A stretch of 63,995 nucleotides of DNA, the filler included, from Diploschistes diacapsis (taxonomy: Eukaryota): the NCBI GenBank assembly GCA_023645945.1. It is 5 parts of 5 records of this genome, joined end to end, with 100 filler letters (N's around TTAATTAATTAA, not from the genome) between each part and the next. Parts side by side here need not be neighbours in the genome. Positions count along the whole stretch, not along the records: positions 39,301 to 52,258 come from JALAIB010000700.1; 4 more parts are not named here. One strand, 5' to 3'. Positions 1 to 63,995 of this stretch are shown here, piece by piece. Under the pieces are notes generated by a model. The model did no database searches and had not been told where the DNA came from. It saw only the letters and a program-made list of their open reading frames with translations. Numbering within the stretch: position 1 is the first letter of the stretch; the number at the start of each line of letters is the position of its first letter. Made by a program: the position numbers and the translations under genes.

Positions 1-1057
1 GTCCCTTCCCGCGCAAAGTCGTACGGAGGTACAGCCGGGTCGAACCCGCCCACGCCGTCGACCGTGTAGAACGTGCGCTCCCGCCCTGCCGGGCTGCTCT
101 GCTCCAGATACCCGACCGGCAGCTCCCCGAACCTGTCCGGGCTGACCGTCGCCGCGGGGAGCAAGATGCCACTCGCCAGCGCCGGCACGCCGTTCACGAA
201 ATCCCCCGTGTAGCCCGTCAGCACGAGTGCGTCGAAGTCCGTCGGATGCGTGATGGCCATGAGGTTGCCGAGGATGGAGCCGTAGGAGTGGCCGACGTAG
301 ACGAACTTTATGAAGGGGGAGGTGTTGGGCGCGGCGAAGGGGGGCGCGGCGCAGGGCGGAGACGCGCAGGTGAGGGAGTTGGAGTCGATCGCCAGGGAGC
401 CGGACCGGAGAGAGGTCACGAGGGAGTGGATTATGGCGGCCTGGAGGGGCTGTTGCACGGTGCCGATGGGGTCGGGGTGCGAGGAGTTGCCGGAGCCGAG
501 GCTGTCGATAGAGAAGGTCGGGAAGCCGGCCTGGATGCGGAGAATGGGGGGTGAGAATTGTGGGTGAGATGGGGGTGTATGAATGATAATGGAGCTGGAG
601 GTGATGGACGAACCTGTGAGGCGTAGCCGAGCCAGGAGTATTGCTCGCCGTCGTAGCCCTCGGGGTAGGAAAGGCCGTTCCAGTAGTCCTTGTCGTCAGT
701 AATGGCATGGACGAGGAAATTGACGGTCTGGGCGCGGCTCGCGTTGTGGTTGCTGGGCTCACAGTAGCGGGCGCTGATGTCGTAGGTGCCGGATACTTCG
801 GCGCCGAGGAGGCCGCCGAGGAGAGAACCGAGGGCGGAGGTGGCTTGGCTGGTGACGAAGTCCACGAGGACCGTTGGGTCGCTGAGGTCGGTGGGGATGT
901 CGCCTGGCAGCAGGAGTTTGGAAGGAGCGCTAGCTGTAACGGGGACGATAAAGTCGGTGCAGGAGGGCGTTATTTGGCGTCGCTCTGTTGGGAAAGCGAG
1001 ACATTTCCACTCCGAACAAAGCACTGCAAGCGCGAGGGCGAAGATGACACGCGACAT
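1..1057 (-). CDS. Secreted alpha/beta-hydrolase fold protein; 3' end runs off the window; intron about 613-531
   Basis: N-terminal signal peptide (MSRVIFALALAVLCSEWKCLA). GT-AG intron joins YASQ to AGFPTFSIDSLGSGNS. Nucleophile-elbow motif VYVGHSYGS on the minus strand near 275-305. Confidence 0.8.
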
Positions 1058-2559
1058 GTCGAGTAGCTCGGTTCAAGCTTCGGTTAATCTCAGAGACAGC
1101 ACGGGAGAGGAAGTCACCATGGATCGATCGAGTGAGCCACATACCTTTATAGAAGGGAGCAACAGGACCTACCCTTCCTCAACCGCCGTTGCCGTCATTG
1201 GGGTGGATTCGTACAACCTGCCGCTAATGCTATTAAATCGCCCCATGTTTTCAGAAGGGAACTATTGGGTTTCCGCATGTCAACTTCCTGATGGAAATTG
1301 AAGGGCATGCCGTGGTTTGATGCTAATGCCGTCTATCTATCCCCTTTCTCGCTCACAGAGTCCTTCGACCGCGATTGGTACGGTTCTGGGTTCTAAGGCT
1401 AGTTATGTAAAGTGACGAGCAACGAGGAGAAGACGAAAGGTAAATTGAAGTCTCGTCTATAGTGCGCAGCTTTCACTTACGAAGTACCCAAAAGGGGACA
1501 AGTAGCCGAACTGGGACACGCTAAGCCTATTAGATAAATCTTCCGTATAAAAGTGGTTAGCGCCGGTTGGCACGTTGAGCCTGTTTTTGGATTGGCGCAA
1601 ATATCCTGGAACCAACGTCCTAGCCCTAGCAGATCCCCTTCCCTCGGGGTATAGATCGGTATAAACGTGCATTAGTGGTAGAAGCAAAAAAAAAGGCTGT
1701 TGCGTAACCATAATGAGTTATAACTCCCTAGTAGAGGTTAGCGCTTGCGCATCAAATTCCCGTTTTCTGCCTGCGGAAAAACAGCTAACGTCCATTGGGG
1801 TACTTCATAAGTAGACTCTGTGAATGACCGCAAAGGGGCCAGACCCAGCATGATCGACCTCTGTCAACGTGCTTGAGCTGGAAAAAAAGACTCGATACTC
1901 GAACAAGTACTACCAATGGAAAAGCAGTGACTGAAGGCTCGGTATGCCGTGGAAGAGCAGGTATGGAGAGCAAACCAGCATGGAAAGACAACAGCATTAG
2001 CGGACAGACTGGCATGTGAGGAAGTCAAGGGTTTACATGAGTGGGAGGCATATTAATTGTTAGATGGGCTGCTAGTGTTAGTAGCGTACGCCACGTACCA
2101 GTAAAACAATAGTACTCCATTTTACAACTGCTTTTTGGTGTGCATGTCATAGACTTGTAGATTTTGAAGCTATTTTAGGCCCCTATAGTAATATACTTTT
2201 ACTACACTGGCCTCTTGCAGGCCTTATAGACCTCGTAAACCATCGCTGTTGCCCTGATCTGTCAATACACTGTATGCGCTAAGTACGCATGAGATCGGCG
2301 CGTTTGATACGCTTTATAGGCTAGTTGGCGGTTAAATCGATCGGTGACGATGGCGGTGAAGGCGGCCGCGGCGGCGAGGGTGTTCGCAGGTCTACAAACC
2401 CGAGATTGATGGTATTCTCCATAGATGTCCCTGCGCATACAAGAAATTAGTTGTAGCTAGTTTTGCGCTAACAATTAATATGCCCTTTACCTCCGTAAAG
2501 CTTATCACGACCGTGCTTGCTCGGATCGCATAAATCAATTGCGACAACCTGGGCCCCAA

Positions 2560-3420
2560 TTTTTCCCCCCCAGCTGTTGTGACCTGCTTCGTCACCTGCT
2601 GTCGCCATGTACAGGGGTGTTCTTGCCCGCCGGCCCTCTGCCCATTGATGCAGAGGTTCCTTGTGCTATGTAAGTAGAGTTGACTGACCCAGCGATGATC
2701 CTTCTCTGCCCACCATGAGTCACTTCCATCACAGAGTTTCCAGTACCAGTGACAAGGTAGAAATTGCCTTCCTTATCATACGTGAAATCATCGTACCCCT
2801 GGTAAGTCTCGAGCGGCCGAGCAATGACTGATGAGTTGCCTGCTTGCGTGACGTTGGCCTCGATTGGGAATCTTCCAAAACCGTTTTGCCCGCTGTTAGC
2901 AAAGTACAGAAAGTTCTGTCGAACGTGTAGCCCGTTGACGCCGACGGGACCGAATGTCGGATTTGGAGCAGGCGCTAACAGATGATCCGTTGAGGCGACA
3001 TAATAGGCATCCCGTATTACGTTGAATCCGTAGACGGTACCGGTACGTAGATCGCCGACAAGGACTGTGTCGTCGTTGAGCGCGGACATCCCATTGAGGA
3101 AGACACCTCGAGGTATGTCGCCTGCTTTCCAACCCTTTGGAGACGTGCCATCACTTGAATTACAACAGGACGAGTGGGCAAACTCAACGTTCCAGATGGA
3201 ATACGTTCCGGCTTGCGTACCGGTCTGGAGCGAGAAATTGCAGGCTATAACAGCGAAGGCAACATGGTGACTGTGATTTCTGCTGATGCAGCCGATATCC
3301 CTGGAAGATCTCTATTGGAGATTGAGCCGCTTTGTACTTGCATGGCCTTTAATTGAAGCTCATTAACCATCAAGCAGGGCCCATGGTTTGATGACAATGT
3401 TTGCGGATATAATGCTTCTC
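2560..3420 (-). pseudogene. Disrupted six-bladed beta-propeller protein (SMP-30/gluconolactonase-like)
   Basis: Motifs FLNGM, GVNGL, LYFANS, YDDF and TSASMGRG are present. The expected C-terminal LYMATAG is in another frame (extra base in a C run near 2615). The 5' part is degenerate with no clean start or signal peptide. Confidence 0.6.
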
Positions 3421-5101
3421 CTTGTTAAAATGCTAGGTAAATTCCAGTTCCTCAAAGAGCCTCTGTTGGTTCAAATCATAAGCAGCTGGTGCAGCTTAGA
3501 ACCTGAGGCATCGCGTATGGGCGAACGAGCAAGGAAGTCCAGTCAGGCACAGCCTTACCAGTACACTAACTAGTCCAGGACAGGCGACCCGAGTCACGTG
3601 GAAGGTCCGAATTGAATTATGAAACTATTGTACACCGATTTGTGCATAGCACAACTAAAACTTGAGCTGAAATGATCTGCCTGTCTTCCTTTACACACTT
3701 TTATTGTTTATTGGGCCCTCGAGATGAGATGTAGTCCGGCTCGGATACTATTCCTTCAGAAGACTTACAGAAGGAAGTCTATCGGCAACTTCGTGCAATA
3801 TGCCCAGTACAATTGTGTTGCGCTCTTCGTTGAAAGCAAGGAGCAGTTCCCAAAAACCTGTCCTGGCAAACCCCGGCGAAATGCACCAGATGGTAGTGAT
3901 TGTAGTTGCTCTTTCAGCGCACAGAGCAGAAGCGTTTTAGGTGAGATTCCTCCAAGGCCTGCTGCGCAATTGATATGTATGTTGAAAAGTAGTTGCTGGT
4001 CAGTGACCATTTTTTGTATAATGAGTTGTAGCGAAGCTCAGCAGAAACCGATGGTCCACGTTGAATCAATCGAGCCGAGTTAAGTTGGGTGGATTCGTTC
4101 AGGTTCGATATTGACTTGGTGTTGCTTTTGGTTCGTTCGTGGCGCCGTAAGAGTTTGCCGTAACGTGCAGCGGGAGTGTACCGCATACATATACCTATAT
4201 GCATGGCCTCGTTCATGGCCGGGGATGGGAAAACATTGTGTACACAAACAGGTCCGGGTGCCGTGCGTTCGGATGTAGTTCGTGCATGAACTTAAAGTTA
4301 ACGAGCTTAGGAAGTGCAGGGCCTGGTAATATGAAAACACCGCATACACAAGGCAGACTATGCTCCTTATCCTATAAGTGCTTAGAAAGTCAGGGAGGTA
4401 TTCTCGAGAACATGATTCAAAGACCCGCGTTCTTCACGTCGACTACATACGAACTACATACGAAAGCGTTAACGATAGCTGACAATCCTGACATTGTTCG
4501 GTAGGTCATGCTTGAAGAGGCTCCGTATGTGTGTCGACAACAGGACTATTCCGGTAGCCTCGCTATTTGGTCGATTCGTAAGCTCGAAAGCGTTGGGAAG
4601 GATGAGTGGCGGGCCCACTTTAGGAAGGGAGCACCGATTCCCGCGATAGACGTCGGGGGGACATTAGACGCCTTCTCTATATACAGTATAGAATGTGGGT
4701 TGAGGAATGTAAATGGTGGGGGAGGCGCGGATGAATGGAATATCATGACGGAATAGCTGGGCGATATAGTAAACATTGTTAAGAAGGTGAAGCCAATACA
4801 TCCATATCGCGTAACTTATACTCCGCACCTTGGTGTTCATGCAAATGTTACCGCGTCAGCCAAATCAAGACGAGGAATGCGTGCACTTCGAAAGAACTTC
4901 ATCAAAAAACAGTCTTAAAGATACAAAGTAAAGGGCTAGTGAAAGTACAGAAGATAAAAGGGTTAAACAGACTCCCGAAAGTGCCAACAGTACAGTCGTG
5001 ACCCGCCAAAACGCCCTGCTCGATGCTCTAATGATGCCGCCAACTTTTTAAAAAAAAAGGAAAAAGAACCAGTTTTCACAATGGTAATACCACCCAGATG
5101 A

Positions 5102-5950
5102 TCAACGCAGCGGCAACGGAGAGACGCTCCTACTCCGCCCGCTGTCATGCGGCACATTATATCCCTTCCGCCCACTTAGCGCACCCTCGCGGATACCCAG
5201 ACCGAAGACCGGACCAGCATGTGTATGCTCGGCATGGCCCTTCTTCCGCTCTTCGGGCTCGTTGCCGAGCCCGGCACTCAGTATCCGCTCATGCTCGGTA
5301 TTGTATCCCTTCCTGCCCCTGATTCCGCCGTGATGTTGTGAGTCGCTAGGCATGAGGTGCGGCGAGCCGTTGTAACCCTTGCGACCGGAAAGTGCGCCAC
5401 TGGTGCTGGATCTGCGCTCGTAGGAGGCGAGGTAGGCACTTGGATTTCGCGAGGGACTGAGGGACGAAGGATGTGGAGCGGGACCTGGAGCGGGCGACAC
5501 CTCTCTGGATTGCAATGGAGTGGCGTTGTAGCCCTTTCGATCGCTCAAGGATCCCTCGCGGCGTTGGGGAACGTACGTGGCCGGTGAACTGGAACGGGAC
5601 CGCGAGTCGGAGCGAGCGTCAATGCTTGGGTGCTCGGCGTTGTAGCCTTTCCGGCCTGTGAGACCGTCGTGGAAGGAGGGTCCCGTGGCCGGCGAATGCG
5701 AGTGCGAACGTTCGTCGCTGCTCGACTGAGTGGGTGGTGGGCTGTTGTAGCCCTTCCGCCCAAAGAGACCCTCACGGTGGGATGGCAGTGGAGAGGTGGA
5801 TTGACGAGAAGGTGGAGGCGTTATCTCATGGGATGGCAGTGGCGCATTGTATCCCTTCCTTCCAGTCAAGCCGCCTCGATGGGGAGAAGCATCTCGACTT
5901 CGATCAGAGAAGCCGTCTGCGGATAGATTTGGTGAGAGATGATAAGACAT
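5102..5950 (-). CDS. 282-aa Ser/Pro-rich protein with seven (G/E/D)xLxGRKGYN motifs, function unknown
   Basis: Intact ATG-to-TGA ORF. RKGYN is invariant in 7 copies encoded by different synonymous codons, separated by unrelated spacers. Confidence 0.75.
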   Translation of the reverse strand: MSYHLSPNLSADGFSDRSRDASPHRGGLTGRKGYNAPLPSHEITPPPSRQSTSPLPSHREGLFGRKGYNSPPPTQSSSDERSHSHSPATGPSFHDGLTGRKGYNAEHPSIDARSDSRSRSSSPATYVPQRREGSLSDRKGYNATPLQSREVSPAPGPAPHPSSLSPSRNPSAYLASYERRSSTSGALSGRKGYNGSPHLMPSDSQHHGGIRGRKGYNTEHERILSAGLGNEPEERKKGHAEHTHAGPVFGLGIREGALSGRKGYNVPHDSGRSRSVSPLPLR

Positions 5951-7986
5951 TTTTGAGATCCGGTCTATGGATTGTACGGGTAGGTCAGGCTAATTGAGAA
6001 TAGACTTTATGAATGGCTAAGCTCTGAGGTTCAATGGTCGATGTGAAACAATGTGCTCGAGTTGAAGTAGGGATCTGGGATGGAAAGGACTGACAAGCAA
6101 TATATATCCGTATCGATCAGTCGCCGAAGCTCTGCAGGGGAGTTCAGGCTCGTATCCACAATTGGTAGAAAGGTTATTGATTTTCAGAATTCATCTCACC
6201 GTCTCACGTCAAGTTTTTTAGCAGTGGGCCCCAACAGCCACACGGCCATGGCTATGTTAAGGGATTTGCTATTCACACAGCTCGTGAGTCTTGACGAGCG
6301 AAGTTGGCCGATGTCAGGTTGGCCGCAATATGGCACAGCCGGTGGCAGGCATGCTTGGCCGTCCAAAGATGCTGATTCAGGTGCAAGGGGGAGTCCAGTC
6401 ATTGACGGGCATCAAAGCGGATTAGCGCGAGCACACTTGGTGAAGAGAAGCAATTGGAACGGGGAAGACGGAAGGGCCCGTTGAGAGAGGAAGGAAGAGA
6501 GAGGAGAAACAACGGCGAAGGTTGCTGACAGGGAACGAGAAAAGGCTTCTAGAAGGTGCAGCAGGCAGTAGTAGTCAGTAGTTAGTACCTACCCTACTAG
6601 TAAAGGTACGATGCAGTGACTAATATTTTGATATTTTGATATTTTGATTACGAATTTTCGAACAATGAGTTCTAAATAGTGAAGATATAATGCCAGGAAT
6701 AAATTAAAATTAGTTAATTGATTAACCACTAATGGGTGTTAATCTTAGTTATTTGACGATTAATGGCTCCCGTTAATTGAATATAATATTAATCGTTCAA
6801 TAAATAATGAATGGAATGGGTAGTAGGTAGCGAGCAGGTAGCGAGTAGGTTACAGCTAGTCCTAGTATTTGGCTGGGCTATTCCTGGGCTATTCCTGGAT
6901 TCGCTTCAGGCACATCAGCCTCACCCCATCCTTGGAGCATTATTTTTCCTTTTCGCAATACAAGACTAATCTGGCACTTATCTGTATCATAATACTCATA
7001 CTCTTTATGACTTATGTCAAGGGCTTTGTAAGAGACGTGGTACGGTCACCACCGACCTGCATTTGTTTCAAGCTAGAAACTTCGACTGTTGGACGCCGTG
7101 TTTCTATTTGTGTTTGTTATTGCATAATATATATATCGGTTGAAGTGGTTGAGGAAACACAGGCACCATCTTACTGGTCACCACCATGCTGGGTCAACGA
7201 CACGAGGAGTCATCAGCACACGCGCTACTTTCTTATATGCATATTGCGCACATGGCTTTTGCATCAGAGCCACGTTATTGGGGACTCGCTGATTGCAGGA
7301 AGCAAGTCGAGAAGAAGTCGGACTCAAGACCATGCCTGATCAACGGCTGTATTTGTGGAATGCTACATTATTATTGCCTCGGTGTGGCAGCCCTCATGAC
7401 CCTTGCGCAGCTGTCGAGGCTGTACGATTCCATCTCAATTTCCAGGCCTTTAATGATGTGCCGCCAATGGAAAGGCAACTCTTGAATGCTTCGTGAAATA
7501 GGCTGCACTGTAACACCGTTTCAAACGAAAACTGTCATACAAAACTTTTGTGAACTAAAGGCACTAGCAGCACAACTGTATTCACTTCTCTCTCCATACA
7601 GCATTGGCAGGAGAGCCCTGAAGTACTCTGATAACCTAATAAGGCTTCTGCCTGCTCGGGCCGTTTGAGGAGCACTGTAGCTCTCCCAGCGCATCCGAGA
7701 AAAAAAAAACCGCTCATGCCCCCTAGCTCTGTTCCCTGAGTCATGCATCATCTCACCTTGGACCTTTTCAACGGCAACATCATGAGTTTGAAAGGTAGCC
7801 GCTCCGTTCTTATTCCTGTAAGCATGCTCTGCGGATATCACTCAGAGTTACCGACTGACGCGACACTTGTAAGCACCCTGCTCTAAAATCAGGCGTTCCT
7901 ATCGCTTTGTGTCTGACAAAGGAAGAGCGGCTCAAGGGGCGCAGGGGCAGCATGACAGCAGATTGGACTCCATTCACGCTGCTTTC

Positions 7987-9244
7987 TTAGGCATGCAATA
8001 CTTGCTGACTTGGCGCAACTGTTTCTTCTTCATATTCAATCTTCATTTGTGGCACCCTCTTGCGTGGTTTCTGCGGCAGAGCTGCCCTCTTCCTCTTCGC
8101 CGCAAATGTGCTCTCCTTGTTTGTGAAATCTTTCTCATCTGCTGACTCGTCATTACCGCTGGAATTGCTGGCACCATCATCTTCCGCATCGCTTCCTGAA
8201 ACGTCCGATCCAGCCTCATGTGGACTGCCACCGTCAAGCCAGTCCTGGAACTCTTCCATGTCTTCTTCGTCCTCTTCGTCCATGTCCGACACATACTCGA
8301 CCTCGCCTACCCCTTCTTCCTCAAGCTCCTCTCCCTCTTCATCTATGCCATCATCCAAGTCCTCATCTCTTACACCCTCACCCCCTCGTTCAAGGCCCTT
8401 CAACACCTTCTTCCATATTCCTGCCTCGACGTTCAGGGGTCGCTCACCGTAAGCCCCACTCCGTAGACGCTCGATCAGCTCTCGTTCTATTGCTCGCTCG
8501 ACCTTTGCAGCTGCTTCGGCTTTTCGTTCCCTGGTCTCTTCCCTTCTTTTGACTTTGGACGCCAGCTTGGGAACCAATTTCTCTCCTAGTCTCTCCTCTT
8601 CTTTTGCCAATCTCCGTGTCCGAATTGCCACTTGCGTAAGTCTCGTCAGACGCTGCTTACATCTTCAACACTTAGCAGAAGCTCGAAAGATTGAGGATCA
8701 TGGCAAACCTTACTTGTGAATAAGGTACTTTGGCCAGTATACCAATTGCTCGTCAATCTGCGCTAGGGCTTTCTGATAGTTTTGAGAGAGTTTGATTCGT
8801 TCCCAAAGCTTCGACGGAAGGTGTTGCCTTTCAATGGTTTTCATATAGAGAAAAACCCTATCCCCGTCGGCGCGTACCGTCGCATATCTGCTATTGGCCA
8901 ATGGACATGACTGCAGAAAAGCTATTAGCGTGTGCTATCTCCGCACAAAGCGTTCGGGGGCCAACAGTTCTGTTGCAGAGCCCGGTGACCTGGATCCCGT
9001 CAATATGGAGTACTCCATAACTGCCCTCAGTGTCATTACATTAAATTCATTTCTGCAGAAGTTTTGATTCTTGGTTGTTCTAGGATCAAATGAGTATGGT
9101 AGAACCCAGGTCTTAGACAGCCGACTCACTTGAGCTTATACGCACAGAATTGCTGATCTAGAAGCGCCAGTCAACATCTACCAGGAACGGGCGTAGAATC
9201 CCTTGCATACTTATGACCTGCCAGACTATCTCATCTGAAGACAT
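7987..9244 (-). CDS. MAK16: 60S ribosome biogenesis protein Mak16 (multi-exon)
   Basis: [11 protein letters not shown] start, [46 protein letters not shown], acidic tail and KIEYEEE end. Confidence 0.95.
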
Positions 9245-9513
9245 TGTAAAGAAGTTACAAGGAATCCCTGGGCAGGATGATATGATTCTGATGTGCTGAA
9301 CTTTCGTCGTACACACCTTTGAATATCATGAAATTTCGATAAGTTTGGCGGGGAACTTTTCTAGAGAAGTTCCGTGTTCTTGGCGTTCTCGGTAACTTCT
9401 CGCCTGCAAAGAATCTCTGACTGCTAAGACAGGCACAGTTTGATAAGAGAAAGGATTCACACACTCCACGTCTGGTTGGAAACCGAGAATATTCTAAAGG
9501 TTCACAAAAACTC

Positions 9514-11415
9514 ATGCAATATGCCAGAGGGCTTGCACTTCGCTATCGACTCACCAAGTGGGCGTCATCAACTCAGCCAGTTGGCGTACTAGGCGTGTAT
9601 CCAATACATTCAATACCAACGCCATGGCGTTCGTATACTGATGCGTCCACCGGAGGCGTCCGTACATCGCACCGGATTGAATGTGGGCAACGTTTGCAAG
9701 GCAAACTTGAGCAAATAGGTTTTCTACGCCATTCTAGACGCTTGACTCTATTTGCAGAAGCCAGCCCTACCGTATACGCGTTGTCGTCTGCACCAGGCAG
9801 GTCTGCCATAGCGATTGTGAGGTGCTCGGGCTCCCTTTGCCTAGACATCTACAGAGCGATTTGCCCTGGAAAACCATTACCCAAACCAAGGTATGCAACG
9901 GTAAGGTCCCTCTTTGCTCCAAGTTCTGCCACAAATGGAGGTCAGTTATTGGACTCCGAAGCTCTGGTCCTTTACTTTCCCACACCACGAACCGTTACCG
10001 GCGAAGATGTTCTAGAATTTCATGTGCATGGGGGTAATGCTATTGTAAAGGCAGTTTTAGCTGCAATCTACACTGCCATTCCCCAGAAGGACGATGGAGA
10101 TCCCTTAGTTCGGTATGCGGAGCCTGGAGAGTTCACCAGACGGGCTTTCTACAATGATCGACTTGACCTTACTCAGGTGGAAGCACTTGGAGATACTCTT
10201 GCGGCTGAAACGGAGCAGCAGCGCCGATTAGCGGTTCGTGGAATGTCGAACGTACTTCATGAACGATATGAAGCATGGAGACAACTTTTACTTGCTGCAA
10301 GAGGGGAGCTGGAAGCGCTAATTGATTTCTCGGAAGATCAGCATTTTGACGATTCGCCTGCAGAATTTGTCAAATCCATCTCATCGCAAATAGTCACACT
10401 CCAATCCCAGATTTCGACTAGCTTAACAAACGCTGCAAAGGGCGAGCTGCTGCGCAACGGTATCAGGATTGCCTTGCTTGGAGCACCTAATGCTGGAAAG
10501 AGCTCTCTCCTCAACCAGATCGTTGGCCGTGAAGCTGCTATTGTGAGTGCAGAGGCAGGCACAACTCGTGATGTGCTTGAGACCAACGTCGATATTGGAG
10601 GGTTCTTCTGCACGATCAATGACCTTGCTGGCATACGTGCTGTATCTGCACCCGCGAAACCGGTTATTGTTGGAGAGATTGAGCGAGAAGGTATCCGCAG
10701 GGCCAAAGAAAGTGCCCTTGCTGCTGATATCATTGTCACCGTAACCTCTTTTAAAAGAGACACAGCCCACGGTAATGGATACTGCGCTTTTCTGGACCCG
10801 GAGATTGAAGACATCCTAAGGACCCAAATCCAACCGCATCAGAGAGTGCTGCATGTGCTAAACAAGTTGGACCTTCTGGGGCCGGGCAAGTTCCGTGGTT
10901 CCAATTTCTTCACTCAGGGCTTCGAGGGTATTTCTTCCAGCACACAATCTCTCTTTCCTGTATCATGCTTGTTAGCAGAGAAAGAAGTTCTGGGTTCCAC
11001 GAGCGAAAAAAGCGGGTTGCAGTCCTTTCTTACAGGCTTGACGCAGGAGCTGAAAGACTTGACAGCTGCTTCAGCAGTTGCTCCGCCTGACTTGGAACAG
11101 GCAACAGGCTTGTCCCATGGAGCCCAGTTGTTTGATGAATCTCTTGGATCCACAGAGAGGCAGCGTCGTCTACTTGAGCAATGCAGTGCACATCTCTCGC
11201 AGTTTCTCGTTGATGTTGACGACGTCCGAGCCCGAGCTCCTGATTCTTGCAACCAAATTGATGGAGGGGAAGACGACGAATTGGATATAGTACTTGCGGC
11301 AGAAAGACTTCGTGCAGCAGCCGAATGCCTGGCTAAGGTCACTGGAAGAGGTGAAGGAGGAGATGTCGAGGAGGTGCTAGGGATAGTTTTTGAGAAGTTC
11401 TGCGTTGGTAAATAG
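9514..11415 (+). CDS. MSS1: Mitochondrial tRNA modification GTPase (MnmE/TrmE/GTPBP3)
   Basis: YALSSAPGRSAIAIVR, TGEDVLEFHVHGG, AEPGEFTRRAF, G1 GAPNAGKSS, AGTTRD, NKLD and terminal FCVGK. Confidence 0.95.
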   Translation: MQYARGLALRYRLTKWASSTQPVGVLGVYPIHSIPTPWRSYTDASTGGVRTSHRIECGQRLQGKLEQIGFLRHSRRLTLFAEASPTVYALSSAPGRSAIAIVRCSGSLCLDIYRAICPGKPLPKPRYATVRSLFAPSSATNGGQLLDSEALVLYFPTPRTVTGEDVLEFHVHGGNAIVKAVLAAIYTAIPQKDDGDPLVRYAEPGEFTRRAFYNDRLDLTQVEALGDTLAAETEQQRRLAVRGMSNVLHERYEAWRQLLLAARGELEALIDFSEDQHFDDSPAEFVKSISSQIVTLQSQISTSLTNAAKGELLRNGIRIALLGAPNAGKSSLLNQIVGREAAIVSAEAGTTRDVLETNVDIGGFFCTINDLAGIRAVSAPAKPVIVGEIEREGIRRAKESALAADIIVTVTSFKRDTAHGNGYCAFLDPEIEDILRTQIQPHQRVLHVLNKLDLLGPGKFRGSNFFTQGFEGISSSTQSLFPVSCLLAEKEVLGSTSEKSGLQSFLTGLTQELKDLTAASAVAPPDLEQATGLSHGAQLFDESLGSTERQRRLLEQCSAHLSQFLVDVDDVRARAPDSCNQIDGGEDDELDIVLAAERLRAAAECLAKVTGRGEGGDVEEVLGIVFEKFCVGK

Positions 11416-11985
11416 CCCAATGAGAGTAAGTGATGTATCTTTCCCAAAAATATTTGGGAACTGAACGACTGACCATATATGGCAAGATTCCTAATGATGT
11501 GGTCCATCTTTCGTTCTATCTACTTCGAATACATTGTCATCCGCGAAGTATATGCTTCTTCACCACCTCAGACCCGTCGTTGATGGCCGGTAGGCTGTTG
11601 TTTCGGCTACTGTGTCTCCTTCCGTCTGCCTCAGTCATATCTCTGCCACAAAACCCCGGTCTAACAGCTGCGTGACTTATATATGAATTGAAAAAATCAC
11701 CCCTTCTCTAGCGTGGAACTGTCGCGCGTCAAGCACACGTCGGCCAACGTATATAAAAATTACTAGTATAGGATGCTGTGTCCAATTTCTCTTTCATACT
11801 CGTCAACTCTCAAGCTTATTGTCCAGCTGTTAATCCTAGATATCTTGCTCCCTTCGAATTTACTAGCTTCTAAAGTGCCTAGTCTACCTCAATCTCGTTA
11901 CTGTTTCTCCTATCAATCGTGCCAGTTTCAAAAGCACTTTGTCCGACCTGTGCCCCCGTGTCGCTCACTTAAAGCACCAGCCAAA

Positions 11986-13022
11986 ATGGCAGGAGCCACA
12001 GCAAAGCAACTCACCCTACCAGAGCCCCTTGTACAGCTGACAGGCCTGGTACAAGTGCACTTCGTCGCGTTCCTCTGCCTATCCTATAACATTTTCGCGG
12101 CGCCAGCATCGAAGTTTCCGTTGTTCAGAGAGATGTTGCGCGCAGCCGGCCTCCCCGAGCATCGGAACGGTGCAAAAATGGCGCCAGTGACCATTGAGAA
12201 CTACAAGAGCGTGATCGAAGGAGCAGACGGTCCCACGTTCGGGCGCTTCGTGGCCGGGATCTTCCCCGGCCACAAAAAGGCTTTCGAGGCCTATTTTCCC
12301 GCAGTGCACGACGAGCCGCAGAGGCGGTGCGAGAAACCAAAGGTCGTCCTCACGGCGGGCATGCCCACCAGCATCTCCAGCCTTTGCGTGCACTGCAACC
12401 CCCTGGGCCGTAGGCTCAAGCTCGCCGTCCTGGCCTCCTTCCCGCATCCGCCACCTCGGCACCAAATTCTCGCTCCTCGTCGCCCGTACGACAGACCCAA
12501 GCACCCACAACGCTGCCGTCCGTTCCCTCGCCGCATGTTGGGGACGCCACCGTCACGCAACCGCACCAGTTCAGCATGGGATCCGCCTCGCCACGCGCCG
12601 GCCTGCAAGCCGAGCAAACCTCCCACATCCTCCACGGCCGGAACCTAGCCTCCGCCTCCCAACTGCACAAGCGCTGCATCCTGCACACCACCTCGAGCGC
12701 CCAACGCCTCAAACGCGCGCTCTTCGTCCCGACTGACACGCGGCGCACGAATCCCAGCAACCCCGCCTACGGGGCGCTACACAGCAGCCCAGCAGCTTCG
12801 TGCCGCCGCTCTGGCACAACGCGGCGGAGCGCCAGGTGCAGCGGGATGTTGCCGAGTGGAGGAGGACCGGCGCGGCGCTGAAGCGGCTGGCGGAGTGCGT
12901 GGAGGACGCGTGCGAGGAGCTGGCGCGGAAGCTGGTGGATGGCGTGGAGAGGTTGAGGGAGTTGAGGGAGGAGTGTGTGGGGGTTGATATGGAGAGGATG
13001 AGGATGAGGAAGGGGGGAGAGG
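11986..13022 (+). CDS. Hypothetical protein; exon structure or frameshifts unresolved; truncated at contig end
   Basis: ATG in good context (caaaATGG) after a TATA-like site near 11750. GC-rich coding-like composition spread over three overlapping frames, with a coiled-coil-like end. No recognisable family. Confidence 0.35.
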
Positions 13023-13122
13023 NNNNNNNNNNNNNNNNNNNNNNNNNNNNNNNNNNNNNNNNNNNNTTAATTAATTAANNNNNNNNNNNNNNNNNNNNNN
13101 NNNNNNNNNNNNNNNNNNNNNN
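13023..13122. other. Artificial contig linker (N44-TTAATTAATTAA-N44)
   Basis: 100 nt with six-frame stop core, identical to the other three linkers. Confidence 0.99.
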
Positions 13123-13845
13123 GGGGTTGGGGGGTTCTGGGCAAGAGCGTTTCTCCCTTCAGCGCGGCGTTATGGTTCGGCACGATTTCGATCCAATACG
13201 AGGGTCGGTCTCTCCCCCTCCGACGAGACCACGATGCGATGCTTTTTTGGAAACAGAAACCCCCCACACTCGCTTTAGTATATACTCTCGCTTATGATTA
13301 CATTTGCTTTTACGATTTAATGTCTCTTGGGGATTGTGCCTCAATACTGGCGACCCGGCAGAAGGAGGCTGGGGAGGAGCAACAGAATGTAGCAATAATA
13401 ACAACTATGCAACTGGATCACGGCGCTCAAGAATCTCAGTGTGCTAGTATTTTGGAACATCGTGTCTCAAATGTAGTACAAGCGTGGTATACACTCCTCT
13501 TTCCAGATACTTCTTTGGACTTTACTGGATATATTTTAGATAGAAGTGCGGGTAAGTCATTATCTCTTCATGGGAAGAAACGTGCTTTGAAGATGATGTG
13601 AAGAAGTGGGTAGGTATGTATTCCGGACTCGGAGCTACGGCGCAGTTCCGCATTTCGCTCCATTCTCCTTCTCCGGCGCCACCGGGCCAAAGCCCGCGTC
13701 AGACACTTTCCGTATGTATACATCAAGCCTCTTGACTAATTGTATCTAGCCCCCCATCCAAGGTTCTTTCCCATGACCAGGACGTTCCGTCCGACTTAAA
13801 GGTCTACGCATTTTCCCATCCCGTACCCGAAGCGAGACACTTTGA

Positions 13846-15024
13846 ATGGCGAACACGATCCCAGCTTTAAAGCGCAGCTTCCTCTCGTCACAGGTCCGTA
13901 TCCTCAATGCGCCGCTCGAACCGGCTGAGGACTGGCGCGAGGGCAATGCAGCGACAATGGATGAAGAGAGGGGGGACCTGAGCGAGAAGGTGGTTGAGGA
14001 GGTGCTGAGGAAGGGTACGTAGGGGCAGTGACTGTTTCTGCTGACGGGTTGAGGTGTGAGGGTTGTTGTTGTGGGTTTTTTGGGGTAGTCTTCGTGTGCA
14101 GATGCTATTAGGCATGAGCGGAACTGGGCTGTTCAATGGACAAGTGTTTATTTTTGGGTTTTTCTTTCAAGATGTGTTGGCCAATTATTCCACTCGCAAA
14201 GGCATTAAGACATTATTCTGCTTTAATTTTCCGATGCGTTAGGCAATGCTGATGGTTGGCTCCAAACTATAGTTAATAAAACCATCAAGCAGCACAATGC
14301 CTCCGTCTTTCCAGCCCAGGCCCTCTCCCACGTCGCCCAACAGATCGACGCGCTGTACTGGTCAGCGGCGGAGCCCGCCGTCCAGGGGCTAGAACTACCA
14401 CCAGACGCTATAAGCGTCGACGCGGATCTGCGGCATGAAGCGTAGGTCATCTTTCTGAACTCCATTCTACCCCGGTGTCCACATGACACTCGCTTCACCT
14501 CCCGCTATCACGCAAGTCACTTCGAGCACGTCCTGAGTCCTCGCAGAACTATCTCCTCCCTCCCACCCTCCTTCCCAGACTTGGCCCCATCTCCACCCTC
14601 TTCACCGGAAAACCCTCGCCCGTCCAAACGGCCCCGGACATCCGCCCTGGAGACATTCGACGCCTCAACCCGCTACGCTCGGCTCCGCTCTCAGCTCCAG
14701 GACCTCAACACTCAGCGCGGCGAGTCCCGGAAGAAGCTGGACGAGGCGCGCGCCATGCTAGACTTGCTCCGGCCCCTGCGAGACGCGAAGGAGAATGTGC
14801 AGCCGAATCTGGTCGGTAGGGGAAGCGAGCTTGAGGCGGAGCTGGAGAGGACAAAGGTGCTTGTGGCACGGTTGGTGGCACTGCTAAGAGCGAAGAAAGG
14901 GGGTTTGGGCTTGGGCTTACGCGATGGGCAGAGGGACAGGGGTAATGGCGAGGCTGGCGGAGAGATGGGGTTTGAGAGGGGGACGAGAGAGAAGTTGGAG
15001 GAGTTACTTGAGCAGGAGGGATAG
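13846..15024 (+). CDS. FTA4: Kinetochore Sim4 complex subunit Fta4-like protein (three exons)
   Basis: MANTIPALKRSFLSSQVRILNAPLEPAEDW; intron 14015-14272; VNKTIKQHN and HVAQQIDALYW; C-terminal NVQPNLVGRGSELEAELER. Confidence 0.8.
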
Positions 15025-16430
15025 GTCTTTGCCTGGCTGCTGCTCGTCTACGACTTTGCGGATTTCATGACCAGGGCTTCGATTGCATTGGTCTTGCATG
15101 CATCATCCTGAGGAAGGCTCCACAGAAGGAACGGAGTGTGGTCGCAGCTCGCAAGGCTACACACGCTGCAGTCTCGCCGCGCTGGCTCTTATCTGCTCCA
15201 GAATTTGGGGGAGTGAGCAGGCAAAAGTAGGCAGGCCATCTCTGTGCAGCTTCCTCGACCCACTGACCCACTTGGATAAGCTTGCGCCTGGGGAGGCTGC
15301 AATGCAAGCCATACGGCAGAGGCAGAAGCAGGCTCCGCATCGTATACTTCTAGCGCAAGGCGATCGTGTAGTAGCACAGGGCGATGGCCCAGGCAGCTTC
15401 CTACTGAACTCAGGCTTCAGTTGTAGTTGTATGTGTTGGGGGTGCTTATGGAAACAGAAATGCATGTCAGAATGCAGTGAGCAGGACAGGCAGGACGGGA
15501 AGGTTAGAAAGAAGGGCATGACCCAGGCCGACCGATCTGGAAGCTTAGGCGAGGCAACGGTACAGCACTGTAGCAGAGCCATGAGCGGTTGCCTCACTTG
15601 TACACTCAAATCCTCCCATCGTCAATGGCAAACTGCCTCTGTGGTTGCGAAGGTTGCAAGGCACTGATAGTTATTGAAAAGCTGCGAGCGTTGGTGCCTA
15701 CTGTATCTCTGGGAGTGAGCCAGCCCTATGGGAGCTCTAGCCAGACTGGGGAAACGATTTAACCGAAGACAATTCTGCCAAGAGCGGCACCAGGCGGTGG
15801 ACTTGGTTGGAGTTAAGTTCGATGGGAGCTTCATAAGAACATGCCTATTGAACAAAAGCTCGATCGGCGACTCTACGTTATCTAGACACTGTGAGAGTAG
15901 TCTAGCTGACTACCCTTAAGATAACTAGGAGCCTGTATCGATCAAGAACTCCTATTATGGATATCTAATTGCCCCGTGACCTTCACGCTGAGGCTCTACC
16001 CGGAAGAGGTGCCTCCCACAGCGTCATTCTTATTTTGACAGCTACCGCAGCTTCTGTCTGGCTTCATATTGTTCGACTGCATGGGCTAACAGGCCACGGA
16101 ATATATAATCAGTGGCGTGCAACGGCTTTTTCGAGGCTTCTATCGTTGATCCTTTTGCGGGGCAATGCAACTTTACTCGAGCTTAAACATGCATCGAACT
16201 TCTCGCGGTGACGATGTCATATGCGGGGACCCATGTTCGATCTTTATACTGGTTCTCACCATGCCGTATTGAAAGATGAATGACTGAGGGGAACATTAGC
16301 GGTAGGTATATATCTCTGTTATGGCTCTTTACCTTCCTCCGGAAGTTCTGTGGTGTACCTTTGCGCTGGAATTGATCTTGTGCCCGTCTCCTTTCCCTTC
16401 TTCATACTCCCCACAGCATTCCCTTTCACC

Positions 16431-18066
16431 ATGGCTCGATTCTTCACTTCTCTGCTAGCAGTGCTGCTGTCGGCGCTCTTACCGGCTGCTCAGGCTCAAG
16501 GAACATACGGAAGCTATAATGGCCTTGCGGTGACACCACAGATGGGATGGGTAAGCAGCCTTTACTGCCCTTGAGGCCTGCTCTGATCCAGGTTAGGACA
16601 ACTGGAACGCGTTTGGCTGCAACGTCAGCGAGACTCTCCTACTGGGCACGGCTCAAAAGATTGTAAACCTGGGATTGAAGGACCTGGGTTATAATTATAT
16701 CATTCTCGACGACTGTTGGTCTGAAGGGCGATACGAAAATGGTAGCTTGAAGCCAAACTTTAGCAAATTTCCCAATGGCATGAAACACGTGGGTGATCAG
16801 TTACATGCGTAAGAAATAACTCGTCCTCTAATTTCCATGCTTTAAGTCTGACTTACTGTAGATTGGGCCTGAAGTTCGGAATGTACAGCTCAGCGGGATT
16901 CTACACATGTGGCCGGTATGTCGCTTCGCTAGGCAATGAAAAGCAGGACGCCGAGACCTTCGCATCCTGGGGCGTGGACTACCTCAAATATGACAATTGT
17001 CTGCCCGTTTCCGCTCCTTGTCGCACTTACCTGTCTAACTTTCTCGTTAGGCTATAATGGCGGCCAAGCTGGTACCCAGCTCCTCTCCTACAACCGCTAC
17101 AACACCATGTCCATGGCCCTTAACGCAACCGGCCGTCCTATCCTCTACTCACTTTGTAACTGGGGCGAAGACTCGCCGTGGAACTGGGCCCAGACAATGG
17201 CCAACAGCTGGCGCATGTCCGGCGACGTCTACGACTCCTTCTCACGGCCCGATGTACGGTGCCCATGCACGGGCGACGAAGATAGCTACCTCTGCATCCT
17301 CCCCGGCTTCCACTGCTCCATCCTCAACATCATGAACAAGATGGCGCGCATCGTCTCCAAGTCGCAATCAGGCGCCTTCAACGACATGGACATGCTCGAG
17401 GTCGGTAACGGTGGCATGACGGACGATGAGTACAAAGTACACATGAGCATGTGGGCCCTCAACTCCAGCCCCCTGATTATCGGTACAGACATCCGTTCCA
17501 TCTCTCCGGCCTCCCTGTCCATCTATGCGAACCCGGCCGTTCTCGCCCTCAACCAGGACCCCAGCGCTGGGGCTGGCAACCGCGTCTGGCGCTATACCGT
17601 GCCGGACGTGGACGAGTACGGCCAGGGCGAAATCAGTCTGTGGACCCGCACGCTCGCCAACAGGGACCAGGTCGTCGCGCTCGTCAACGCAGGCAACAAT
17701 TCACGCGCCATGAACGCCAGCCTCGCGGACATATTCTTCGACTACGGCGCCGCGAACTCGAAGCAAGCTATGACAAACTACGATATCTACGACGTGTGGG
17801 GCTACCGTATGGAAAATGCGACCGCATCTGCCGTGTTGAACGGGACAGCACCGGCGATCGTGAATGGGAATAGCACGAGCAGGTGGAATGCGAGCGAGAC
17901 GAGCTATGCGCAGGGGATTATGATGAATGCGACGGCGCTGATGGGGAAGAAGGTTGGGACTGTGCCGGCAATGGGAACGGTGAAGGCTCAGGTGCCGAGG
18001 CATGGGATTGCGTTGTATAGATTGAGGGCGACCGGGATGGGGAATACGGGGAAGGATGAGCTATAG
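16431..18066 (+). CDS. Secreted GH27 alpha-galactosidase (melibiase type), three introns
   Basis: Signal peptide, [22 protein letters not shown], catalytic YLKYDNC, SWRMSGD and [13 protein letters not shown]. Confidence 0.95.
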
Positions 18067-18104
18067 TATCTAGAGTGGGCGGCTAGATAGCCTAGATTCG
18101 GACC

Positions 18105-18560
18105 AGAACCCATCTGTAGACGAGCAATCATCCGTAAACGGAATCTCATGAAATAGGCATTCCGGAATCCTCATGCTTCAGTGGTTTGTCTGCGATAGCC
18201 AACTGCGTTCATGAAACCTATTCTTAAACAAAAGTCTATCCAGGGGTGAAAGCGGTCCGTCGACGAAAGAAAAAATCTGTAAAATTTTCCATCTGTAAGC
18301 AGAAACCATCCGTAAACGAAAAAGTTGAGCATCCAAAGGAGTAATAGAGACAGACGGCCCTTTACGTACGAGTAGATATCCCCTTTACAGATGGCTTTTC
18401 GCTTACGGGAATGTATTTGGCTTGCAGATACTTTTCGTTTACGAGTGCTTTGGTTTGCCGACAATTTTTCGTTTCCGCATGATTCTTTAAGATATTGAGT
18501 ATTCTACCCTTAGGGATACGGATGATGTGTTCTTCATTCCATTCAGATGGGTTTTCGTTC
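18105..18560. repeat. Degenerate inverted arrays of a 17-18 bp motif (foldback/MITE-like relic)
   Basis: CCATCTGTA/CATCCGTAAACG copies at about 18110, 18129, 18289 and 18306. Reverse-complement copies TTACAGATGG, CTTTTCGCTTACGG, CTTTTCGTTTACG, TACGGATG and CAGATGGG lie between 18385 and 18555. Confidence 0.55.
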
Positions 18561-19577
18561 AGGAGCAACTATTCATCAACAGATAGACCACGTGATCTAA
18601 AGATAATAATCCTTGGCATTAAAACATCAACACTTCCTCTTGTGTCTTTCCCAGCGTGTACTACAAGCGATGCGCAAGCGCATTGGCCCCCTATGAAGTA
18701 TCCTATTTTTCCTCAATTGGAAGTGTGTTCCCCATGACCCACTTAAATATGCTTATTGGCACCTTGTTGAGTGGTTGTACCGTAAGAAGGATATTAGCAC
18801 AGATCACGAAGAAGTATATATATATGAGCTTGAATGACATTGCAACTTTCCGAAGAAGAAACGCCATCTTATTCATCCCGTCCTTCACCCTCTATCACCC
18901 CGTCGTCATGTTCGTGAAGAAATCCATCGAGAAAGCCAGTGCCGACCGGGCTGAACCCAAGTACACGCACAAGTACAAGCAACTACCCCAGTGAGTGAAT
19001 GCACGGCTCTTGCCCTCTTGCCATGCTCCTTCCACAGATGAACCTGGACTGACGTAGTCTCAGAATTCATGCGACACATACCGGCGCTCTTGCCACTGTA
19101 ACTTCCTACTGGAGCACGATTCGACTCGAATTCGCAAGGGCTGCGCTTAGCCTGGATGGACGGAGAGTCTCGCTCTGCCTCTACAGCATATACAATAGAG
19201 CCCTCGGATGGGAAAACCTGTAAGCAGGCCTTTGTTTCTATCCCACCACTGCAGCACAATCTCTGCGTGTGCTCAAGAAAAACTCGTGGGCCATGAGAGT
19301 CGAGTGGTGTCGCCCCTTCCTCTTTTGCTGGTGGCATCGAAATCAATCCCGCCCTCCCCTTCCCGCTCACGCTGTTGCTTCCTGTTCACACTGCTGGTTC
19401 AAGTTAATATTGCTCCTTCCATGAGCTGTCGCTGGAGAAGTGCCCATGGAAAGGAAGGCACGCAGTCGTTACTCTATATAAGTGCTTTTCTCATTGCCCA
19501 CGAGTCTCTTCCTTTTCTCTTCGTCTCTTTCTGAGTTCAACACCCAGAGTATAAATTGCTATACGTGTTCTGACACC

Positions 19578-19963
19578 ATGGCAATTCACCTTAGTAACCA
19601 CGCTCTTGCGCTGCTCCACCACTGCGTTTCTTCGATCGTGTGGCTCGCCCTGCTCGGTCTCTCCGCTTTTGCAGCCGTCCGGCAGCTTGCCGTGGAGGAT
19701 GGGCAAGTTGGGGACGACGCCACGAACAGGGGGTAAGTCATCGTTGCCGATTCCAAAGACCGTTCATCGTTCGACGTGGCACTAAATACGGACCAGGATT
19801 TGGGCGGCCTTTGTTGCCCTTCTGCTCCTGTTCTGCATCCTCCAAGCCCCCCAGCATCCCTGTAAGTTTCTGTCCCGTGTGATGGTGTGCACCTTCCTTC
19901 CCTGCGCCATCAGCAACGTGCTCGGCTCCAGCTGGGCTCGCCTGGTGGTTGTGGGAATGCTAG
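19578..19963 (+). CDS. Possible small spliced membrane protein
   Basis: TATAAA near 19550, ATG 19578, GTAAGT donors at 19733 and 19862. Splicing to the CAG at 19796 joins two hydrophobic helices in frame (SIVWLALLGLSAFAAV; IWAAFVALLLLFCIL). Third exon uncertain. Confidence 0.35.
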
Positions 19964-20536
19964 GCCTTACACTTAACTGTGCAGCTGCAGCCTGGGCCGA
20001 TTCTCCGGGCAACTGGTGGAATTGGCTCAAAGGCGAGCCGCAGGGACATCGGCGCATCGAAGAGCGATCTTCGATGTGCTGATGGGCTTGACAACGGTGC
20101 GTTGAAGCTACTGACAAAGGAGCATAGTGGTCCGAGCTGCTGAGACTTGGAGACTTCTCAGTCAAGCAAGGAATTTTTGGAACAGCCCGTAGGGCAAACA
20201 CTCTCTTCGGAGAGGGTCCTACACGGTTAGGTGTAGGCAATTTTTGGAGCCTCCCCTGCGGGGACACACTCTCTTTGGAGAGTTTCTCTTTTCTTTCTTC
20301 TGGGTTACTGGCCTTACACTGCCGCCGGATGACCCGACATCGTTTCACTGCTGTTACAGCTTGTCTGTGACAGCAGGGTAAGTTGTTATCATTGCTCACA
20401 TTACGAGGGCTTCACGTTAAAGTCTGATAATCGGGCCCACTCTACAAGGCTTCCTAGCTTTCCTCGACCAACTTTTCCTCACCTCATTCCTCACTCCCGC
20501 TCCGGACCCTACTCCCTTCCATCAACTACCCTGTCC

Positions 20537-22378
20537 CTACCTCGAAAGCGCAATGTCGTCGATCCTCAAGATCATCTTGACCGTCTCCGCCGCCAGCTCA
20601 ACCGCGCTCGTGCTCACCAGCAGCGGCTGCAGCACGTTCTCGTCCTTCATATTATTCTTGACCCCGCCGCTCCGGATACTCACTCCAGCGTTCTTCTCCC
20701 CGAGCGCATGCCGGTGCCTCAGATCTGTCACAACTTTTATCGAATTCAGCCCCGCGTTCTCCGCCAGCGTCGTCGGCACCACCTCCAGCGCCTCGGCGAA
20801 CGCTTTCCAGCACACGGCCTCCATGCCTCGCAGGCTCTGGCTCTGGTGGGAGAGGGCCTGTGCGATTTCGATCTCGGGCGCGCCGCCTCCCGCGATCAGA
20901 GCGCGCTTCTTGACGAGGCAGCGGATGACGCAGAGGGCGTCGTGGAGAGAGCGCTCGGCCTCGTCGAGGATTAAGGAATTGGCACCGCGGCAAATGATGC
21001 TGACGGTCTGCCCCGCGGCCCGATGCGAGACGCCGGTTACCTTGACGATACGCGCCCCGTCCGAGGTCTGCTCCTCGACCAGCGCGGCGGTGCCGAGCTT
21101 GTCTTCCGTAAAGGAGTCCGGGTGGGCGATGGGCTTGCAACCCGTCGACTTGCAGATGAACTCGACCTCGTCGCGCTCAACGTCCTTGATGGCGAGGATG
21201 TTGAGCTTCATGAGGAAGTGGAGGGAGAGGTCGTTGACGGCGTCGCGGAGGATGGACTTTTGAATGAGGAGGACGTTGCATTTGGCTTGCTTGATCTTCT
21301 TAACTAGGTCGAGGAGGTATTTCCGCTCTTCTTTAAGGATCTTGTCCATTTGGCGGTAGTCGTTTACGACGATTTGGTTTTCCATCTGAGAGGGCTCAAC
21401 CAACGCTCGGTTAAGGGGGAGCCTAAACTTACGTCAGGTTTTGGAGGGCTTAGCTGAAACTGGATCAAGCCTATCCGGGCTTTCTCCATTCGGGTCGGGC
21501 CACCAGCGCTCTTTATCACGGGTTGATTTAGGACCAGGCCATCAACCATCTCGCTGTCTTCTATCGTCCCTCCCACTTTCTTTATTATCCGGATATTCTT
21601 GAGATCAACATTGTCAGCCGTTTTTTGATCTATCGTCTTGAGAACAGCGTCCACCGCGATTGGTCCAAGTAGGCTCGAGTATTGTGAGACGATTTTTGAG
21701 GAAAGGGAGGTTGATGCAGCTTGGAGGAGGGTGGCTCTGTCTGAGAGTTGTATAGGATGTGACATGTCATGGAGAACTTTAACGGCTGCCGCAGCTGCGC
21801 GCTGGAAGGATTCTGAGATGATGGTGGGATGTATTCCTGTACTACGTTAGTATCTCTTTTCCAGTCCTTTGGCAACAGCCTACCCTTGGCTAGTAATCTA
21901 TCCGCAGCGCCTAAGAGACTGCCTGCAATAACAACCACCGAAGTCGTTCCATCTCCGGCTTCAACGTCTTGCGCAGCTGACAGGTCCACCAGCATCTTCG
22001 CTGCGGGATGCATTACGCTCATATCTTTCAACATTGTATTGCCATCATTTGTCTGGGCCGTATCAGTTTGGCCCTTGGCTGGAGTAGCGTATAGCTCACT
22101 ATTATCGTTGCTCCCTTTCCCGTCTGTATCATTTTGTCCATGCCTCTAGGGCCCAGCGAGGTTCGTATGGCGTCGGCGACAGCTAGACAAGTAAGGACGG
22201 TTACAGCTGCTGGAATACCGGGTCACACCTCTAGCGGCCATAATATTGGCATTCCGCACAGCCATAGGCTTCTCCTTGTCCTGTACCACATGGTTAGACA
22301 GCTGTGTGGGGTGGTAGGTTTAGCACACACTTTGAAAGCATTGTTGCCGGAATTCGCGGCAGTCATGGCCGTCGCCAT
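20537..22378 (-). CDS. CCT4: T-complex protein 1 subunit delta (multi-exon)
   Basis: [16 protein letters not shown] start, [45 protein letters not shown] end. Confidence 0.97.
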
Positions 22379-22699
22379 GGTAGCCTTGAAATTTTAGATT
22401 TCTCTTGAAGGGTTCTCGTAGTAATCACGTTTCTGCGACTTCCACGTCTTACCACGGCAAAAAGTATTTGAAGTTCGTTCGTGGACCCGAAATGGAAAAA
22501 TAAGTCGTACCTTGCAGCAGGAATCAGAATGACATAGAAAATAAGTTCTTGGCATTTCAGTGGGAAGTGTAAGTTGGATTTTCCGGGAGTACTTACTGCA
22601 CCATACAAATTTGTATGGAGCATCAGGTACTTCGGAAACCCTCTCTTGTTTATTTACTTTTTTGTTACTTACTTCAATTTTTTCTTCCATTTTTTTTCT

Positions 22700-23540
22700 T
22701 TTGCTAACTACTCAATAGATACACGATGTCTGGCCTGCCTGCGCTCCCGCCCGCGACTTTCGACGTCGCTATCGACGTCAACGATCCCGACGACGTCTGG
22801 ATTTTCGACCCGCTTTCGGACGAGCTCGCCCGCCTCGATAACGTCATCCCTACGCTCGCCGCGCTCGACCTCCCTGCGCCCGCCGCGCCCGACCCCGATC
22901 GCGTTCTTTCGCCGCCGCTGGCACCTTCGCCCCCGGCTGGGAGGCTTTACAGCTTCCCCCCGGGCCTCTCTGAAAAGAAAGCGCGTTTATTCGCCGTCGA
23001 CGGTCGCCGTCGGCGACCGTCGAAATTAAAAAAAGGAAGCTATCGCGATCCGCAGAATCGGGGCGGATATAACGATCGAGCGAACTATTTCGTCTACTAA
23101 TCGCCACGTCGAATCTCTTAATATTAACGATAGTATCAAAAAACCGAACGTCTTTCGGGTACTTATTACGCAACAAGTTACCCTGAGCTACGAGCTCGAA
23201 GACGTCTCGCGCGCCCTTCGCGACGTTAACGATATCAAACTCCGCACGAAGCTTAACGTCGGCGATAAATACTTAAACCATATTTAATAACGGCGGCTTT
23301 GCTATCTACGAGGATATAAAGAAGGCTTATTTCCTTATACAGGCGGATCCGGACGTTGCCGCTCAGCGGGCGCGGCGTTTATAGATAAATGACCCCCTCT
23401 AAAGGCGATTCTTTACTAACTACGGCAGTTTAGGGAGGGTTTAAAGGACCTACAGGCCTCCTTTTACGACTAAGAGGCTGCGGCGGAGCGGGAACCGCCC
23501 GACGCCCGCGACGGCCTCAACTCCGTCGCGGGGGGGGGGA
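22700..23540 (+). mobile_element. RIP-mutated relic of a repeated or mobile sequence between CCT4 and RPT1
   Basis: Sharp block nearly devoid of CpA/TpG and rich in CpG/TpA. Protein-like frames are interrupted by TAA/TAG stops, as expected from CAA/CAG to TAA/TAG changes. Confidence 0.6.
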
Positions 23541-23940
23541 GGGTCCTAGTGGTCTCACCACCAGATTTTTTGTATATACGCGTATGTAGAGCTTCAAATT
23601 CACTGCATTTCTACTAAAAACCTGGCAAAGTGTAAAGTGACTTAAATTTCTATGTAAATTGCTAACAAGTCTATGTACCTCGGCAATCGCGGCGGTCAAG
23701 CCAGATTACCACTAAAACTGTTTACTAGCGGCTCCACAAGGCAGAATAACACATACCGTTAAGGGCGGCGACAACACTAATCCACTCGTGAAATTTCCTC
23801 TCGAATTATCGTTCATCATCATCAACCTTAGCCTGCCTCTTATACTAGCGACATTCCTTTGCAATAACCATCATCTTGTCGTGCTTCTCATCCTTTATTC
23901 TAGGGCTCCGACTACCAGACAACTACGCCGAATCCGCAGT

Positions 23941-25356
23941 ATGCCGAGCGCGACGGGTCAGAACTGGGAGAAGTACTCGAAGAAGTACGCCGACGATGAA
24001 GAGCCCGAAAAGAAGATCACGCCTTTGACGGACGAGGATATTCAAGTCTTGAAGACATATGGAGCCGCTCCATACGCTGCTGGCTTGAAACGATTAGAGA
24101 AACAGATCAAGGAAAAGCAGGCCAGCGTGAATGAGAAAACAGGGGTCAAGGTAAGCGGTCACAAAGCACGCTTGATCCTCGCCGCTCAACTACGCAGGAA
24201 TCTGACACAGGCCTCGCACCTCCTCATCTATGGGATATAGCGGCTGATCGCCAGCGCATGTCGGAAGAACACCCTTTGCAAGTAGCGCGCTGCACCAAGA
24301 TAATTCAGGATGAAGAGAATACGGATAAGAGCAAGTATGTCATCAACGTTAAGCAGATCGCCAAGTTCGTCGTCAAGCTTGGAGAACGCGTAAGCCCTAC
24401 GGATATCGAGGAAGGGATGCGGGTAGGGTAAGCACACATCTAGCGTATCTGTGCGATTACGCTGACATCGTTACAGAGTGGACAGAAATAAATATGAGAT
24501 CCTGCTCCCTCTCCCACCCAAGATCGACCCTTCGGTCACTATGATGACCGTCGAAGATAAACCGGATGTTACATACGGAGATGTTGGGGGGTGCAAAGAA
24601 CAGATAGAGAAGATAAGGGAAGTCGTCGAAATGCCACTGCTGTCGCCAGAACGCTTTGTCAGCCTTGGGATCGATCCCCCCAAAGGTGCTCTATTGTACG
24701 GTCCTCCAGGAACCGGGAAGACGCTATGCGCCCGTGCCGTGGCGAATCGAACAGACGCGACATTTATTCGAGTTATTGGATCGGAGCTAGTACAGAAGTA
24801 CGTAGGCGAGGGAGCTAGGATGGTTCGAGAGCTCTTTGAGATGGCAAGAACAAAGAAAGCATGCATCATCTTCTTCGATGAGATAGATGCTATCGGAGGG
24901 GCTCGTTTTGATGACGGCGCTGGAGGAGATAACGAGGTGCAGCGGACCATGTTGGAGCTTATTACACAGCTTGATGGTTTCGACTCGAGAGGCAATATCA
25001 AGGTCATGTTCGCTACAAATCGTCCTTCGACGCTTGATCCCGCGCTTATGCGACCTGGACGAATTGATCGAAAGATCGAATTTTCGCTACCAGATTTGGA
25101 TGGTCGAGCCAATATTCTACGCATCCACGCAAAAAGCATGTCGGTAGAACGCGACATTCGCTGGGAACTGATCTCTCGTTTGTGCCCCAATGCTACTGGG
25201 GCCGAACTGAGGAGTGTCGCGACAGAAGCGGGCATGTTTGCCATACGAGCTCGGAGGAAGGTGGCAACTGAGAAAGACTTCTTGAGCGCCGTTGACAAAG
25301 TGATCAAGGGCAACTTGAAATTCAACTCTACCGCGACATACATGCAGTACAATTAG
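23941..25356 (+). CDS. RPT1: 26S proteasome AAA-ATPase regulatory subunit 7 (two introns)
   Basis: [12 protein letters not shown] start, [17 protein letters not shown], Walker A GPPGTGKT, Walker [15 protein letters not shown] end. Confidence 0.98.
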
Positions 25357-25592
25357 ATGGAGTTTAAAAAGCTAAGAATAGCTCTTTCTGCCATTACCTA
25401 ATGGTAGTGGCATCGGATTGTGTATAATAGTTCACGATGTTGTCGACATCGGTCCTTGCATAGCGTTTAAGCATGTCAGGTGGCAGGGGCTGGAGGCGTT
25501 TCGAAGCAAGCAGGATCGAGCAGAATATTCGATGGATAGAACATTTGACATCAGCCTTTCTTCTTCGCTGGGTAAAGAGATTCACACCTCTA

Positions 25593-25803
25593 ACGTGTTT
25601 CACCACACAACGGAACACCCCACGAAGCGGAACACTACATTATAATGTAATTGCGCTAGATCGAGCGCTTCCATATTTGTACGAAGCTAAATCTGTTCTC
25701 AACTACAACTACCCCGTTCTTCGGCCTTTAAGAAATACACTTTACGAAGGTACAGGGATTGTGTTCCGCTTTGTGGTGTGTTCCGTTGTGTGGTGAAACA
25801 CGT
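25593..25803 (+). mobile_element. 211-bp MITE, Fot1/pogo-like (Tc1/mariner superfamily), copy 1
   Basis: 43-bp near-perfect TIRs starting ACGTGTTTCACCACACAACGGAACAC, with internal 17-bp direct repeats. TA flanks both ends (25591-2, 25804-5). Homologous copy at 41780-41995. Confidence 0.9.
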
Positions 25804-26136
25804 TATCATAGAGCCTTGGAAAGTCTGCACTCCACTTTTCATCTCACCATTCAACGTACCCTCAAACTGGTCCAAACACCATGGCAACAAAACCGAGGAG
25901 AAGCCAAGAAGGGATGGAAGATATGATCTGCTATCGCCATCGCTAGATATCTACTGGCCCTATAAAAAAATCCTTTTTCAAAGCGCCCATCATCTACAAC
26001 GGTTGACCAATTTGCCATCTCCCTCCACCACTTTTCGTAAAGATTTTCCGCCTCTCGTTCAATCCACCCGACATCCTCATCCCCTCGCCTCCCACAGCCC
26101 GGAAACGCCTCGTTCCCCACCAACATTCCCCCAACC

Positions 26137-26236
26137 NNNNNNNNNNNNNNNNNNNNNNNNNNNNNNNNNNNNNNNNNNNNTTAATTAATTAANNNNNNNN
26201 NNNNNNNNNNNNNNNNNNNNNNNNNNNNNNNNNNNN
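26137..26236. other. Artificial contig linker
   Basis: N44-TTAATTAATTAA-N44. Confidence 0.99.
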
Positions 26237-27480
26237 TTTTTGTTTTGGGGGGGGGGGGGGATTCTAAATAGCCCAGCTGAACGGGTGCTGGAAAAAGGGT
26301 GGAGGACGAAGGACAAAGTAAATGAATGAACCACACGTTCTTTCAGGAATCACGATGCGGATTCGATATAAATCGGTCTTTGTATTGCATCGACGAAACT
26401 AGTCCAGCAGTATCTTCGGAAACGAACGCTGACACCAAAGAATGTTTCCTTCATATGTACCTTTCGCATCGATATTGTGAACCCCTCAAGTTTTGACGAC
26501 AAATGTCACTTGGGCGGGTGGAGCTAGGAGCAAACACCGCCAGGCCAGGCAAGCCGGGTTACATAAGGTGTATGAATGTGACGGAATTAGCGAGTGCTCG
26601 AAGGCAGCTTCGAATAGAAATGCAAATACAAATATAAGTGACTGGTCTTGGAGCTCGCTATGCGCAGAAGGACAGGCATAGGCAAACTTGATGGGAATAG
26701 ATAGCATATGAAACCTTGACTTGATTATATCGACGGACCCGCAACACTGAAATTGGATATGCATGTACGTAACTACAAAACATTCAGAAGTCGGAGAATT
26801 GTAGCGCAACACAAAGAGAAATGAGCTGTTCAAATCTGCACGACCAAGTAGAGCGCCTGCAACCAAGCCTTCTGGTTGAGATGCGTTTCGATCTTCTGAA
26901 GCGCTAGAGAGCACCAAAAGCACCGCGCTGAGGATAGCGAATAGCCTGATGGGCCAGTACTGGGCGATATCGGCTCGACGCGACTTGGATTCGTCTTAGG
27001 CATCGCTATCGCCTTTATGAGGAGCTTCTGTGTGTCAAAGGCATCGCTATCGAGGTAGGAACATATTCTAAGGGTTGGGAGATTGGATCAACGCGTCCAA
27101 CTCGTCGGACTGCCCATCGAGGTACCCAAGGCTGAGCGTATCTCATCTCAGGTGGGTGACCCGCAGAGTTTGTCAAACCATGGCCCTGCATGCTCCCGAC
27201 GGACCGTTAGGCCTCGAAGTGTGCTTTGGGCTTAGCATCTGGCGATTGATGTCGATGTGGAAAAGCTAACACGAAGACGAAGGATGTAGATTCTCTATAC
27301 GAGGCCAAAGCTCGTTGGCTGATGTGCTTCCATCCACGGTGTAGGTGTAGGAGTAGGTGTAGATGTAGATGTAGTAGACTAGTAGATGTTCAACTTCAAC
27401 TAGAAGTTCAAACTTAACGCTATACTACATCTGTCCTAGCGTAGTCCGACGACGTCGCACTCCACTTGAAGTTCATCGAA

Positions 27481-27525
27481 AATCTTCAATATCAATCTTC
27501 AATCTTCAATCTTCAATCTTCAATT
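27481..27525. repeat. (AATCTTC)n short tandem repeat; GTAGRT hexamer run at about 27340-27386
   Basis: About six heptamer units read directly. Confidence 0.8.
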
Positions 27526-28489
27526 GTTATCTTGTCTGGTGATCAAATGAGGTACCGAAAGTTTTTCTTGAAGCGCAGTGGCTTTCTTGAGAGAAGAAAC
27601 AACCTCAGCTCTTATCACCGAGCGCGAGTTCCTGAGCCGCATTCAAAGGTGTAGAGGTTCAAAGCTCTCGTATTTGCCCGGTTTATTGGATCCGGATCAG
27701 AGATCCGCACTCTGTCGGTTTGCGTTGCTGCATACCGATGCCGCCTCTCTAGAATGGCATGAGCCACGTGAAGCTTGAAGTCTTCCATGCTGTTGCGCTG
27801 CATCTGCACGGTAACCTGAATGGTGGTTGTGTAAGGGATTGTGGTATGGAGGTGTGTCTCGCTACTTGCCCCGGCAGCAGCGAAGTAGTCCGAGTCGATC
27901 TCTGTACTCCACGCACCCATGACCAGCTATTCACCATCTCAACCACATCTACAGATTGCCGCTCATAACTGGTTCCCTAATCCACTCGACAGCCCCTAGC
28001 CCTTACCATTCTCGGGATGGACATCGACAGCATGCCAGGGACGTCCATCTTTGATTTGAACGAGGTTTAGGATTCCCCTGCCTGGTTCAATGCGGGAGTC
28101 CTGCCCGTATGATATGGCCAGCCTCTGGGAGTTCTTGATAAATGGTGGTGCTTGGGTGTATCGTTTGGGTACGGTCTTGGTAGACGTCCTTCCTCAATCG
28201 TCGGTGACCAACTAGGATGGGGAGCTATCAGTGGCTATACACACAACATTGAAACCACTACTATTCAGAGCATGACTGCCAAAGCGTAAGCAAAGTCATT
28301 GCATTTCCGATAACATAGTAGGCAGGAACCGCCGGATAGACTCTGCGGCATGCATATTCCTTGCTAGGAACTGGGCTCTAAGCCTGTTCCAGTAGGAATA
28401 GATCCATCTCATACAGCGTCCGCGCAACAAGATGTGGTCAGGGACATTGATCTAGATAAACGTCTCCCTAACAATCACATACGCTATGT

Positions 28490-28533
28490 TCTTTTTCTTT
28501 CTTTCTTTCTTCTTCTTCTTCTTCTTCTTCTTT
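28490..28533. repeat. (TTC)n/CT-rich microsatellite upstream of the RRM gene
   Basis: ttcttcttc run read directly. Confidence 0.85.
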
Positions 28534-29511
28534 GGCACCTTCAATCTCAAGGAAAGTTCTGCCCGCAATAGAGTTGCAAGCGACAAGCGTTCTTGCCTTC
28601 AAGGTCTGCTTTCGACCATCGTTTGCCGCGACTTCCTACACTACAAGGAGGCGTTGTTGACACCCCGTCATAAGCTGGCAAGAACCAAATGCTTGCTCTC
28701 TCAAGCCTTTAAAGCCTCGTTGCTTGCTGGAATGTTTCTTTATTCTGTACTCAACATTCTCTTCTCACCTTTCCTGACTGCATTTTTGCAACTCTCAACT
28801 ACTTGCAATTGCTTCTCTTCTTACTCATTCTCCGTACCATAACAGGTGCTCCTTATCATCATAGTCTTGCTCTGGACCTTACGCTCAACAGTAAGTTAGG
28901 AGTCCCGTCTCGTCTTTACATTAAACCTTTTGTTGACTTCAGTTGATCCTCGTTTCCACTGTCTCTTACTGACAAGCACAGACCCGTAGCTCTCTTTCCC
29001 TCTGCAACCCTTGATCGCCCTGACACTTGGTTAAGCCAGTGTGTTCTTCACGACACCCTCAGATTTGTTCGTCTAACGTAGGAAAACAGCGCCTTCTGTT
29101 AGGAAAAGTGCAAGGGAGAGTCTTAGTGAGTCTATCTGGCCCGTCTCCACCCCGGCTTAAGGCATTCCTACTCTATGAACACTAGGAAGGATCACTTTTG
29201 TTACCTTTATACACCGTTTCCGGTAGTCACAACAACGATCACCTGTACTTTGGTGCCGGGTACCAATAGGGAGTGCCGTTTTGAGTGTCCGTCGGATGAC
29301 ACCGGCTCTTCCTTGTTTACTGGGGCTTATGAACTTCATCCGAGGACAACATATCCCGACCGTCACGCCCCTCTATCACTCTCGAAACATGACGTTTCGC
29401 ACGGCCATGTTCTCACATTCGATAAGCACTAACTGGGCTTCACCAGATTCTTCCCCAGAAGGATTTCAGACTGTCCAAACCGCTTCCCCACCGAACAAAC
29501 ACCCAGCTCCT

Positions 29512-31794
29512 ATGGCATACTCTGGGAACCTCTATAATCCGACTGCCGGTGGACAATCTCCTTGGTGGACAAACGGGGGTACTTATGTCCAGCAGAAAGG
29601 TCTGAGAAACTCCGAGAATATTTTGATCTTTGCAAGGCTAATGACCTTACAGACGAGCCACAGCAGGCTTACAATGGGATGAGTGTCTACAATCCTGGAT
29701 CAAATAGTGCTGGTATTGTAAGCACCAATGACGGTCTTGCTCAAGCATTCAACAACCTCAGCATATACAATGCCGGTCCGGGTCATATCGGCAAGCCAAA
29801 CAGTGGTGCTGCAGTTCCATTTCCTGGAAATGGTCCACGCTTGAACAACCCTACCTACTACAGTCTCGGCGATGGCCGTGTCTTCTTCTCAGGAAGTTCC
29901 AATGGGCAAGGCATTTTTCAGCGTGGCGGCACTTCATTTGGCGTCCACCAACAGTCCCCGTACGCCCAGCAGCCAATCCCGCAAAATGGTAGCACCCAGC
30001 AAGGCACCGTTCAAGGCGCTATCTGGAATGGTGGGCAACAGGCACAGCCAGTCGAAGTCCCCGATTTAGCTGCACCCCGTCGGACTTCATTGTCTTCCAA
30101 TGAGGAGAATGGGCCCCAGACTCCTTTCTTCGGTGCCCATACAGCAGGCTTTTATTCAAAGATTACGGTTCCAGACAATTCGCCTCAGACTTGGACAACG
30201 CCATCCCCCCAGCAACTGGGGCACTCGGTAGCTATACAGGCTCAACCGCTTTGGAGGGATTCCGAACAGAAACAATACATCATCAAGGACCTCGATGCCA
30301 TCTGCTCGGAAGAGCCCGCGATTCCTCGTCCCATTCCCGCAATCTTCAGCGATGACAAGGCCCGCGGTACGTTGGAGACCAGCCTGGAGAACAAGATTCA
30401 CACCACCAATGTGTACATCCGTGGTCTTCATCCAAACACCACTGATGAAATGTTGGTGGCCTATGGAGCTCGATTCGGTCTGATCTCGAGTGCCAAATCA
30501 ATGATTGACCAACAAAATGGCTTGTGCAAAGGGTTGGTAATCCAAGGACATTAACGCGGAGACTGTGCGCTGATCCTCATTGAAGGTTTGGCTTCATCAA
30601 GTACCACAACTACGCCGATGGTGAGAATTGTATTCGCGGATTCTTTCACTGGGGCTACGAAGCGAAGTGGGCTAGAGTGAGCAGTGCGGTAAAGAAAAAC
30701 AGACCGACCTAATGTTAACCCTGCTCATAGGACTCAAACAACGAGAAGTTGAAGAAGCTTAGTGATGAAGATAACACTAACCTCTACATTTCCAATCTTC
30801 CCACGGAACACGACTTCAACGAGCACGTTGGTGAAGAACTAGCAAGTAGCCTAAGCACAACGCTAATTCTATTGTAGATGCTGATGGCCATCTTCACTGA
30901 TTATGAGTGTCTCTCAGCCAAGATTCTTCGTGATCTCAACGGACTCAGTCGTGGTGTAGGCTTCGCCAGGTAAAGTCCATCTACCAAAGCTGCGGTTTTA
31001 CCACTAACAGCTAAGATTTGCTTCGCCTGAGATTTGCAAAGCCATTATCCAGCAATATAACGGTAAATGTGTCGGCGAACAAGGGTTGCCCATCAGTATT
31101 CGATTCGCAGACACACCCGAACAGAAGCGTTTAAAGACTCTTACCCAGGAGCGCCGGCAATACAAGACTCACGAGTATAATGTTGCTGCTTTCGGTCCTG
31201 GCTCTCCTTATGCGCAGTATTCTTCTGTGCTCAGCACCATGAGCAGCCCGTTGCAATCGCGTTCCCCGATCATCAGTGCGCCTGTCAGCCAGTTGACCTA
31301 CGGGTAGGTCTAGGATGATTCGGAATCTACGATTGCTGCTGACCTCGCAAAGCTATCCTTATGGGACAACCTCTAGCGTATCACCCGTAGGCTTGATGTC
31401 TTCGGCACCGCCTGCTGTCAAGGTCAGTGGTGCCGAAAATACGCCACTTTCTCTCCGCTCCCAAGTATACTCTGGGCTTGGAAGTGCCGCCAATGTTTAT
31501 GCCAAATTCGAGCCACAGGTCAAGGTGGAAGCTTCAACGGAGAAAGTCGAAGCCGAGACGGATCATCCAGTTAGGCTAGAGGTGTCCGTTGAGAGCGATG
31601 GGACGTCTGTACTCAGCAAGCGCAACCCCAACGTGCCCAGCCCCGTTAAGATCAAGAAAGACTACGCAATCAAGGCTAACGGAAATGCCGGACGCGACGC
31701 CGAAAACATATCTCTCACTGGCTCCTCTGATTCATCCCCCACTAAGAACACTCCATGCAAGGGACCGAAAGTTTCTTATACTGCTAGGGCTTAA
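29512..31794 (+). CDS. Two-RRM RNA-binding protein (MSSP/RBMS family, Spo5/Rim4-like); multi-exon; start may be 29389
   Basis: RNP2 TNVYIRGL, RNP1 KG/FGFIKY, second RRM TNLYISNLP and SRGVGFARF, then IRFADTPEQKRLK. N/Q/G-rich N-terminus. Intron 29600-29652 joins the frames. Confidence 0.85.
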
Positions 31795-32342
31795 GACAAG
31801 CGCAGATCAACGTGTTGTCAACGTTCATCGAAGAACCCGTCTCATTGCACGACCCGCTCGTCTCTGTTCAAAGTTAGGCATTCGACGACTCTCCAACGGT
31901 CATCCCACGTAAAGATTTGCAGACCTAATGCTACATTTAGCGACTTGCCCCAACTGACATTTTCGAGCATTATCAACGGTCATGGAGCACGCGATTTACC
32001 ACGGTCAGTGTTAGGTAGTATGGACTATCTTGGCTCAGCTAAGTTCGCATGTCTACTGCCAGGTGGTTGACTTTTTGGGCAATCTAGCATTATCCAAGCG
32101 GTGGAATAATTCTAGGGTGACTGGAAGGCTACTTTGAGTCTAGCCAGGAACATACGCGGCGAACTACCCTTGGCCGATTCATTTCTGGCGAGTTGTTAGA
32201 GAGCAGTTGCTAGACAATATAAAGCTTGCGTGTGATTATTAGAAAGTGCCCTGCAGTGTATTCGTAGAAGCTCGAGATAAAGCCTACGACAAAAGTCTTT
32301 TACGACTTTCATCTCTGTCTGGACTTTGAGGTACCTAACCAG

Positions 32343-33838
32343 TCATTCGTCGCCCACGCCTTCTTCTAGTCCACCGCCATCTTCATCTTCTTCAGCGTCC
32401 TGATCCTTTTCGGCTTCACGGTCCCCGCCTACCTGGGTGATGTACGACTCGAGCTCCTTCGCCATCTTCTTCGAGAACCCAGACGCCTCGGCCTCCACAT
32501 CCAGCCGCTTCGCCCCGTCCTTGCCCACCGTCCGTAGCGCATCCTCGAAAAAGGGGCCCGGCTCGTCGCTCGTGAAGCCGAACCGACGAGAAAAATACCG
32601 CTTGACGCAGTTGACGTCTCGCTCGAAGTACGACTTTGCGTCCGGGTGCGACATGGAGACCATTTGCGGGAAGTCGATTATGATGGGAGTTAGTTTTATT
32701 GTTGTTGCTTTTGTTGCTTTTGCTGCTGCTGCTGCTGCTGCTACTATGGGTGCGGATGTCGGTGTGACTGCGATTGGGGTTGTATCTGGCCCTGCTTCTT
32801 CGCTTTCGTGTGGTGGTAGGGTACTGGCTGTGGGGGTATCTGGGCTGTAGGGCTCTTGCTCCACTTCATTTATCATATTCTCTGACCGCTCTTGAGCTGA
32901 CTCGACGACCTCCGACCGCCCTTTCTCTGCGCCGAACACATCCCGCCCTTCCTCCCCCCAAACCTGATCCTCCTCGATCAAAATATTAAACTCGTTGAAA
33001 TCCCCATGGATCAACCCCCACTTCGCCAATCTCAATATCAACTCCATCAGCTCCCCGTACAGCCCCGCCGGATCCGGCACGCTGGCGATCTGCCGCAGCG
33101 GAAAACCCTCGATGAGCTGCATGACGAGCGTGTGCCGGTTGTGGGCGATGGGCTGCGGGACGGGGAAGCCGGAGGCGTGGAGCACAGAGAGGAAAGTCCA
33201 TTCTTTGAGAGCGGCGAGGCGCGAGAGGTGCAGCCAGGTGGCGGATTGCTGGGGTGATTTTTTGTGCAGATAGTCCCTGTTCGTCCGGATGCTGCGGAAG
33301 GAGATGCGGCCAAGGCGGTGGAGTTTTAGCGCGTATTGAGTTTCTTTCGGTTCGTTGATATTGGGGTCGATGAGCGTGCCGGGACGGGAGGGTGCTTTTG
33401 TGGAAGAGGAGGAGATAGACGAAAGCGGCGGTGGTGCAACGGCCACGATATCGCTCTCCTTGCCCGTGCCGATCTGGTTGCCAACGCTGTAGACGACGTT
33501 GCCCTTGCTGTGCGCGTGCAAGGCCAGGTGGTCGAGCCCGCCGTACGTGAGGCGGAAGCCCTCGTAGTTGGCGCCGCGCACGGTACTCACGAGCCCGGCT
33601 TTGGAGAGCGACCAGAGGGATTTCTGCACGTGCGAGAGCGAGCGCAGCTTGCTGAGCTTGAGGATTAGAGGCGTTGGGACGCTGAGGTGCGTTTTGGAGC
33701 CGAGCTCGACCTTGGGGGGATTGTTAGCTGGATGGGGAAACATGTGGGGGAAGGGAAAGGTAGGAGAACCCTTACCGCGGTGAGAACGCGCCAGTCGTCA
33801 GCGGTGAGGTAACGGAGGTGTTTTGTATCGAGCTTCAT
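32343..33838 (-). CDS. RIO2: Atypical Ser/Thr kinase Rio2 (one intron 33775-33711)
   Basis: MKLDTKHLRYLTADDWRVLTA/VELGSK, GFRLTYGGLD, GKESDI, LHRLGRISF, IHGDFNEFN, IDFPQMVS. Confidence 0.97.
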
Positions 33839-34221
33839 CTTGGTCCCTAATTCTTCTTGGAAGGTTGTAGGAAAGCTCTGAGAATACTGTTTTTGTAGTG
33901 GTGCACATTTTTGTGATACATGTGCGGAATTGAAATGCGGAGCGGCGAATTTTCGGTGGGCTTGCCGGTGCCAAGAAATACCAGTTTGTCATGAGAGCGC
34001 CCGAGGCCGGGACGTTTTTTCGTTGACGCGCTTGACACCTTTCCCATATCTCACGAGTAGCTTCGACAGACGAGATCTACGGTCTAGCCTGGCGTAGTCA
34101 ACATAGCCGTCAGAGGAGCTCAGACCATCTCGCTCATTACCTTCCGTCCCGATTGCGGCCCATTCTGGTTTACCCAAGGCGAAAAGAACCTCCATCCTAA
34201 CTAGCAGCTAGCGCCATCAAA

Positions 34222-37200
34222 ATGGCGAAAGACAAACCACAGGAGGCGAAGAAGGACAATGATGGTAGGTCTATCAGAGATCGTGCGGACACCAAAGACT
34301 CAGAGCTCCCAGAACGTTCCGGCAAGATGGCAAACGAAAAGGGTGGTCCAACGGTGGAGGAGAAAGGCAAAGGCAAGGCGGTCGATAAGTCTACCGATGG
34401 CGACAAAAAGTCAACCGAGGTCAAGAAGGACAAGGATGGTGCAGACGCCAAAGATATGGAGCACCCAGAAGGTTGGTGGAAGAGAGCATCCTGCGATTCT
34501 TGTGGATGTTGATTGAATATTTTTCAGAGGAGCTTAGCGAAGAAGATCAACAGCTTAAGTCGGACCTTGAAATGATGGTCGAGCGTTTGAAGGTGGGCTT
34601 CCTTCTTCTCGGCCAGCCCGAGCCTGGGATGCTGATGCGTTGGAAAGGAATCTGACACAAGTCTCTATAAACCGACACTGGAGCACATCAAGACGTCTAT
34701 CAAAACATCGACGTCGTCTATGACTGCTGTTCCTAAGCCTCTCAAGTTTCTACGGCCACATTACGAAGAATTGACTAAGCTGTACGAAGAATGGCCAGTG
34801 GGTGCGGATAAGGTGAGTTCATTGGCATATAGAAGGAATGTCAGCTTATATCTTGGAGGACTCATTGGCAGATGTGCTGTCGGTTCTTGGCATGACACAT
34901 GGCGACGAGGAGAAACTCGAGACACTCAAATACCGGCTCCTTGCACCATCAGGCGACCTTGGATCTTGGGGGCACGAATACATTCGGCATCTGGCACTCG
35001 AGCTTGGTCAAGACTACCAGCGTCGCATGACCGAGGATCTTGAGGCAGACGAGCTAGTGGACCTGGCAAAGACGCTTGTGCCATACTTTCTGAGCCACAA
35101 CGCGGAAGCAGATGCTGTTGACCTATTAAGTGAGCTGGAGCGAATCCAAGATATTCCGCTATATCTGGACAAGAACACCTATCAGAGAGTATGCCTATAC
35201 ATGGTATCCATGGTGAACCTTCTGCCTTATCCAGAAGATCAGCAATTTATACGTACCGCACACGATATCTACATGCAGTACAAACAGCTTCCTCGGGCGA
35301 TGACCCTCGCCATCCGTTTGAATGACATAGATATGATTCACCAGGACTTTGATTCGACAGAGGACTTGGTACTGAAAAAGCAAATGGCCTTTCAAATAGC
35401 CAGACAGCAGTTGTGGCTTGAACCGTCATCAGAGACCGACGAGGAGCAGGTTCTTGCGGAGTGTATGAGCAACTCGAAACTTTCGGATCACTTCAAGACC
35501 ATGGGGAAGGAATTGAACGTTCTAGACCCCAAAGTACCAGAGGACATATACAAGACCCATCTCGAAAGTAGTAGAACGGCTGGTCTAACTAACCTCGATA
35601 CTTCTGCAAGACACAACCTTGCCAGCGCCTTCGTTAATGCTTTTGTCAACGCCGGTTTTGGTGATGACAAGTTGATGCTTACAGAAGGCGAGAACACCAA
35701 CTGGATCTGGAAGACTAAGGAAGATGGTATGCTCTCGACAACTGCATCTCTTGGTATGCTCATGCAATGGGACGTCGACGGTGGTTTGGACAAGATTGAC
35801 AGGTATCAGTATGCGTCTGAGGATGAGGTTAAAGCAGGAGCTATGCTCGCTGTGGGAATCCTCAACTCTGGCGTGAGGAACGATGCTGACCCAGCATTGG
35901 CGCTGCTGAGTGACACCAGTATCCTTGAGAGCCCGAAAGTGCCAATAAGGACGGCGGCTATCATGGGTTTGGGCCTCGCCTACGCGGGAACGAACAGAAG
36001 CGATCTTTTGGATCTTCTTCTTCCAATAGTCGAAGATAACTATCTGGATATGCAGCTTTCATCAATGGCTGCACTTGCTCTTGGTCTTATCTGCGTCGGA
36101 TCATCCAACGATAGAGTGAGCGAAGCCATCGTTCATCAGTTCTTCGATGAGGATCGGCAAAAGCAGCTCAAAGACAAGTGGACCCGCTTTATGGCACTAG
36201 GTCTAGCCCTTCTGTTTTTCGGTCGCCAGGAACAAGTCGAGGTCATTCTAGAAACACTGAAAGCAATCGAACATCCAATGGCTCAACCAGCTGTTGTCCT
36301 TGTGGAAGTCTGCGCCTGGGCTGGGACGGGAGCAGTTCTAAAACTTCAAGAGCTTCTTCATATCTGCAATGACCATGTTGAGGACGATGATGACGCCCAG
36401 GGCACACAGCTCATACAGACTTACGCTGTTATCGGATTGGCCCTTATTTCCATGGGTGAAGAAGTCGGACAGGACATGGTGCTGCGGCAATTCGGTCACC
36501 TTATGCACTACGGTGAACCAAATATACGAAAAGCCGTCCCATTAGCGATGGGTCTTATTAGCCCCAGCAACCCGCAAATGAAGGTTTATGACACTCTATC
36601 AAGATACAGCCATGACAACGACAACGACGTGGCAATCAATGCTATTTTCGCCATGGGCTTGCTAGGTGCTGGTACGAACAATGCTCGATTAGCACAGCTT
36701 CTTCGGCAGTTGGCAAGCTATTATCATCGGGACCAGAACTCGCTATTCATGGTGCGGATAGCCCAAGGCCTCCTGCACATGGGCAAAGGTACTATGACTC
36801 TCAATCCCTTCCACACCGATCGCCAGGTTCTCTCACAGGTTGCTGCAGCCGGGCTGCTAACCGTCCTCATCTCTCTCATCGACGCTAAGGAATTCATCCT
36901 TGACAAGGCTCACTACCTACTATACTTTATCGTAACGGCCATGCACCCTCGCTTCCTGATCACACTTGACGAGGACCTGAAGCCACTGCAGGTCAATGTC
37001 CGGGTCGGCCAGGCGGTCGACGTCGTTGGCCAGGCTGGTCGGCCGAAGACCATTACTGGCTGGCAGACACAGAGCACGCCAGTATTGCTAGCCTTTGGTG
37101 AGAGGGCGGAGCTTGAAGACGAGCAGTATATAAGCTTGTCGAGTAGCTTGGAAGGCTTAGTGATATTGAGAAAGGTTGGTTTCCTATTCAAGTCTTCACC

Positions 37201-37249
37201 GCGTAACTAACAAGCGTCACAGAACCCCGATTGGGAGAGCTCGCAATGA
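34222..37249 (+). CDS. RPN1: 26S proteasome non-ATPase regulatory subunit Rpn1 (multi-exon)
   Basis: [38 protein letters not shown] repeats, [21 protein letters not shown]; final mini-exon NPDWESSQ. Confidence 0.97.
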
Positions 37250-38979
37250 TGAATTCCTAATTTCCTCCGCATTCACGTCTTCCTGCTACAAGAACCGGAC
37301 CTCTGGTGGCGCCGGCATCATGTGGGGTATTATAGAAGCGCATTGTGAAATAGCACAGATTCGTTTCTAATCCAAGAGCATAAACTTCAGTAGGCTTTGG
37401 TAGCCCGTATTGAGACCAAGGATCATCATCCATAGGCTTTTTGAATACGGGGATGTGAGTCGGCCAACTTACACAAGAACACTCGGAAGTCCTCTAAGAC
37501 CATTGCATGAGTATAGGTAATTCGTGTGATAGGCTAGAATGGTGGAGGACATCAAAAAATATTTCCAAAGGACTAGTATACAATCTTCAGGCATAGAATG
37601 CTACTGCAATCTGACTCCGTGAACTAGGTCCAATACTAAGTATATATCCTTGAGCTACTTTGGCGAAGGGACTTCTGCGTGAATCTCTTACTTTGTCCAC
37701 CAGCCCTGCAGGAAGTTTCCTACGCGGCGAGATGATAATCTTCTTTCCAAACTCTGTCTCTTTCTTCTCTATACATATGTGGAATTCATAGCTTTCGATC
37801 ACGAGTAGGCCATGTTGTGAGGTGATTTTTTTGACCTCGTGCACTACTCAGTATTATCCCCCCTCCTTCACTTCGTAACGGAGTACCTCTTCCCATGTTG
37901 CTAATTTGCGTTCTTATGGCAGAATGATGTTGAAAGGCTCAAACTTTGAGCAATTTCATTGTGGAGTTGATGTTACTTCTTCGTTCTTATTTACGCTATG
38001 ACTGAGCAAATCATAGCTATTCAACCGCTTAACACTGATGCTGGCAACGGAAATGAACTAACTTCAACTTCGAGGAGGAGATTCCTTCGGCCATAGCGTC
38101 TGGTTGAACGACACCTTTCAGGGGCTCTTAGCCGAGGAACCCGGCAAATGCCAGCTTAACACGAACATGTCCACTCCTTGTGAACTTGACGAGCGGAAGC
38201 CACTATATCATTACTATGATAACTAATGATATTGGCCACTATGAGAACTCGGCGCACCAAGGCGACCTGGAAAACTCAAATGGCATTCTGAACTATATTT
38301 TTGCCGACCGCTCACAGCGCGACGTCACGTAGGAAGTTACAGGTGACTTCCGCGGCGAGTGGTATGTCAATAAGAATCATGAGCCGCTCAATGAAGCTGC
38401 TGGTACGCAGAGCGCCAGGGTTGGCACTTGTAAGGTGCGCCCGGTACAGGTCAAGGGCAGGAGTTAAAGAGCCCCTTGTAAGGTCTGCAGTAGGTCGGAG
38501 CGGGTCCTTCGTCTTGTTCATTCAATTTGGAAGCGCCGGGAGGCTATGATATCCCTTTCAGCTTCCTCTCCGCGAACGCAACTGTGCCGGAACCCAGGAA
38601 GCGGAGGAAATATATGGAAAACTGGATTATGGCGGATGGAAATAAGGTTGGAGCAGTGTTGAGTAAAGAGTCCAGATCTTCGTCAACAGTAGTTAGCAAT
38701 GCAGAGAATACATCAAGAATCCAGGCTCTCAACCCTCGTTCCCCGTACCGCAGGGCATCGTCAACTACCACCCACAGCATTGCTGTTTCACTATGGGCAC
38801 TGAATGCTGGGGATGCTAAGATTGCCAATGTCGTCCCTATTGTGCAATGGGATATTCGGAGCCTAGTGTGGTCCGCTCTTCGGGGTATGAGACTCGAGAC
38901 GGGTGCCATTCACAGAAATACAGTATTATCGGACACGGAGTCAGCGCTTGTTATTCTGACCGAAATCTTTTGATTCTTA

Positions 38980-39200
38980 CAATAGCGTATTAAAGAAAGG
39001 TAATACTCCAACTTCATATAAAATTATTATATATTTATAAATATTTTATTTTCTTAATTACATTTATTATATTTTTTTATTAATTTAACATTCCTTTTTT
39101 TAATTTTTTTAATTATTTTTTTGATAATACATATTTAACGTTCGTAAAAATTCGTTTATTTAAAGATATTTTAAATTAGGCTGGCCGTTACTGACACTGA
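38980..39200. repeat. Extremely AT-rich RIP-like relic at contig end
   Basis: Abrupt switch to almost pure A/T sequence with TpA excess. Confidence 0.65.
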
Positions 39201-39300
39201 NNNNNNNNNNNNNNNNNNNNNNNNNNNNNNNNNNNNNNNNNNNNTTAATTAATTAANNNNNNNNNNNNNNNNNNNNNNNNNNNNNNNNNNNNNNNNNNNN
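39201..39300. other. Artificial contig linker
   Basis: N44-TTAATTAATTAA-N44. Confidence 0.99.
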
Positions 39301-39320
39301 TCCCACGCCCCAGGGGAAAT

Positions 39321-39322
<2 letters not shown>

Positions 39323-39359
<37 letters not shown>
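39323..39359. repeat. (AC)n microsatellite
   Basis: About 18 AC units. Confidence 0.95.
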
Positions 39360-39364
<5 letters not shown>

Positions 39365-41731
39365 GGACGGACGGAAAATGGACGCGTTGCCTTTTGGCTT
39401 GTCTTGCCTCGCTCCCATCTCTTCCCCCAACTTCTCGGCGAGACCGAGGCCGAGACCGAGATAGCGGTGGGATGCTGTGGGGGAAAAAGGGGACGGGGTG
39501 CGTGGAAGGGAGCTAGGGTTTTTTTGGGATGGTGGGGAGAGGTGGGCAAGGGTTTGGAAAAGGGATGGAGAATGGGGCGTTGAGCGAATTGAAAGGGGGA
39601 ATTGAAAAAAGAAAGGGGGGGAATCGGATGTAGCAGGGCTGCTTCCATCGCCTGATCGATAAGAAGAGGGGTGGAGGAAATTACCGGTGTTGTGTTATAT
39701 ATCGGATGCGAGTAATAGCGGGTTGATGTTTGGGGGTGTTGATGTTGAGGACTCAAGGGAGTCGATGGGGGAGAGCAGTGCGGTGTTGTCGGGTGCCGAA
39801 GAGCGCGGTGGGTTTGTTCAATGGTGTCTTTGGGGGAAGACGTTGATGATTGGTTACCGTGGCGTTCGCACGGACAGAGACGGATGGAGGCGAGGTCGGT
39901 GCTGTCGTCCAATGCTGGTTGGGCGACCCAGTATGGAAGCCCGTCGACCCGCTCGTGCTTGCGGCCGGCAGTGGTTGAACCCCGGTTGGTACACACCTCC
40001 TGTTGACTGTACCGAGGAGGGCTCGAATGCCATAGCTTGGGAGGTAAGGCTGGGCTTGGGAAGAGGCAGTCTGGGTACTTGAGCCGTCGAAGCGGCGATG
40101 AAGGGCTTGTAGAAGCAGGTAATAAGGAAGCCGTGAGGACGAAGAGACTGCTGCCGAGCACAATACGGACAGCAGCGAAGTCGTGATCTTTCCGTATTCA
40201 CGCCAGGCTGTGGCAATCAGTTGACACAGCGACTGAGCCTTCCAGAGCTGTACACGCGTCGTAGGCGGTAAGGGCCAGAGTAGAGGTATTTGAGTAAGCC
40301 ATATCGCCTGCATAACTGGTTTTGCCACCCTCAAGCCCTGACCACCTCTCTAACTCTTGCTACACCAAGGCCTTGCTCTCGAAATCGTCGTGATGTCCTT
40401 CATCGTAGGGCTCTTTGTTGTATCCTAGAAGAGTCCTTCGCCGACCGCGGTCCCTGCTCCTCCCTGTTTAGATTGGTCGGGAAAACAATGTTGATTGGTT
40501 AGGGTCGTGTCCGAATGTTGTAGTCGTCTGTAGGGATCCCAGCAAATAATGAAACATGTAAACATGCCAAAAAAACCACATTATGAAGATATAGGAAAAG
40601 TTGAAGATTGTGATGGAGCAGCTAAATGACATGACTGGTGGAGGACACGTCGAGTCCGCTGGAAGTAGCCCACAGGATGGACCTGCCCTGATACGATAAA
40701 TTTAAGGAACGTCCCGATAAGCCCTAACGAACTGCTCGAAGCTGCAGAGCCAACGCCGAAGTCACGAGAAGCTAGGAAAGAGCCACCTACGGCAAGTAAT
40801 TTCAGCTGCTGGCCCTTGACAAAGGTATAGAGATTACGACCAGAGTCCGGGAAGATAAAGCGGAAGTGCCGCGCTTCATTCCCATGTCCTCCAGAGATGA
40901 AAGTACACATCTTCGAGATTGGAAGCTGAAGTCCGCTGCTGGGATTTCCTGAAAGGGGACACGGCGGGCTCTTGGCCTCCTCCGCATCCCCAGTACCCGA
41001 GTGGTCCCAAGCAGTTGCCACATTCAAGGGAGGATGATCAACTCATTCAACAGTAGGGCATCATTTAAACCTCCAGGTTGGAAGCCCTCCTACGTTGAAT
41101 AATTGCTTCAAACTCAAACATAGGTGAGAGAATATAACGCATAGTCATGCCTTGAACTTCTTCTTTCGAGTACAAATTGCTTCGATTCCCACCTGGGACT
41201 TGGGAATTAACAAGTGAGCCAGCTCCGAGAAAGAAGCGACTTTCTTAACTCGTACTTGTCCCGAGGGTGTTTCTAGCCATCCTTTTCCCGCATCGAGAAC
41301 TGGGCTTACTCCTCAATGCAAGTTAACATCCAGCCCCTTGTCTGTTCTTGTAGAAAATTACTTGTTTTCAAGACGGGACGGCATATTGATGTGGAATAAG
41401 CTTTGGAGGATGCAAAAGAGCAAATTAGAGATGTAAGAATCAGATGAGCCTTGAAATTAGGATTGTGCTCCAGAGTATAAAATAAATGTGCAAGACAAAC
41501 CTATAAAGCAGTACAGTACTTCCATCGTCAGACATGTAGCCATACATAGGAAGGTCGGTTTGATAGGACCATTAGATGCCTCAGCCCGTAGAACAAGACG
41601 CTGCTCCAGACGACTGTAGGGTGTTTCCGGAGTTGGTTTAGTCGCCTGGAATCGTGTCGTGTGGGAAGTAGCTCGATCATAGAGCAAAGCAACGCACGGA
41701 CAGACCTGATCTCTGTTGGTGTCTCATGTTA

Positions 41732-42137
41732 GGGGCTCCGCAACAAAAGGTCGTAGATTTGGAGCGTAGATTTCAATTAACGTGATTCACCACGAAACGG
41801 AACACCCCACGAAGCGGAACACACCACGAACCGGAACACTACATATAATGTAATCAAAAAAAGGCAGAAGAACGGGGTAGTGTAGTTGAGAACAGATTTA
41901 GCTTCGTACAAATATGGAAGCGCTCGATCTAGCGCAATTACATTATAATGTAGTGTTCCGCTTCGTGGGGTGTTCCGTTTCGTGGGGAAAGACGTTACGT
42001 AGGGTTTGCTGCTGACTGCTGACAAAGCAGGTGTAGATGTCGGTGAAGTCCGAATGTTGTCGGAATAGGTAATATACAATAAAATCTATGTATTATCGGG
42101 ATCTACGCGTAGATCTTTGACGTCTGTTGCAGAGCCC
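41732..42137. mobile_element. Older MITE (PIF/Harbinger-like) hosting the Fot1-like MITE
   Basis: Imperfect TIRs GGGGCTCCGCAACAAAAGGTCGTAGAT and ATCTTTGACGTCTGTTGCAGAGCCC, with TTA at 41729-31 and 42138-40. Confidence 0.55.
41780..41995 (-). mobile_element. 216-bp Fot1/pogo-like MITE, copy 2 (inverted relative to copy 1)
   Basis: ACGT-starting TIRs, TA on both sides (41778-9, 41996-7), and about 125 bp nearly identical to the reverse complement of 25603-25725. Confidence 0.9.
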
Positions 42138-42930
42138 TTATTTTGCATAATTTCCCACACATGGTCCACGATACCTCAATTAGTAATGCAGGTTGAGGGC
42201 TAACTTAAGACGGGCGCATGCAGAGAACCGCGCAAACAAAACAAAAAACGAATGTTTAAAAGCAGCAACAAAACTCTGCGCTGCAGGGGGGGAAATTATC
42301 CGATCTGACACACAGGCTCATAGCGCATGTAATGTAATGTTTGTTAATGTGAGCAGAGCGCAGGACCTTGAAACAACGTACAGCAAAATCACCAGATTAT
42401 ATAGTATTCTGCTTGTCATCCTGTTTCGCTTATATAGCGAAAGCAACATGGTGTAAAAGTGCCAAGATCGATGCCAAGATATCCCCTTCCTTCCCTCCAC
42501 CCCACAAATGACCTCCGACTCGGAAGTAAAAGCTCCCACTACTATATCTCTGTCCCCGCTATATGCCTTTGCCTTTGCCTTTGCGTGGCTGAGGCTGAGG
42601 CTGAGTTTTTCTCGCGCATAGAAGAAGCTTCATCAATTTTTGATTTTCTATTCACATGCTATATATTTACAGCTGATTAGATAGTCTGTACAACTTGGAT
42701 GGAGCCAAGGCAACCATTCCTTCCGTATGACCCAACCTTTATGCACAAGAACCGACTCTTCCTCCCTTCACCAGTCCTATCGTAATCTCGTAAAGCTAGC
42801 ATGTATTGCCATGCTGGTTATGCCGTGGTCGGTGAGGCGGTCGCTAAATCGCAATAATATAAATCGAAAACTGGGGTATCTTCAGGAAATTCGGACCAAA
42901 TCAAGAGCGCGACGGGTTTTGCCTTTTGGG

Positions 42931-44859
42931 CTACCGCATGAACTTTCGGGCTCTTCTGGCGACTGGCTGGTGAAGGGCCGGTGTGTCGGCAACGGACAGG
43001 TCTGATGACTCCGCTCGAGCAACTCTCGCAGAGGTATCGTAGTTTAGCACACCGACCGGAATGGGGCAATCCGCCGTTGGGGCCGTGGTGTAGTTTGTCC
43101 CAGATGGGCAAGATATATCGTTGCACTCGGTCCCAAATTGTGGGCTCGGCGTCCATGTCTTGACCGTGGGCGTCTGTCCAAGCATATTGCCAGCATTATC
43201 GTATGCAACTGCGTAAGCGTAGAGGCTGAAAGGGGTTATCGCTACGGTCTCAAACGTTCCGTTGTACGCTTGCGACGCAGCCTTCACAAACACGCCCTCT
43301 TCGGATGATCCTAAGAAATAATCCCAAGAAGCGACGTCGGTTGCTCCATTCCAAGAGGCGTAGTGAGCTGCACTGCCATAGCAGCCACGCGAGTAGGAGA
43401 ATAGGGCCATTTCGGACTTGTTAGGAGTCGACTGCCATTCCCACTTGTATGCACGATAGGATTGGATGGGAAAGTCGCCGAACCGAGCATACCAAACCGG
43501 CCGGCCATCGTCGGTCACCTCGTACATGTATGGATGGCTTCCCATCCCAAGAAAATGGTTTCCGTTGGACAAAACCTGGTGACTTCCTTGGCTGCTATCA
43601 AGCTGCTTGCCAGGAGAGACGTACTGCCCGACGAGGGTAGCAGAATCGTCGCTGTTGATTCGGATCGACATTCCTGAAGATGCATTGGCGGTAGGAGCTT
43701 CGATGTCGTTGTTGCCGTTGTCCCAGATGGTAACACCACCAACGTCTTTGTTCCATCGAACATGATGTTGAAACGAGAAATTGCTATGATGTTTGTTAGA
43801 GCAGCATATGGGTATCATAGCAATGAAACTTACAGGCTTGGCGAGCCGGCTACTTGGGAATCCAATGTTTTAAAGGTGTTGCGCTTGCCTCCCATACGCC
43901 AGATGATTTCCCCTGGTGGCTTGCCAGAAGGACTGCTCAATCCAGCGATCTTGTAGAGCGTCGACACATGACGACCGGAGACGATATAATCCCCATCTTC
44001 GTCTTTGTCCACGGAGTTGATGTGGAAGAAGTCGAACCCATCTCTCCCAGTCCTGCCAGTGCCAATGAGATGCTCCCCAGGACAAACGTACGTGTCTTTA
44101 GGGTCGATATAATCGCTAGCAGACCATTGAAAAAGCTCCGTGTTCGTGCCATCTGTGGTGACTTCGGAGAACAGTCCAGTCTTGGTGAAGATGGTAGTGT
44201 TGTCGTTGCAGTGAGGGTAAGTGACGTCCTCCGGAAACGTGATGTAGCTAGTCATGAGCGCCGTTTCCCCTCCCTTAACCAAGTTGAATTCATGCAGATC
44301 CTGGGTCAAAGAAAGATTCCTCCACTTGCCCGAAGGCTTTACCTCTCGCACCTGGTTGTAACTCCGGTCGTAGATTTTGGTGCTGGAGCCTTCGTGACTT
44401 GCTCCTCCACCGCGTGCGCCTGCAAATTGCGTGTAGGCAACATGCTTGTCCCCTTCAAAATCCAAGACTTGAGGATTGAAGGCTCCGTACCCCTCTGGCA
44501 AAACGCCATGACCGCTCCAGACTATTTGCTGTATGCCATGAGCAAAGATGTCGCGTACACAGCCGGTCAAAACCTACCCCTTCGCTGTTGTATGCATACG
44601 GGCCATACTTGAAATTCGTCTTCCCAGGGCTGTTCGGCGTGAAGAAAACGTAGCCGGGAGCAGCTGCTTCGGGCTCATTTATATCTACGTAGAGCTTCGG
44701 TGCTACAATGTCCGGTCTCTGTGATATAAAAGTTAGCGATTGAGCAATGTTGAAGATGCGGATACATACGGAGAGAAACTCATAGGTCGAGACTTCTTGT
44801 GCTGAAGCAAGTGTGACTGCGGTGAGCAGCATAGCCACAATATGCTTGAGAGAGGCCAT
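42931..44859 (-). CDS. Secreted arylsulfate sulfotransferase (ASST/Arylsulfotran_2 family), three introns
   Basis: Signal peptide MASLKHIVAMLLTAVTLASA. Motifs DLHEF, FQWSA, DFFHINSVDKD, YIVSGRH, IIWRMGGK, FSFQHHVR, SQGS, YRAYK and YASWNGAT. Confidence 0.9.
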
Positions 44860-45670
44860 GCTTGTCTATTGTCAAAAGCTGGTTCTGCGACGAAGCGTGC
44901 AGAGCAGAAGGTTGAATGAATGAGGGGCACGTCGCTCACGACGTGCTAGATGCCTTCAGAAAAGTTGGAAATGAATGTCTGAAGAAAGAAAGACCAAACC
45001 AGGACGGCGTCATAGCCATATAGGGACGCCACCCTAGAGAAACGAAAGGTAGGAGATTCCAGCCAAGAGTCACTTATGTGGGGAAAAAGGAAGCCAAGAC
45101 GGAGAAGAAACGATGTGTTTAGTAGAGAACCAGTCAGGTCAGTCCTGTAGCTACAAGCGGCCAGCTGCTCCATAGATAGTAGCAATCAGCAAGATAAAAG
45201 CGGCGATCCAGCACAAGAAGGGTTAGGGGGGTCGGTAAGCAAAGACGAAGTGATCCCCTGAGGTAGGCCCATTTTGTCACCCAAGCGAGATCTTATCTCG
45301 CCAACAGCTGCATCGGTAGGCGAGCAGAGTAGTGCGTGGGCAGAATGGGCAGATAGGGGGTCAAAGGACATGAAGTTACAACGCTCATCTCATCGTTTAT
45401 GGGCAGACGAGCCTGTATTTCCTTGTTGTGTACAGAGTATGCGATTGGCTCTGAGTTGGAAATGAGCCAAGCCAGGGCTGAGCAGCGGGGTGAAGTTTCA
45501 TTATTATTATTAGGAGTGTCAGTCAGAGAGTGCCCCATAAGTAGTCCGGCTCCGGTGCGCAGGTACAACAGTGCTAGTAGGGGTAAAAAGCCTAGGTCGC
45601 GGATCAAGAAATGGTGTGGTGTGCTCGCTGATTCCCGCCCATGTGTCAAGACCCGACGCAGGTACCGGCT

Positions 45671-45720
45671 GTTAGCTGTTAGCGTTAGCGTTAGCTTGGC
45701 GTTAGCGTTACGATTAGCAT
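45671..45720. repeat. (GTTAGC)n tandem motif in the ASST-GT43 divergent intergenic region
   Basis: gttagc t gttagc gttagc gttagc ttggc gttagc gttac gattagc. Confidence 0.7.
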
Positions 45721-45911
45721 GTACTTTCTACTGTAGCGGTATGTATTTCTTTCATTACGCGTTTCAGTATGAAATCTATCATTCCTAATCCAGAGGCCCA
45801 GCACCGGAAACCTACCCACACCTCATAATTATCATATCTTCAACGCTCGCTCATTTCGTTTGTCTCTAGTCGATTTCTTTCCTGTACATACATTCTTCCC
45901 CAACAACAAGC

Positions 45912-47630
45912 ATGGAGGAGATTCTTCAGAAACGTCTGAAAGAACACGAGGCTCTTGTAAGAGTCAAGGCCACTCGTTACGATAGCTCTCCAGACATCTC
46001 GACGCCACGGAGTGTCAGTGAATGGTCTAGGCGAGCTTCATTGGACATGAAGCGCAACAGATACAACATGGACGATGGCGACGATTACTCTTTCTCGGAA
46101 TACTCAATGTATTCGGACTCGCCTTTGAAGGAGAAGATACAGGCACAGTGGGCAAACTCCCAGAAGAAGAAGAGTCGGCTAAGACCTTACATCCTTCTCG
46201 GCCTTCTAGCAGTGGGCACTGCCATTGTTTCCATCTACCTTCTCGTCGTCTCGATCCAGTCACGTCAATCAATACCGCAGTCGACTACACAGCTCATGAC
46301 CTCGAGCAATGGCCGCAAATCATACTTCTCCGAGCTGTATGCGTCAGGAGACGTACATCCCGGGCTATTCCCGCCAGAATCTACCGGGGGTCTTACAATG
46401 GATCGTTGCTCTATCTGCAATTGCAACGCGATCCCTAACAACTACGATCCCTCACCCGATTTACAATTCTCTCCCCGTGCTCGAAAGGAGGACATTTACC
46501 TAGAAGATGGTACTGTTGACATGAACGAATTTATGCGTCAAGCACTATTAGACATTTACTGTTCGCGGCAACACTTGGACAACCCGCAAGCATTCAAGCT
46601 TGCCCGCCGTACTGCCAAGAGCCTCCAAGAAATGATGTCGTGGTCCCTGGGGTCTCTGGAACTTGGGAAGCCGACTGTCTATTTAACAACAGCGACCTCC
46701 CCAAACGGGAAGGCCGAAGCGTTCCGACCTCAGTACATCCGCCGCCATGGCCGCCAAATTCGTCGGTGGTTGAAGCAGCAAGAGGAAAAGGCAAAAGCCG
46801 ATCATCCAGACTGGCAAGTCGTATGGATCATCGCGGAAGACGAAGTAGAGATCGATCCCCAACTGGTCACGACGTTAAGGAGAACCGGTGTCCCTTTTGT
46901 CTACTTCGCTTATGGACTTACTAAGACTTGGGGCAACGCGCAGAAGAACGCTGTGATGCAGGTTGCCTACGCGATGAGTCGGCCTCGGGAGCATGGTGGT
47001 ATCCTTGGTCATGGTCCTGTCTATGGTCTTGATGACGATAATAGGATGCTGCCGGAGCTGCTTGACATGCTGACTCGACTAGAACGTGTGGGAGTCCTTC
47101 CTGTTGGTAATCTAGGCGCCTATGGATTTGAATCGCCCATCGTGGACGACAGTGGCTATGTGATAGGGTCTGGATCTATATGGCAGCCAGCGACCCGCAT
47201 TTTCCCCTTCGATTTCGGCGGGTTTGCATTCAATACATCCCTACTAGGCACGGAAATTTCAGGGCCAGCATTCTGGAAGCACACCGAGTTCGCTGGCGAA
47301 TCCGAGTTCCTATCCCAGTTTGTCGCGCAATTCGGGGACTTGGAACCTTTGTGTGGCCGCAAGGTTGAGCAGAATTGCCACGCTGTGTGGCACAACGAAC
47401 CGCTGTTGGAGATGGAAAAGATGAGCGACGAGGAGGAAGTTCGGTTCATCAAAGAGCACGGCATCGAGAAGTACCAACAGACCCTCGAATCGCAGGCTCG
47501 GGAGTTTGACAGCGAGAGGGTATCGAAGTACGTACGGCCGGATGGTAAGAAACCCAGCGAGGCTTTTGAAGCCATTCCGGAAGTGACTGAGGATGGGGTG
47601 GAGATAGTATGGGTTGAGGTGCAGGCGTAA
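45912..47630 (+). CDS. Type II membrane glycosyltransferase family 43 (GlcAT-I/IRX9/IRX14-like), intronless
   Basis: Single TM (YILLGLLAVGTAIVSIYLLVV), then GT43 motifs in canonical order: VYLTTAT, WIIAED, QKNA, VYGLDDDN, FPFDFGGFAFN, ESEFL, LEPL, C..VWH. Confidence 0.85.
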   Translation: MEEILQKRLKEHEALVRVKATRYDSSPDISTPRSVSEWSRRASLDMKRNRYNMDDGDDYSFSEYSMYSDSPLKEKIQAQWANSQKKKSRLRPYILLGLLAVGTAIVSIYLLVVSIQSRQSIPQSTTQLMTSSNGRKSYFSELYASGDVHPGLFPPESTGGLTMDRCSICNCNAIPNNYDPSPDLQFSPRARKEDIYLEDGTVDMNEFMRQALLDIYCSRQHLDNPQAFKLARRTAKSLQEMMSWSLGSLELGKPTVYLTTATSPNGKAEAFRPQYIRRHGRQIRRWLKQQEEKAKADHPDWQVVWIIAEDEVEIDPQLVTTLRRTGVPFVYFAYGLTKTWGNAQKNAVMQVAYAMSRPREHGGILGHGPVYGLDDDNRMLPELLDMLTRLERVGVLPVGNLGAYGFESPIVDDSGYVIGSGSIWQPATRIFPFDFGGFAFNTSLLGTEISGPAFWKHTEFAGESEFLSQFVAQFGDLEPLCGRKVEQNCHAVWHNEPLLEMEKMSDEEEVRFIKEHGIEKYQQTLESQAREFDSERVSKYVRPDGKKPSEAFEAIPEVTEDGVEIVWVEVQA

Positions 47631-49689
47631 TGGCCTGGCTTATGACCTTTACGTGACCATGGCCTGTACATATCTGCAATTTTCTACCCGTCTATATTTG
47701 TCAATACGTTGCATAGCAGCCGTCGAGATATACCGGCTTCGGCGTTTCCCAAAGGGACTTGATGTTAATCGATATATATTCTAATATCTCTAAAAGATAA
47801 TGCTGTGCAAACAACCTCAACCCCATCCTCAAAGGTTATTTAACCGCGTATATTTTTATGTCAATCGCTGTAGGAGAACTTCTCCAGCCATAGCGAGAGG
47901 ACAAATCTCTGCATGTATATTCAAGGCGCACCGTTGTCCTTTATACACAGCTTTGTTTTTCTAGTTCGTGACACGCCATCTTACTTGGTTATGGCGAATT
48001 TGCCCTAGCCTCCACTTTACCACACTTTTCCCGCATCAGGAACATTCAACAATCACGCCATCTGATATCACTACCGCCTTTGGGTTCGAAGATTCAGTCG
48101 AGCATGATGTTTCAAAAGGTAAATGATCCCTCTCATGTGTTCAAACATCACGGCTAAACCTACAAGACTGCTGCTACATTCTGAATGATTTGCTTCTTCT
48201 CCGGGGTGTTCTACAACGGATAAAACAGGGTGTTGTCAGCGATAGAACATCATGGGACCAGGACAATCAGGGCTCAGGGGGGAGAGATCGGGGAGCGAAA
48301 AAGTGGGCACTCCATAACTGATTCTAGAACCTTTTCTTTATCTGGCTTTGTTTTGCTCCGCTGCCGATGAATCTTGTGACTGTCCTATCTGCGGCGTGGC
48401 GTCGTCGAAGTCATCGATGTACTGAATTCGCCAGGGAGCGAATGATAACAGGTTACTGCCAATAGCATCTTTCGACATGGCGAAGAAGCGAGATTACGCC
48501 AAGAACTCGTGTCCCGCAAAAACGAATCCAATCACTTATAGGGCCTCGGAAACCTACAACTATCATTGTCACTAAAGCAGACACTCGGAGCACTACTACG
48601 CACTACTACTACGCAATTGTAATTACAATCACAAGGCAAGCTCAACACAGGAACTATCTGGAGCTTCAAGGTCCGCTCGGAGCATGACCACCAGACGGGC
48701 CGTCAGTCTGCTTATCGGCGGTGGCCGTTCGTGAAAAGAATCACAAGCAACGAACGGACTTTCCTATGGGATCGACTTCTGGCCTGTTCTACTTTACTTC
48801 TCGACATACGTTCGGGTGGTCTGGAATGAGAATGAATACAAGCCGTATGGGTCTGAAGACAAAGCTTGAAGTCCAAACAACGGGGGATCTGAAAGGGGAC
48901 GAAGCAAACGTACTTTTGAGCTGCTGTAACCCCCAGTCGTCTCAGACGTGTTTGGTATGGTAATCTATACAAGTAGGTTTTATTACACACGGGGCGTACA
49001 CGTACACGAGGATCCGAGATCCCTTTCGGCTCTCTTACTTACTTGGCTGGCGTCTTCCGTTCATCTTGGGTCAGCAGCAGCCCCTTGCAGTAGTACCATC
49101 TTCCACTGCGCGTTTTATCTGCGGTACATTCCCGTTGTCCCAAATCTAAAAGTCCGCCGAGTTTATCAGAATCATACTCCTGGCTGATTCGGGGATCACC
49201 ATGGCTGCCAACCCCTACAATAGGCTACAAATTCATGCAATTGGCTGCTACGCTCGGTAATACAGAACTCTCTCGTAGCAGCGGTCGACACTCTGCTTTG
49301 ACCGGGCCTGGAGAGAGCCCTGCCATTCGACTATGGCCTAATCTGCCCAACCTCCAACTGCTGTGCTTTTCTGCCCGGTCAGTATGATGTATAGTTTGTG
49401 TTTGATTGTCATCCCACCCGCTAGTCACAAGAATCCGACCTGCTAAAAGAGCAAGCCCGCCGAGACAGTCGTGCAGACAGCCGTGCTTGATGGGAACTAC
49501 TACTACCATTTGCTTGTGATATCTTTATCCAGAGCCTCTGCCCAGCCTACTTGGCATTTTTTGGTCACCTCTTCTCTACTTTCTTCATAGCACCACGACG
49601 CAAGCTGGGCTTCTTTTCGTTCTCTTGAACATATTTCCAGCTTCCTTTTACCTCCTGTCATTCATTACTCCTCATTTTCATAGCACATC

Positions 49690-51831
49690 ATGATTGCCCT
49701 ACCACATAGACGGGTCGCGCTCCCGGTCACGCTTGTTATCGTTCTTACCATCATCCTCGCCGCCTCTCTCCCAAGTTCATCGCACATCAGCTTTCGTAGA
49801 CTACAAACAGCATCAAGCTCAAGTAGAGCAACAGCAGCAGCAGCAGATCTTGAGGCAACGGCCAAAAGCAGAACCTCGGACCCAAAAGCTGTCGAGCCAT
49901 TGTTCAAAGCAACTTACGACCAGATCCTCGCCTCAGCTGCGCAAAAGCCATTAGCTAGGGACCCGTGCGTTGATTTGGTTGTTTCGGACGGTGGGAACCG
50001 CGCAAAGAGGGCAAAGGGCACGAAGGTCCTTGTTACGGGTGGAGCTGGTTTCATTGGGTCCAACTTGGTCGACCGGCTCCTGGACTTGGGATACTCGGTC
50101 CGCATCTTCGACAACCTGTACACTGGATACATCCGCAATGTTCCTCTCGACAACCCAAATGTGGAGCTCATTGTCGGTGATATCCTCGATAAAGAAATGC
50201 TTGCCAAGGCAGTGGAAGGAGTCGAATATGTATATCACTTGGCTGCCATGAGCAAGGTGGTTCCTTCCGTTAAATCTTCCGATATGGCTCGATTCTGTAC
50301 CGAGTCCAACGCCTTGGGGTCGTGGAACGTCCTCGACGCCGTTCGCAAGCAAGGCAGCATCAAGAAGGTCGTGTACGCAGCTTCGTCGACGTACTATGGC
50401 AACCAGCCTGCGCCTCAGACCGAAGACATGGCTCCGGACTTCTTGACTCCATATGCTGCCAGCAAATATGAAGGCGAGATCCAAATGCAGATGTTCGATC
50501 GCCTCTTCAGTGTCAATACCATCTCCACTCGCTTTTTCATGGTCTACGGTCCCCGTCAACCCAGTACCGGCGCATACGCCATCGTGACCGGAGTCTTCGC
50601 CAAGCAAGCTGCTGACGGAAAGCCATTGACCATTGAGGGAGATGGCAGCCACTACCGCGATTTCATCCATGTCTCCGATATCGTCGAGGGTCTGATCCTA
50701 TCTCAGCAAACCAAGGAGCTCCACGGAGATGTTATCAACCTTGGCTCAGGAACTGCCTATTCGGTCCAGGACGTGGCAAATCTTGTCTCCGGCAATCAGG
50801 TCCACGTCGATGCGAGGGCCAACGATCTCGAAGGAACCTTGGCCAACACTTGCAAGATGAGGAAGGCGATTAACTACCAGACCAAGAAAGACTTCAAGAC
50901 TGAGATGAGCTACATGGCCAAGGAGACGATGGCTGGAAACGTCTTTGCTCAATCGTGGCTCGACGCTGCTCGTGCTCTTTCCGCTCCCCACCTTCTCCCG
51001 GCTGGCTCGCCCCTTTTCCAATGGCCAAGGGATACCTCGGACTGGGATGCTCTCGTCTTTGCAATCAAGCGTGTTTCGGAGGAGGCGGGCGCCAGCAGCA
51101 GCGATGTCGGCCGTCGCATGAGCTTGATCATGTTCTCCATGACCGACGACGACACCGACAATGCGGCGAACATTCTCCTCAACACGGTTTTCTCCCTGGT
51201 CAGGTTCGGCGACGTCAAGGCATACATGGTTGGTGCCATGGACGACTCCGCACTGGATATCTGCACGACTCTCAACCTGCCGTGCTACGACGCTCGTGCG
51301 ACTACTGCAGCCGCCGTCATGTCGAGCCTTGTGTCCAGCGGCTTCGATGTGCATCTCGCCCAAGCCGGCAACTCTTACTACAACGCCATTGAATCCGAGT
51401 TCACGAAGGAGACCAGCAACGCCGACATCGCAGCTGCGAAGCCTTCCGGAGACATCTTCATCCGCTCCACGGACAAGACCAAGGCCGCTCTCAGCAAATG
51501 GGCCGAGTCGGCAGCCGAACGGGACTCGAAATTTAACCTCGGCAGCGAGATCTACAGCGCCGACAAGTGGCCTCAGCTCTCGGTCACCAAGAACAACTTC
51601 GTCGTTGAATGTACGGTCGCGCCATCCTTGAGCTGCGGAAAAGGGTTCTACGCATCTGCCAGCTGCAACAAGGCGGAGAGCTTGAACGCCACGATTTCAA
51701 CGCTCAAGGCTGCCAACGCATGGCATCTTTCGGACTGCCACGACCTCGCGCACTGCGACAGGCAGCAAATCGTGCCGCTGAGATGGGCCAGCTGGACGCC
51801 GGACTTGGCCGCAACGGGAGGCATTTGCTAA
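49690..51831 (+). CDS. Signal-anchored NAD-dependent NDP-sugar epimerase (extended SDR) fused to a C-terminal nucleotide-diphospho-sugar transferase (GT77)-like domain, intronless
   Basis: N-terminal hydrophobic helix; VLVTGGAGFIGS, YAASS, PYAASK, RFFMVYGPRQ, GDGSHYRDFIHVSD. C-terminal LLNTVFSL..G..YMVGAMDD.A...C..LNLPCY..LVSSGFDVHL resembles the GT77 start; that part is less certain. Confidence 0.85.
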   Translation: MIALPHRRVALPVTLVIVLTIILAASLPSSSHISFRRLQTASSSSRATAAAADLEATAKSRTSDPKAVEPLFKATYDQILASAAQKPLARDPCVDLVVSDGGNRAKRAKGTKVLVTGGAGFIGSNLVDRLLDLGYSVRIFDNLYTGYIRNVPLDNPNVELIVGDILDKEMLAKAVEGVEYVYHLAAMSKVVPSVKSSDMARFCTESNALGSWNVLDAVRKQGSIKKVVYAASSTYYGNQPAPQTEDMAPDFLTPYAASKYEGEIQMQMFDRLFSVNTISTRFFMVYGPRQPSTGAYAIVTGVFAKQAADGKPLTIEGDGSHYRDFIHVSDIVEGLILSQQTKELHGDVINLGSGTAYSVQDVANLVSGNQVHVDARANDLEGTLANTCKMRKAINYQTKKDFKTEMSYMAKETMAGNVFAQSWLDAARALSAPHLLPAGSPLFQWPRDTSDWDALVFAIKRVSEEAGASSSDVGRRMSLIMFSMTDDDTDNAANILLNTVFSLVRFGDVKAYMVGAMDDSALDICTTLNLPCYDARATTAAAVMSSLVSSGFDVHLAQAGNSYYNAIESEFTKETSNADIAAAKPSGDIFIRSTDKTKAALSKWAESAAERDSKFNLGSEIYSADKWPQLSVTKNNFVVECTVAPSLSCGKGFYASASCNKAESLNATISTLKAANAWHLSDCHDLAHCDRQQIVPLRWASWTPDLAATGGIC

Positions 51832-52258
51832 GGTAGGCAGGCCTCAGGATACGATGACGATGACGCGCGCGCGGTGCGGATTTGTATATATACCCTAACA
51901 CATATTTACACAACACGTTCGCTGCATATATTCTTGGACAGTTCTTTTGCATGGCATAGGCATAGGCGGCGTTCTTTTTTTCCCTTTTTTTTTTTTTTTG
52001 GATATCATTGGTGTCGAGACCGGGGGACTGACCTGCCTTTACTCAAACGTTAACAAAACAATATAAAATATTTGAAAAACTACTTCTGATCCTCCGTAGA
52101 GCTATTGTAGAGCTATTGTACTTGCGACGATCTCTTTCAACCCAGAGCCCCTCTCCACCAATCTCAGAGTCATCCTCAGCAGATGACTTGGCCGTGTACA
52201 CTGTCCAACAATGGATGGCAGCTACTGGACATTCGCTTGCTTGCCAGGGTGGGGGGGG

Positions 52259-52358
52259 NNNNNNNNNNNNNNNNNNNNNNNNNNNNNNNNNNNNNNNNNN
52301 NNTTAATTAATTAANNNNNNNNNNNNNNNNNNNNNNNNNNNNNNNNNNNNNNNNNNNN
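52259..52358. other. Artificial contig linker
   Basis: N44-TTAATTAATTAA-N44. Confidence 0.99.
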
Positions 52359-52691
52359 GGGCGGAGGGGAGGGAAGTACATGGGAAGAGGAGGTTATGGA
52401 TTTGATAATCAAGGCGAAAGGGAGTGGGCTTTGGGAAGGTGTGGTAGTGGGCGGCTGCTGTAAGACAGGCCCAGAGGAGATTAGCAGGCTGAGAGGCAGG
52501 ATAGACAAATTTCAGGCAGCGTTGGAAAAGCGGTTACCTTAAGATCTGCATTGCAACTTTTCGTGGTTGTAGCCACTTTTGTCAACTGAATCTGTTCCTG
52601 CGTGCATTGGCAATTAGCCGTACTCTGGTAGGCTTGCTAATAACAGCACTGCCGTCATGGAGTCAGACTATAATATATGCTAGCTCCATTC

Positions 52692-54476
52692 TCAAGATTG
52701 GCCAGGAGCCTTGCTCTTCGCAAGCGTCCAAAAGCTATCCATCTTTGCCCTATGTAATGCATCTTTGGCATCCTTATCAGTCTCGCACACCTTACTTCCC
52801 CATTTGCGAAACGCTCTGGCTCTCTGCTCTCCTTCCCATACCAGGGTACACGCGTTCGAACTCAGATCCTTAATGTTTCCCTTCTCGTCTTCGGCCTGTA
52901 GCCACGCCGCTAAAGCCTCCTGATTACTTTCACGCGCACTATTAGCTCCACTGCTCTCCGTCCAATCGATGCGATTCAGCATCAGCTTCTTGTAGAATTT
53001 GATGCTGTGTTGGCCACCTTCAACGACGACCAGACAGTACCTCGGATGCATGATGCAAATCCCGGTCAAGGCGTTCTGCTCCGCATTCTTCGAAATCTTG
53101 AATCGATGTCGTCCGTTCGCTAAGCTTTCGATTCTGTAAACAGAGCAGTGAATACCCTTTGCCGCGTCGTCTGCCTGTTGCTTGGCCAGTTTCTCGTGCC
53201 TTTCTTCCTTTGTGAGCTTACGCTCTTCATTTTGTTCCATGTGCTTTTGGTAGCGATCGGCAATCTCGCGATTCACGCGTGCCTCAACGGCTGTTGGATC
53301 TTTAACTGCCTCCTCTCCTAACACTCGCATTAAATTAGATTTCTTGACTTTGGGCGGAGCAGCAGGCTCCAGACCCAAGCGCACTTTCGTCTGCTGCTCT
53401 TTCAATTCCTCCATGCGCCGTTGGCGCCGTTTTTTCTTCTGCTCTTTCTCTGTCAGGTACATAGGCTTCGGAGCAGCCGTGATTTTCTCTTGTGGTGGCT
53501 CAACAGCGACGGGGTGTTGAATATAGACGGTCACAACCGAGTCTGGTGTGTCGATCCTAAGACCATCTAGCAAGCTAGTATCGGTATAGTTCGAGCCAGC
53601 AACAAGACTCTCGTCCCACCACTCAATCTCGGGTGGTTCTGGTACCAAGAACACTTTCTCCGTCTCAATATCATCCACCATGCCAGCCCGTTTTGATTGT
53701 TCCGCGATTCTCTTCTTCATAGCCTCAAGAGCTGCCTGCCTTCGAAGAGCAGCTGCTTGTTGTACGTATTTACCTTTCTGGTTAAATACCAACTGGCGAG
53801 GCACACGTCCCTTGGATATCGCATTTTTAGCTCCTAGGGAAGAATCAAAATAAGGATTCTGCTTCAATTCCTCTATTGACGGTCCGGACAGATCTAGCTG
53901 CTTTTTGGGCTTTGTAGGCCTGGCGTGAAGGGATGACTCGGTTCTCCTATTTGCCATGGTTGTGGCAAACTTTGGCTGCATGGCCTGCCGACTTCTGATG
54001 GACTTGGGATCTTGACTTGAGTCGCCGACCAGCGCAGGATGTAGACCGACGTCAAGCCCTCCTCTTGCGCGTGATATACCGTCTTCATATTGTGGTTGGT
54101 ATTCCGGAACAGCCGGGGATATAGTGCGAGGTGATAATGAGCTATCGTTCTGTTTCGCTGCTGCAACTCTTGCTCTAAGTTGTGCTATTCGGTCTAGTAC
54201 GGTTGGATTTGACGCGGAGGGTGAGAATGCATTTGTTGCTGATGTTGTCGCGCCAATGGTGGGTATAGTTCCCTTATTGCCCTGCAGCTGGGCCGCCTTG
54301 GCCGAAATTTTGGCGCGTGCTTCTTGAACGATCTTGTCAAGATCGGCCTTCGAGGTGACGGCCCCATTCAATTGAGGGGCTTGAGGGCTATTCAGAGAGC
54401 GAGGCTTCTTCTGGGAACGATCAGTTGTATCGTCCGGGTAAGGCCGTTTCAGCCCATTCACGTGGGTTGCAGCCAT
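52692..54476 (-). CDS. PRP3: U4/U6 snRNP protein Prp3
   Basis: PPEIEWWD, YIQHP, KVRLGLEPAAPPKVKKSNLMRVLG, VVVEGG, YKKLMLNRIDW, CTLVWEG. First ATG at 54476. Confidence 0.95.
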   Translation of the reverse strand: MAATHVNGLKRPYPDDTTDRSQKKPRSLNSPQAPQLNGAVTSKADLDKIVQEARAKISAKAAQLQGNKGTIPTIGATTSATNAFSPSASNPTVLDRIAQLRARVAAAKQNDSSLSPRTISPAVPEYQPQYEDGISRARGGLDVGLHPALVGDSSQDPKSIRSRQAMQPKFATTMANRRTESSLHARPTKPKKQLDLSGPSIEELKQNPYFDSSLGAKNAISKGRVPRQLVFNQKGKYVQQAAALRRQAALEAMKKRIAEQSKRAGMVDDIETEKVFLVPEPPEIEWWDESLVAGSNYTDTSLLDGLRIDTPDSVVTVYIQHPVAVEPPQEKITAAPKPMYLTEKEQKKKRRQRRMEELKEQQTKVRLGLEPAAPPKVKKSNLMRVLGEEAVKDPTAVEARVNREIADRYQKHMEQNEERKLTKEERHEKLAKQQADDAAKGIHCSVYRIESLANGRHRFKISKNAEQNALTGICIMHPRYCLVVVEGGQHSIKFYKKLMLNRIDWTESSGANSARESNQEALAAWLQAEDEKGNIKDLSSNACTLVWEGEQRARAFRKWGSKVCETDKDAKDALHRAKMDSFWTLAKSKAPGQS

Positions 54477-54835
54477 ACTGCCGCTATGTAAATCCAAGTC
54501 ACTCGAAGAGGCCGAACTTGAACATTTATTTCCGGCGTCCAAATTATGAAGATAAGCACCTGAAAGGTTGAAAGGTGATGAAATTCAGGAAAGAGACAAC
54601 TTGTAGTCCAAACCTTGGCCATGGAATTTCAGCCCTACACAGGCTTGGCGGTCGTTTGGTCGCAACAAACTACAAGCAGGACTTGCCGCTAAACGCAGCA
54701 TATATGGGGAGTAGAAAGAAAAGATCCAAACGACCAAGTCGAAAGCTTTGAAATATTGAACACTGACTCGGAAGACTTTGAAAAGATGTTCAGTGATTTC
54801 CGTTTATCCTATAACGAAGAAAGCCTGCAGCTGCC

Positions 54836-57800
54836 ATGAATGTTTCTCATCCCGTGGCTTCCAGAATTGGAAGTGTAAACTTTGACATTCTCTCTAGCAA
54901 TGAAGTGCGAGAGCTCTCAGTTAAACGAATTTGGAACAAGGAAACCTTCGATACCCTACTGCATCCTACGCCAGGGGGACTCTACGATACCGCCTTGGGC
55001 GCGAGCGGTGGTCGTTTGTTAGAACTCCATTATATCTTCTATGCTGAATGGAATTGATTTTTCGCTAGGTGCTCAACATGTCACATGAAATTTTATTCTT
55101 GCCCGGGGCATCCGGGCCATATAGAGCTTCTCGTTCGGGTATATTCCTGCATTTTCATGGATCAAATGCTCAAGTTAATGAACGGCCATTGCTCTTTTTG
55201 TTGCAGATTCAAATTGCCTCGAACGGAAGTCAATAAATACATCTGCAAACTACGCTTAATCGGGGTTGGTCTCATCAATGAGGCAAAGGAACTTGACGAT
55301 ATCACTATGGTGTCTGCTCAGTTTGCCCCTAAACCCGACGCAGACGACTCCAACGAGGATGTAGAAGAAAGACGAGACGATCTCGTTAGGTTCAGAAACA
55401 ACTTTGTCAGGCATGCAATTAGGAAAGTTCGAAAGAGAGGTGCAAACGCCAACCCTTTCCCAAACAAAGTCCAAGGCGTCGCCGAGCAGCGCCGAGCTGT
55501 CATCAAGGAGTTCCTCAGCGCCATTACAAAGGCCCCAAAGACACAACCTTGCTCTACTTGCGGAGGCGTCAGTCCAGCCTATCGCAAAGAAGGGTTTAGT
55601 AAAATCTTTCGGAAACCATTGAGTGATAGTGCCAAAGCCAAAAACGCAAAGTTGGGGAAGAAGCATGTAAATCGTGTAGTTGAGATGGCACGGGCAAAGA
55701 AGAAAGCTCGCGAAGAAAGATTGCAGGATCGCGCTGTTGATGAGGGTATTGTCCTTAGCACCGACTCACCAACAGATGTTGAGGAAGACTCGGAGATTCT
55801 TCAGATCGATCATCTCGTTGTTGATGGAACCAGCACGACTCAAAGATCAGCCAATAAATCATCCATCTCAGACCATGAGCAGTACCTCAACCCGGAAGAA
55901 GTATACGCGATTTTGTCTGTGTTTTTTGAAAAGGAACAAGAGATGCTTAGTTTAATCTATAATCCTAGCCCAATCTTTTCCGGCCGTAAGATCTTGACGC
56001 CTGACCGATTTTTCCTGCAAAATTTGCTGGTTCCACCTAACAAGTATCGGCCGGAAGCAAGGATCGCCAATGGCATCACTGAAGCCCAACAAAACTCTCT
56101 TTACAAGCGAATTATAGCTCAGTGTGATCTAATGGTTTCGATCAGTCGAGAAATGGAGGGCGAAGGGAAGCAAAGAGCTAGGACTAGAGATTTCAATGAT
56201 TTTCAAAAAGCATGGATAGATCTCCAAGACGCGGTCAACTCCTTGATTGATAGTGATCGGAATTCACTTAGTTCGAGAAGCAACTTGCAGATTGAGGAAG
56301 GGATTAAGCAGAAGCTGGAGAAAAAGGAGGGCTTGTTTCGAAAGAACATGATGGGCAAGAGAGTCAACTTCGCTGCGCGAAGTGTTATTTCCCCCGATCC
56401 CAACATTGATACCAACGAGATTGGAGTGCCTATACAAATAGCCCGGAGGCTAACGTACCCTGAATCTGTCACGAACCACAATATCTACGATCTCAGAGAA
56501 GCTGTTCTGAATGGTCCCAACGAATGGCCCGGTGCATCTGCAATCGAAAATGAATACGGCCAGGTGCTGCACCTCAAGTTCAAATCTTTTGATGAGAGAC
56601 AAGCTCTTGCGAATCAACTTCTTGCGCCGTCGGGAACCAATGTCAAAGGAGCAAGGAACAAAAAGGTTTATCGTTATTTGAACAACGGAGATATTGTAAT
56701 TATGAATCGTCAACCTACCCTCCATAAGCCCTCGATGATGTGCCATCGTGCGAGAATCCTGCCTGGAGAAAAGACGATTAGAATGCATTACGCGAATTGC
56801 AACACATACAATGCTGACTTTGATGGGGACGAAATGAACCTCCACTTTCCTCAAAATGAGAATGCCCGCGCAGAAGCAATGCTGTTCGCAGATACAGATA
56901 ATCAATACCTTGTGGCAACAGCGGGAAATCCACTCCGTGGCTTGATCCAAGACCATATCTCTATGGGAGTTTGGCTGACAAACAGGGACACTTTCTTCAC
57001 GAGAAGTGAGTATCATCAACTATTGTACAGCTCGATGCGACCGGAAAAAGGACACACGTTTACTGAGCGGATCGAAACTGTCACACCCGCAATTCTAAAA
57101 CCAGTTCCTCTTTGGTCGGGAAAACAAGTCGTGACGACAGTGCTAAAGAATATCACATCCTCGGAGTATTCCGGCTTAACAGTGACTGGCAAGTCTTCCA
57201 CTCCAGGGGATCGCTGGGGCAAGAATTCGGAGGAAGCCGATGTAGTTTTCCAGTCTGGCGAGCTTCTCTGCGGTATTTTGGATAAGCGGCAGCTCGGCCC
57301 CACGGCTGGAGGCTTTGTACACTCAGTGTACGAAGCCTACGGGCATACCACTGCTGGAAAGCTCTTGAGTATACTCGGCCGGCTCTTGACAAGACTATTG
57401 CATATGCGAGCGCTTTCATGTGGGATGGAAGATATTGTATTAACCGAGGTTGGGGACACTGCAAGGAAGGAGGCTATGAAAAACGCTGAGAAGATAGGTT
57501 TTGAGGTGGCTTCGAAGTATGTATCGCTTGGGGATATAGAAAACGACGATCATGAATTACGAAGTCGTTTGGAAGAAGTTTTACGCGACGATCACAAACT
57601 CGTGGGCCTGGATAGCGTGTATAAGAGGCGAAATCAAGAATTTTATTCCGAGCTCCCAAAAACTTTCCTGCCCGGTGGTCTTTTCAAACCATATCCGCGA
57701 AACCAGATGCAGCTTATGACAACTTCCGGTGCGAAAGGTTCTTTAGTTCAAGCAACTCACATCTCAGCCAACCTCGGACAACAGGTTCTCGAAGGGCGAA

Positions 57801-59998
57801 GGGTCCCGGTCATGGTGAGCGGAAAGTCGCTGCCCTCCTTCAAGCCATTTGAAACCCACATTCGAGCCGGAGGCTACATCACAGATCGTTATCTGACAGG
57901 AGTTCGGCCCCAAGCGTATTTCTTCCATGCCATGGCTGGACGGGAAGGTTTGATAGACACTGCGGTGAAAACCTCGAGCTCTGGATACCTGCAAAGATGT
58001 CTTGTTAAAGGCATGGAAGGCCTGAAAGTAGAATATGATACGTCAGTCAGAGATAGTGATGGAAGCATGATCCAATTTCTGTACGGCGAAGATGGGCTCG
58101 ATGTCGCCAAGCAGAAGGCGCTAAAAGAGTTTGGATTCTTGGCAGCCAATTTTGATGCGATCATTGCTCAGGTCAATATACAAGAAGTTTATGAGAAGAT
58201 CTTCAGCACAACCGCTGTGGAGTGGCAAAAGAAAGCACTTAAAACATTGAGGAAAACCGGATGCATCGATGCTATTGACCCAGCTCTTTCTCAATTCAAC
58301 CCCGGTAGTGTTTGGGGCAGCACATCAGAGTCTTTCGCTAAAGCTCTGAAGCAATATGAGGACGAAAACCCACAAAGGTTGCTTAGAGACAAAAGGACCG
58401 CGCCTGATGCCGCTCTAGCCAAGAAGGCCTTCAGGGCATTACTCGATGTCAAGTACATGAAATCGGTCGTAGACCCTGGTGAGGCTGTGGGTATTATTGC
58501 AGCTCAATCGACTGGGGAACCGTCCACACAGATGACCTTGAACACTTTCCATTTGGCCGGTCATTCCGCCAAAAACGTAACTCTAGGTATACCTCGCTTA
58601 CGCGAGATCTTGATGAGTGCCAGTACGAATATCATGACACCTACAATGACACTATATCTCAATCCAGAAACAACTCCAGAAGATGGAAAGACGTTTGCAC
58701 AAGGTATAACGAAACTCACTCTGGCGGAAGTACTTGAGGGTGTGGTTGTCCGGGAGAGAGTTGGCGCCGGGAAACTTTACGAAAGGGCGAGGACCTACGA
58801 TATTCGCCTGAATTTATTTCCATCAACGGACTACACCGTCGCATACGCTATTCAAGTTGCCGATGTTGCACGAGCCATTGAAGTCGAGTTTATTTCTGCC
58901 CTAACACGTGCTGTTGCCAAAGACCTCAAATTCAGAGGCCCAAAGACATCCAAAGCGGACATCGGTAAATCTGTTGGGAAAATAGATAGTAGGAAACAGA
59001 GTAGAGCAAGAGAAGAAGGTGATGAAGGCGGAGAAACAGCGGAGAGAGCTGCTGCCAAAGACCGAGATCGGGAGAATATGGATGCGGAGGATGAGGATGA
59101 TCCCGATGACGATGCCACTCAATTCAAGCAAAAGAATCGCGGTGCTGGCGCAATTGCATATGATGCTCCTGATGACGAGGAAGAAGCTATCGCTAGGCAA
59201 GCGCGTATTGACAGCGAAGAACCAGAGTCTGGCCACGAATTAGAGGACGAAGGCTATGGCGGCAGCACTCGTAACTCACCTGCACCGGGCGATGACAAGG
59301 ACGGCATGGACCCTGACCGACGAAGCGACGCCGAAAAACAGAGAGATCGCTTAATGGAAGGGAGCAAAGATCTCATTGACTTTTCATTCGATGAAAAAAA
59401 TGGCTTGTGGTGTAAGCTGTTGTTCGAATATGATGTCGGCAGTCCGAAGCTCTTGATGCTGAACCACGTTGAGTCGGCCTGTCGGGAGGCTGTGATTCAA
59501 TCCATCCCAGGGCTTGGAGCCTGCACCTACGTTCCAGAAGAGGAGAAGGAAAAGAAGCCGCACTACATCTTAACGGAGGGAGTCAACTTCCTTGCGATGT
59601 GCGATTATCAACACATCATCGATCCCAACTCGATGATCTCAAATGACATCGCCTCCGTCCTTCACTACTATGGAGTAGAGGCAGCGCGGAGCACGATAAT
59701 TGCCGAGATGAACGCAGTATTCACGGGACACGGTATCAACGTCGACGTTAGGCATCTCAACCTCATTGCTGACTACATGACCAGAGGCGGTGGGTTTTCT
59801 CCATTCAATCGGCTTGCAATGAGCAGTGGCGTGAGTCCATTTGCTAAGATGAGCTTCGAAACGACAATGGCGTTTGTGAAAGATGCAGTCGCACATTCCG
59901 ATATGGACGATTTGAAGAACCCTAGTGCTCGCTTGGTAGTCGGCAGATTACCCCAGTCGGGAACTGGCTCTTTTGAGGTCCTAGTTCCTGTTGAATGA
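54836..59998 (+). CDS. RPA190: DNA-directed RNA polymerase I largest subunit (one intron 55018-55068)
   Basis: GGLYDTALG/CSTC, CPGHPGHIEL, KKEGLFRKNMMGKRVNFAARSVISPD, catalytic YNADFDGDEMN, GEPSTQMTLNTFH, Pol I acidic expander region. Confidence 0.98.
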
Positions 59999-60307
59999 AT
60001 CTCTAGCACTCTTTACCATTAAGCATCTCGCTGTTGTACATTAGGTAGAGATAAAGATAATGGACATGAAATGCTCGATAATGAATTATTGCTACCTCAG
60101 GTGCTATTAACGGCTAGTGTAACAATACCCTTTATCTCGCCTTTTCACTACAACTCCAAGTGGTCACTTATAGATCAATAACCCCCTTTTCATTCCAGCA
60201 GGATTGCCTTTTCGGAACCTACAGCTTTATTTCCGGTCAGCTCGCTTAATTCCGCAGGTCCCTTTTGGGGTTTTGTTCACTCATAGCAATGATTTCTCTA
60301 TGAAGCC

Positions 60308-61801
60308 ATGGCGGAGCGATCAGCACTTTTCGCTGCACAACGGCTTGAAGCTACGAGCAAGTCGGTCCAAAGACTCCTATCCACAGCTACAGGATTTCCG
60401 CGTCCTGCGCGGCCGTCGATCGCACCAAAGCCTACAATCGACATCAAAAGCATCCGCCAAAACCCCGACCTCTACTCCCAGAACTGTGTCAACCGTAACT
60501 ATAATGCACTGTCTGAGCATCCGAGACGAATTGTGGAGCTTTTCGACCAGTGGAAAGAGCTTCAGTATCAAGCACGCAGCTTGCGTGAGAAGAACAACAA
60601 TCTTCGAACCCAGTTGACTCATCCGAAAAACTTCAGTGGTAATGGAGCAGTGGAGCACCACAGCGGCTTAGACAAGAATGAGATACTGGAGGAAGCCAGA
60701 AAGTTGAAGGAGGAGATTGGCGTTATAGCACAGCAGGAAGAGGTGCTGGATTCTCAGATGCAAGAGCTTGCGCAGGACCTTCCGAATCTTACAAGTGCAG
60801 AGACACCAGTGGGTCCAGAGCCGAAAGTCCTGGAGTACATCAACGAGCACCTGGAGAAAACAAAAGCAACGAAAGAATCATCATCACATGTGCTGATAGG
60901 CACAGAGCTTGATGTTCTTGACTTCACGGCAGCCGCAGGTGCGAGCGGATGGGGCTACTACTATTTGAAAAACGAAGCTGCTCTACTTGAACAAGCTCTC
61001 GTACAATTCGCACTAATTGTTGCAAGAGAAAATGGCTTTAGAGTCGTCTCACCGCCATCGATGGTCTACTCGCACATATCCTCAGCTTGCGGCTTCCGGC
61101 CTAGGGATCTAGGCGGAGAACAGCAGGTATACACGATATCGCGACAAGAGCAGGATAAGGGAAAACCGGAGATGAGCCTAGCGGGTACGGCAGAGATACC
61201 GTTTGCGGCGATGAAGGCGAATGCGGAGATTGACGAGGCCGAGCTCCCTTTACGCGTAGTGGGAAGCAGCCGTTGCTACCGTGCGGAGGCAGGAAGTCGT
61301 GGAGTCGATACCAAGGGTCTATATCGGGTCCATGAGTTCACGAAAGTTGAGATGTTCGGTTGGACGAGGCCTGATGAATCCGTAAATGATCTATTTCATC
61401 AGATGGTTTCGGTGCAGAAGCAGATACTGCGGGCCCTTGGCCTCTATTGCCGTGTGCTTGAGCAACCGAGTCATGACCTTGGAGCCAGCGCTGCACGCAA
61501 GCAGGATATCGAAGCTTTCTTTCCGTCCAGAAGAGACCGGAATGAAGGGTGGGGGGAAGTAACTTCGACCTCGATATGTACTGATTATCAAACGAGAAGG
61601 CTTGCCACAAGGACGAGAAGTGCAGCAGGCGGTAGGATGGCTTATCCTTATACTGCGAACGGGACCGCCATGGCTATACCCCGTGTCATTGCAGCTCTGC
61701 TGGAGAACAACTGGAATGAGCGGGAGTCTTGCGTAAGGATACCGCAGGTGCTCTGGCCTTGGATGCACGGGATAGAGATCATGCGGCGCCAGAAGCAGTG
61801 A
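60308..61801 (+). CDS. DIA4: Seryl-tRNA synthetase, mitochondrial
   Basis: Basic presequence, RPSIAPKPTIDIKSIRQNP, LAGTAEIP, CYRAEAG, GLYRVHEFTKVEMF, CTDYQTRRL, NGTAMAIPR. Confidence 0.92.
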   Translation: MAERSALFAAQRLEATSKSVQRLLSTATGFPRPARPSIAPKPTIDIKSIRQNPDLYSQNCVNRNYNALSEHPRRIVELFDQWKELQYQARSLREKNNNLRTQLTHPKNFSGNGAVEHHSGLDKNEILEEARKLKEEIGVIAQQEEVLDSQMQELAQDLPNLTSAETPVGPEPKVLEYINEHLEKTKATKESSSHVLIGTELDVLDFTAAAGASGWGYYYLKNEAALLEQALVQFALIVARENGFRVVSPPSMVYSHISSACGFRPRDLGGEQQVYTISRQEQDKGKPEMSLAGTAEIPFAAMKANAEIDEAELPLRVVGSSRCYRAEAGSRGVDTKGLYRVHEFTKVEMFGWTRPDESVNDLFHQMVSVQKQILRALGLYCRVLEQPSHDLGASAARKQDIEAFFPSRRDRNEGWGEVTSTSICTDYQTRRLATRTRSAAGGRMAYPYTANGTAMAIPRVIAALLENNWNERESCVRIPQVLWPWMHGIEIMRRQKQ

Positions 61802-62230
61802 GGTTGCGATGAGCATATATCTAGCTCACCTACTATAGTCACCAAATAAACTAGTCTAGAGTCTAGAGGAATGATTGCCTTGTAAGGCGTGAAGCACGGG
61901 CTAAGTGTAACATGTGACCCCGACCGCTCGGCCATTGATCCGTGCTCTCTTTGGGCAGATCTGACAACCACTCTTAGCGTTGCTCAACAAAAATGGAACT
62001 TGAACTGACCGTCGAACGCCTATTATCACCGGTTCAAATCATTCCGCCAACCTGCCTCGGCGCTCTGCCTGATCCTATAAATCCACCAGGTACACATTCC
62101 CCTTGGATGTTTTCTCTTTTCCTCTCTTCTCCAACCTCTGCCATGCCGCCACTCCCCTAGCCGTACGGTCCGTCCGCGCTCCCGGCTCAACAACTTCGTC
62201 CTCATCGTCGAACCCGCCGCGCAAACCGAA

Positions 62231-63422
62231 ATGCTCGACCCCTTTCTCCCTTCCCCCGCCCTTCTTACCCAGGCCATCACTCCTGTGGCATCCTTCTTCA
62301 ACCTCACCACCCTCCCTCTCCATGCGCACGAAGCCTTCCTCACCTGCGCCTTCTACACGATCCTGTACCTCTCCATCGCTCCCCGACTCTCCAGGCTCGT
62401 CATCCCCGACGTCTACGCCTCCTTCAACACCCGCACGCGGATAAACTGGAATGTGCACATCGTGTCCTTTGTGCAGAGCTGTCTGGTCTGCAGCGTGAGC
62501 CTGTGGGTCCTGTGGGTGGACGACAAGAGGGCAAATCTGGACTGGAAGGGGAGGGTGTGGGGGTACACGGGCGCGACGGGACTGATCCAGGCGCTGGCGC
62601 TCGGGTACTTCATGTGGGATTTCTTCATGTGTGCGCGGTATGTGGGGATTTTCGGATGGGGAATGCTGGCGCATGGGCTTTCCGCTCTGCTCGTTTTTAG
62701 TCTCGGCTTCGTAAGTTCCCCATTTCTTTGGCCCTTTCAATCCTCAAGCGCTGCTACTACATCTCTCCCAGTAAGCCGAAGCAGCGCAAAGCCGGCTTAG
62801 TCCCACCGTCATTGAAGCCGCTTATGGCTAACAAGGACGGCATCCACAGCGTCCCTTCGTAAACTTCTACGCCCCAACCTTCATCCTCTACGAGCTCTCC
62901 TCCCCCTTCCTCAACATCCACTGGGCCCTCGACAAGCTGCACCTGACGGGCTCGACCTACCAGCTCGTGAACGGCCTCTGCCTCATCACCACCTTCTTCT
63001 GCTGCCGCCTCATGTGGGGCACCTACCAGTCCCTCCGGGTATTCATGGACGTCTGGACTGCGCTCGCCTCGCCGGGCACGCATGCCGTGCCCGCGGCGCC
63101 CTTCGAGATCCCCGCCACCGTGCCCAGCGTCAACGAGAAAGCAGAGGTCATGCGCTTCGCGGGCGACGCCATCGTGCCGCTGTGGCTGGCGGCCACGTAC
63201 CTGGGCAGCAATGTCGTGCTGAACGGGCTGAATTGGTGGTGGTTCGGGAAGATGGTCAAGACGATTAGGGGCCGGTTTGAGCCGGGGGTGAGGGAGAGGG
63301 GGGAGACGAAGAAGGAAAAGGGGGAGGAGGGCAAGGCGGGAGCTAATGGAGTAGTTATGAGTGTGGGGAGCGGGGCGGTGGCTGATGGGGGTGCGGAGAA
63401 GGTGAGGAAGAGGAGGGTTTGA
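62231..63422 (+). CDS. TLC-domain (TRAM/LAG1/CLN8; TMEM56/Tda4-like) membrane protein, intron about 62711-62849
   Basis: MLDPFLPSP, NWNVHIVSFVQS, GYFMWD, MLAHG, LYELSSPFLNIHW, LNGLNWWWFGKM. Confidence 0.9.
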
Positions 63423-63995
63423 GGGAAAGGATACGTGGGGGCTTGAGGGAGGAGTAAGGAAGTCCTTTCTTGTTGTTTCTTTCTTCGGCGGGCTATACTA
63501 TTTCGCGGGGTGGGCCCCCTTCCCTTTTCACGAGCGGGAGTTCGACGTCCTTCTGGGCTTCGTTGTGGATCTGGTTGGATAGAGGCGCGGGTTGTAGATA
63601 TATACATATTAATAAGGTACGCATATGAGGCTGTGCCTAGTTATTCCGTTTTGGTGGCGAGTTGTTATGCCATAGAGCCTTGGCTTCTCAATCCTATCTG
63701 CTCCGTCAGTCTCGAAGATCGATGTTCTTGCGTCCTCTCCCCGAGGATAGACGCGGCGGAGAGGATACTATGGCCGAGGGACCCAAAGGAAACAAATATA
63801 TCAACAGTGACTTCAATATTTTTCAGGCTATTATGACCGATTCCATTATTTAATCAGCTCCTATGCTTCGCTGCACCGTTCACTGCCGAAGCAACCATGA
63901 ACCTACACACATACAAACCCAAACCCCTCCAAAGCATCACCCACCCTTAGGTACACACCAGCCACTCACCTTCTATCCCGCCATCTCATCCAACC

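Follow-up and report, generated by a model that had tools for sequence, protein, structure and literature searches.

In the animal HNK-1 pathway, glucuronic acid (GlcA) is added by a GT43 enzyme and is then sulfated, and this step is the animal form of the transfer-then-sulfate idea that a sequence-only reading had put forward for the DNA described here. GT77 transferases are exemplified by plant RGXT and RRA and by Dictyostelium AgtA. Among fungal glycan loci, the available part of PMC4817252 gives the Aspergillus fumigatus galactosaminogalactan (GAG) cluster as five genes (uge3, gtb3, agd3, sph3, and ega3), which combine a UDP-sugar 4-epimerase and a glycosyltransferase with glycoside hydrolases (PMC4817252 and PMC8224951, both in excerpt). 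The accessible portion of a preprint describes PelX as a UDP-GlcNAc 4-epimerase that provides UDP-GalNAc for an exopolysaccharide synthase (bioRxiv 10.1101/2020.05.26.111013). For sulfate transfer, excerpts of PMC13426309 set out the roles of the catalytic residues in AssT-type enzymes, report that the AST-type enzyme Cpz4 sulfates a sugar hydroxyl, and state that hardly any AST has a known natural aryl sulfate donor.

We analyzed a 63,995-nt stretch of DNA from Diploschistes diacapsis (the window), in which separate contigs are chained by N44-TTAATTAATTAA-N44 spacers. The contig of interest (39301-52258; 12,958 nt, delimited by N runs and spacer, and identical in length to the contig on record for the window proteins P0001 and P0121) carries three genes, encoding an ASST-family protein, a GT43 protein, and a fusion of an SDR 4-epimerase with a GT-A domain (Table 1). 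ORFs, splicing, and Pfam matches confirmed these genes as the sequence-only reading had placed them, and its claim that they are the only recognizable ones on the contig was borne out, with all 17 of the other ORFs tested lacking a Pfam match at E ≤ 0.1. The arrangement was also as described, with the ASST gene (minus strand) and the GT43 gene (plus strand) divergent across about 1 kb, presumably a shared promoter region, and the fusion gene downstream of GT43 in tandem. All three products carry features of the secretory pathway, to which that reading had assigned them: a hydrophobic span in GT43, another in the fusion, and a signal-peptide-like N-terminus in the ASST. The contig stops 427 nt past the fusion gene, and a (CA)n run lies at its start, on the 39301 side.

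Table 1. Features of the contig of interest and its borders, in window coordinates
Feature	Position	Strand	Description
Synthetic joiners	39201-39300 and 52259-52358		Both sides of the contig
Stretch without recognizable gene	39301..42930		3.6 kb; no Pfam match at E ≤ 0.1 in its ORFs
ASST exon 4	42931..43783	-	ASST domain second half, C-terminal beta-sandwich-like part, stop; FQHH 43773-43762
ASST exon 3	43834..44528	-	ASST domain first half; FFHIN 44030-44016, SGRH 43979-43968
ASST exon 2	44578..44718	-	47 codons; homologues P0182 and P0184 align (tblastn)
ASST exon 1	44770..44859	-	30 codons; ATG and signal-peptide-like N-terminus
ASST-GT43 divergent intergenic region	44860..45911		1052 bp; ORFs without Pfam match
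GT43 gene	45912..47630	+	572 aa; single exon/ORF; type II membrane topology
GT43 DDD	47031-47039	+	aa 374-376
GT43 catalytic-base Glu463	47298-47300	+	Alignment to GlcAT-I, GlcAT-P, GlcAT-S
GT43-fusion spacer	47631..49689		2059 bp; no recognizable gene; ORFs without Pfam match
SDR-GT-A fusion gene	49690..51831	+	713 aa; single exon
Fusion N-terminal signal anchor	49699-49794	+	Within aa 4-35; sole hydrophobic span
Extended-SDR NDP-sugar 4-epimerase domain	50026..50955	+	PF01370, 165 bits
C-terminal GT-A-fold domain	50956..51828	+	GT77-related (PF03407); Cys-rich

The GT43 protein matched PF03360 at 80.9 bits (cut-off 27), and hydropathy placed its one hydrophobic span at aa 92-117 (46185-46262), behind a 90-aa N-terminal tail. 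A conserved Cys-rich luminal region of 170 aa lies N-terminal to the catalytic domain. In alignments, the protein keeps the DDD motif and the equivalents of GlcAT-I Asp252 and Glu281 in columns invariant among 52 sequences, together with a near-invariant His494 that is equivalent to GlcAT-I His308. When aligned to the animal GlcATs, it showed no clear equivalent of GlcAT-I Arg277, a determinant of UDP-GlcA specificity. Family precedent predicts that GT43 is a beta-glycosyltransferase of the inverting kind, with glucuronyl transfer as its most likely activity.

Full-length homologues of the fusion protein (706-766 aa) span 100% of the window protein. Its SDR domain has an intact NAD motif, TGGAGFIGS (GxxGxxG), and keeps the Ser/Tyr/Lys triad (S232/S233, Y255, and K259, invariant in the alignment). 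The closest solved relative is PelX (6WJB, 6WJ9), with 6WJB matching over 288 residues (E 4.7e-54) at 187 bits, against 118 bits for the UDP-GlcA epimerase 6ZL6, and the domain scored below every NCBIfam equivalog cut-off (GalE, 129 vs 262). Relatives join the same SDR to nucleotide-sugar-transporter-like (TPT), GT8, or GT77 domains. The C-terminal GT-A domain was modeled confidently by AlphaFold2 (pLDDT 91.3), and the model resembles GT8 enzymes (VIA-align Z 10.8 and 10.7). By sequence, it matched the true PF03407 proteins P0086 and P0072 (BLASTP E 2e-15 and 6e-13), and PF03407 accounts for 25 of its 30 named Atlas matches. Thus, the description of this domain as GT77-like holds for its fold and relatives, but its own PF03407 score (21.2 bits) is just below the curated cut-off of 22 and the canonical DxD is absent, with Q-A-G at that position. 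Among 49 aligned GT-A sequences, the canonical DxD is found in seven, the named ones being from early-diverging fungi, and is missing from all ascomycete rows and from the chytrid protein P0062. Four residues of the domain are invariant (Cys103, Asn107, Pro109, and Cys227), and three more are nearly so (His133, Tyr141, and Asp157).

The ASST gene runs from an ATG at 44859 to a stop at 42931 in four exons, and removal of three GT..AG introns (51, 49, and 50 nt) gives an open frame of 592 aa with a single terminal stop. Its large exons matched PF14269 at 69.3 bits (exon 3) and 46.1 bits (exon 4) against a cut-off of 27, and exon 3 also matched PF05935 at 31.8 bits. Alignment to 3ELQ showed that FFHIN and SGRH hold the residues corresponding to His356, Asn358, and Arg374 of E. 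coli AssT, and that FQHH holds the one corresponding to the sulfo-histidine His436. All four residues are invariant in 32 of 32 ASST family sequences, as is the Q-H pair of FQHH, and a profile of the family matched, over 466 positions, a solved entry titled 'Sulfotransferase' (9KF4; E 2e-129). As judged from these residues, the active site is complete for a PAPS-independent sulfotransferase. In Xylographa, Lambiella, and Agyrium, the orthologues possess long tails rich in Ser, Thr, Pro, and Lys, of a kind usual in wall or secreted proteins, which suggests that the ASST acts at an extracellular rather than a luminal site.

GT43 adjoins the SDR fusion in both Lecanoromycetes and Dothideomycetes. 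For 22 of the 55 non-self GT43 homologues, the contig has the same size as that of an SDR-fusion homologue (14 of these contigs are ≤45 kb), and GenBank accessions of the two genes are consecutive in all of the first four genomes (Lambiella, Agyrium, Elsinoe fawcettii, and Pseudovirgaria) and in four Xylographa species. On the metagenome contig L002, the two genes lie 2.2 kb apart in a divergent orientation, opposite to the one seen here. P0062 is collinear with the entire fusion (45% identity, E 3e-176), beyond which it holds the catalytic domain of a GT43 (32% identity, E 1e-32), giving the order SDR, DxD-less GT-A, and GT43 in one chain, although this could be a merged gene model. Since the pair is adjacent across classes, reoriented on L002, and joined in the chytrid model, its sequence record indicates that GT43 and the SDR fusion are a functional unit.

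The ASST and a fourth gene were found beside this pair in Lecanoromycetes only. In all ten named lecanoromycete genomes checked, the accession of the ASST directly adjoins that of GT43, a linkage backed by three more contigs (20318, 12889, and 6828 nt), and the ASST-linked cases are spread over two clades that lie well apart in the tree of fusion proteins. Among the 35 matches listed, no ASST orthologue (at least 49% identity) came from Elsinoe, Pseudovirgaria, Exophiala, or Xylariales sp. PMI_506, the non-lecanoromycete holders of the pair, and on L002 and a further contig, L004, the GT43 neighbor is a GH51-type gene, not an ASST. The fourth gene in relatives encodes a GH79 with a membrane anchor; this protein belongs to the beta-glucuronidase family, and its best solved relative is the GH79 beta-glucuronidase 7DFQ (E 6e-12). 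It adjoins the fusion in Agyrium (MCJ1307952 beside MCJ1307951) and X. pallens, has an accession two numbers ahead of that of GT43 in X. bjoerkii (placed relative to GT43 only), and occurs on contigs equal in size to those of the pair (19165, 39131, 31640, and 33563 nt). In X. vitiligo, GH79 and the fusion form one protein, probably a merged gene model. A search of the window for a GH79 gene found none. The GH79 in the relatives' cluster points to a glycan bearing a beta-glucuronide and gives independent support to the earlier guess of a uronic acid. The conserved glycan gene cluster is real, and the literature searched, a limited collection, contained no description of it, in line with the earlier remark that no comparable pathway is known to have been described from an ascomycete.

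Together, these findings suggest that the window probably holds three genes of a conserved four-gene secretory cluster for the assembly and trimming of an acidic glycan or glycoconjugate, which most likely carries beta-glucuronide. Our observations comprise the gene models, the domains with their catalytic motifs, the topology signals, and the conservation of co-location; from these we infer which sugars and which acceptor are involved, in what order the steps occur, and any sulfation. The core would be an ancient pair of Golgi- or ER-membrane proteins whose catalytic parts face the lumen; GT43 would transfer a sugar, most likely GlcA, in inverting beta mode, and the epimerase would convert an imported UDP-sugar on site to its C4 epimer, of the UDP-GlcNAc type as judged by its nearest relative. 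The GT-A domain might add the epimerized sugar via a non-canonical site or assist GT43 without being catalytic itself. In Lecanoromycetes, the membrane-anchored GH79 and a secreted ASST travel with the pair, and the ASST may shift sulfate from an aryl sulfate to the finished glycan outside the cell; sulfation of the glycan by this enzyme is plausible. Since the genes stay together in distant relatives, their joint product is probably an acidic sugar chain at the surface. The sequence-only reading thus stands as to its observation and in part as to its interpretation: one luminal or secretory glycan module survives the refutation test that the reading itself had set, because orthologues are co-located in many genomes, but the ASST tails tell against a luminal site for that enzyme, and the proposed sequence of making, transferring, and sulfating a sugar is weakened by the lecanoromycete-only ASST linkage and the GT-A domain without a canonical DxD.

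A different account, possible if rather unlikely, is that only GT43 and the SDR fusion cooperate, with the ASST and perhaps GH79 being neighbors by inherited gene order and the ASST shuffling sulfate extracellularly among phenolics (lichen substances or xenobiotics), unrelated to the glycan. Characterized ASTs act mainly on phenol acceptors, according to the excerpted text of PMC13426309, and the absence of ASST beside the pair in Dothideomycetes and on L002, the finding of such neighbors in Lecanoromycetes only, and tails that place it outside the Golgi lumen are all consistent with this account. On the other hand, the ASST lies beside GT43 in every one of the 10 named genomes, such cases come from both deep clades of the fusion tree, and Cpz4 is a precedent for an AST-type enzyme acting on a sugar hydroxyl (PMC13426309, in part). 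The gene at the other flank, GH79, is also carbohydrate-active and fits GT43 chemistry, so the gene block looks functionally coherent. That three unrelated secretory enzymes are together by chance is highly improbable; the linkage evidence is entirely comparative, but recurrent co-location across fungal classes, the different orientation on L002, and the chytrid chain led us to reject a chance neighborhood for the GT43-SDR pair.

A further reading, which we regard as doubtful, takes the GT-A domain for a remnant without catalytic function and has the epimerase feed GT43 as the sole transferase, for example by converting UDP-GlcA to UDP-GalA or UDP-Xyl to UDP-L-Ara. The GT43-linked clade, which comprises P0062 and every ascomycete row, coincides exactly with the DxD-less clade, the DxD-keeping paralogues P0086 and P0072 show no GT43 domain, and the DxD-less GT-A of P0062 sits between SDR and GT43 in a single chain, as such a remnant would predict. 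However, the domain is strongly conserved at its invariant residues and folds confidently, metal-independent GT-A enzymes are known, and the nearest solved SDR relatives are UDP-HexNAc epimerases, with the UDP-GlcA epimerase scoring lower.

The preferred reading, a conserved acidic-glycan cluster, resembles each known system in part. Animal GT43 enzymes (GlcAT-I/B3GAT3, GlcAT-P, and GlcAT-S) share PF03360, type II topology, DDD, the catalytic Glu, and the Asp252 and His308 equivalents with the window GT43, but the solved ones are distant (about E 1e-11 to 1e-12), and the Cys-rich luminal region and the lack of a clear Arg277 equivalent set the window protein apart. Compared to CHST10 of the HNK-1 pathway, the window sulfotransferase candidate is unrelated and predicted to be PAPS-independent. 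As in the GAG cluster, fungal glycan genes occur here without PKS or NRPS and bring a sugar-nucleotide 4-epimerase together with glycosyltransferase and glycoside hydrolase functions, but the enzyme families are entirely different, there is no deacetylase, and GH79 and ASST are found instead; Uge3 is cytosolic, whereas the window epimerase is membrane-anchored, luminal, and GT-A-fused. Within the PelX/WbpP group 3 UDP-GlcNAc C4-epimerases, PelX is the nearest solved relative of the fungal SDR, yet it is soluble, stand-alone, and bacterial, while the fungal SDR is membrane-tethered and fused. The modeled GT-A fold is common to GT77/PF03407 transferases, and sequence links the domain to the genuine PF03407 domains found in SDR fusions of Allomyces and Gaertneriomyces; unlike these transferases, it falls under the curated Pfam cut-off, with Q-A-G replacing DxD. 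Finally, the window ASST is like E. coli AssT (3ELQ) and Cpz4 in its PF14269/PF05935 matches and its His356, Asn358, Arg374, and His436 equivalents, and its family profile matches 9KF4, which like 9KF6 is a solved entry titled 'Sulfotransferase', but E. coli AssT is only a very remote match (E 3e-4), and the window protein differs from the bacterial enzyme in being eukaryotic, in its probable signal peptide, and in the mucin-like tail of its relatives.

The best-supported reading takes this locus for a secretory glycan module built on a core of the PF03360 glycosyltransferase (GT43) and the membrane-tethered protein that joins an SDR epimerase to a GT-A domain (the fusion); in Lecanoromycetes this core is joined by a GH79-family protein and an arylsulfate sulfotransferase-family protein (ASST). 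Spacers made of N44, the 12-mer TTAATTAATTAA and N44 stand at window positions 13023-13122, 26137-26236, 39201-39300 and 52259-52358 and carry stops in all six frames, and the pieces between them measure 13022, 13014, 12964, 12958 and at least 11637 nt, in descending order of length. The locus lies on the fourth piece (39301-52258), whose 12,958 nt equal the size recorded for the contig of the window's proteins P0001 and P0121. Since the pieces are separate contigs joined by spacers, genes on different pieces are not neighbours, and we rejected PRP3, RNA polymerase I, RPN1 and similar genes as neighbours that would speak against a cluster. An unrelated contig of this assembly carries, amid housekeeping genes, a fragment of a GH27 alpha-galactosidase (PF16499, PF17801).

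The sequence-only reading had counted three recognisable genes on the contig, and this is correct, as all 17 of the other ORFs there were without a Pfam match at E<=0.1. The 3.6 kb before the ASST and the two intergenic regions hold ORFs without a match at that threshold, and Pfam searches of the other ORFs gave no recognisable flanking gene. The contig starts with a (CA)n microsatellite, followed by 3.6 kb without a recognisable gene. ASST and GT43 are divergent, with 1052 bp between them, while the fusion follows GT43 after a gap of 2059 bp, and the contig ends 427 nt past the fusion stop codon. Homologues of the ASST align over all of its exons.

Positions and structure of the features of the window treated here
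Feature	Window position	Strand	Description
ASST	ATG at 44859	minus	4 exons, 3 GT..AG introns (51, 49, 50 nt), open 592-aa product
ASST motifs	44030-44016, 43979-43968, 43773-43762		FHIN, SxRH, QH
GT43	45912-47630	plus	single ORF, 572 aa; fusion in tandem
GT43 Cys-rich region	45912-46700		aa 135-300
Fusion	49690-51831	plus	single ORF, 713 aa; full-length relatives cover 100%
GH27 fragment	16933-18066	plus	PF16499, PF17801
(CA)n microsatellite	39310-39345		contig start

Taking contigs of equal size as a proxy for one shared contig, we found that 22 of 55 non-self GT43 homologues were on a contig of the same size as one with a fusion homologue, and 14 such contigs were no longer than 45 kb. The GenBank accessions of GT43 and the fusion are consecutive in four of four cases (Lambiella insularis, Agyrium rufum, Elsinoe fawcettii, and Pseudovirgaria hyperparasitica) and also in four Xylographa species. 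Scanning metagenomes with the GT43 profile gave four loci, none with an ASST or a GH79 and one, contig L002, with both GT43 and the fusion; the two genes are 2.2 kb apart and divergent there, compared to tandem in the window, which argues that the linkage of the pair outlived a rearrangement. In the chytrid protein P0062, a part collinear with the entire fusion (45% identity) is followed by the catalytic domain of a GT43 (32% identity, E 1e-32); the protein may be genuinely fused, or its model may have run two adjacent genes together. A gene model from Xylographa vitiligo (P0212, MMC15_000258, 1280 aa) merges the SDR-GT-A fusion with a neighbouring GH79, and it serves as a warning that P0062 could be a merged model too. 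Whichever of the two P0062 is, the pair is together in Chytridiomycota. Co-location of orthologues was the test that the sequence-only reading had proposed for itself, and the pair passes it, being linked across classes and in changed orientation. GT43 and the fusion are very probably a functional unit.

Among 35 matches, every ASST orthologue (at least 49% identity to exon 3) was from Lecanoromycetes. The ASST accession is consecutive with that of GT43 in each of the ten genomes that yielded the two (Lambiella, Agyrium, and eight Xylographa species), and three more contigs (20318, 12889, and 6828 nt) back this linkage by the same-size proxy. On the other side of the locus, the far side of the fusion in Xylographa pallens is taken by a GH79-family protein that carries a membrane anchor at its N-terminus; the X. 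bjoerkii GH79 accession comes two numbers before GT43, and the X. vitiligo GH79 is the one merged with the fusion. We then looked up the ten top representatives from a library-wide search with the Xylographa protein. Four were co-located with the pair, namely Agyrium, where GH79 MCJ1307952 is consecutive with fusion MCJ1307951, and, by the same-size proxy, three representatives on contigs of 19165, 39131, and 31640 nt; the 31640-nt representative has a cluster member on a 33563-nt contig, the same size as a pair-bearing contig. The other six comprised two on contigs that match no pair contig in size and four from other classes, on scaffolds of megabase size. Searches of the window by tblastn, with the merged SDR-GH79 model of X. 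vitiligo and six GH79 relatives as queries, gave no match; the contig of the locus ends just beyond the fusion.

Co-location of the ASST and GH79 with the pair was thus found within Lecanoromycetes only, and inherited synteny is a live explanation for it. A quick tree of the fusion protein places the window in a well-supported clade of eight, apart from an Ostropomycetidae clade, and the ASST linkage is present in both clades; two contigs of the GH79 look-up are in the window's own clade, at ~80% identity. Dothideomycetes have the pair without an ASST orthologue. On L002 (5864-6955, minus) and on a second metagenome contig, L004 (850-1872, minus), a GH51-type gene (PF06964, alpha-L-arabinofuranosidase C-terminal domain) convergent to GT43 stands where Lecanoromycetes have the ASST; these contigs, of one metagenome lineage, share 79% DNA identity.

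The GT43 protein scores 80.9 bits against PF03360 (E 1.5e-22), above the curated threshold of 27, and its one hydrophobic span (aa 92-117), which follows a 90-residue N-terminal tail, gives it type II topology. Across 52 sequences, the DDD at D374-D376 is invariant and Glu463 and His494 are near-invariant. When aligned with GlcAT-I, GlcAT-P, and GlcAT-S, the DDD, Glu463, His494, and the conserved Asp of F-D-x-G-G-F correspond to D194-196, E281, H308, and D252, so that the protein has the DxD and the catalytic-base Glu of its family at the equivalents of GlcAT-I D194-196 and E281. In GlcAT-I, His308 and Arg277 are the residues tied to the use of UDP-GlcA as donor. His308 has its near-invariant counterpart in H494, while Arg277 has no clear counterpart in GT43, where the loop is shorter, and the donor sugar is therefore not fixed by sequence. 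Between the membrane span and the catalytic domain lies a conserved Cys-rich luminal region that matches no Pfam family and in which C166, C169, C171, and C217 are invariant. The GT43 orthologues of Lambiella and eight Xylographa (P0134, P0227-P0234) are labelled 'RNA polymerase II subunit A C-terminal domain phosphatase'; Pfam gives GT43 alone for P0229, the orthologue scanned, and the label looks like an annotation error.

The fusion begins with a signal anchor within aa 4-35, followed by an extended SDR domain that scores 165 bits against PF01370. Across 36 sequences, G117, G118, G120, G123, S232/S233, Y255, and K259 do not vary, and they provide both the GxxGxxG motif and the Ser/Tyr/Lys triad. 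Among solved structures, the best relative is PelX (6WJB and 6WJ9; E 5e-54, 187 bits), reported to be a group 3 UDP-GlcNAc C4-epimerase (bioRxiv 10.1101/2020.05.26.111013). Other UDP-Glc(NAc) 4-epimerases scored 124-141 bits and the UDP-GlcA 4-epimerase 6ZL6 118 bits, compared to 97-98 bits for UDP-GlcA decarboxylase and at most 93 bits for dTDP-glucose dehydratases, so among solved enzymes the domain is nearer to 4-epimerases than to decarboxylases or dehydratases. UDP-xylose synthase, the name given to one homologue, was rejected since the decarboxylases reach 97-98 bits against 187 for PelX. None of the NCBIfam equivalog cut-offs was reached (GalE 129 against 262; TviC 123 against 760). Judged by its sequence, the SDR domain is a 4-epimerase whose sugar is not fixed by that sequence. 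Among relatives of the SDR (P0086, P0096, P0098, P0101, and P0116), those from a chytrid and from protist transcriptomes join the domain to TPT or EamA transporter-like domains, and one protein joins it to GT8; other relatives join the SDR to GT8 or GT77 domains. Such fusions fit a luminal logic of import, conversion, and transfer.

The last 291 residues of the fusion are predicted to form a GT-A fold (model pLDDT 91.3). The closest folds are retaining GT8 enzymes, with glycogenin at Z 10.8 (rmsd 4.1, 191 residues) and Gat1 6MW8 at Z 10.7 (rmsd 4.1, 190 residues), although many nucleotidyltransferases come within one Z unit, and the best Foldseek match is a GT8 protein (E 6e-4). The domain had been called 'GT77-like', and this held for its GT-A fold and its homology to PF03407 domains but not for family score or active site. 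Its own PF03407 score is 21.2 bits, below the cut-off of 22, and no stretch passes alone, whereas the homologous domains of P0072, P0086, and P0080 pass with 57-76 bits. It aligns to the true PF03407 domains of Gaertneriomyces and Allomyces SDR fusions (E 2e-15 and 6e-13), and 25 of its 30 named Atlas neighbours are PF03407. At the DxD site after strand 4, the window reads A-Q-A-G where relatives have T/S-D-x-D (D-T-D in P0072 and D-A-D in P0086), and a canonical DxD is confined to seven of the 49 aligned rows, with no ascomycete row among them. The domain is otherwise well conserved. It would be a transferase with a non-canonical site or else a partner that is not catalytic.

The ASST has a signal-peptide-like start, and its two large exons score 69.3 and 46.1 bits against PF14269 (cut-off 27), while PF05935 gives 31.8 bits (cut-off 24.2). 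A profile of 32 ASST relatives matched the solved 'Sulfotransferase' entries 9KF4 and 9KF6 with E 2e-129 and Escherichia coli AssT with E 3e-4. The AssT active site comprises His356, Asn358, Arg374, and the transiently sulfated His436, as given in a 2026 review (PMC13426309). FHIN, SxRH, and QH are invariant in all 32 relatives and align to AssT positions 356, 358, 374, and 435-436, with His252 and Thr501 outside this mapping. The same review counts alcohols and sugars among the compounds that ASTs can sulfate in vitro and reports that Cpz4 favours a sugar hydroxyl (PMC13426309). With this bacterial precedent, glycan sulfation by the ASST is possible, the grounds being its adjacency and intact active site. 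Four orthologues (P0180, P0182, P0184, and P0220) have repetitive Ser/Thr/Pro/Lys-rich C-terminal tails of 200-300 aa that resemble mucins or wall proteins; the window ASST and its close relatives are without such tails and end in a short basic motif instead. The sequence-only reading had placed the ASST in a luminal module, but the tails of the Ostropomycetidae orthologues suggest that it may act at the wall instead.

As to the product, the strongest hint is a beta-glucuronidase-family GH79 beside a glucuronyltransferase-family GT43, and the best solved relative of the GH79 is a GH79 4-O-alpha-L-rhamnosyl-beta-D-glucuronidase. What the module makes is probably an acidic glycan or glycoconjugate that bears beta-glucuronide. 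A more specific proposal, which we consider unlikely, is that ascomycetes that form lichens produce a matrix polymer or epitope that resembles a glycosaminoglycan and is sulfated, with a unit of the GlcA-beta-1,3-Gal(NAc) type known from chondroitin or HNK-1. It would be assembled by GT43 and the epimerase-GT-A protein and trimmed by GH79, and a wall-tethered ASST would sulfate it extracellularly without PAPS, drawing on aryl sulfates, of which sulfated lichen phenolics are an example. If true, this would be a glycan-sulfation route not known in any eukaryote, and if the ASST acts on a glycan, it would provide PAPS-independent glycan sulfation in a eukaryote.

A paper on lichens (PMC8355462) describes acidic polysaccharides seen by histology in the lichen-binding matrix as never characterised and a black box, and states that lecanoromycete genomes can make glucuronic acid while the polymer using it is not known. 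The cluster is a concrete candidate for this missing acidic-polysaccharide chemistry of lichens, and the core pair is also present in culturable, genetically tractable fungi (Exophiala and Elsinoe). In a 2015 survey, fungal GT43 was reported from Pucciniomycotina alone (PMC4449007); it is now found in four ascomycete classes, always with the same partner. Within the literature searched, we found nothing on an ascomycete GT43 cluster or on the function of PF14269 in fungi, in agreement with the earlier statement that no such ascomycete pathway had been described. Cluster finders keyed to PKS or NRPS genes would miss such a locus. As a gene cluster for a fungal glycan, it resembles the Aspergillus GAG cluster, a known fungal exopolysaccharide gene cluster (PMC4817252).

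What the first reader, a model, noticed from the sequence alone, without database searches (positions are those of the whole stretch)
45912..47630. Intronless GT43 glycosyltransferase in an ascomycete
Seen: full GT43 motif series, including the metal-binding DDDN, the FP.D.GGFA.N acceptor motif and the ES.FL glutamate, with type II topology, a 90-aa cytosolic tail and a Cys-containing stem. It has no introns, whereas the neighbouring ASST has three. Established: characterised GT43s are animal and plant enzymes, and the family is not part of the usual ascomycete CAZyme set. Inference: horizontal acquisition or a patchily retained lineage with new specificity.
Basis: partly seen in the sequence, partly recalled or inferred. 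Interest (0 to 1): 0.72.

Follow-up and report, generated by a model that had tools for sequence, protein, structure and literature searches.

The report
Fungal GT43–epimerase–sulfotransferase glycan gene cluster
This fungal sugar-transfer enzyme belongs to a family best known from animals and plants and sits in a conserved three-gene cluster with a sugar-converting and a sulfate-adding enzyme, a candidate source of the unexplained acidic, sulfated gel in lichens.

Summary
The 572-aa intronless ORF is a real GT43: PF03360 E 1.5e-22, and GlcAT-P/-I/-S are the top sequence and fold matches. Recent horizontal transfer is not supported. It belongs to an old, patchily kept fungal clade whose tree runs chytrids, Pucciniomycotina, Pezizomycotina; direct ascomycete uptake from animal-type or bacterial GT43 is rejected (AU p 0.013 and 0.002).

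The gene is the middle of a cluster: a secreted arylsulfotransferase (ASST), GT43, and a type II membrane NDP-sugar epimerase fused to a DxD-less GT77-like domain. The trio has consecutive accessions in Agyrium, Lambiella and Xylographa. The GT43–epimerase pair is adjacent in Elsinoe and in a Hyaloscypha-like contig, and is one polypeptide in the chytrid Gaertneriomyces. Bacterial GT43s, reported absent in 2015, exist and have partners from the same families.

All five galactose-acceptor residues and the catalytic base are kept, while the donor pocket is remodelled. Best reading: the epimerase supplies a UDP-sugar (probably uronic) in the Golgi lumen, GT43 β1,3-caps galactosyl glycans, and ASST sulfates them. 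Donor and product are inferred, not shown.

The parts
39301..52258 (.). Contig G000:C4031 (12,958 bp) carrying the three-gene cluster; bounded by N-linkers
   Evidence: none of the fetched proteins hit the 5' flank or the GT43-epimerase gap
42931..44859 (-). Arylsulfotransferase (ASST), 4 exons (44859-44770, 44718-44578, 44528-43834, 43783-42931), 592 aa, N-terminal signal-peptide-like segment, motifs DLH156EF, H246INS, SGR263H, FQH315H
   Evidence: PF14269 E 7e-16 and 5e-12 on two exon ORFs; splice sites; open spliced frame and motifs
44860..45911 (.). 1,052-bp spacer between the divergently transcribed ASST and GT43 (possible shared promoter; inference)
   Evidence: distance only
45912..47630 (+). 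GT43 glycosyltransferase, 572 aa, intronless, type II membrane protein
46191..46250 (+). GT43 transmembrane anchor (about residues 94-113)
   Evidence: hydropathy 2.57; helix 91-117 in model
46815..47393 (+). PF03360 match (residues 302-494) with D310, DDDN 374-377, E407, W424, R429, D434, E463, H494
49690..51831 (+). Type II membrane NDP-sugar epimerase (extended SDR) fused to a C-terminal GT77-like domain, 713 aa, single open frame
50026..50745 (+). SDR domain (residues 113-352): GGAGFIG, S232, Y255-xxx-K259, invariant K189 and M284
   Evidence: PF01370 E 2.3e-48; invariant in 37 of 37
50977..51828 (+). PF03407/GT77-like domain lacking DxD (probable pseudo-enzyme)
   Evidence: PF03407 E 3.2e-4, 21.2 bits, below the cut-off of 22; 11 of 37 members at E<=0.1; Atlas 0.94, 24 of 30 hits PF03407; no DxD at 549-565

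Best explanation
The three genes form one secretory-pathway module that puts an anionic cap on a galactose-terminated fungal glycan. (1) The membrane-anchored SDR works in the Golgi lumen as a UDP-sugar 4-epimerase, most likely on a uronic nucleotide sugar (gluco to galacto); its DxD-less GT-A domain is a non-catalytic scaffold. (2) GT43 is a metal-dependent inverting transferase that uses E463 as base and adds that sugar in β-linkage to O3 of a terminal β-galactopyranose. (3) The secreted ASST moves sulfate from an aryl-sulfate donor, via a sulfo-histidine, onto the product. Shown: family identities, intact catalytic motifs, topology, conserved linkage, the chytrid fusion and the old fungal ancestry. 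Inferred: donor, acceptor, order of steps, and that the ASST acts on the glycan. My odds: GT43 and epimerase in one pathway about 0.85; ASST in the same pathway about 0.6; uronic donor about 0.55. The gene is an old fungal inheritance lost from most ascomycetes.
For: Linkage: three consecutive accessions in Agyrium rufum (MCJ1307949/50/51), Lambiella insularis (MCJ1479307/08/09), Xylographa pallens, X. vitiligo and X. parallela; GT43-epimerase consecutive in X. carneopallida and Elsinoe fawcettii; divergent pair in L003, whose GT43 contains the Hyaloscypha protein P0298. Fusion: Gaertneriomyces KAI9004727 carries epimerase (45% identity over 675 columns), GT77-like domain and GT43 in one chain. 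Olpidium P0119 keeps a trace of the middle domain (E 8.5e-7). Acceptor site: E227/R247/D252/E281/W243 are all identical (E407, R429, D434, E463, W424), and H308 is kept (roles from PMC12118331). Epimerase: catalytic S232/Y255/K259 intact; S232-S233-T234 matches by motif position the T126-S127-S128 carboxylate network of UDP-GlcA 4-epimerase; Met replaces the Asn that binds the 6-OH in GalE; no decarboxylase Glu. A GH79 C-terminal-domain gene (beta-glucuronidase family, recalled) abuts the cluster in Xylographa. The ASTs Cpz4 and DhAST sulfate sugars (PMC13426309).
Against: No enzyme assay and no expression data. The donor pocket departs from GlcAT-I: R156 to W340, R161 to K345, R310 to E496, Y84 to S263, P82 to A261, so UDP-GlcA is not assured. 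The only UDP-sugar dehydrogenase found in G000 is closer to UDP-ManNAc/GlcNAc dehydrogenases than to UGD, though the assembly has 4,361 contigs and may be incomplete. The best structural matches of the SDR are UDP-GlcNAc 4-epimerases (PelX, WbgU) and the methanogen epimerase Mth375. 17 of 33 GT43 representatives on contigs of 10 kb or more had no length-matched epimerase, including Exophiala viscosa and Pseudovirgaria (the match sees only each cluster's longest contig). ASST linkage is shown only in the Lecanoromycetes-rich clade. L003 shows no ASST, and G000 has an unlinked ASST paralogue at 50-55% identity. Relatives' ASSTs carry long Ser/Thr/Pro tails, which suggests a cell-surface location away from Golgi enzymes.
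Confidence: 0.5

Rival explanations
1. Same coupled module, but the donor is a neutral or N-acetylated sugar: the epimerase makes UDP-GalNAc, UDP-Gal or UDP-GalNAcA in the lumen, and GT43 is a GalNAc/Gal/HexNAcA transferase with no glucuronosyl activity.
For: The SDR's nearest structures are PelX and WbgU; TviC is among the top NCBIfam matches, far below its cut-off. The genome's only dehydrogenase is WecC/TviB-like. Two arginines that contact GlcA in GlcAT-I are changed.
Against: The Asn of the RYFNV motif, present in PelX and in 76 of 96 viral relatives, is Met in 37 of 37 fungal sequences. H308 is kept in 60 of 60 Pezizomycotina-clade rows.
Confidence: 0.25
2. GT43 and the epimerase are coupled, but the ASST is only a syntenic neighbour in one lineage or acts on small phenolics; the product is unsulfated.
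For: ASST linkage is seen only in the Lecanoromycetes-rich clade and not in L003. An unlinked paralogue exists. Most ASTs act on phenols.
Against: Only 12 of 1,061 candidates reached E<=1e-20, and 10 of the 12 lie with the cluster by accession or contig length. One bacterial GT43 (L018) is directly followed by an ASST, and another (P0127) is fused to a PAPS-type sulfotransferase domain.
Confidence: 0.3
3. One reading: recent horizontal acquisition of GT43 by this ascomycete lineage from animals, plants, algae or bacteria.
For: Very patchy distribution and no introns. Exophiala + Elsinoe group together against taxonomy (99/90), which hints at some fungus-to-fungus transfer.
Against: All fungal sequences (with one rotifer and one unnamed row) form one clade (100/98), with Dikarya 96/90. 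AU rejects Pezizomycotina + animal-type (p 0.013) and Pezizomycotina + bacteria (p 0.002). GC3s is typical. No land-plant row was identified in the tree, so a plant donor was not tested directly.
Confidence: 0.07
4. On deep origin: the fungal clade, and perhaps the whole module, came from bacteria before the chytrid-Dikarya split, rather than by descent from the opisthokont GT43.
For: Fungi + bacteria against animal-type + others 94/89. Shared R272, the C481 cysteine and the H-N motif in 18-20 of 20 bacterial/viral rows, versus Q, A and H-T in most animal-type rows. Epimerase, GT43 and PF03407 genes lie together in L012, L014 and L015.
Against: AU does not reject all fungi + animal-type (p 0.255). 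The bacterial epimerases are only 30-32% identical and carry an insert. Bacterial PF03407 proteins do not align with the fungal domain (hhalign probability 0.2), and the bacterial ASST is distant (25%). L012, L014, L015 and L018 are one GT43 clade. The tree is unrooted.
Confidence: 0.4

Closest known systems
Human GlcAT-I/-P/-S (B3GAT3/1/2; CAZy GT43, PF03360)
   Same: GT-A fold, type II topology, DDDN, catalytic Glu, all five Gal-acceptor residues, H308 equivalent
   Different: 23-26% identity in structural alignment; long Cys-rich stem; Y84, P82, R156, R310 and T309 changed, R161 to K; separate clade; clustered with an epimerase and an ASST
HNK-1 epitope pathway (GlcAT-P plus a PAPS-dependent sulfotransferase; the sulfotransferase step is recalled)
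   Same: A GT43 enzyme paired with a sulfotransferase to cap a galactose with a sulfated acidic sugar (proposed analogy)
   Different: The sulfotransferase here is a PAPS-independent ASST; a luminal epimerase is included; the genes are clustered
Pucciniomycotina GT43-like proteins (Rhodotorula, Puccinia, Melampsora; PMC4449007 Table 1)
   Same: Sister group represented here by Cronartium and Cystobasidium; 38% and 34% identity
   Different: Uncharacterised; no cluster described in the parts I read; K345 and N377 positions differ
UDP-GlcA 4-epimerases (BcUGAepi, MoeE5; plant Golgi GAEs, whose topology is recalled)
   Same: Extended SDR, hydroxyl triplet at the catalytic Ser, no decarboxylase Glu, no GalE Asn
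   Different: Not the best structural match (Z 22.2 against 24.7 for Mth375); Met at the Thr178 position; fused GT77-like domain
PelX/WbpP/WbgU UDP-GlcNAc 4-epimerases
   Same: Best PDB sequence match (PelX E 4.6e-54)
   Different: Cytosolic bacterial enzymes; Asn replaced by Met; invariant K189; membrane anchor
Bacterial aryl sulfotransferases (EcAST, DhAST, Cpz4)
   Same: PF14269/PF05935 match; His, His-x-Asn, Arg and His motifs present
   Different: Fungal, intron-containing, secreted; donor and acceptor unknown

Membership tests
GT43 / PF03360 | Profile score above curated cut-off | tested here: met
   80.9 bits against 27
GT43 / PF03360 | GT-A fold closest to GlcAT structures | tested here: met
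   Foldseek ranks 1-10 are GlcAT-P/-I/-S, best E 1.5e-15; model pLDDT 77, pTM 0.71
GT43 / PF03360 | Metal-binding DDDN and catalytic base (E281) | tested here: met
   D374-N377 and E463, each 60 of 60 in the clade
GT43 / PF03360 | Type II membrane topology | tested here: met
   single hydrophobic segment at about 94-113; predicted, not measured
GT43 / PF03360 | Inverting beta-glycosyl transfer activity | not testable with these tools
   needs assay
Animal GlcAT (B3GAT) subfamily | At least 3 of the 8 strict motif patterns of PMC4449007 | tested here: not met
   2 of 8 in place; a third regex match at 525 is out of position
Animal GlcAT (B3GAT) subfamily | UDP-GlcA contacts Y84, P82, R156, R161, R310 | tested here: not met
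   S263, A261, W340, K345, E496
Animal GlcAT (B3GAT) subfamily | Gal acceptor contacts E227, R247, D252, E281, W243 | tested here: met
   5 of 5 identical
Animal GlcAT (B3GAT) subfamily | Branches with animal-type GT43 | tested here: not met
   AU p 0.013 for Pezizomycotina + animal-type; all fungi + animal-type not rejected, p 0.255
UDP-GlcA 4-epimerase | T/S-S-S carboxylate network, main-chain contact at Thr178, no Glu | tested here: inconclusive
   S232-S233-T234 and M284 by motif position, not by direct alignment; the triplet is not unique to this family (recalled)
UDP-xylose synthase / decarboxylase | Glu two residues after the catalytic Ser/Thr | tested here: not met
   T234 in 37 of 37; criterion from PMC7984243
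PelX/WbpP UDP-GlcNAc 4-epimerase | Asn in the R-[YF]-F-N motif | tested here: not met
   M284 in 37 of 37
GT77 / PF03407 (C-terminal domain) | Profile cut-off and DxD motif | tested here: not met
   21.2 bits against 22; no DxD (its expected position is recalled)
GT77 / PF03407 (C-terminal domain) | GT-A fold | tested here: inconclusive
   fold searches were filled by the SDR domain; Atlas features point to PF03407
ASST (PF14269) | Profile cut-off and catalytic His/His-Asn/Arg/His motifs | tested here: met
   46 and 59 bits against 27; motifs present, and all five in 11 of 12 relatives; mapping to EcAST numbering is recalled, residue list
HNK-1 pathway | PAPS-dependent Golgi sulfotransferase partner | tested here: not met
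   partner is an ASST; no PF00685 match in G000 (assembly may be incomplete)

The most novel reading that the evidence does not exclude
Lichen-forming and other surface-dwelling ascomycetes carry a dedicated three-gene pathway, traceable to a chytrid fusion protein and to a bacterial-type GT43 branch not described in the papers I found. It makes a uronic donor inside the Golgi, caps galactosyl glycans with it and sulfates them without PAPS: an HNK-1-like sulfated uronic glycan built by the fungus itself, and a source of the unidentified acidic, sulfated lichen extracellular matrix.
Probability: 0.3. Interest if true: 0.88.

Novelty: new variant of a known kind. Interest (0 to 1): 0.72.

Why it matters
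[quoted passage not shown] A compact, conserved cluster with a GT43, a luminal epimerase and a sulfotransferase gives three named genes to express or delete, and carriers include non-lichen fungi such as Hyaloscypha. It also extends GT43 to Pezizomycotina, chytrids and bacteria, against the 2015 conclusion that the family is eukaryote-only, and would give a fungal ASST a natural substrate.

Tried and rejected
Complex prediction of GT43 with the epimerase fusion was not available, so physical binding is untested. No RNA holder was listed for 42900-51900; this is no evidence on expression. The metagenome scan returned only 4 loci from 91 pattern matches. Fold searches of the fusion model were dominated by the SDR domain and did not test the C-terminal domain; a PDB sequence search of that domain found nothing. 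Homology between the fungal C-terminal domain and bacterial PF03407 neighbours was not found. None of 80 viral epimerase loci held a GT43 or the C-terminal domain. Plasmids held no match to the bacterial-type GT43 P0122 and only generic SDRs at about 36-39% in the 12 rows shown. No UDP-xylose synthase was recognised among 7 of 14 other SDR matches fetched from G000. The GenBank label 'RNA polymerase II subunit A C-terminal domain phosphatase' on the Xylographa and Lambiella homologues is rejected as a misannotation (they carry PF03360). Lack of introns and GC content were rejected as HGT evidence. Two look-ups of earlier scan findings were empty. Literature searches for GT43 with fungi, ascomycete, lichen or bacteria and for ASST clusters listed no paper on this cluster; subscription papers are not covered, and bioRxiv supplements (e.g. 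the chlorolichen-enriched arylsulfotransferase orthogroup) were not seen. The host's class was not established.

Full report
Observation. The window is a chain of contigs joined by N-linkers; the finding lies on a 12,958-bp contig (39301-52258; G000:C4031). The ORF 45912-47630 encodes 572 aa. It matches PF03360 at E 1.5e-22 and the three human glucuronosyltransferases in the PDB, and its AlphaFold model (pLDDT 77) finds only GlcAT-P/-I/-S in the first ten Foldseek ranks. One transmembrane segment at about 94-113 and four stem cysteines are present. It was the only PF03360 match in the genome search.

Active site. Against the 17 GlcAT-I key residues (PMC4449007 Table S2; roles in passages of PMC12118331), 11 are identical: D113, D194-N197, E227, W243, R247, D252, E281 and H308. 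R161 becomes K345; Y84, P82, R156, T309 and R310 become S263, A261, W340, N495 and E496. All five acceptor contacts are kept, and both phosphate-binding arginines are lost. R272, present in 59 of 60 clade rows and 20 of 20 bacterial/viral rows but Q in 28 of 31 animal-type rows, may replace them; this is inference. A terminal β-galactose acceptor and inverting chemistry are therefore likely, and the donor is open.

Distribution and origin. A homologue search gave 53 proteins among 2,152 candidates. Named members are Agyrium, Lambiella, eight Xylographa species, Exophiala, Elsinoe, Pseudovirgaria, Hyaloscypha, Stipitochalara and a Xylariales strain. A profile search gave 653 hits, of which the best 150 were listed; these include Cronartium, Cystobasidium, Olpidium, Rhizoclosmatium, Gaertneriomyces and the rotifer Adineta. 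A genome scan found 21 bacterial loci (Omnitrophota, Alphaproteobacteria, Planctomycetota, Acidobacteriota, one weak Nitrospirales) and a viral scan found 2. Bacterial-type proteins score E 1e-31 to 1e-52 on PF03360. A quick tree of 168 of 215 domains (47 dropped as short or redundant) and a careful tree of 59 hand-picked rows agree: fungi plus Adineta and one unnamed row 100/98, Dikarya 96/90, Pezizomycotina 100/99, and the query in a clade with Agyrium and Xylographa 100/97. AU tests reject Pezizomycotina + animal-type (p 0.013) and + bacteria (p 0.002) but not all fungi + animal-type (p 0.255). The groups were named. 'Animal-type' is my label from tree and motifs, checked against the PDB for one row only, and no land-plant row was identified. 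GC3s is 0.56 against 0.43-0.82 for ten other frames, and long unbroken frames are common. The gene is thus an old fungal inheritance with heavy loss. Exophiala + Elsinoe (99/90) hints at some transfer between fungi. The deepest origin, opisthokont or bacterial, is unresolved.

The cluster. Upstream and divergent lies an ASST (PF14269; four exons, 592 aa). Downstream lies a 713-aa type II membrane protein with an extended SDR domain and a C-terminal domain weakly like PF03407 that lacks DxD. The epimerase C-terminal region had 38 homologues among 5,959 candidates, and ASST exon 3 had 12 among 1,061 at E<=1e-20. Accessions are consecutive for all three genes in Agyrium, Lambiella, Xylographa pallens, X. 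vitiligo and X. parallela; for GT43-epimerase in X. carneopallida and Elsinoe fawcettii; and for GT43-ASST in X. soralifera. Metagenome contig L003 has the pair head to head, and its GT43 contains the Hyaloscypha protein P0298. Exact contig-length matches link 17 of 53 GT43 representatives to an epimerase, 16 of 33 on contigs of 10 kb or more. The chytrid protein KAI9004727 fuses epimerase, middle domain and GT43. In Xylographa a GH79 gene adjoins the epimerase; the closest G000 homologue is on another contig. Of 44 neighbour ORFs I chose from bacterial loci, epimerase + GT43 + PF03407 occur together in 3 loci and GT43 + ASST in 1. These loci are one GT43 clade and their partners are not orthologues of the fungal ones, so this shows recurrence of partner families, not a transferred operon.

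Epimerase and donor. The SDR keeps S232, Y255 and K259. Its best sequence match is PelX, and fold matches are PelX, Mth375, WbgU and UDP-GlcA 4-epimerase, close together in Z. PMC7984243 (passages) gives the carboxylate network of UDP-GlcA 4-epimerase as T126, S127, S128 and the T178 main chain, a Glu in decarboxylases, and an Asn binding the 6-OH in GalE. By motif position the fungal enzyme has S-S-T, no Glu, and Met for the Asn in 37 of 37 sequences, against Asn in 76 of 96 viral relatives. This leans to a uronic substrate but does not prove it. Against it, the only UDP-sugar dehydrogenase found in the genome is WecC/TviB-like, which would fit an N-acetylated uronic donor, or the canonical gene may be missing from the assembly.

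Mechanism. Most likely the fusion protein epimerises a UDP-sugar in the Golgi lumen, GT43 adds it β1,3 to a terminal galactose of a wall or secreted glycan, and the secreted ASST sulfates the product from an aryl-sulfate donor. The genome has several PF17784 sulfotransferases that could make such donors (inference). ASTs that sulfate sugars are known (PMC13426309, passages). The GT43-epimerase coupling is strongly supported. ASST participation is weaker: its linkage is shown only in the Lecanoromycetes-rich clade, and an unlinked paralogue exists.

Comparison with what is known. It is a member of GT43 but not of the animal GlcAT subfamily, and it may work like the HNK-1 pathway without belonging to it. 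PMC4449007 (abstract, section 5, passages, Table S2) knew fungal GT43 only from Pucciniomycotina and concluded that prokaryotes lack the family. PMC3893384 (Table 1 passage) found none in Ascomycota. One Fusarium genome paper lists GT43 without comment (PMC10712836, passage), and GenBank already labels some ascomycete members GT43. Searches listed no description of the cluster, the chytrid fusion or bacterial GT43. PMC7164778 and PMC8355462 (passages) state that the acidic, probably sulfated lichen matrix is unidentified. PMC11625862 (passages) notes that fungal polysaccharide sulfotransferases are unclassified, and a 2026 preprint (10.64898/2026.09.03.749242, passages) reports an arylsulfotransferase orthogroup enriched in chlorolichens, which I could not match to this gene. 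That the host itself is a lichen fungus is likely from the tree but not established.

Verdict. Real and more interesting than proposed, for a different reason: not a recent transfer but a conserved, uncharacterised glycan-modification cluster built around a divergent GT43 branch. New variant of a known kind; interest 0.72.

Noticed in passing
L006-L026, L027-L028: Clear GT43 genes in bacterial surface-polysaccharide loci (Omnitrophota, Alphaproteobacteria, Planctomycetota, Acidobacteriota) and two viral contigs; related proteins are fused to GT2, sulfotransferase, methyltransferase, GT90 or PF03407 domains, although GT43 was reported as eukaryote-only.
   Followed up: partly
P0130 (KAI9004727.1): Chytrid single-chain fusion: transmembrane anchor, epimerase, GT77-like domain, GT43.
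   Followed up: yes
P0133 (Adineta ricciae): Bdelloid rotifer GT43 nested among chytrid/Olpidium sequences (100/100): likely fungus-to-rotifer transfer.
   Followed up: partly
L044:3511-8560 (G000:C1402): A second-type, membrane-anchored ASST lies about 2.6 kb from a PF17784 sulfotransferase, divergently: a possible donor-relay pair like Cpz8/Cpz4 (recalled).
   Followed up: no
L034:3693-5200 (G000:C3963): ASST paralogue, 50-55% identical to the cluster ASST, with no GT43 beside it.
   Followed up: partly
L033:1806-8865 (G000:C3591): Chitin-synthase-like GT2, WecC/TviB-type nucleotide-sugar dehydrogenase and a repeat-rich protein with WSC-like segments lie together; the only UDP-sugar dehydrogenase found in the genome.
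   Followed up: partly
L037 and L038 (G000:C4193, C3743): PF17784 sulfotransferase genes lie within about 1-3 kb of sterol-dehydrogenase-like SDR genes on two contigs.
   Followed up: no
L003:5864-7500 and L005:850-2500: A GH51-type alpha-L-arabinofuranosidase gene converges on GT43 in two related contigs (for L003).
   Followed up: no
P0276-P0283, P0024: GT43 proteins of Xylographa and Lambiella are misannotated in GenBank as 'RNA polymerase II subunit A C-terminal domain phosphatase'.
   Followed up: yes
window 41800-41990: Short repeated motif (CGGAACAC-type) with an inverted counterpart in the gene-poor 5' flank of the ASST, resembling a small transposon remnant; seen by eye only.
   Followed up: no
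window 5102-5989 (-): 295-aa frame with many copies of a G-R-K-G-Y-N motif.
   Followed up: no
window 13023-13122, 26137-26236, 39201-39300, 52259-52358: N-run linkers (PacI-type core seen at 39245-39256) joining separate contigs; neighbouring genes across them are not syntenic.
   Followed up: yes
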